Made by a program: the position numbers and the translations under genes
DNA from: a virus
Lineage: Duplodnaviria > Caudoviricetes
Reading direction: 5' to 3' (one strand)
IMG/VR virus record: IMGVR_UViG_3300022173_000099
Span: 1 to 30,246 of that record
DNA length: 30,246 nucleotides
Notes under the pieces: generated by a model
Told to the model about the DNA's origin: nothing
Seen by the model: only the letters and a program-made list of their open reading frames with translations
The model's database searches: none
Shown here: one piece after another, positions 1-30,246 of the stretch
Position numbering within the stretch: position 1 is the first letter of the stretch
Layout of the letters: each line of letters opens with the position of its first letter

Positions 1-408
1 ATGGCCAAGCGCGCGGACGACAACGACAAGGCGACGAAGGAAGCGCTGTCGAAGGCCGACAACGAGCGGCTGGAGAAGCGTGTCGCGGCCGAGCTGGCCC
101 ACTGCCCGGGTACGGTCCCGCAGCGCGCGGCGATCCTGAAGGCCCTCGAAGGCGTCGATGGCGCCACCGAGTTCCTGAAGGCGGCCGACGCGAGCCTGGC
201 CAAGGCGTTCAAGCCCTCCGGTACGACCGGCGCGGGCGTCGGTGGTGAACTGCAGAAGGCGGAGGACCGCCTGGAAGCCCTCGCCAAGGCCCACGTCGCG
301 GCCAACCCCAAGGTCTCGATCGAGAAGGCGCGCGCGATCGTGCTCGAATCGCCCGAAGGCCAGAAGCTGTACGCCGAGATGGACGCCCCGGTGTCCGAGT
401 CGGTCTGA
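1..408 (+). CDS. Putative capsid scaffolding protein or C-terminal part of a prohead protease/scaffold protein; may be 5'-truncated
   Basis: Ala/Glu/Lys-rich helical ORF directly upstream of the cement and major capsid genes. It begins at base 1, so the true start is uncertain. Confidence 0.5.
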   Translation: MAKRADDNDKATKEALSKADNERLEKRVAAELAHCPGTVPQRAAILKALEGVDGATEFLKAADASLAKAFKPSGTTGAGVGGELQKAEDRLEALAKAHVAANPKVSIEKARAIVLESPEGQKLYAEMDAPVSESV

Positions 409-456
409 TCCCAGGCTCCATCCCAACCCCCTACTACACACAAGGAAACAATCCAC

Positions 457-834
457 ATGGCTCTTCAACAGGAAGTTCGGAGCCTGAGCATCCCGGCGTC
501 GGCCGACCTCAGCGCTTCCCAGTTCTGCTTCGTCGCTCTCAACAGCTCGGGGCAACTCATCCTCCCGGCGGCGGGCGGCGATTGCGTCGGCGTCCTCCAG
601 GACAAGCCGGACGCGGCCGGTCGCGTCGGCGAAGTGGCGATGCTCAACGCGAGCCTTCGCCTCAAGGTCAAGGCGGCGGCCATCATGAACGCGGGCGTCA
701 AGGTGCAGGCGGACGCGGCCGGCAACGCCATCGCGGCCCTCACGGGCGACCACGTGCTCGGAACCACGCTGAAGGCCTGCGCCGTCGGCGACCTCGTGGA
801 GATCTGCCCGGGCAGCCGCATGCTGCTCCCGTGA
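457..834 (+). CDS. Capsid cement/head decoration protein (DUF2190-like)
   Basis: 125 aa, small and Ala/Gly-rich (ADLS..QF.FV, GVLQDKP, G..VQADAAG.AI). AAGGA SD upstream. Lies between the scaffold and capsid genes. Confidence 0.7.
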   Translation: MALQQEVRSLSIPASADLSASQFCFVALNSSGQLILPAAGGDCVGVLQDKPDAAGRVGEVAMLNASLRLKVKAAAIMNAGVKVQADAAGNAIAALTGDHVLGTTLKACAVGDLVEICPGSRMLLP

Positions 835-895
835 TCTGATCGTCACCCCTCCCTGATCCCAACAACCTACCAAGCAGAAACCAAGGACCACTCCA

Positions 896-1885
896 ATGAG
901 TCAACCGACCCGGGGCGACGTTCACGTCAACAAGCCCCTGACCAACATCTCGATCGCCTACATGCAGGAGGCGAGCAACTTCGTCGCGGACACGGTGTTC
1001 CCGAACATCCCCGTGCCGCAGCAGGCCGACCGCTACTACACCTATGATCGCGGGTTCTTCAACCGCGACGAGATGGAGGAGCGCGCTCCGGGCACCGAGT
1101 CCGCCGGAAGCGGCTACAACGTGGACAACACGCCCACGTACTACGCTCGGGTGTACGCCTTCCACCACGACGTTCCGGACCAGATCCGGGCGAACGTGGA
1201 CAGCGTCCTCCAGCCCGACTCCGACGCCACCAAGCTGGTCTCCCACAAGGCGCTGATCAAGCGCGAGAAGCTGTGGGTGGCCAAGTATTTCATCCCGGCC
1301 ACGTGGACCTTCGACGTGGACGGCGTGGCGGCGGCTCCGGGCGCGGGCCAGGTGCTGCAGTGGAACGATGCCAACAGCACGCCGATCGAGGACGTGGCTC
1401 TGGCGCAGGACGCGATCCTGGAGGAAACGGGCCAGCTGGCCAACGTCCTCGTCGTCGGTCGCCAGGTCTGGACGGCTCTCAAGAACCACCCGGACATCAT
1501 CGACCGCGTGAAGTACGGCCAGACCCCCGGCGGGACGGCGAAGATCAGCCTGCAGGCCCTGGCGGACCTCTTCGAGGTCGAGCGGATCGTGGTCATGAAC
1601 GCGATCGAGAACACGGCCAAGGAAGGCCAGGCCAACGACCACGCCTTCATCGGCGGCAAGAAGGCCCTCCTGGTGTTCTCCACGAAGTCCCCGGGCCTCC
1701 AGGTCCCGACGGCTGGCTACACGTTCTCCTGGACGGGCTTCCTCGGCGCGGGCGCGATGGGCGGCCGCATCAAGAAGTTCCGCATGGAGGCGCTGGAGTC
1801 CGACCGCATCGAGATCCAGATGGCGTTCGACCAGAAGCTGGTGAGCGCGGACCTCGGCTACTTCTGGGACACGATCGTCGCCTGA
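896..1885 (+). CDS. Major capsid protein (HK97 fold)
   Basis: 329 aa. The N-terminus HVNKPLTNISIAY..Q...FVAD.VFP.IPV is typical of a widespread siphovirus capsid family. AAGGA SD, strongly biased codon usage, position in the head module. Confidence 0.85.
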   Translation: MSQPTRGDVHVNKPLTNISIAYMQEASNFVADTVFPNIPVPQQADRYYTYDRGFFNRDEMEERAPGTESAGSGYNVDNTPTYYARVYAFHHDVPDQIRANVDSVLQPDSDATKLVSHKALIKREKLWVAKYFIPATWTFDVDGVAAAPGAGQVLQWNDANSTPIEDVALAQDAILEETGQLANVLVVGRQVWTALKNHPDIIDRVKYGQTPGGTAKISLQALADLFEVERIVVMNAIENTAKEGQANDHAFIGGKKALLVFSTKSPGLQVPTAGYTFSWTGFLGAGAMGGRIKKFRMEALESDRIEIQMAFDQKLVSADLGYFWDTIVA

Positions 1886-1909
1886 TCGACTTCAAGGACA
1901 CACCTCACC

Positions 1910-2314
1910 ATGAAGTACGACAAGCAACCCTTCTCCCCGTCGGGCGAGTACGTCGCCCGCAAGCCGTTCGACTTCCAGGGCGAGCCGGTCCTTCAGGGGG
2001 CACCCTTCCCCTACCTGAAGCTCGGCTGCTCGGCGCGCAAGCTCCGCCAGCTCTGGGACAACGGTTTCATCGTCCCCGCCGGTAGCCTTCCCCAGGCTCC
2101 GGCGGGGATCCCCCCCGCCCCTACCCCCTTGGGCCAACCCCCGTCCAGCGAGCCGCAAGGCGACAGTCCGGACGAGGCGAAGGCCAAGGCAGAAGCTGAC
2201 GCCAAGGCGAAGCGCAGGGAGGCTGGCCGCAAGGCCGCCGAATCGCGCAAGGCCAAGGCGGCGGCTGCAGCTCCCCCGGTCGCCTCCGAGGCGGTCGAGG
2301 TCAGCGACGACTGA
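1910..2314 (+). CDS. Hypothetical head-module protein with Pro-rich linker and Ala/Lys-rich tail
   Basis: AAGGA SD. Follows the capsid gene, and its stop overlaps the next start (TGATG). Confidence 0.65.
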   Translation: MKYDKQPFSPSGEYVARKPFDFQGEPVLQGAPFPYLKLGCSARKLRQLWDNGFIVPAGSLPQAPAGIPPAPTPLGQPPSSEPQGDSPDEAKAKAEADAKAKRREAGRKAAESRKAKAAAAAPPVASEAVEVSDD

Positions 2315-2721
2315 TGGCCCAGCCCGGGTCCCTCCAGTTTGTCATCGCGTCCCTCAACCAGTTCGCCGAGAAGCACATCAAGATCATCGCTCTTGACGCT
2401 GTCGCGAACCTGGTTGAGGATACGCCTCGCAAGACTGGATGGGCTCGGTCGAATTGGATCCCGAGCATCGGGACTCCCGCTCGGCCCGACGTTTCGATCA
2501 CCAACCCCGAACCCGGTCAAGTCCAAGCTCGATCTGCCCAACGCGAAGCGGGAGTGCTCCTGGTCGCCACGGGATACAAGCTCGAACGCGGCCCCATCTT
2601 CATCACCAACAACGTGCCCTACATCGGACGCCTCAACGATGGATCCTCGACGCAAGCCCCGGCGGGCTTCGTTCAGTCGGCGATCCTCCGAGCCGTTCGA
2701 GGGGCCTTCCCCTCCTCGTGA
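2314..2721 (+). CDS. HK97 gp10-like neck/tail-completion protein
   Basis: Motifs TPRKTGWARSNW, IFITNNVPYIGRLNDGSSTQAPAGFV are characteristic of this family. Confidence 0.8.
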   Translation: MAQPGSLQFVIASLNQFAEKHIKIIALDAVANLVEDTPRKTGWARSNWIPSIGTPARPDVSITNPEPGQVQARSAQREAGVLLVATGYKLERGPIFITNNVPYIGRLNDGSSTQAPAGFVQSAILRAVRGAFPSS

Positions 2722-3155
2722 CCAACCTCGTCCAAGCAACCGACGCCATCTATGCCGAGTGGCTGGCGTACCTCGCGGGAATCCCCTCGACGGACTTGAC
2801 GTTGTTCGGCAACGAGGACTCGGTGGGAGGCGTCAAGCCCGAGGACTCGGACTCGCCCTGGTACCGCGTCACCTTCCGCGAGGCGGCGGGCGGGCGCGCG
2901 AACCTGAACGGGGTCGGGGAGAGGCTATACGAGCGCTTGGGCTTCCTGGCCATCCAATGCTTCACCACGGTGAACGTCGGTCAGAAGGCTGCGAACACGA
3001 TGGCCGAGAACGCCCGAACGGCCTTCGAGGATCGACGACACCCCACCATCCCAACCCTCATCTACCTGAACGCCAGCGTTCGACCGCAACCGCAGGACGG
3101 CAAATGGTACGCCGTCCTGTTGGAGGTCGAAGTTGAATTCACCGACCGCAAGTAA
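2718..3155 (+). CDS. Putative tail terminator protein
   Basis: GTG start overlapping the previous stop (GTGA). 145 aa, with pattern PWYRVT...G.....YER.G...IQCF...G and W-Y-V-V-F at the end. Directly precedes the tail tube gene. Confidence 0.65.
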   Translation: MTNLVQATDAIYAEWLAYLAGIPSTDLTLFGNEDSVGGVKPEDSDSPWYRVTFREAAGGRANLNGVGERLYERLGFLAIQCFTTVNVGQKAANTMAENARTAFEDRRHPTIPTLIYLNASVRPQPQDGKWYAVLLEVEVEFTDRK

Positions 3156-3170
3156 CCCCAAGGAGCGCTC

Positions 3171-4715
3171 ATGAGCCTCGTCAAGACCAACCAAATCAGC
3201 CTGTCCGTCGCCGCAGAGGCGACTCTGGGTGTTCTCCCGGGTTCTCCCAGCTGGGACCTCCTGGAACCGAACACCATCAACTCCTTCGGCGCGACGATCA
3301 CCAAGACCGCGCGCAACCCGATCAGCCGTCTGCGTCAACGCCGGAAGGGCGCGATCACGGACCAGGAATCGGGCGTGGAGTTCGAGGCCGACCTGACCGG
3401 CCAGAGCTTCAAGAAGCTCGCGGAGGCGTTTGTGTTCGCCCGCTTCTCCGTGTTCAACGGAAACAAGCAGCAGGCGGGCGCGCTGTTCCAGGACCTCGTG
3501 GGTGAGACGACCGGCAGCCAGTACCAGCACGACGCCCTCCCGGGCGCCATCCCGGTCGGTCGCCTGGTCTACGCTCGGGGCTTCTCGATCGCGGGCAACA
3601 ACGGCCTCTCGGTGGTCTCGGGTGTTCCCTCGACGACCGTGACGCCCGTCACGGGCCTGACGATCCTGGACGAGGTTCCTGGCAACACGTCGGGTGCGAC
3701 CCTCGAAGTCTGCGGCGTCCGGACGGCCGCCGGGGACATCGACATCACGGTGACGGGGACGACGGGCGTGCTCACGAGCACGACCCTCAACTTCACGACC
3801 CTCGGCCTGACCTTGGGCCAGCTCATCTACATCGGCGGGATCCCCGCGAGCGGCGCCATCACCAGGTTCCTCTCCGGCCGTCACGGCTCGGCGCGTGTCA
3901 CCTCGATCGGGGCCAACGCCCTCGGCCTCGACAAGATCCGCACGACCCCGGCCGCGACCGCGCTCCAGACGGAAGCGAACGCGGCGCAGACCATCGACAT
4001 CCTGTTCGGCCGCTTCCTCCGCAACGTGGACGTGGACCACGCCGACTACCTGGAGCGTTCGCTCCAGTTCGAGCTGGCGTACCCCGACCTCGCGGGCCTG
4101 GGCACGGACGGGTATGAGTACGCCAAGGGCAACCTCGGCGACACGATGTCCGTCAACATGCCGGGGCAGGACAAGGCCACGGTGACGTTCGGCTACGTCG
4201 GGACGGACACGCCCGCCGCGACGACCTCGCGCGCGAGCGGCGCGAGCACCCCGGTGAACCCGGTCGAGACGGTCGCCTTCAACACCTCCACGGACCTCGC
4301 GCGTCTCCGCGTCGAGAACGTGGACCACGACGGCCTCACGACCTGCTTCAAGTCCCTGACGTTCACGATGGCGAACGGCGTGACGCCCGAGAAGTGCTTG
4401 GGGTCCCTCGGGGCCTTGGGCATGAACACGGGCAACTTCCTCGTGGACATCGAAGCCCAGGTCACCTTCGACAACATCGAAGTCACCGAGGCGATCCGCA
4501 ACAACGAGACGATCACGATGGACTGGGTGCTGAAGAACGGTGACGGCGCCATCGCGTTCGACATCCCCGCCCTGACGCTCGGAGGTGGTGACAAGGAGTT
4601 CCCGGTGGGCGAGACGGTCCGAATCAACCTGACCGGGGAGGCGTTCGCCGACCCGATCTTGGGCACCTCGGTCGGCCTCTCGCTGTTCCCGGTGTTCCCG
4701 TCCGACGCCAACTGA
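3171..4715 (+). CDS. Major tail tube protein
   Basis: 514 aa. N-terminal E..LG..P..W..LEPN.I.SFG..I...ARNPI...RQRRKG.ITD resembles YuA/KPP23-type tail tubes. AAGGAG SD. Upstream of the chaperones and tape measure. Confidence 0.8.
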   Translation: MSLVKTNQISLSVAAEATLGVLPGSPSWDLLEPNTINSFGATITKTARNPISRLRQRRKGAITDQESGVEFEADLTGQSFKKLAEAFVFARFSVFNGNKQQAGALFQDLVGETTGSQYQHDALPGAIPVGRLVYARGFSIAGNNGLSVVSGVPSTTVTPVTGLTILDEVPGNTSGATLEVCGVRTAAGDIDITVTGTTGVLTSTTLNFTTLGLTLGQLIYIGGIPASGAITRFLSGRHGSARVTSIGANALGLDKIRTTPAATALQTEANAAQTIDILFGRFLRNVDVDHADYLERSLQFELAYPDLAGLGTDGYEYAKGNLGDTMSVNMPGQDKATVTFGYVGTDTPAATTSRASGASTPVNPVETVAFNTSTDLARLRVENVDHDGLTTCFKSLTFTMANGVTPEKCLGSLGALGMNTGNFLVDIEAQVTFDNIEVTEAIRNNETITMDWVLKNGDGAIAFDIPALTLGGGDKEFPVGETVRINLTGEAFADPILGTSVGLSLFPVFPSDAN

Positions 4716-4735
4716 TCCGGCTGAGGGCTTCTTTC

Positions 4736-4776
4736 AAGCGCCCGGGGGGACTAGAATCAGTCCACCTCGGGCGCTT
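4736..4776 (+). terminator. Long GC-rich hairpin after the tail tube gene (terminator/attenuator or RNA stability element)
   Basis: AAGCGCCCGGGG (4736-47) pairs with CCTCGGGCGCTT (4765-76; one G-U), and GGACT (4748-52) pairs with AGTCC (4759-63). No strong U-tract. Confidence 0.5.
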
Positions 4777-4817
4777 CGCCCATATCACTCAATCCCTCGC
4801 AACCAAGGATCAAGCCC

Positions 4818-5273
4818 ATGTCGTTCGACTTCTCCAACGTCGCCAAGCAAGCCGTTCAGCGCTCGGCCACGTCCATGTTCACGTTCTACCGCCTCGAAGG
4901 CCAGCCGACCCTCGAAGTCAAGCCCGCGACCGAGGCCAACCCGGCCTACATGCGCGCGATGCTCAAGGGTTCGCGCGAACAGGTCCGCCGTCTCTCCGGC
5001 GGGGACCTCTCCCCGGAGGTCCTGGAGGAGAACCGCGCCAAGGACCGCAAGCTGTTCCCCGAGTTCGTCGTGATCGGTTGGCCCAAGCCCCCGATCGACG
5101 CGGCCGGCAACGCGGTCCCGTTCTCGCGCGAGGCGTGCGCGGCCTTCCTCGCGGCCGTCCCCTACGACATGTTCAACGAGCTGCGCAACCACTGCTCGAC
5201 CAACGACAACTTCCGCCCCCTCGCGGACCAGGAGCTGACGAAGGCCGAAGCGGACGACCTCGTGGGAAACTGA
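4818..5273 (+). CDS. Tail assembly chaperone (lambda gpG analogue)
   Basis: Lies between tail tube and tape measure, has AAGGA SD, and ends in slippery G GGA AAC TGA. Confidence 0.8.
   Translation: MSFDFSNVAKQAVQRSATSMFTFYRLEGQPTLEVKPATEANPAYMRAMLKGSREQVRRLSGGDLSPEVLEENRAKDRKLFPEFVVIGWPKPPIDAAGNAVPFSREACAAFLAAVPYDMFNELRNHCSTNDNFRPLADQELTKAEADDLVGN
5264..5270 (+). other. Programmed -1 ribosomal frameshift site GGGAAAC
   Basis: X XXY YYZ heptamer in the correct phase just before the stop. The -1 frame is open to 5620. Confidence 0.8.
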
Positions 5274-5620
5274 CCGCGCGGCTCGAATGGGAGCTGAAGT
5301 ACGACGAGCAGCGGTACGTCATCGCCACCAAGATCGAGCGAGAGGCACCCCTGCCCCAGTGGTACCTCGACGAGCCGCCACTGCTCCCCTTCGCTGACTT
5401 CTTCCTCCGCCACTTCTGGGTTCTGGACACCGAACGCCCCCAGGGTTACACCCAGGGGCGGATCCCGGAATCCAAGGTGGCCGAGTATTGCGCGAGGAAG
5501 GGATGGCCCGAGGACATCTCGGAGCTATTCACCCACGTAGTTCTCGGGCTTGACAGGGCCTATCTTACCTGGTGCCACAAGGAGCGGGAGCGCCAGGCTG
5601 CTGCGAACAAACCCAAGTAG
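5264..5620 (+). CDS. Frameshifted C-terminal extension of the tail chaperone (gpGT analogue)
   Basis: The -1 frame reads GKLTARLEWEL...EPPLLP...FW.LDTERP....GRIP.S.V..Y...LDRAYL, which is typical of siphovirus T-chaperones. No own start codon with SD. Confidence 0.75.
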   Translation, partial: GKLTARLEWELKYDEQRYVIATKIEREAPLPQWYLDEPPLLPFADFFLRHFWVLDTERPQGYTQGRIPESKVAEYCARKGWPEDISELFTHVVLGLDRAYLTWCHKERERQAAANKPK

Positions 5621-5623
5621 ACC

Positions 5624-8600
5624 ATGACCGACTTCCGCATCAACGTGATCATCGACCCTGGCTCCGCCGTCGCGGGCGCCAAGAAGGTCGAGGGTCAGTT
5701 GGAGGCGACGGAGGGCGCGGCCGAACGGCTGTACAAGCAGCTCCTGGACACGTTCACGCGCATCCCGGTCGGGACCGCGACCGCCGATGTGGCTAAGTTC
5801 GAGGCTGAGATTGCGGACCTCCGGAACCAGCTCGCGCGGACGAGTGGACAGCTCGACACGGTGACGGCGGCCGAGGCCCGCCTGTCGGCCGAGACCGCCC
5901 AATCTGCCGCGATGCAGGATAAGCTCCAGAAGGAGCTGTTGGAATCGCAGAAGCGCTCCGACGGCCTGGAGAAGGAGCTGAAGCAGCTCAAGGACGAGTT
6001 CGAGGCCGCCAAGAACAAGGGGACCTCGTTCGGCGACTTCCTCCGCAAGGTGTTTGTCGGCGTCTCGGCCTTCGTGATCATCCGCGAGCTGAAGGAGCTG
6101 ACGGACACCTACACCAACGTCCAGAACCGCCTCCGGACCGTCACCAGCTCCGAGGAGGAGCTGATCAAGGTCACTGAGGAGCTGTTCGCAATCTCCCAGC
6201 GCACCCGGTCGAGCTTCCAAGGCACGGCCGAGCTGTACGCCCGTGTCGCCCTGTCGGCGAAGGAGCTGGGGCGGACCCAGGGCGAGCTTCTGCAATTCAC
6301 GGAGTCGCTGAACAAGGCCATCTTGCTCTCGGGCGCGAACGCCCAAGAAGCCGAGGCGGGCTTGATCCAGCTGTCCCAAGGCATCGCGTCCGGCGCGCTC
6401 CGGGGCGACGAGCTGCGCTCGGTCCTTGAACAGCTCCCCGCCGTCGCGGACGTCATCTCCAAGTCCCTCGGCGTGACGCGCGGCGAGCTTCGCGCGATGG
6501 GCCAGGAAGGGAAGATCACGGCCGATGTCGTCCTCGACGCCTTCAAGCAGGCGCGGATCGAGATTGACGAGAAGTTCGGCAAGTCCGTCCCGACTCTTGG
6601 GCAGAGCTTCGCGGTCCTCGGGAACAGCATCCTCCAATTCGTCGGGACGGTGAACGAGTCCCTGGGTGCCACGAGCTTCCTGTCGCAAATCGTGATCGCG
6701 GCGGCGAACAACGTGGACATCCTCGCGGCGGCCGTCCTCGTCCTCGCGCTCAGTGCGCTCCCGGCGGCGATCCTCGCGGTCAAGGCCCTGATCGTCCAGA
6801 GCACCATCCTCAAGTCCGTCCTCGCGGGCGGCATCTTCTCCCCGATTGTCTTGGGCGCTGCGGCGGCTGGCGCGGCCGTCCTCTTCCTGGTGGACAAGTA
6901 CGTGGACCTGCAGGAGGAAGCCAACAAGGCGACCGAGGCGGGGGAGAAGTTCGCGCTGACCGAGTTCGGCAAGGTCGGGGCGGACATGGAACACGTCCTC
7001 GACAACATCAAGGTCCTGAAGGACAACATCAACCGCGACACCCTGAAGGGGATCGAGCCGAACCCCACCGCCATCCGCCTCCTCGAAGAGGCCGAGAAGA
7101 AGCTGGCACTGCTCCGGGAACAGCAAGGCTTGCTCGCCGACGGGAGCGCCCGGACGGCCAAGGCCGCGCAGGAACAAGTCAAGGCCATGCAGGACTTGGC
7201 GAAGGCCGTGGATGGTGTCGTGGCCTCGCTCGACGAGGAAGCCCGACTGCTCGGCCTCTCCTCGCGGGAGCGCGAGATCCAGAAGGGACTTCTGGAGCAG
7301 GTCGCCAAGCTGGAGAAGGACTCCAAGGCCGAGGTCACCGACGCGCAGAAGGAGCAGATCAGGCTCGCGCTCGAACGCAACCAGACCCTCTCCGACCAGG
7401 CCGACGCCCTCGACGCCATCAAGGGTCCTCAGGCCGAGTTCGAGGCCAATCTGACGGCCCTCAACGTCCTCCTCGCGGAGAACAAGATCACCACCGAGGA
7501 GTTCGACAAGGCCGTAGCCGACCTCGCTACCTCGGCGAAGGGTGTGGACCTCTCCGGCATCCAACTCCCCGACGGTTCGGACATCGAAGGCCAGCTGGCC
7601 AAGATCAAGGAGCTGCTGGCTGCCCAACAGGAGCAAGCTCGCGCTGAACAGCTCCGCGCCTCGATCATCAAGGATCTGGCCGGACCGGAGGCCGAGTTGC
7701 TGGAGCGCAAGCGGATCCTCGTGTCCCTCTTGGGCGACGAGACCGTGAACCAGGAACGCCTCGCGGAAGCGCTCGCGGCCGTCGATCAAGCCCTCACGCC
7801 CGTCTCCGACGAGCAGAAGCGCCTCGCCGACCTCCTGAAGGAGATCACCGGCCCCGAGAAGGAGCGCCAACAGCGCCTCTCGGACCTCTCCTCGCTCCTC
7901 GCCTCGGGCGCGATCAACCTCGAACAGTACAACAACGAGCTGGAGCGCCTTGGGGCGCTGACCAAGACCGAGCTGCCCCTGGCCGAGCGGATCATGCAGC
8001 TCAACGAGCAGTTCGCCTCGGGCGAGCTGACGCAGGGCGAGTACATCAACGCCCTCCAGAAGCTCGAACAGTTCAAGGGGCCGTCCGAGGAGTTCCTGAA
8101 CGGTCTCGCGGTCCTGAACGAGCGCCTTGCGGCCGGGACGATCACCGCTCAGCAGTTCCTCGCGGAGTTCGCCAAGCTCGGCGAGACGGCCGAGAACCCG
8201 GTGGTGACCTTCGCCGACGGCGTGGAGGACGGCCTCACGCGGATCGGCGAGAAGGCCAAGACCACGGGCGAGATCGTCTCCGACGCCCTCACCATCGGCT
8301 TCAACGCGGCCTCGGACGCCCTCGCGGAGTTCGCCACGACGGGCAAGCTCGACTTCGCGGACTTCGCGCGCTCGATCCTCGCGGACCTCGCCAAGATCCT
8401 CGCGCAGCAGCTCCTCCTGCAGGCCCTTACGGGCGCGGGAGTCCCGATCCCCGGCTTGGGAGCCACGGGTCACGCCCACGGCGGAGACTTCGAGGCCAAC
8501 CAGTCGATGATGGTGGGTGAGAAGGGGCCGGAGCTTGTACGCTTCGGAGCCCCGGGCAGTGTTACGCCCGCCGACCAGACCGCGCGCGCGATGGCTGCGA

Positions 8601-8782
8601 CGGGCAACGGAGGCGGCGGAGGGACCACGGTCAACGTCGCCCCGGCCGAGGTCAAGCTGCAGGTCGTCAACGTGGACTCGCCTGCGGCCGCGCGCGACGC
8701 TATGGACACCTCCGAGGGAGGCAAGATCATCGTGAACCAGATTCGCGCGAACAGGGAAGCAATCCGAAGGGAGCTTGGCTGA
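5624..8782 (+). CDS. Tail tape measure protein
   Basis: 1052 aa helical protein with tape-measure N-terminal domain (YTNVQNRL...QLSQGIASGALRGDELRSVLEQLP), a central hydrophobic segment, and a C-terminal HAHGG...VGEKGPELV motif. Confidence 0.92.
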   Translation: MTDFRINVIIDPGSAVAGAKKVEGQLEATEGAAERLYKQLLDTFTRIPVGTATADVAKFEAEIADLRNQLARTSGQLDTVTAAEARLSAETAQSAAMQDKLQKELLESQKRSDGLEKELKQLKDEFEAAKNKGTSFGDFLRKVFVGVSAFVIIRELKELTDTYTNVQNRLRTVTSSEEELIKVTEELFAISQRTRSSFQGTAELYARVALSAKELGRTQGELLQFTESLNKAILLSGANAQEAEAGLIQLSQGIASGALRGDELRSVLEQLPAVADVISKSLGVTRGELRAMGQEGKITADVVLDAFKQARIEIDEKFGKSVPTLGQSFAVLGNSILQFVGTVNESLGATSFLSQIVIAAANNVDILAAAVLVLALSALPAAILAVKALIVQSTILKSVLAGGIFSPIVLGAAAAGAAVLFLVDKYVDLQEEANKATEAGEKFALTEFGKVGADMEHVLDNIKVLKDNINRDTLKGIEPNPTAIRLLEEAEKKLALLREQQGLLADGSARTAKAAQEQVKAMQDLAKAVDGVVASLDEEARLLGLSSREREIQKGLLEQVAKLEKDSKAEVTDAQKEQIRLALERNQTLSDQADALDAIKGPQAEFEANLTALNVLLAENKITTEEFDKAVADLATSAKGVDLSGIQLPDGSDIEGQLAKIKELLAAQQEQARAEQLRASIIKDLAGPEAELLERKRILVSLLGDETVNQERLAEALAAVDQALTPVSDEQKRLADLLKEITGPEKERQQRLSDLSSLLASGAINLEQYNNELERLGALTKTELPLAERIMQLNEQFASGELTQGEYINALQKLEQFKGPSEEFLNGLAVLNERLAAGTITAQQFLAEFAKLGETAENPVVTFADGVEDGLTRIGEKAKTTGEIVSDALTIGFNAASDALAEFATTGKLDFADFARSILADLAKILAQQLLLQALTGAGVPIPGLGATGHAHGGDFEANQSMMVGEKGPELVRFGAPGSVTPADQTARAMAATGNGGGGGTTVNVAPAEVKLQVVNVDSPAAARDAMDTSEGGKIIVNQIRANREAIRRELG

Positions 8783-10146
8783 TGGCACTCGCAAAGGGAA
8801 CCGCGACCGACCACAACGACCTCCTGACGAAGCTGGAAAACTTCATCACCCGAGACCACGTGCTCACCGTCGCTGTCAACAACGGCGGAGCGGGCTACAC
8901 GGTGGGGGACATCTGTACGGTCTCCGGCGGGACGTTCAACACGGCCGCGCGAGTCCGCGTCCTCACGGCTCCGGCCGGAGTCGTCGCCACCGTTCGCCTC
9001 TGGGACTCGGGAGCCTACACGGCCGACCCGGCGCTCACCGGGGCGGCCACGACCGGCGGGACGGGCGCGGGCCTGACGCTCGACATCACGATGGAGTCCG
9101 ACCCCTGGACTACTGTCCACTCCCAAGCCCTCTCCGGCACCGACAAGGTTCGCATCTTCCAAGGCACCGGCGGTGGCGGCGTGTTCGTCGGCATGCGGAC
9201 CTACGACGAGACGACCGGCGCGCGCGACGCGCGAAACTGGGCCATGTTCGGCATCTCCTCGTACAACGGGGCGCTCCCCTGGTACCAGCAGCCGGACTTC
9301 CCCGCCAACTACGGGATCAACACGGCGAACGGCAACATGGCGGGAACCGCCGTCCAGGGCTCCTTCGCGGTGTTCAAGGACAACGACGGGACGCCCCTCA
9401 CCTACTGGTTCCACGTCACCAACCGGCGCATCATCGTGATCGCCAAGATGGTGGACGGAGTCACGACCACCCCGCGCTACTCGTCCGCCTACCTTGGGCT
9501 CCTGAACCCCATGGGGACCTCGGACGAGTTCCCCTACCCCCTGTTCATTTGCGGCTCCTCGAACACCTCGCGCTGCGCCTGGGACGACCTCTCGCCCGCC
9601 TTCCACTTTTCCGGCATCACCCAGATCGGCGCGGTGCAGAGCTTGAACGGCCCGGGCCTGTACCTCGGCATCGACGGCTTCTGGAAGTCCGTGGCCAACT
9701 GGTCGCACACCTTCGCCGCTTCGACGCGGAGTGAGCTGAACGCCTACACGGTCTACCCCGTTGGCCAGATGACGCTCCAAGCCCGGACGGTCGGCGAGGA
9801 CATCGCCACGGACGTGTCGGGAACCAACCTCCAGTGGGAGGACATGATCGCCACGTCGGGCTCCTTCTCGACGCCCGCGACCCTCCAGCTCTGGCCGACG
9901 CCCAACACGGCCGGGGAGAAGCGCCTGATTGTCCCCTGTGTCCTGACCATCTCCAACACGCTCATCGCGGCTGACTATCACATCGTGGGTGAGCTGGATG
10001 GGGTCTATTTCGTCTCGGCCGCCGGGACGGCGACGATCACCCCCGAGGACACGCTGGATGACGCGGCGATCCCGGCGCACTACCGCTGCTACTCCAACGG
10101 ATTCTACACCCAGCTCGATGGCTACATGGCCATCCGCGAGGACTGA
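8782..10146 (+). CDS. Minor tail/virion structural protein
   Basis: Coupled to the tape measure gene (TGATG). M...GTA.D..DLL..L start and C-terminal GELDGVY, as in YuA-like post-TMP structural proteins. Confidence 0.7.
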   Translation: MALAKGTATDHNDLLTKLENFITRDHVLTVAVNNGGAGYTVGDICTVSGGTFNTAARVRVLTAPAGVVATVRLWDSGAYTADPALTGAATTGGTGAGLTLDITMESDPWTTVHSQALSGTDKVRIFQGTGGGGVFVGMRTYDETTGARDARNWAMFGISSYNGALPWYQQPDFPANYGINTANGNMAGTAVQGSFAVFKDNDGTPLTYWFHVTNRRIIVIAKMVDGVTTTPRYSSAYLGLLNPMGTSDEFPYPLFICGSSNTSRCAWDDLSPAFHFSGITQIGAVQSLNGPGLYLGIDGFWKSVANWSHTFAASTRSELNAYTVYPVGQMTLQARTVGEDIATDVSGTNLQWEDMIATSGSFSTPATLQLWPTPNTAGEKRLIVPCVLTISNTLIAADYHIVGELDGVYFVSAAGTATITPEDTLDDAAIPAHYRCYSNGFYTQLDGYMAIRED

Positions 10147-10148
10147 TC

Positions 10149-11186
10149 ATGGCTGAGACGACCGGAAGCGCCTCCGACCTGGAGGACCTGCTCCAGAAGT
10201 TCCTGACTTGGGCCACCGGCGCTCCCGGCTGGACCCAGGATGCCGCCATCGGCACGGTCGCCTCCGGCCGACAGCTCGCGCTCCACAAGGGCGCTTGCTT
10301 CGTTCAGATGCGCTGGAACCCCTCGCCCGTCTCCACGGCCGTCGTCGCCATCTACCAGAGCACCGGGTTCACCGGCGGGCTCCGCTCGGGGACGCACCCC
10401 GGGGACTCGGGGAACGGTTACAACACCAACACGACGACGACCGACACGACCCTCGACGACGAGCGTTGCCTGGAGACCATCGGCAACGGTCCGTTCCCCA
10501 GCTACTACTTCTACACCGACGCGGGAGGCAACTACCTCCACTGCGTCGCGGAGACCTCCACGGACACGTTCATCCACTTCGGGATGGGTGACACGGCGGC
10601 CTTCGAGAAGTTCGGCGACTGGGCCACGGGCTCCGGCGGGGCCTACTGCTACGGCCACCAGACGCGAACCGCGACGAGCGCAGTCAACGGCGGCAACGCC
10701 ACCCTGTTCGACGGCGGTGCCAGCGTCGTCTCGGGGATCACCGACGGCCGCCTGCGTTGGGCAACGATGCGCATGGCCGGGATGCCCGGGCAGGGTGGTT
10801 CCGAGGTCTGGGCGACGATCGGTGGACACCAGAACCCGACCCAGCTCACGGACACGGCGGGCAACGTCCGAGCCCTCTGCTGCGGCGGGTTCCGAGGCGG
10901 ACCGATTCCGCGCGCCTTCGGCAACTTTCAAGCGGGCAACACGTCCGGTCTCGCGCCTCTGACGCCGATCGGCGTCTGGCTCATCAACCGTACGCCCAAC
11001 CCCGACAGGGTGTACCTCGTCGGGTTCATGAAGGACGTTCGGATGGTGGACCTCACCTACATGGCGCCCAAGGATACGTTCACGCTCGGTGCGGACACCT
11101 GGCGTGTGTTCCCCCTCGTCCGTCGTGTGGACAACGGCTCGGCGTCCGGTGATACGGACTTCCTCGGGATTGCGTACAAGACCTGA
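10149..11186 (+). CDS. Minor tail/virion structural protein
   Basis: Similar N-terminus to the preceding gene (M..TTGSA.DL.DLL..F) and C-terminal TLGADTWRVFP...SG...LGIAY. Lies in the tail operon. Confidence 0.7.
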   Translation: MAETTGSASDLEDLLQKFLTWATGAPGWTQDAAIGTVASGRQLALHKGACFVQMRWNPSPVSTAVVAIYQSTGFTGGLRSGTHPGDSGNGYNTNTTTTDTTLDDERCLETIGNGPFPSYYFYTDAGGNYLHCVAETSTDTFIHFGMGDTAAFEKFGDWATGSGGAYCYGHQTRTATSAVNGGNATLFDGGASVVSGITDGRLRWATMRMAGMPGQGGSEVWATIGGHQNPTQLTDTAGNVRALCCGGFRGGPIPRAFGNFQAGNTSGLAPLTPIGVWLINRTPNPDRVYLVGFMKDVRMVDLTYMAPKDTFTLGADTWRVFPLVRRVDNGSASGDTDFLGIAYKT

Positions 11187-11189
11187 TCC

Positions 11190-12953
11190 GTGGCCAACTA
11201 CGTTGCTGGACAGCCTGCCCAAGCAGGAATGCCGCCCCCGTTCGCGTACGCGACGAGGATTGCGGCCCACTACGCCTACGTCCGCAAGCAGAACATCCCC
11301 GACCCCGACGCGACGATCACCGCGCTGAATCCCCCGGGCGGGCGCGAGGGAATCAACCTGATCGCGGTGGACGAGGGGACCGGCATCGTGGCCCCGGTCG
11401 CCTACCTCGGACAGCTGTCCGAGCTGACCACGTTCTCGTTCGACTGGTTCGAGAAGTTCCACGTGCGCCCGGGTGAGTTTGTGTTCGGGAACGTCCTGTC
11501 CACCCAGCAGGTCCCGGTCTCGGTCTACTCCAGCTACCGCTACGACACGCACTCCTGGGACGCCTTCGTGAACAACGCGGGCGCGGGCGTCGAGCTGTTG
11601 GGCCTCCCGGCCTTCCCCTACGCCTTCCCTCCGCAGACGGGCTTCAGCGGTCTCCTCCTGGAGGTGACCCCGAGCGGTCCTCCGGTCGTCGATACCACGT
11701 TGGACTTCGTGTTCGACACGATGACCATCAGCCCGGTCATCACGCTGGAACGGCTCGTGCTCTTCGACCTCCAGCCCGAGCTGCCGTACACGGAGCTGCT
11801 GGAGTTCCTGAGCGAGATTCAAGACCACCGCGACGGAAGTGAGCACCGGCTCGGCCTCCGGAAGAACCCGCGCCAACTGTTCGAGTGGGACCTGTTCCTG
11901 CCGGACGCCTTCGAGCGCTCGCGGGTTCACAACCTCCTCTTCGACTGGCACGCCCGTACCTTCGGTGTCCCGTGCTGGCACGAAGCCACCTTCCTCTCCG
12001 TCGCGGCTGCGATCGACGACCTGACGATCACGGTCCGCTCCACGGCCTTCGCCGACTACCGCGTGGGTGGTCTCTGCCTGGTCTTCAAGGACCACGCGAC
12101 CTACGACGTGTTGGAGATCGCGGTGGGTGGGATCACCGGGACCACGCTCACGTTCACCAACGGCCTCCAGAACGCCTACCCCGTCAACACTCTGGTCATG
12201 CCCCTCCGCACCGGGGTCCTCCGCCCGATCGTCCCGGGCTCGCGGATCATCACGGACGCGGGGAAGCTCGCCCTGCGCTTCCGGTGCCTCGACAACGACG
12301 TCAGCCTGGCCTCGGTCGCGGGCTGGACGGCCTTCAACAGCAAGGTCGTCCTCGACGACGTGAACAGCACTGGTGGTTCGGGAAACACGGTCTCTGAGGA
12401 GTTGATCCGCGACATCATCGTGATCGACAACCAGGTTGGTATCGCCTCGATCGAGACCCTGTGGCCCCACGACAAGCGCCGACACACCAAGACCTTCTGG
12501 ACTCGCGGAAAGCAGGAGCTTTGGAAGGTTCGGCAACTCCTCCACGCCCTCCGAGGCCGCCAGGTCTCGTTCTACCTGCCGACCAAGGGCCAGGACCTCA
12601 TCCCCCTCTCGGGTCTCCTCCTCGCGGGGACGACTCTCACGACCCGCAACGTGGGCTACGCGCGCTACGTCCAGAATCGACAGACCAAGAACCTCATCCA
12701 GATCGTGTTCAACGACGGGACGGCGAGCTTGATCCGCGAGATCACGGCCAGCTCCGAAGTGGATGCCCTCACCGAGTCTCTGACGGTTGACACTCCCTGG
12801 CCGGCAAACAAGGCCCTTGGAACCATCGCCAGAATCGAGTATCTTGAGCTGTCCCGATTCGACTCCGACACGATCCGGTTCCGCTACGACCTCGGGGACC
12901 GCACCTGTCGCATCTCGGCTCCGGTCATCACGGTGTTTGACGATCCCATATGA
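11190..12953 (+). CDS. Minor tail protein (distal-tail-like)
   Basis: GTG start, 587 aa. Motifs E.LEFLSEI....DGSEHR..LR..PRQ and LRGRQVSFYLP are typical of Chi/YuA-type tail proteins. Confidence 0.7.
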   Translation: MANYVAGQPAQAGMPPPFAYATRIAAHYAYVRKQNIPDPDATITALNPPGGREGINLIAVDEGTGIVAPVAYLGQLSELTTFSFDWFEKFHVRPGEFVFGNVLSTQQVPVSVYSSYRYDTHSWDAFVNNAGAGVELLGLPAFPYAFPPQTGFSGLLLEVTPSGPPVVDTTLDFVFDTMTISPVITLERLVLFDLQPELPYTELLEFLSEIQDHRDGSEHRLGLRKNPRQLFEWDLFLPDAFERSRVHNLLFDWHARTFGVPCWHEATFLSVAAAIDDLTITVRSTAFADYRVGGLCLVFKDHATYDVLEIAVGGITGTTLTFTNGLQNAYPVNTLVMPLRTGVLRPIVPGSRIITDAGKLALRFRCLDNDVSLASVAGWTAFNSKVVLDDVNSTGGSGNTVSEELIRDIIVIDNQVGIASIETLWPHDKRRHTKTFWTRGKQELWKVRQLLHALRGRQVSFYLPTKGQDLIPLSGLLLAGTTLTTRNVGYARYVQNRQTKNLIQIVFNDGTASLIREITASSEVDALTESLTVDTPWPANKALGTIARIEYLELSRFDSDTIRFRYDLGDRTCRISAPVITVFDDPI

Positions 12954-13792
12954 CCTACGACGCCTTTGCCCTGACGCGCGAGTCCTCGCGCCCGGTCGAG
13001 CTGTACCGCTTCATCCAGGGCGGGGACACGTTCGAGTACACGTCGGCGGAGGACGAGCTGACCGTGGCGACGATCCCCTACAGCCCCGAGACGATCAGCC
13101 GGGGGCGGATCGCCCAAAGCCCGCGCGACCGGACCTCCACGCTGGAGATCCGCGTCCCCATCAGCAACCAGTTCGCTCGGCGCTACCGCTCCTCGACCCC
13201 GGGCGCGCGAGCCTCGATCACCATCCAGCGGATCCAGCGCGGCGACCTCCCGACCCCGGGAGTCATCACCATCTACGCGGGCTTTGTCGGCTCGGTCGCG
13301 TTCGAGAACGAGATGAAGGAGGCGGTGATTGCCTGCCGCCCAATCGAGGCCGCCTCCTCGCGCCCGGTCCCGCGCTTCAGCTACCAGAGCCTCTGCAACC
13401 ACGTCCTGTACGACGACGCCTGCAAGGTGGACGACACCGACTCCCGCTTCAGGCTCACGGTCGCGGTCACGGCGCAAACCGGCTCGGTGATCACGGTCCC
13501 CGGGGCTGGTGCCTTCGGCGCGGACTGGTTTGTTGGGGGCTTCGTCGAGATCGACGGCGGCGATGACGCCCGCCTGGTCGTAGCCCAATCAGGGGACAAC
13601 CTGACGCTCCTCCTCCCGTTCCCGCAGAGCGCGGTCGGTCGCACGGTGATCGCCTTCGCCGGTTGCGACCACACCATCTCGACCTGCGACACGAAGTTCG
13701 ACACGCCCGAGGACACACAGTCCAACGTGATCAACTACGGGGGCTTTGCCTTCGTCCCGACTCGGAACCCCTACCAGACCGGCCTCCAATGA
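12950..13792 (+). CDS. DUF2163/BR0599-family tail hub protein (FeS-binding, lambda gpL-like)
   Basis: PVELY.F, CNHVLYD..C, and C-terminal AGCDHT..TC..KF...N..NYGGF.FVP..NP signature. Confidence 0.85.
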   Translation: MTYDAFALTRESSRPVELYRFIQGGDTFEYTSAEDELTVATIPYSPETISRGRIAQSPRDRTSTLEIRVPISNQFARRYRSSTPGARASITIQRIQRGDLPTPGVITIYAGFVGSVAFENEMKEAVIACRPIEAASSRPVPRFSYQSLCNHVLYDDACKVDDTDSRFRLTVAVTAQTGSVITVPGAGAFGADWFVGGFVEIDGGDDARLVVAQSGDNLTLLLPFPQSAVGRTVIAFAGCDHTISTCDTKFDTPEDTQSNVINYGGFAFVPTRNPYQTGLQ

Positions 13793-16728
13793 TGCTCTCC
13801 AAGCACGCGGCGGCCCGTCTCCGTTGGGCAAAGGATCCTCGCGCGGCGGCGCGCGGCGGGTTCTGGCTCACGCTCCTGTACTACGTGATCGTGTTCGCGT
13901 TGTCGGAGATCCTGCGACCGAAGCCGAAGCTGGAGAACGCGAAGCCCGCCGGGCTTGGTGACTTCAGCTTCCCGACGGCGACCGAGGAGCGCTTTGTCCC
14001 GCTCCTCTGGGGCACCGTCCAGATCACGGGGCCGAACGTCGTGTGGTGGGGCAACCTCGTCCAGGAGGCCATCACCGAGAAGGTCAAGACCGGGATGTTC
14101 AGCTCGGACACGATCACGAAGGGCTACCGCTACTCGGTCGGGATCCAGAGCGCGCTCTGTCGCGGCACCGTCAACTCGCTCCTCCGCGTCTGGATCGGTG
14201 ACGACGAAGTGTTCAGCGGGACGGTCGCCCACGGCGGGACGTTCACGATCAACGAGCCCGAGCTGTTCGGCGGCGAGGACTTGGGCAGCGGAGGCGTCGT
14301 CGGCACGCTCAAGTTCTTCGCGGGCGGGAACACCCAGGCGGTCTCCTCGTACCTCGCCCAGTTCCAGCAGGTCGGCGTCAACCTCAAGACCCCGGCCTAT
14401 CGCGGGACGTGTTACGTCACGTCCGACACCGAGCCGGTCTACGTCGGCAACTCGACCTCGATCAAGCCGTGGAAGTACGAGCTGCGGCGGATCCCGAACG
14501 GCCTGGGCCTCTCCGGCTCGGGCGCGGTCAACACCGCCGACTCGAACCCGATGAATGTAGTGTACGAGGTCCTGACCGACCTCGAATGGGGCCTGGCCAT
14601 TCCCTCGTCGATGATCGACACGGCCTCGTTCACGGCCGCCGGGAACACCTGTGCGACCGAGGGCAACGGCTTCAGCTACCTCCTGGACTCCCCGATCGAG
14701 GCGAGCGAGATCATCGCCCTCATCGAGCAGCAGGTGAGTGGGATCGTGTTCTTCAACCAACTCACAGGCAAGTTCCAAGTCCGCCTCGCGCGCGCCGACT
14801 ACGTGTTGGGCTCGATCCCGGACCTGAACGACACCAATATCCTGGAGTTCAACTCGTTCGCCCGAGGCTCCTGGGAAGACACGACCAACTTCATCCGGTC
14901 CCAGTTCAACGACCGCGCGGACAACTACAAGGGGACCTTCGCCCTCGCCATCGACTCGGCCAACATCCGGATCCAGGAGGGTGCCATTGTCTCCTCAACT
15001 GTATCCTACCCCGGAGTCAAGGACCGGGACTTGGCCAACGACCTCGCCTGGCGCGACCTCCGAACCCTCGCCATCCCGCTCGCCAAGGCGAACATCACGG
15101 TGGACGCGACCAACTACGCCCTCCAGCCGGGGCAGCCGATCAAGATCACCAACGCCGACCTCGGCGTGAACGGGGTCGCCTTCCGCATCACGCGCATCGA
15201 CTACGGCGAGATGACGGACAACAAGATCAAGCTCGACCTCGTGGAGGACGTGTTCTACTACCTGGCCGCCTCCTTCGGAGCGCCGATCGACTCGGGCTGG
15301 GAACCGCCGCTGGACAACCTCCAGGCGTTCCTGACCCTGGAAACGCTCAAGTTCGAGTCCCCCCGCGCCTTCAACGCGCGTGACCCGTTCTCCGTCGGTC
15401 CGGCCGACAATCGCATCTTCGCCTCGGCGCGCAAGCGCGGGGTCGAGGTGACCTTCAAGGTGTACCAGAAAACTGACGGTGCCCCGGACTCGGCCTACTT
15501 GCAAGCGGCGGAGGGCGTGAAGTTCCTCCGGATCGGCGAGCTGACCTCCGCACTCGACACGACCGGCGCGGTGCCGATCACGACCCTGAACATCACCTGT
15601 ACGCCCGACGCCCAGGCCCGTCTGTTGGAGCTGTTCCAGGACGCCCCGAGCGCGGCCGTCCTCGGGCTCGACCTCTCGCAGCTCGTGATGATCGACAACG
15701 AGTTCATCCTAGTCACGGACGCCTCGGCCTCGGGCGCGACCGTCAACCTGGAGAACGTGTACCGGGCCGTCATGGACTCCCCGCGCGCGAAGCACGCGGC
15801 CGGAGCCGACGTGTGGATGCTCTCGGGCGGGGGCTTCGTCGGCGGAGTCACCTGCGGACCGTTCAACGAGCTGGCCTCGATCGACCTCAAGCTGGTCCCG
15901 CGCTCCGCCTCCGACATCGTGGCCCTCGCCTCGTGCGTCGAGGAAGAGGTGGACATGGCGAAGCGCTCGCGGCGGCCCTACCCTCCCTCGCGGGTCTCGA
16001 TCGGCGGAACCGCTTGGGCTACGACCGTCGCCCTCGAACAGCTCGGAGGCGGAGCCGAGGTCACGGGGTTCGCCTCGACCTGGCTCCGACGCGACTACCG
16101 GACCGGAGACGGGGCCGACGAGATCGCGGCCCTCACGGTGGACGCGGCGACCCTGTTTGCGAGCTTCCCGACGGCTAACACGACGGTCCACACGGTTCGC
16201 ATCTACAACGACCCGCTCGGGGCCAACACCCTCCTCCTCACCTACAGCAGCCTTGGCGGGACGAGCCAGAACCAACTCCGCCTCGCCATCCTGAAGGCGA
16301 CCAACGGGGTGCTCCCGACGCGGCTGGCCATCGAGATCGACGCCATCCACACGGACAACGGCGAGGTCTTGACGGCGCGCTACACGCTCCGCCACGAGTT
16401 CAACATCACGACCGCGCTCACCGGCCAGTTCAACTTCGGCGCGAAGGCGGCCAACCTCAACTCGAACATCTACACGGCGACGGTCGCGGGGACGTACGCC
16501 CTCACGCTGTCCTCGGCCTTCACACTCGGGAACGTCCAGGCCTCGATCAACGGCGGAGCCTTCGCCACGATCATCGCGGCGGGCGCGACCACGGGGAACA
16601 TCCTCGGCGTCCTCGTCTCGGACACGATCACGCTCCGCCACACCTCGACCGACGTGTTGGCCCTCAAGCAGCTCGACGTGAACGCTCCTGGCGCTGGCCA
16701 GGACGGCTACATGGTCCTCTTCACCTGA
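13789..16728 (+). CDS. Central tail tip / host-specificity protein (gpJ-like), with a fused N-terminal small tail-assembly domain
   Basis: ATG at 13789 (or 13792) overlaps the previous stop. About 979 aa with PAYRG, NP..VVYEVLTD.EWGL, and G.F...L.RADY tail-tip motifs. Confidence 0.82.
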   Translation: MMLSKHAAARLRWAKDPRAAARGGFWLTLLYYVIVFALSEILRPKPKLENAKPAGLGDFSFPTATEERFVPLLWGTVQITGPNVVWWGNLVQEAITEKVKTGMFSSDTITKGYRYSVGIQSALCRGTVNSLLRVWIGDDEVFSGTVAHGGTFTINEPELFGGEDLGSGGVVGTLKFFAGGNTQAVSSYLAQFQQVGVNLKTPAYRGTCYVTSDTEPVYVGNSTSIKPWKYELRRIPNGLGLSGSGAVNTADSNPMNVVYEVLTDLEWGLAIPSSMIDTASFTAAGNTCATEGNGFSYLLDSPIEASEIIALIEQQVSGIVFFNQLTGKFQVRLARADYVLGSIPDLNDTNILEFNSFARGSWEDTTNFIRSQFNDRADNYKGTFALAIDSANIRIQEGAIVSSTVSYPGVKDRDLANDLAWRDLRTLAIPLAKANITVDATNYALQPGQPIKITNADLGVNGVAFRITRIDYGEMTDNKIKLDLVEDVFYYLAASFGAPIDSGWEPPLDNLQAFLTLETLKFESPRAFNARDPFSVGPADNRIFASARKRGVEVTFKVYQKTDGAPDSAYLQAAEGVKFLRIGELTSALDTTGAVPITTLNITCTPDAQARLLELFQDAPSAAVLGLDLSQLVMIDNEFILVTDASASGATVNLENVYRAVMDSPRAKHAAGADVWMLSGGGFVGGVTCGPFNELASIDLKLVPRSASDIVALASCVEEEVDMAKRSRRPYPPSRVSIGGTAWATTVALEQLGGGAEVTGFASTWLRRDYRTGDGADEIAALTVDAATLFASFPTANTTVHTVRIYNDPLGANTLLLTYSSLGGTSQNQLRLAILKATNGVLPTRLAIEIDAIHTDNGEVLTARYTLRHEFNITTALTGQFNFGAKAANLNSNIYTATVAGTYALTLSSAFTLGNVQASINGGAFATIIAAGATTGNILGVLVSDTITLRHTSTDVLALKQLDVNAPGAGQDGYMVLFT

Positions 16729-17303
16729 TGTCCCCCTCCTTCCTCATCCTCGGTCGGCCGCGCTCGCGGACCGCTTGGGCAGCGAACCTCCTGACGGTCT
16801 CGCCCGCGAGCCACTGCCTCCACGAGGGCTTGGCTGACACGGGGACGAGCCTCAAGAGACTCGCGGAGCGGATGTCGATGCTACACGCCAGCGTAGTGGG
16901 CGACGCGGACACCGGGCTCATCCACTACCTCGATGCGATCCCGGAGGCGTTCCCGGAGGCGAAGCTGGTCCTGATGACCGGCAACGACGCCAGTTGGAAG
17001 CGCTGGTGCTTCCAGAACGGCCTCCCGGCCGAGGTCCGAGCGAAGGTGGACAACGACTACGCACGAGCGCTGAAGCTCCTCGCGGGTCACGCCCACTTCG
17101 CCGACTGCAAGGCGATCACCTCAGACCCCCTCGCGGCGAGGAGTCTGTGGGAGTACTGCGTCCCCAATGTCCCCTTCGACCTCCCCCGGTGGGAGCTGCT
17201 GAAGGACCTCAACATCCAAGTCATCCCCGAGTCCTTGGGGAGACGGCTCCGACGGTCAACCGACCTAGGCGCGCTTCGACAACTCGACCCGAGACCCCGA
17301 TGA
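16728..17303 (+). CDS. Hypothetical protein with a sulfotransferase-like P-loop
   Basis: N-terminal FLILGRPRSRTAWAANLL...CLHE resembles the PAPS-binding (5'-PSB) loop G.PRSGT.W..L...HE. Coupled to the tail tip gene. Confidence 0.55.
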   Translation: MSPSFLILGRPRSRTAWAANLLTVSPASHCLHEGLADTGTSLKRLAERMSMLHASVVGDADTGLIHYLDAIPEAFPEAKLVLMTGNDASWKRWCFQNGLPAEVRAKVDNDYARALKLLAGHAHFADCKAITSDPLAARSLWEYCVPNVPFDLPRWELLKDLNIQVIPESLGRRLRRSTDLGALRQLDPRPR

Positions 17304-17599
17304 ACAAGCAAGACCTCTCCAAGATGGCCCTCACCGCCTGCATCTCCGTGATCCTCACCGGAAGCGCGGCCTGGTTTGCCTTTGGGCGAGACGTGGTCAC
17401 GCGGGCGGAGGCGGAAGCCCTCATTGCCCAGAGCCTCGTTCCCGTCCAGATCGCCTCGAACGCGAACGCGGCGACGACCGCCGAGCTGAAGGGCTCCGTC
17501 ATCGAGCTGGTCAAGGCCCAGCAGGCCCTCGTCGTCGAGCAGCGCGTGATGATCGAGAGGGTCAACACGCTCGTCGAGCGGATCGACAAGGGCCGGTGA
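17300..17599 (+). CDS. Small membrane protein with C-terminal coiled coil (possibly holin/lysis-associated)
   Basis: ATGA overlap. One hydrophobic helix (ALTACISVILTGSAAWFAFG) followed by a heptad-rich tail. Last gene of the late operon. Confidence 0.6.
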   Translation: MNKQDLSKMALTACISVILTGSAAWFAFGRDVVTRAEAEALIAQSLVPVQIASNANAATTAELKGSVIELVKAQQALVVEQRVMIERVNTLVERIDKGR

Positions 17600-17603
17600 G
17601 GTC

Positions 17604-17880
17604 AGTCTTTGAAGTCACCAAGTCTTTGATTCCTCGGGGCTCCGCTCTGAATCACATCCTGCCCAAGGCCAGGCGAGTTGTGGGAGGTCTCTGAGACTTA
17701 GACTCCTTTGAATAGAAGAAGAGGATAGTAAACGCACACAGACCTTCATGCTTACGGGGCAACTCGATCGCGTTCCAAGAATCAAAGCGTCAAAGTCCGC
17801 AGCCGATCGGTCCACGACGTTCCTGGCTCCTGCGCGAATGGGGTTCAAAGGCGAGCGCGCCTTGAATCAAAGTTCCAAGA
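17604..17880. repeat. Convergent CTYTGA/TCAAAG hexamer array in an intergenic region (candidate origin or operator region)
   Basis: CTTTGA at 17607, 17624, 17706; CTCTGA at 17645, 17689; reverse complement TCAAAG at 17782, 17790, 17845, 17867; GTTCCAAGA at 17772 and 17872. Confidence 0.5.
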
Positions 17881-18106
17881 CCGAACCCGGTCCGGAGGAA
17901 TCCGGCCCGGTGATCCTGAGTGAGGTGGCCAGGGCCGAGGCGTCAAACCCTCGGCCCTGGTTTTCTCTTGCCCGCCGGGGTATCCTTCGACTACTCGGGG
18001 TCTCTGGTTGACGACGGGATTGGCTTCCCCCGTACAACCCGGGGGTCGGACTTTGCGAGCGGTCCGGCCCCCACCTCTCTCCTCGCTGGAAGCCAACCTG
18101 GAAGCC

Positions 18107-19588
18107 ATGCTCGACTACGCCTACCGCACAGAGCCGTTCCCTCACCAAGCCACCGAGTTCCAGGCAACGCGCGAGCGCGAACACTGGGGCCTGTTCTGGG
18201 AGATGGGTGTGGCCAAGACCAAGGTGGTGGTCGATACCGCCTCCTGGCTCTGGATGACCGGCAAGATCGACGGCGTGCTGGTGATGGCCCCGGACGGGGT
18301 TCACACGCAGTGGGTTGACGACGAGATCCCCAAGCACGCTCCGCTGCAGGTCCTCGACTCGCTCGACCGCTTCGTGTGGTTCACCTCGAAGGCGAACAAC
18401 AAGGGCTTCCAGGCCGATTGGACCAAGTTCCTGAAGCGCCCGCGTCCGGCCGGTCTCTCCGTCCTGACGATGACGTACCACTCGCTGATGACCGAGACCG
18501 GCGCGCACGCGGCCAAGGCGTTCCTGACGGGCCGCCGGGTCCTCCTCGTCCTTGACGAGACGACCGTGATCAAGACCCCGGGGGCGAAGGTCACGAAGCG
18601 GGTCCTGGCCATGTCGAAGTACGCCCCCTACAGGCGGGTCCTCAACGGGACCCCGGGGACTGACTCCCCCTTCGAGTTCTACAGCCAGATCAAGGTCCTG
18701 AACCCGGAGGCGTGGAAGCCCCTCGGCATCGACGGCTCCCAAGCGTTCAAAACCTACTTCGGTGTGTTCGAGCGCCGGATGAACGCAGCTCAGGGCCACC
18801 ACTACGACCACTTGGTGGCGTACCGGAACCTCCAGGACATGGCAGCGGTCGTCGCGGCGCACGGCTCGCGCCTCCTCAAGCGCGACGTGTTCCCCAACCT
18901 CCCTCCCAAGCTGTACTCCAAGGTGTACTTCGACCTGACGCCGAAGCAGCGGAAGGCGTACGACGACCTCAAGGAGGAGTTCCGAACGTGGATGGAGAAC
19001 GGCGACCTGGTGACCGCTGACCTGGCCATCGTCCGCCTCACCCGCCTCTCCCAGATCTGCTCCGGCTACCTCCCCGCCGACGGCGACGACGAGCCCACCG
19101 CGCTCGTCGATCCGAAGGACAACCCGAGGATCCAGCTGCTCCAACAGGTCGTTGAGGACACGCCGAGCAAGTTCATCGTCTGGGGCCGGTATGATATCGA
19201 CATCGACTTGATCAGTGCGCTCCTGTCCCGCTTGGGCATTCTCCACGTGACCTGGGACGGTCGAACCTCGGAGGAGGACCGCCGGACCGCCAAGCACCGC
19301 TTCGTCGAGGGCGACGCGCGCGCCTTCATCGCCAAGGCGTCCTCGTCGGCCGGTCGAGGTCTCAACCTGCAGGTCGCCGACACCGTCATCTACTACAACA
19401 ACTCCTTCGTGGCGGACGACCGGCTGCAGTCCGAGGACCGCGCCCACCGCCCCGGAATCCACCATCCGGTGAAATACATCGACCTGATCGGCAAGGGCAC
19501 CATCGACCAGAGGATTGTGGATGCCTTGCGCAAGAAGCGCGAGACCGCCGCTATCGTCACGGGTGACTCGCTTGCGGACTGGATCTGA
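18107..19588 (+). CDS. SNF2-family (SF2) DNA helicase
   Basis: PFPHQ Q-motif, EMGVAKT (motif I), LDET (II), LNGTP (III), GRGLNL (V), QSEDRAHR (VI). ATG 18107 preferred over TTG 18008. Confidence 0.88.
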   Translation: MLDYAYRTEPFPHQATEFQATREREHWGLFWEMGVAKTKVVVDTASWLWMTGKIDGVLVMAPDGVHTQWVDDEIPKHAPLQVLDSLDRFVWFTSKANNKGFQADWTKFLKRPRPAGLSVLTMTYHSLMTETGAHAAKAFLTGRRVLLVLDETTVIKTPGAKVTKRVLAMSKYAPYRRVLNGTPGTDSPFEFYSQIKVLNPEAWKPLGIDGSQAFKTYFGVFERRMNAAQGHHYDHLVAYRNLQDMAAVVAAHGSRLLKRDVFPNLPPKLYSKVYFDLTPKQRKAYDDLKEEFRTWMENGDLVTADLAIVRLTRLSQICSGYLPADGDDEPTALVDPKDNPRIQLLQQVVEDTPSKFIVWGRYDIDIDLISALLSRLGILHVTWDGRTSEEDRRTAKHRFVEGDARAFIAKASSSAGRGLNLQVADTVIYYNNSFVADDRLQSEDRAHRPGIHHPVKYIDLIGKGTIDQRIVDALRKKRETAAIVTGDSLADWI

Positions 19589-19600
19589 CCACGGTACAAT
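19572..19600 (+). promoter_or_regulatory. Sigma70-type promoter
   Basis: TTGCGG (19572-77), 17 bp spacer, TACAAT (19595-600), at the helicase 3' end and upstream of 19707. Confidence 0.6.
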
Positions 19601-19706
19601 TCGATCCGTCGAACGCGGAGGGTTGGGGCTGAAAGCCGTCAAGGCGAACCCGTAACCTTGGCCCGCCTCGTTCGACTCTGAACAACGACTCACCACGAAG
19701 GAAGCC

Positions 19707-20291
19707 ATGGCCACCAAACCTGACGACTACGCCGCATTCGCCGACGCCGCACCCTCCACCGAAGGGCTCGCGGACCTCTCCAAGACCGCCATCGAGCTGT
19801 ACGAGGCGGAGATGGAAGTGTCCCGCTGCGAGGCCGCGCTGAAGGCCGCACAGAAGAAGGTCGCAGACATCTCCGAGAACGTCCTGCCCGGCCTCTTCGA
19901 GGCGGTCGGTCTGGAGGAGATCAAGCTGGCGAACGGGACCAAGCTCAAGGTCGAGTCGGTCCTGACGCTCGGCTCGGTGACCAAGAAGCCCGAAGTGCTC
20001 AAGTGGTTGGAGGACACCGGCAACAGCGGTCTCATCAAGCGCACGCTCGCGGTCGCCCTCGGGAAGGACGCCGATGAAGCCGAGGCCGCGCTCATCAAGG
20101 AGCTGGCCGAAGAGGGCTACACCGACGTGTCCGCCCTGCGATGGGTCGAGGCCCAGACGCTCAAGGCCCACGTCAAGAAGCAACTCGAAGCCGGAGCCGA
20201 GGTCAACATGGACCTCCTCGGAGCCCGCGAGTTCAAGCGCGCCAAGATCACCGGGAAGCCGCAAGACGGCAGCTCGGCGTTCGGGGAATAG
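19707..20291 (+). CDS. Conserved phage replication-module protein of unknown function
   Basis: AAGGAAG SD. N-terminal coiled coil, then LP..F...GL.EIKL.NG, WLE..G..GLIK and V.AQTLKA motifs seen in phage genes next to SSB/helicase genes. Confidence 0.7.
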   Translation: MATKPDDYAAFADAAPSTEGLADLSKTAIELYEAEMEVSRCEAALKAAQKKVADISENVLPGLFEAVGLEEIKLANGTKLKVESVLTLGSVTKKPEVLKWLEDTGNSGLIKRTLAVALGKDADEAEAALIKELAEEGYTDVSALRWVEAQTLKAHVKKQLEAGAEVNMDLLGAREFKRAKITGKPQDGSSAFGE

Positions 20292-20365
20292 TTCCCCACC
20301 GTCCCTTGGGGCTGGAGGACGTGAAAGAGTCCGGCACCCGCAACCTGTTACGAGATCAAACCATC

Positions 20366-21256
20366 ATGGCCGAACCGAAGTCCGAAACGAAGGCACCCAA
20401 GAAGGGCGCCAAGACCGAAACCGCCGTGGCTGTCAAGCCTCCGGCGGGAGCCCTCGTCCCCTCCTACGGGGAGCAGTTCGAGGGCGCGGGTTGGGAGAAC
20501 ACCGACAAGGGTGACTTCCAGATCCCGTTCCTCAACCAGCTCCAAGCCCTCTCGCCCCAGTGCGAGGACGGCGGTGAGCGTCAGGTCGAGGGCGCGAAGC
20601 CCGGCATGTTCTTCAACTCCGTCACGCTGGACCTGTACGACGGTCCGGTGCATCTCCTGATCGCGCTGACCAAGCACTCCTTCGTCGAGTGGCGTCCGCA
20701 GGACTCGGGTGGTGGCTTCGTCGCGGAGCACGACGTGCTCTCGGACGTGGTGGCCAAGGCGAAGGAAGTGGCGGGCTCGACCGAGAACCCGCGCGACCTC
20801 AAGACCCCGGCCGGCAACGAGCTGGTCGAGACCTACCAGGTGTTCGCCCTCCTCCTCGACTCGCCGGACGCGACCGAGTTCAAGGATCAGGTCGTCATCT
20901 CCTTCTCCAAGACCAAGATCAAGCGCTACAAGCAGATCATGACCAGGCTCCGCACGTTCAAGGGAAGCAACCGCATCCCGCTGTTCGCGCACCGCCTGAC
21001 CATGACGAGCACCAACGAGAAGAACGCGGCGGGCAAGCCCTTCAAGAACGTCCAGCTGACCCCGGCGGTCGGCGGCGACGTGGGGCAGAGCCTCCTCGCG
21101 GCGGACAGCCCGCTCTTGGAGCTGGCCAACGGTCTCCGTGAGGCGATCGTCGGCGGCGTGGCCAAGGCCAACTTCGACTCGGCGGCGGCCCCCACCTCGG
21201 GCGGCGGCAAGGACGAAGAGGCGGATGAGGTGTTCGGCGAAGGCAAGAAGGCCTGA
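20366..21256 (+). CDS. Putative single-stranded DNA-binding/annealing protein
   Basis: DFQIPFL..LQALSPQ...GAKPGMFFNSVT...F.EW.P...GGGFV motif, acidic C-terminus (DEEADEVF), position between the helicases. Confidence 0.55.
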   Translation: MAEPKSETKAPKKGAKTETAVAVKPPAGALVPSYGEQFEGAGWENTDKGDFQIPFLNQLQALSPQCEDGGERQVEGAKPGMFFNSVTLDLYDGPVHLLIALTKHSFVEWRPQDSGGGFVAEHDVLSDVVAKAKEVAGSTENPRDLKTPAGNELVETYQVFALLLDSPDATEFKDQVVISFSKTKIKRYKQIMTRLRTFKGSNRIPLFAHRLTMTSTNEKNAAGKPFKNVQLTPAVGGDVGQSLLAADSPLLELANGLREAIVGGVAKANFDSAAAPTSGGGKDEEADEVFGEGKKA

Positions 21257-21529
21257 GCACACGACCCAGCCTGGCGGCTGTAGGATCGGGGTCAGTCGAG
21301 AGGGGCACCGCCAGCGCTCCTCCCGACTAGCAGCTGGGGCCGTCATGTTGGTCTCCGGGGGCGGGCCATACCCAGTAGCCTCCACCAAACCACCTCGGGG
21401 CGCAAGTCCCGAGGCTGAGAGCGGCCCCGGTCGCGCGGCCGGGGAGAGACCTCCTGTTGATCCGAAGGGCGTGGCCTCGGGGAAGGGGAATGGAACGGGC
21501 CGTCCACGCCGGTCCACCAGAACAAACCG

Positions 21530-22768
21530 ATGGAAGCCAAACAGATGGAGTGGTCGAAGCAGCAGCGCGCGGCGCTGGACGCGGTTCGAGCTTGGCTCGA
21601 CGGCCGCGACCGGGGAACGGATCCGCGCCAGTGCTTCTACCTCGCGGGCTTCGCGGGCTCCGGCAAGACGACGCTGGCGCGAGAGTTCGCCTTGGGCACC
21701 GGCCTCCAGGTCGTGTTCGGGGCCTACACCGGGAAGGCCGCCCTGGTCCTCCAGAAGAAGGGCTGCCCCGAGGCGCGGACGATCCACAGCCTCATCTACG
21801 TCCCCGTCACCAAGTCCAAGCGCGCGCTCCTCGACCTCACCGAGGAGTTCGAGCAGACTCCCGAGGAGGACACGCAGCGCCGAGCTGAGCTGCAGCTGGC
21901 GATCGAGGACGAGCAACGACGCCTGAAGGCTCCGGCCTTCTCCAAGAACGAGGAGGGCTCCGACCTCCACAACCAGGACCTCGTGGTCATCGACGAGTGC
22001 TCGATGGTCGATGGTCAGATGGGAGAGGACCTGCTGTCGTTCAAGAAGCCGGTCCTTGTCTTGGGCGACCCCGCCCAGCTCCCTCCCGTGGGCAAGGGCA
22101 CGGGCTTCTTCACCGCGCGCGAGCCCGACTTCATGCTCACCGAGGTCCACCGCCAAGCGGCCGGGTCCCCGGTCCTCAAGATGGCCACGACGGTTCGGAG
22201 CGGCGGCACGCTCGACCTCGGCGACTACGGCGGAGGCTCCCAGGTGTTGCCCAAGAAGGGGCTCAGCATCGAGGAGGCCATGGCCTTCGATCAGATCATC
22301 TGCGGGAAGAACGAGACCCGGCGGGCGATCAACAAGGCGGTCCGCGCGCACCTCGGTCGCGGCGCGGGTCTGCTCCCCGTTCCCGGAGACAAGCTCATCT
22401 GCCTCCGCAACGACAAGGAATCCAAGCTGCTCAACGGCTCCTTCTGGATCGTCCTCTCCAGCCACGAAGAGGAGGACGGCGACACGCTCCGCCTCGCGCT
22501 CCGCGACCCCGACGACTCCGAAGCGCCCGCGCTCGTCGTCATGGCGCACCGCCATCACTTCGAGGGCCGAGACCTCCCGTGGTTCAAGGCGCGCGAGGCG
22601 CAGGAGTTCGACTACGGCTATGCGATCACCTGCCACAAGAGCCAGGGATCCCAGTGGAACAACGTCCTCATCTACGATCAGTCGGCGTGCTTCCGTCAGG
22701 ACCGACGGAAGTGGTTGTACACGGCGCTGACGCGCGCGGCGGAAGCGGTCACGATCGTGAGAATGTGA
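21530..22768 (+). CDS. Dda/RecD-like SF1B DNA helicase
   Basis: GFAGSGKTT, AYTGKAA, TIHSLIY, IDECSM, LGDPAQLPPV, LTEVHRQ, YAITCHKSQGSQW, LYTALTRA. Confidence 0.92.
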   Translation: MEAKQMEWSKQQRAALDAVRAWLDGRDRGTDPRQCFYLAGFAGSGKTTLAREFALGTGLQVVFGAYTGKAALVLQKKGCPEARTIHSLIYVPVTKSKRALLDLTEEFEQTPEEDTQRRAELQLAIEDEQRRLKAPAFSKNEEGSDLHNQDLVVIDECSMVDGQMGEDLLSFKKPVLVLGDPAQLPPVGKGTGFFTAREPDFMLTEVHRQAAGSPVLKMATTVRSGGTLDLGDYGGGSQVLPKKGLSIEEAMAFDQIICGKNETRRAINKAVRAHLGRGAGLLPVPGDKLICLRNDKESKLLNGSFWIVLSSHEEEDGDTLRLALRDPDDSEAPALVVMAHRHHFEGRDLPWFKAREAQEFDYGYAITCHKSQGSQWNNVLIYDQSACFRQDRRKWLYTALTRAAEAVTIVRM

Positions 22769-24615
22769 TGTTCATCGCCTATCCGGACTCCCTCCCGCCG
22801 CGCTACAACGCCGGTACTCGTTGCGACGCGCTGAGCGGCCCCTGCGCCTGCGGTGCCTGGCACGAGCTTCCACCGCAACCCCTAGCCAGAACACCGCGCA
22901 AGATGATTGGCCCCCAGCTCCCGTTCTCGGACAACCTGCACGCCTCCAAGTACCGCTCCCCCGGGGAGTCCTTCGGCGAGTCGCAGGACCGTGTGGCCTC
23001 GGCCCTGACCACGACCCCGGACCAGTACCAGGCGACCAGGGAGATCATGCGGGGCATGCGCTTCATGGCAGGAGGTCGCGTCCAGAGCGCGGCCGGAGCG
23101 CCGAAGGTCACGACCCCCTACAATTGCTTCGTCTCGGGTCCGATCGCGGACAGCTTCGTCCACGGCGACGGCTGCATCATGGACCGCGCGAAGGAGGCCG
23201 CCGCGACGATGCGGATGGGAGGCGGGATCGGCTACGACTTCTCGACCCTGCGCCCGCGCGGGGCGACCATCAAGAAGCTCGGCAGCGTCTCGTCCGGCCC
23301 GGTCGCCTTCATGGACATCTTCAACGCGGTCTGCCACTGCACCGCAAGCTCGGGGAACCGGCGCGGCGCACAGATGGGCGTCCTCCGCGTCGATCACCCG
23401 GACATCGTGGAGTTCATCCAGGCCAAGCAGAACGAGACCCGCCTGACGGGCTTCAACGTCTCGGTCGCGGTGACGGACGAGTTCATGCGCGCGGTCCGCG
23501 ACGGCTCGACCTTCGACCTCCGCTGGGGCGGCGAGACCTGGGAGACGATCGACGCCCGGAACCTCTGGGACATGATCATGCGTTCGACCTACTCGTGGGC
23601 CGAGCCGGGCGTGCTCTTCATCGACCGGATCAACGAGCAGAACAACCTCGCGTACTGCGAGACGATCGTGGCGACCAACCCGTGCGGTGAGCAGCCCCTC
23701 CCGCCTTTTGGCGCCTGCCTCTTGGGCAGCTTCAACCTCGCCCAGTACATCGAGACGTACGACCACGGTGGAGCGCTCGGCTACGTGTTCAACCGGAGCC
23801 GGTTCGCCCACGACATCCCTCTGGTCGTCCGAGCGATGGACCGGGTGGTGGACGTGGCGCATTTCCCGATGAAGGAACAACAGGTGGAGGCGCTGTCGAA
23901 GCGGAGGATGGGGCTCGGCGTCACCGCGCTCGCCAACGCGGGCGAAGCCCTCGGCCACCCCTACGGCGGCAACAACTTCCTGACCTTCGAGGAGATGGTG
24001 CTCACGATCCTTCGTGACGAGGCGTATCGGGCCTCGGCGCTCCTCGCCAAGGAGCTGGGGCCGTTCCCGTTGTTCAAGCGGGACGAGTACCTGGCCCGGC
24101 CGTTCATCCAGACGCTGCCCAAGGACATCCGCGAGCTGATCGCCCAACACGGGATCCGCAACAGCCACCTCCTCTCGATCGCCCCGACGGGGACCATCAG
24201 CCTCTGCGCGGACAACGTGTCGTCCGGGATCGAGCCGGTGTTCAGCTACACGCAGAAGCGGGTCGTCAAGACCACCGACGGCGAGGAGACGCACGAGCTG
24301 GAGGACTACGGCGTGCGCGTGTTCGGGATCCGAGGCCGCCGAGCCGAGGAGGTCTCCCCGCAGGAGCACCTGAACGTCCTGGCGATGGCCCAACGGTACG
24401 TGGACAGCTCGGTCTCCAAGACCATCAACCTCCCGGCGGACATCCCGTGGGAGTCCTTCAAGCTGGTCTACATGAACGCCTGGGAGCAAGGCTGCAAGGG
24501 CTGCACGACGTACCGGCCGGGGAAGCGGGGAGCGGTCCTCACCTCGGCGGACGACGACCTGCGCCCCTCGACCTGCTCCCTCGATCCGGTCACCGGCAGA
24601 AGCAATTGCGAGTAG
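22768..24615 (+). CDS. nrdJ: Ribonucleotide reductase, probably class II (adenosylcobalamin-dependent)
   Basis: NCFV, GGGIGYDFSTLRPRG, RRGAQM, TNPCGEQPL, CLLGSFNL, SIAPTGTIS, SVSKTIN and a C-terminal Cys pair. No beta-subunit gene adjacent. Start is 22768 (TGATG coupling) or 22903. Confidence 0.88.
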   Translation: MFIAYPDSLPPRYNAGTRCDALSGPCACGAWHELPPQPLARTPRKMIGPQLPFSDNLHASKYRSPGESFGESQDRVASALTTTPDQYQATREIMRGMRFMAGGRVQSAAGAPKVTTPYNCFVSGPIADSFVHGDGCIMDRAKEAAATMRMGGGIGYDFSTLRPRGATIKKLGSVSSGPVAFMDIFNAVCHCTASSGNRRGAQMGVLRVDHPDIVEFIQAKQNETRLTGFNVSVAVTDEFMRAVRDGSTFDLRWGGETWETIDARNLWDMIMRSTYSWAEPGVLFIDRINEQNNLAYCETIVATNPCGEQPLPPFGACLLGSFNLAQYIETYDHGGALGYVFNRSRFAHDIPLVVRAMDRVVDVAHFPMKEQQVEALSKRRMGLGVTALANAGEALGHPYGGNNFLTFEEMVLTILRDEAYRASALLAKELGPFPLFKRDEYLARPFIQTLPKDIRELIAQHGIRNSHLLSIAPTGTISLCADNVSSGIEPVFSYTQKRVVKTTDGEETHELEDYGVRVFGIRGRRAEEVSPQEHLNVLAMAQRYVDSSVSKTINLPADIPWESFKLVYMNAWEQGCKGCTTYRPGKRGAVLTSADDDLRPSTCSLDPVTGRSNCE

Positions 24616-24634
24616 CGCGCGAGCGCGGTAGGAT
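24606..24634 (+). promoter_or_regulatory. Sigma70-type promoter, probably producing a leaderless mRNA
   Basis: TTGCGA (24606-11), 17 bp spacer, TAGGAT (24629-34). The GTG start begins 7 nt after the -10 box. Confidence 0.55.
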
Positions 24635-24640
24635 TCACCC

Positions 24641-25501
24641 GTGAAGTACGATCAACTCAGCGTCGAGGCGTTCGGATCCGCGCTCCTGGAGACCCAGGAC
24701 CTGGATCCCATCTACGTCGGCCTCAACGGGGCCAAGCTCGACGACGTGCAGCGCAACCGCTGGCTCCTCGCCTACTGGTGCCTGTACGACGCGGGCTCGG
24801 CGTGCTTCATGGCGGAGCAGCGGACGGCGGAGGGCTTCTGGACCTACCTCCAGGCCGCCGCGATGAATCACGAGGTCGTCCCCGCTCCGATCGGCGGGCG
24901 CTGGAGGCGCGCGGCGGAGCGGAGGCACTGGCGCGGCGAGAACGCCATCAAGTCCTACGCCTACCTCCGCGAGCGCTACAAGATGTACCCCGAGGACATG
25001 GCGGCCTACTGCGCTCAGGGCAAGGGTCCGCTCCTCCCGGGGATGCCGCCCGAGACCTTCGCGGCGGTGATGAAGCGCGCGCAGGAGCACGTCGCCTTCG
25101 GTCCCTGGATCGGCTTCAAGGTCGCCGACATGGTGGAGCGTTGTATGGGCGTCCCGGTCTCATTCGACGAGGCCGCCCTGGCGTTGTTCGATTCCCCCGC
25201 CGAGGCGGCGGCGATCGTGTACGCCGAGAAGTTCCCCGGGATCGAGCCCAACTCGAAGGCGACCCCGCTCCTCTGGAGCTGCGCGTACCTCAAGGACCAG
25301 TTCAAGGACCGGAAGGCTCCGCCCGCGCTCGATCGAGCGGTGGGCTTGCAGGAGGTCGAGACGATCCTGTGTAAGTGGAAGAGCCACCGCAACGGGCACT
25401 ACCCCGTCGGCAACGACACGGCGGAGATCCGCCACCACCTCAAACCCTGGCTGCCTCACTCGGCCATCGCGTCGCGGTTCTTCGCGGCCCTCCCCTCATG
25501 A
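24641..25501 (+). CDS. Amino acid:DNA transferase (aGPT-Pplase2-like; thymidine hypermodification)
   Basis: Motifs DLDPIY, WLLAYWCLYD.G.A, ERRHWRG, FGPWIGFKVADM, LQEVETILCKWK match my recollection of this glycosylase-fold family. Clustered with radical SAM and P-loop kinase genes. Confidence 0.8.
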   Translation: MKYDQLSVEAFGSALLETQDLDPIYVGLNGAKLDDVQRNRWLLAYWCLYDAGSACFMAEQRTAEGFWTYLQAAAMNHEVVPAPIGGRWRRAAERRHWRGENAIKSYAYLRERYKMYPEDMAAYCAQGKGPLLPGMPPETFAAVMKRAQEHVAFGPWIGFKVADMVERCMGVPVSFDEAALALFDSPAEAAAIVYAEKFPGIEPNSKATPLLWSCAYLKDQFKDRKAPPALDRAVGLQEVETILCKWKSHRNGHYPVGNDTAEIRHHLKPWLPHSAIASRFFAALPS

Positions 25502-26019
25502 GACTCCTCGGCTCGCGCCAAACGAAGAAGGTCACGGACTGGATGTTCTGGCGCTGGATGGACATCATCCCGCGAGGCCAGGACCGCTACTTGGTCCGCC
25601 TGTACCTCATCAACTGCCCCTGGTTCGGCCTCAAGCTCCACTGGTTCGAGGGACCGGACCCGGATCAGGACTGTCACGACCACCCTTGGTGGTTCCTCTC
25701 CTGGGTCCTCCGGGGAGGCTACACCGAGAAGCGGCAGGAGGTCGTCCACCCGTACGAGGGCTGCCTGCGGACCGAGGCCAAGCCGATGTGGGTCCGGTCG
25801 CAGTGGTTGGAGGTCCGCCGTCGCTGGTCCTGGTGCTTCCGCTCCCCGACCGACGTGCACTCCATCATCAAGATCGAGCCGAACACGATGACGTTCATCA
25901 TCAACGGCCCTCGGGTCCGCAGCTGGGGCTTCTGGGTCCCTGTGAAGTGGAGCGACAAGGTCCGCTTCGTCCCGTGGAAGAAGTACCTGGGGCTGGAAGA
26001 GTCCACCCCGGAAGTCTAA
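25498..26019 (+). CDS. Cupin-fold metalloprotein (cysteine dioxygenase-like phage family)
   Basis: ATGA overlap. LHWF..PD....HDHPW.F.S.VL.GGY.E motif plus a downstream H (DVHSI) and C-terminal G.R.R.WGF. Confidence 0.72.
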   Translation: MRLLGSRQTKKVTDWMFWRWMDIIPRGQDRYLVRLYLINCPWFGLKLHWFEGPDPDQDCHDHPWWFLSWVLRGGYTEKRQEVVHPYEGCLRTEAKPMWVRSQWLEVRRRWSWCFRSPTDVHSIIKIEPNTMTFIINGPRVRSWGFWVPVKWSDKVRFVPWKKYLGLEESTPEV

Positions 26020-26414
26020 TGGAAGCCACCACCGAACGCCGAAGAGGGAGCATGAAGATCATGTTGGTAACCATGCTCCAGTCCGAGGTTCCGGCCTCGA
26101 TCCCGTCCGACAACGTGCCCGAGCTGATCGCGGTCTGGCTCCGAGCCGATCCGAAGGACAAGAAGCGGATGACCACCTGGATGGATCGGGTGGAGGCCGA
26201 GAAGCTGGTCATGCGAGCGCACCGCGAGGGCTACCAAGTCCTCTGTCTCGGCCGCGACTGCCGCAACGCCTTCGAGTTCCGCGACACGGGGACGATCAAC
26301 CGGAACACGAGCCCGAAGGCGGGCGAGTGGTACGAGGTCCCGACCTCGGGGAGCCTCCCGGCCCTCCCGATCGCCTGGGTGGAGACCGGACGCCTCACGG
26401 AGTTCTTCGGTTGA
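26019..26414 (+). CDS. Hypothetical protein
   Basis: TAATG coupling at 26019, or an alternative ATG at 26052 with GGGAG SD. Fills the gap in the operon with phage-like codon usage. Confidence 0.65.
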   Translation: MEATTERRRGSMKIMLVTMLQSEVPASIPSDNVPELIAVWLRADPKDKKRMTTWMDRVEAEKLVMRAHREGYQVLCLGRDCRNAFEFRDTGTINRNTSPKAGEWYEVPTSGSLPALPIAWVETGRLTEFFG

Positions 26415-27298
26415 ACTTCGCCCCCGCCATCGCGGCCCTGGAGTCCATGCTGGGTTCCAAGGAGCCCTTCGACAAGGCCGCGCTCCCGCTCGCCTACGAT
26501 GCGATCAGGGGTTCCATGTACGAGAACAAGTACCGGGGCGCACACGACGAGTACCCCGACCTGCCGCGCGCGGTCGCCCGCGCGCTCGAACGACTGCAGG
26601 CCATGCCGGATGACCCGAGGCCGCTGGAGTGGGCAGGCGACCTACCGCCGGTCGGCATCGGCTGGGGCACCTACGGCTGGAAGGGAGATGGGCTCTGCCT
26701 GCGCGCGGCGATCGACGGCGGGGCGGTCCTGATCGACACCGCCGCAACCTACGGCTACGGCCGGGTTGAGCGCGCCCTTGGCTCGAACGGAGTCCGCGAG
26801 CGAGGGACGACCTGGTTGGCCACCAAGTTCGCTCGCAACCACGCCCGCCGCGCACCCGTCCTTGCCTCCCTTGGGCGAAGCCTGAACGCCCTCCAGGTGG
26901 AGCGGATCGACCTATTCCAGCTCCACTGGCCGACCCCGGCCGTGGTCCCCTTCGAGGAGACCCTTGGAGCGATGCTCGAAGCCCAGCGGAGCGGGAAGGC
27001 TCGTGCGCTCGGACTCTGCAACGTCTCGGTGGACCAGCTCGACCTCGCGCGCCGGTTCGCGCCCATTGCGGCCGTCCAGGTTCGCCTGAACATGTACGAC
27101 CTCTCGGCGCTCGGACCGCTGATGGACTACTGCGGCCGGAACGACATCCGCCTGATCGCCCACTCACCGTGTGCCCAAGGGGCGACATGGAAGGGGGGCC
27201 GACCGGACTTCACCTGGTTCACCAACCGGGGCTTCATCCCCATCCCGGGGTCCAACGACCCGGAGCACATCCTGGAGAACCTCAATGCGAACGTGTGA
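26411..27298 (+). CDS. Aldo/keto reductase with N-terminal extension
   Basis: TTG start overlapping the previous stop, GGAG upstream. IGWGTY, IDTAATYG, E..LG, LATKF, SL..L....IDLFQLHWP and GKARALGLCN motifs; the D-Y-K-H tetrad is present. Confidence 0.85.
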   Translation: MNFAPAIAALESMLGSKEPFDKAALPLAYDAIRGSMYENKYRGAHDEYPDLPRAVARALERLQAMPDDPRPLEWAGDLPPVGIGWGTYGWKGDGLCLRAAIDGGAVLIDTAATYGYGRVERALGSNGVRERGTTWLATKFARNHARRAPVLASLGRSLNALQVERIDLFQLHWPTPAVVPFEETLGAMLEAQRSGKARALGLCNVSVDQLDLARRFAPIAAVQVRLNMYDLSALGPLMDYCGRNDIRLIAHSPCAQGATWKGGRPDFTWFTNRGFIPIPGSNDPEHILENLNANV

Positions 27299-28157
27299 CC
27301 TCATCGTCGTCGGCGGAGGGTACTGGGGCGCGGCCGTGGCCTTCGAGGCGGGGCTACGCGGCCTCCAGGCGGTCGTCCTCGACGACTCCGACCCGCGCTC
27401 GGGCTCGCGCAACGCCTCGGGGATCCTCCACCCCAAGACCTACTCCAGCCCGCTGTTCAAGAAGTACATGCCGGACGACTGGACGAAGGATGATCTGGCG
27501 GCCTCGTTCGCATGGCTCAAGAAGCACTGTGGCGCGGTCGAGACCGTCGAGCACTTCACCAACTGGACGCGGACCGACCTCGGCGTGCGCAAGCTCCCCG
27601 TCGGCTACTACCTGCCCTCGAACGAGGCCCTGACCGGGCTCGTCATCCCGATCGGCGTCAAGGTCGTGGACATCATCTCGCAGGACGGCGATTGGATCGT
27701 GAACGGCATCATCCGCGCGCCTCGCCTCGTCGTCGCGGCGGGGATCCACACCGACGGAGTGCTGGCCCTCGCGGGCGTCGCGCCGGTCGGCGTCACGGCC
27801 CTCTTCGGGCGCGGGCTCGGAGTTCGCGGGCCGACCCCGTACCCCTCACCCCTTGTCGTCCAGACGCGGCCCTACAGGAAGTTCGAGACGCGGCCTTGGG
27901 GCGACCTCATCCGCGTCGGCGACACCGCCGAGGTCCGGCCGGACGAGGCCAAGTACCGCGCCGAGCTTCGCGCGGTCGCCGACTGGCTCGCCCCCGGGAG
28001 CGAGACGGTCCGCTGGTTCGAGGGCTACCGCCCTGTCTGTGAGAAGTTCACCGTGCGCCTCGTCGCGCCCGGACTCGTCGCCGCAACTGGCGGACATCGG
28101 ATGGGGCTCGGACTCTCCGGCCTCGTCGCAACCAAGACCCTCGGACTCCTACCATGA
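27285..28157 (+). CDS. FAD-dependent oxidoreductase (D-amino acid/glycine oxidase-like)
   Basis: DLIVVGGGYWG Rossmann motif, GSRNASG, VVAAG, EGYRP, ATGGHRMGLGLS. Confidence 0.85.
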   Translation: MRTCDLIVVGGGYWGAAVAFEAGLRGLQAVVLDDSDPRSGSRNASGILHPKTYSSPLFKKYMPDDWTKDDLAASFAWLKKHCGAVETVEHFTNWTRTDLGVRKLPVGYYLPSNEALTGLVIPIGVKVVDIISQDGDWIVNGIIRAPRLVVAAGIHTDGVLALAGVAPVGVTALFGRGLGVRGPTPYPSPLVVQTRPYRKFETRPWGDLIRVGDTAEVRPDEAKYRAELRAVADWLAPGSETVRWFEGYRPVCEKFTVRLVAPGLVAATGGHRMGLGLSGLVATKTLGLLP

Positions 28158-28330
28158 AGCTCGCGCTCGCCTGCATCCTCGGCATCCCCCTCATCCTCGT
28201 CGCCTTGATCGTGGCAGCGGCTTGCTTCGCTGCCTGGATCGCGGTATCCTTGGTCATCGTGGCCCTGGGACTGGTGGCGCTCGTCATCGCCCTTCCGGCC
28301 ATCGCCCTCTTCTCGTGGGCCGTGAAGTAG
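28154..28330 (+). CDS. 58-aa hydrophobic membrane protein (absent from the ORF track)
   Basis: ATGA overlap. MKLALACILGIPLILVALIVAAACFAAWIAVSLVIVALGLVALVIALPAIALFSWAVK-TAG fills the gap before the radical SAM gene. Confidence 0.7.
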   Translation: MKLALACILGIPLILVALIVAAACFAAWIAVSLVIVALGLVALVIALPAIALFSWAVK

Positions 28331-28336
28331 AAGCCA

Positions 28337-29767
28337 ATGGAACAAGACGCAATCAAGCCGGACGGCGAGCAGTGGTGGGAGTCTGAGGAGCACGACGGGG
28401 AGCTGACCCGCGAGAAGTACAAGTGGTACATGCGCCCGGAGCCCAACCCGATCCTCGGGCCGATCGAGACCGAGGAGGATCCGGTCACCGGACGGACGAT
28501 GCGCTGGCGCATGGTCGGCGTCTCGATGATGCGCGGGGCCGAGAAGAAGCCCCTGAAGGTCTACCTCGACCCGATGCCCCACATCAGGATCAAGGACGCG
28601 AAGGAGCTGCAGGGCTGGTACCAGAGCCGCCACTGGCCGGGGATGGAGGACGAGACGGGCTCGAACCTCGCCAAGCGCCCTCGTCCCTGCTACACGGACG
28701 CGATGCTCACGGAGCCCTACGGGGGCTACTGTGCCGTGGGTTGCGCCTTCTGTTACATCAACTCGGGGTTCAAGGGCTACCGGGGCTCGGGTCTGATCAG
28801 CGTACCCATCGGGTACGGCGAACAGATCGCCAAGCAGCTGTCCAAGCTCAAGACCGCCACGGCGGGCTACTTCAGCTCGTTCACCGACCCGTTCCTGCCG
28901 CTGGAGGACTACTACCACAACACGCAGCAGGGCGCGGAGGCGTTCGACCGCGCCGGGCTCCCCGTGTTCTTCCTCTCGCGCCTCCACTACCCCGGCTGGG
29001 CGATGGACCTCCTGACGAGGAACAAGTACAGCTACATGCAGAAGAGCATCAACTGTCCCGACCAGGACAAGTGGAAGAAGCTCTCACCCGGCGCCATCTC
29101 GCTCGTGGACCACTGCGCGGAGATCGCCGAGGCTCGCCGACGGGGCGTGTACGTCTCGATCCAGGTCAACCCGATCGTCCCCGGAGTCGTCTCCCACGAT
29201 GATGTCGTGGCGACGTTCGAGATGCTGGCCAAGGCCGGGGCCAACCACGTCATCGTCAAGTTCGTCGAGGCGGGCTACAACTGGGCTCCCACGATGATCG
29301 AGCGGATCCGCAAGCGCTTCCCCGGCGCGGAGGCGGACGAGTTCGAGCGCCTGTTCACGCAGAACATCGGCGGACAGCGCACGATCGAGGAGGGCTACCG
29401 GATGCAGGGCCACGACCTGTACAAGCGCGCGGCCACGAAGCTCGGGCTGACGTACGCGACCTGTTACGAGTACGAGTACCAGCGCGACGCCACGGGCGAG
29501 ATCGTGAACAAGGTCGGCGTCTCGGTCGGCGCGCGCTACCTCACGGGTGATCAGTGCCACGGGCACCGCGTCCCGATGTTCACCCGAGAGGACCTGGCCG
29601 CTCCGTTCAAGGAGTTCGAGGCCTGCCCGCCGTCCGGCTGCCTGACGTGCGCGAGCCCGACGGACCCGAAGGCGAGCCCCTGTGGCTCCAAGGTGTTCGG
29701 CCTCGCCAAGGCACTCAAGCTCAAGGACTTCCGGGTGTCGATCCGAGAGGACGCGAAGAACCCGTGA
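28337..29767 (+). CDS. Radical SAM enzyme (spore photoproduct lyase-like; probable DNA base isomerase/modifier)
   Basis: EPYGGYCAVGCAFCY (CxxxCxxC at about 28730-28753), SSFTDPF.PLE, IQVNPIVPG and a Cys-rich C-terminus. Lies in the hypermodification cluster. Confidence 0.88.
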   Translation: MEQDAIKPDGEQWWESEEHDGELTREKYKWYMRPEPNPILGPIETEEDPVTGRTMRWRMVGVSMMRGAEKKPLKVYLDPMPHIRIKDAKELQGWYQSRHWPGMEDETGSNLAKRPRPCYTDAMLTEPYGGYCAVGCAFCYINSGFKGYRGSGLISVPIGYGEQIAKQLSKLKTATAGYFSSFTDPFLPLEDYYHNTQQGAEAFDRAGLPVFFLSRLHYPGWAMDLLTRNKYSYMQKSINCPDQDKWKKLSPGAISLVDHCAEIAEARRRGVYVSIQVNPIVPGVVSHDDVVATFEMLAKAGANHVIVKFVEAGYNWAPTMIERIRKRFPGAEADEFERLFTQNIGGQRTIEEGYRMQGHDLYKRAATKLGLTYATCYEYEYQRDATGEIVNKVGVSVGARYLTGDQCHGHRVPMFTREDLAAPFKEFEACPPSGCLTCASPTDPKASPCGSKVFGLAKALKLKDFRVSIREDAKNP

Positions 29768-30183
29768 CCGCCGACTTCGACGCTGGGAACAAGAAGCGCA
29801 AGGTGACCCTCGATGAGTGGCACATCGAGGGCGCGCGCCGGTACGGCCTGAACGTCGTCAAGTGGCGCTTCGTCTGCCCGTCCTGTGGGATGGTCCAGAC
29901 GGGAGAGGACTGGCGCTCCTACGGCACGTCGGTCCGCGACATCGACCGGCGCTTGGGCTTCTCCTGCATCGGGGGTCGCATCAAGGCCGTCTGTCCGACC
30001 GCCGATGTCGTCGAGTACGCCGAACCCAACCGTGGGTTCGGATGCGTGTACGAGGGAGGCGGGATGTTCCGCCTCAACCCGGTCGAGGTCGTGTACGGCG
30101 TGATCGCCGAGACCCAGCAGCCGGGGATCCGTGAGACCTTCGAGTGGGCAGACCCTCTGCCCGAGGAAGCCAAGCCATCATGA
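29764..30183 (+). CDS. Cys-rich putative Zn-binding phage protein (VVA0879-like)
   Basis: GTGA overlap. W..EG.RRYG.....WRFVCPSCG, FSCIG, GCVY..GG.F.LNP. Confidence 0.6.
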   Translation: MTADFDAGNKKRKVTLDEWHIEGARRYGLNVVKWRFVCPSCGMVQTGEDWRSYGTSVRDIDRRLGFSCIGGRIKAVCPTADVVEYAEPNRGFGCVYEGGGMFRLNPVEVVYGVIAETQQPGIRETFEWADPLPEEAKPS

Positions 30184-30246
30184 TCGTGAACGTCCGAGGC
30201 GGAAGCGGAGCGGGGAAGTCCACCGTGATCCGAGCCATCATGGTCT
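30180..30246 (+). CDS. P-loop kinase, probable 5-hydroxymethyluridine DNA kinase (3'-truncated by the window edge)
   Basis: ATGA overlap. MIVNVRGGSGAGKSTVIRAIM has an N-terminal Walker A in the I.N.RG..G.GKST form. The neighbourhood supports the call, but only 22 codons are visible. Confidence 0.6.
   Translation, partial: MIVNVRGGSGAGKSTVIRAIMV

What the first reader, a model, noticed from the sequence alone, without database searches (positions are those of the whole stretch)
24641..30246. Thymidine-hypermodification operon with a non-canonical tailoring set: candidate new modified DNA base
Seen: nine genes almost all coupled by stop/start overlaps, behind their own promoter. In order: amino acid:DNA transferase, cupin, unknown, aldo/keto reductase, FAD amino-acid oxidase, small membrane protein, radical SAM, Zn protein, P-loop kinase. 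Established: in Pseudomonas phages M6 and PaMx11 and Salmonella phage ViI, 5-hmdU in DNA is phosphorylated by a 5-hmU DNA kinase and substituted with Gly or Ser by an aGPT-Pplase2 transferase. It is then tailored by radical SAM isomerase plus PLP decarboxylase (M6), FAD oxidoreductase plus acetyltransferase (PaMx11), or PLP decarboxylase (ViI). Inference: no PLP enzyme or GNAT is visible here, and I know of no characterised pathway using an AKR. A plausible route is N-glycyl-T, rearranged by rSAM to C-alpha-glycyl-T, oxidatively deaminated by the FAD enzyme to a 2-oxo acid, then reduced by AKR to a hydroxy acid (lactyl-type dU), perhaps further oxidised by the cupin.
Basis: partly seen in the sequence, partly recalled or inferred. 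Interest (0 to 1): 0.92.

Follow-up and report, generated by a model that had tools for sequence, protein, structure and literature searches.

The report
Phage oxidase-reductase route to new thymine
An uncultured phage carries genes matching the known enzymes that attach glycine to thymine in viral DNA, but a flavin oxidase and an aldo-keto reductase stand where its relatives keep a decarboxylase, so it likely makes an undescribed hydroxy-acid DNA base that could be tested in a tube.

Summary
The genes are real. The transferase keeps all six glycine-pocket residues, and the radical SAM enzyme is 59% identical to M6 gp53. The FAD enzyme has the fold of PaMx11 gp47, and the AKR has an intact catalytic tetrad. 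The contig ends 22 codons into the kinase.

Among 129 deduplicated related clusters, rSAM+FAD+AKR occurs 6 times, never with a PLP enzyme or GNAT. All 69 rSAM+PLP clusters lack FAD and AKR; 30 FAD-without-rSAM clusters lack AKR. The pair fills the PLP slot in three gene orders, scattered across the rSAM tree (one origin rejected). AKR-paired oxidases lost gp47's base-flanking Trp51 (8 of 8; kept in 31 of 31 others).

Likely route: N-alpha-GlyT, then C-alpha-GlyT, a 2-oxo acid, and 5-(2-carboxy-2-hydroxyethyl)-dU (316.09 u). The last two steps are inferred. Cupin, Zn, membrane and unknown genes look like passengers; a separate promoter is not shown. No paper found describes an AKR here. This scan noted the same gene set before on other DNA (two findings). 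Verdict: new variant of a known kind.

The parts
24641..25501 (+). Amino acid:DNA transferase (aGPT-Pplase2), glycine type; core
   Evidence: PF18724 4.3e-20; 50.8% to PaMx11 gp46, 44.7% to M6 gp51; catalytic C244, metal ligands E240/T241, and pocket D22, E93, K160, K245, Y254, D259 present, matching the YuA glycine pocket D24, E96, K159, K248, Y257, D262 (PMC13458397)
25498..26019 (+). Cupin (phage 'cysteine dioxygenase' family); likely passenger
   Evidence: phrog_4786 1e-33; also in PLP-type L005 (47%); absent from the other 5 FAD+AKR clusters; 75 phage records, 50 of them Mycobacterium phages
26019..26414 (+). Unknown protein, 120-131 aa (start 26019 or 26052); likely passenger
   Evidence: no Pfam, PHROG or NCBIfam hit; no usable Atlas hit; found only in the window among 142 clusters (single-sequence model)
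26411..27298 (+). Aldo-keto reductase of a phage subfamily with a helical N-terminal extension and short C-terminus; core
   Evidence: PF00248 1.1e-34; model pLDDT 88.8 with three extra N-terminal helices; tetrad D109, Y114, K139, H172 and extension R42 invariant in 51 of 51 extension-bearing representatives
27285..28157 (+). FAD amino-acid oxidase of the PaMx11 gp47 (NGTO) type with an altered base pocket; core
   Evidence: PF01266 1.3e-17; best PDB match 8Z79 by profile 4.6e-15 and by fold, TM 0.80; keeps P196-Y197 and R249, has R272 for K268 and T52 for W51
28154..28330 (+). 58-aa hydrophobic protein; passenger
   Evidence: absent in close relative L022, where the FAD gene is followed directly by the rSAM gene
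28337..29767 (+). Radical SAM enzyme, orthologue of the M6 gp53 glycinylthymine isomerase; core
   Evidence: 59.3% to M6 gp53 over residues 14-466; CAVGCAFC motif and conserved C376, C407, C430, C435
29764..30183 (+). VVA0879-family Cys protein; lineage passenger
   Evidence: NF041591 7.8e-20, Atlas PF28055 0.96; only in the window's close kin L005, L022, L189
30180..30246 (+). First 22 codons of the P-loop 5-hmdU DNA kinase, cut by the contig end; core
   Evidence: Walker A motif; first 20 residues identical to the kinase of L022 and similar to PaMx11 gp49
24606..24635 (+). Possible weak promoter (8 of 12 consensus), not shown
   Evidence: read from the sequence; below the scan's threshold; GGTAGGATT shared with the same gap in L005

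Best explanation
The cluster encodes a kinase, a glycine-type transferase and an M6 gp53-like radical SAM enzyme that likely build C-alpha-glycinylthymine in phage DNA, and its FAD oxidase and aldo-keto reductase would then turn that amino acid into a 2-oxo acid and on into a 2-hydroxy acid, predicted to be 5-(2-carboxy-2-hydroxyethyl)-dU. Steps: (1) 5-hmdU is phosphorylated (inferred from the kinase fragment and relatives). (2) Glycine is added through N (inferred from orthology and pocket residues). (3) The radical N-to-C shift follows (inferred from 59% identity to the enzyme shown to do it). (4) The flavin enzyme oxidises C-alpha-N, releasing ammonia and leaving uracil-5-yl-pyruvate on DNA, 314.075 u as nucleoside (inferred). 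(5) The AKR reduces the ketone with NAD(P)H to uracil-5-yl-lactate, 316.091 u (inferred). FAD+AKR is a swappable alternative to the PLP decarboxylase. The base would be anionic where M6's 5-NedU is cationic, and would likely shield the DNA from host nucleases, as the known bases do.
For: Co-occurrence in 129 clusters: rSAM+FAD+AKR 6, none with PLP or GNAT; rSAM+PLP 69, none with FAD or AKR; FAD without rSAM 30, none with AKR (broader PLP and GNAT models changed no AKR locus). Slot swap in three gene orders: window vs L005; L007/L006/L024 vs L098, L099, L129, L151; L010 vs M6 order. The rSAM tree needs 5 changes, at least 4 forced by starred branches, and one clade is rejected, p-AU 2.7e-57. 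Complete genome G001 has no PF00291 or PF00583 match; complete PLP-type G004, the M6 record and the PaMx11 record have no AKR. Trp51 is lost in 8 of 8 AKR-paired oxidases from two separate lineages and kept in 31 of 31 others, while the DNA wedge Tyr and carboxylate Arg are kept (residue roles from PMC11472151). The AKR tetrad is intact. The top solved AKR by profile, Tm1743, reduces an aryl 2-oxo ester to the 2-hydroxy ester (abstract of PMC5479831).
Against: No product was measured; steps 4 and 5 rest on context and family chemistry. The same AKR subfamily also sits in another cluster type (L011, L012, L015) beside a methyltransferase-like gene and two other rSAMs, with no DAO-family gene found in G007 (84% complete) or G008 (77%), so it does not always need an oxidase. 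The only characterised relative of the FAD enzyme acts on N-alpha-GlyT. The Trp loss is only 2 independent events. The 6 positive clusters were sought with FAD or AKR seeds or were part of the seed alignments, and many loci are fragments. L010 also carries a SAM methyltransferase gene that could change its end product. The window's own hmU synthase and any downstream PLP or GNAT gene cannot be seen.
Confidence: 0.55

Rival explanations
1. Same entry, shorter product. The oxidised intermediate loses its carboxyl group, giving 5-carboxymethyl-dU (286.08 u) through peroxide, or an aldehyde that the AKR reduces to 5-(2-hydroxyethyl)-dU (272.10 u).
For: The same gene logic supports it. gp47-type oxidases make H2O2 (PMC11472151), and peroxide decarboxylates 2-oxo acids (own knowledge). 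AKRs often prefer aldehydes (own knowledge).
Against: No decarboxylase is in any FAD+AKR cluster. Carboxymethyl-dU would leave the AKR without a job, yet it travels with the oxidase in 6 of 6 rSAM clusters.
Confidence: 0.15
2. Two parallel branches. The FAD enzyme is an ordinary gp47-type lyase making 5-aminomethyl-dU plus glyoxylate, the AKR clears free glyoxylate, and the rSAM product C-alpha-GlyT stays as a second base.
For: The closest structure is gp47. Sister oxidases in Kozie, L008 and L028 occur without an rSAM.
Against: 30 of 30 FAD clusters without rSAM manage without an AKR. AKR-paired oxidases lost Trp51 twice. The AKR's conserved extension and special residues are unexpected for a housekeeping glyoxylate reductase.
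Confidence: 0.14
3. Stereo-inversion or amine recycling. The oxidase makes the imine of C-alpha-GlyT and the AKR reduces it back (or aminates the ketone), fixing one stereoisomer of an amino-acid base of 315 u.
For: An oxidase plus a reductase can deracemise amino acids, and a radical recombination may give mixed isomers (own knowledge). It fits the PLP-slot swap equally.
Against: Primary imino acids hydrolyse fast in water (own knowledge). The AKR has the standard carbonyl-reducing tetrad.
Confidence: 0.08
4. AKR and FAD genes are metabolic cargo unrelated to the DNA base.
For: Four other genes in this operon are passengers.
Against: The pair recurs in three gene orders in the PLP slot, the oxidase is of the DNA-binding gp47 fold with its wedge Tyr, and PLP is never present with it (0 of 6).
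Confidence: 0.05

Closest known systems
Pseudomonas phage M6 / YuA 5-NedU pathway (gp51 transferase, gp52 PLP decarboxylase, gp53 rSAM isomerase, gp54 kinase; PMC8989533)
   Same: Transferase 44.7%, rSAM 59.3%, kinase start, and the position after Dda helicase and ribonucleotide reductase.
   Different: No PLP decarboxylase; an AKR and a FAD oxidase take its place. The product is predicted to be acidic, not the amine 5-NedU.
Pseudomonas phage PaMx11 5-AcNmdU pathway (gp46, gp47 flavin lyase NGTO, gp48 GNAT, gp49; PMC8989533, PMC11472151, PDB 8Z79)
   Same: Transferase 50.8%; FAD enzyme of the same fold (TM 0.80) with wedge Tyr and carboxylate Arg.
   Different: Only about 26% identity to gp47, Trp51 lost, no GNAT, and an rSAM isomerase and AKR are present, which PaMx11 lacks.
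Bacterial aldo-keto reductases such as Thermotoga Tm1743 (PDB 6KIK, 5DAN) and AKR11B
   Same: Barrel fold and Asp-Tyr-Lys-His tetrad.
   Different: About 75 extra N-terminal residues with an invariant Arg, found in 0 of 105 ordinary AKR hits; shortened C-terminal loops; in the loci read here it sits only in phage gene clusters with radical SAM or DNA-modification genes.
Microbacterium phage Kozie gp1-gp4 (Tet/JBP-like oxygenase, transferase, FAD enzyme, kinase)
   Same: Closest FAD relative in a cultured phage, about 31-33%.
   Different: No rSAM or AKR in the 10.7 kb read; its oxidase keeps the Trp.

Membership tests
Glycine-type aGPT-Pplase2 transferase | Catalytic Cys and metal-binding Glu-Thr (PaMx11 C247, E243, T244) | tested here: met
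   C244, E240, T241
Glycine-type aGPT-Pplase2 transferase | Glycine pocket D24, E96, K159, K248, Y257, D262 (YuA numbering) | tested here: met
   D22, E93, K160, K245, Y254, D259, all invariant in alignment A4; definition from PMC13458397
M6 5-NedU pathway | gp53-type radical SAM isomerase with two Cys sets | tested here: met
   59.3% identity; motifs; activity itself not tested
M6 5-NedU pathway | PLP decarboxylase | tested here: not met
   none in the window, in any AKR locus, or in whole records G001 and G002; the window's genome is incomplete
M6 5-NedU pathway | 5-hmdU DNA kinase | tested here: inconclusive
   only 22 codons present; they match the kinase of L022 and L005
M6 5-NedU pathway | dUMP hydroxymethylase supplying 5-hmdU | not testable with these tools
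   contig ends; present downstream in kin L005 and L189 and in L006, L007, L010/G002, L024
PaMx11 5-AcNmdU pathway | gp47-fold flavoenzyme with Tyr180 wedge and Arg242 | tested here: met
   Y197, R249; TM 0.80 to 8Z79
PaMx11 5-AcNmdU pathway | Base-flanking Trp51 of gp47 | tested here: not met
   T52 in the window; lost in 8 of 8 AKR-paired oxidases
PaMx11 5-AcNmdU pathway | GNAT acetyltransferase | tested here: not met
   none in the window or AKR loci; one weak hit in G002 (E 0.037) had no Pfam match
Aldo-keto reductase superfamily | Barrel fold with Asp-Tyr-Lys-His tetrad | tested here: met
Aldo-keto reductase superfamily | NAD(P)H-dependent carbonyl reduction, and its substrate | not testable with these tools
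   needs an assay
Any thymidine hypermodification pathway | Modified nucleoside detected in virion DNA | not testable with these tools
   no cultured phage with this gene set was found

The most novel reading that the evidence does not exclude
These phages make an undescribed acidic DNA base, uracil-5-yl-lactate, through a gp47-type flavin enzyme re-tooled twice to deaminate C-alpha-GlyT and a dedicated aldo-keto reductase subfamily that reduces a ketone on a flipped-out base in DNA. It would be the first aldo-keto reductase known to me to act on a nucleic-acid polymer, with at least 51 divergent members also serving a second, kinase-free modification cluster.
Probability: 0.5. Interest if true: 0.82.

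Novelty: new variant of a known kind. Interest (0 to 1): 0.7.

Why it matters
It predicts a new natural DNA base with an exact mass, and two new activities on DNA: oxidative deamination of a base-linked amino acid and its reduction by an AKR. The repeated swap between a cationic end product (PLP route) and a likely anionic one (FAD+AKR route) on the same scaffold would test the idea in PMC8989533 that modification-specific host nucleases drive chemical diversification. The 2-oxo acid intermediate would also be a ketone handle for labelling DNA. The published M6 reconstitution system makes the test direct.

Tried and rejected
Single-sequence scans of viral contigs with the FAD and AKR proteins found nothing; alignments were needed.

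The cultured-phage collection gave no M6-like phage with this AKR: 54 records, all under 60%, none Pseudomonas or Bordetella, 40 listed.

Complex prediction of FAD oxidase with AKR returned 'no answer'; it is not used either way.

The promoter scan was empty. The cupin as a tailoring enzyme was rejected. The unknown protein stayed unassigned. A weak GNAT hit in G002 was rejected.

Literature: searches returned no paper joining an AKR to phage DNA hypermodification; some searches listed papers, and one search counted 0 occurrences of the AKR term in its 3. 'aldo' and 'AKR' are absent from the text of PMC8989533 and its one held supplement; 'aldo' is absent from the text of PMC13458397, and its one held supplement has only an aldolase. 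Figures are not held, so Fig. 2 and Fig. S15 of PMC8989533, which draw unusual gene combinations, could show such a cluster. The 2013 Iyer/Aravind survey could not be read and may mention these neighbours. Subscription journals are mostly not searched.
Full report
Setting. The window is a whole 30,246-bp virus record. It holds a tailed-phage head and tail module, then SNF2 and Dda helicases and a ribonucleotide reductase. The same Dda-RNR-transferase order precedes the modification genes of Pseudomonas phages M6 and PaMx11. The record stops 22 codons into the last gene.

Observation. The nine ORFs exist in the order given, and 7 of 8 junctions overlap. GC3 is 0.82-0.93, close to the 0.88-0.94 of seven upstream genes. 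A separate promoter is not shown: the scan found none and the gap after RNR is 25 bp. A weak 8-of-12 site can be read there, and nine bases of it recur in relative L005.

Known core. The transferase matches PF18724 and is 50.8% identical to PaMx11 gp46 and 44.7% to M6 gp51. It keeps the catalytic Cys and metal ligands described for gp46 (PMC11472151, results read in parts 2-5). It also keeps all six residues of the YuA glycine pocket, two of which were enough to switch a diamine transferase to glycine (PMC13458397, passages and one section read). The radical SAM protein is 59.3% identical to M6 gp53, which was shown to isomerise N-alpha-GlyT, with C-alpha-GlyT as the authors' predicted product (PMC8989533; abstract, introduction start, four results sections and discussion read). 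The kinase fragment is identical over its first 20 residues to the kinase of L022. Close kin L005 and L189 carry the helical partner and dUMP hydroxymethylase downstream, so the window's phage likely does too.

The unusual pair. The FAD protein's best solved match is PaMx11 gp47, by profile (8Z79, 4.6e-15, first of 31) and by fold (TM 0.80), although identity is about 26%. The AKR has an intact tetrad and about 75 extra N-terminal residues that fold as three helices. Among the best 150 hits of a profile search, 51 representatives carry this extension; all 51 keep the tetrad and an Arg at position 42. None of 105 ordinary AKR hits carries it.

Slot swap. The nearest PLP-type relative, L005 (rSAM 77%, RNR 80%), reads RNR, transferase, cupin, PLP decarboxylase, rSAM, Zn protein, kinase. 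The window has unknown-AKR-FAD-membrane exactly where L005 has the PLP gene. I gathered 197 loci from phage, viral, metagenome and genome collections (the two large scans kept the best 80 of 97 and 80 of 99). With the window added and two whole-genome duplicates dropped, loci with a hit merged at 95% identity into 142 clusters, 129 with a transferase or gp53-type rSAM.

Counts: rSAM+FAD+AKR 6, none with PLP or GNAT; rSAM+PLP 69 (2 also with GNAT), none with FAD or AKR; rSAM alone 13, many cut by contig ends; FAD without rSAM 30 (10 with GNAT), none with AKR; the other 11 have neither rSAM nor FAD. Broader PLP and GNAT models added one PLP hit, in the non-AKR locus L068. The six positives are not a random sample: they were found with FAD or AKR seeds or were in the seed alignments. 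The exclusions do not depend on that.

The pair fills the PLP slot in three gene orders. On a tree of 82 rSAM proteins (6 partial ones left out) the FAD+AKR state needs 5 changes, at least 4 forced by well-supported branches. Apart from the window and L022, which pair up, the nearest rows shown are PLP-type. One clade is rejected, p-AU 2.7e-57. G001, a 60,552-bp record with terminal repeats rated 100% complete, has the full set and no PLP or GNAT match. Complete PLP-type G004 has no AKR or DAO match. Four FAD/AKR homologue pairs share contig lengths (4525, 7351, 4410, 5235), which suggests more neighbours; their context could not be read.

Changed pocket. In gp47, Trp51 flanks the flipped base, Tyr180 is the wedge, and Arg242 likely binds the carboxylate. 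In 39 oxidases (2 short ones left out), the wedge residue is Tyr in 38 and Arg242 is kept in all. Trp51 is kept in 31 of 31 without an AKR and lost in 8 of 8 with one, and these 8 fall in two separate, well-supported lineages. In C-alpha-GlyT the carbon to be oxidised lies one atom closer to the ring than in N-alpha-GlyT, so the base must sit deeper; losing the Trp would make room. This is my inference, from two independent events.

Mechanism. The simplest reading is that FAD+AKR act on the rSAM product. Oxidising C-alpha-N is the same chemistry gp47 performs, but on the branched isomer it releases ammonia and leaves a 2-oxo acid on the DNA (314.075 u). The AKR would reduce this to 5-(2-carboxy-2-hydroxyethyl)-dU (316.091 u; masses). 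Tm1743, the top solved AKR by profile, reduces an aryl 2-oxo ester in this way (abstract start of PMC5479831), which shows only that the family can do it. I give this route 0.55. Rivals are a decarboxylated product (0.15), parallel branches with glyoxylate clean-up (0.14), stereo-inversion (0.08) and unrelated cargo (0.05).

Against. No product has been measured. The AKR subfamily also occurs in a second cluster type in large phages, between two other rSAM genes. There its neighbour is a gp47-like oxidase in L018/L019 but a methyltransferase-like gene in L011, L012 and L015, with no transferase in four such records and no DAO gene in G007, G008 or G009, all incomplete. Its carbonyl can therefore arise without this oxidase. 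L010 also has a methyltransferase gene inside the cluster.

Passengers. The cupin occurs in 3 of 142 clusters (window, L005, L071) and the Zn protein in 4 (window, L005, L022, L189); the unknown and membrane genes were found only in the window (one- or two-sequence models, so distant copies may be missed). L022, 97% identical in the rSAM, lacks the membrane gene. The cupin family is common in mycobacteriophages.

Novelty. The searches and texts named under Tried and rejected show no AKR in any thymidine hypermodification pathway. PMC8989533 does mention uncharacterised combinations of rSAM, PLP and flavin genes in metagenomes, so the rSAM+FAD pairing may have been seen; its figures could not be viewed. 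The cluster fails membership of both the M6 and PaMx11 pathways on a defining enzyme, but works like a hybrid of them with a new last step. This scan's earlier notes e1-9792704 and e1-9806692 report the same set on other DNA, and e1-5916776 reports the second cluster type. They are unchecked AI notes and are not counted as support; my slot-swap reading was written down before I saw them.

Verdict. New variant of a known kind; interest 0.7.

Noticed in passing
L011 6185-11948, L012 6212-12299, L014, L015 6167-12368, L018 5952-12646: A second cluster type in large phages: SPL-like rSAM, then a gp47-like oxidase or a methyltransferase-like gene, the same extended AKR, a second rSAM, an unknown gene and a weak LPG-synthase-like transferase. 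No ADDT was found in 4 incomplete records.
   Followed up: partly
L024 848-3367: The gp53-type rSAM gene is interrupted right at its CxxxCxxC motif by an intein-like insert with an endonuclease domain, and an HNH gene lies upstream.
   Followed up: no
L010 12118-13274: A SAM methyltransferase-like ORF and an HD-like ORF (labels from my reading of the sequences) lie between rSAM and kinase in a FAD+AKR cluster, with an MT-A70 gene further on; a methylated end product is possible.
   Followed up: no
window 27058-29772 vs L022: DNA identity to L022 is 92.9% over the rSAM gene but 78.5% over AKR-FAD and about 68% beyond, pointing to recent recombination inside the cluster.
   Followed up: no
L004 5956-9356 (with L070, a contig of the same length): PLP decarboxylase and gp53-type rSAM flank an LPG-synthase-like ORF, with no transferase hit in the 17 kb read; L070 has transferase and kinase without tailoring genes, so the pathway may be split across the genome.
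   Followed up: no
L089 6700-9400: An rSAM-kinase-transferase cluster without PLP or FAD carries other ORFs, one resembling a 2-oxoglutarate oxygenase (my reading of the sequence); another candidate tailoring route.
   Followed up: no
L003 1-3273 (Microbacterium phage Kozie), L008, L009, L081, L097: Tet/JBP-like oxygenase with a FAD enzyme and, in most, a transferase and kinase. Kozie is a cultured phage whose four genes are annotated as hypothetical, so its base could be measured.
   Followed up: partly
L005 11550-12305: A TET-associated glycosyltransferase gene (PF20691) sits between the helical partner and the hydroxymethylase in the nearest PLP-type relative, suggesting an added sugar modification.
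   Followed up: no
window 16728-17303: A sulfotransferase-like P-loop protein (PF13469 weak, phrog_10855) follows the tail genes.
   Followed up: no
L122, L134, L154: gp53-type rSAM genes occur in contigs of 248-288 kb, two with a PLP gene, so the module reaches jumbo phages.
   Followed up: no
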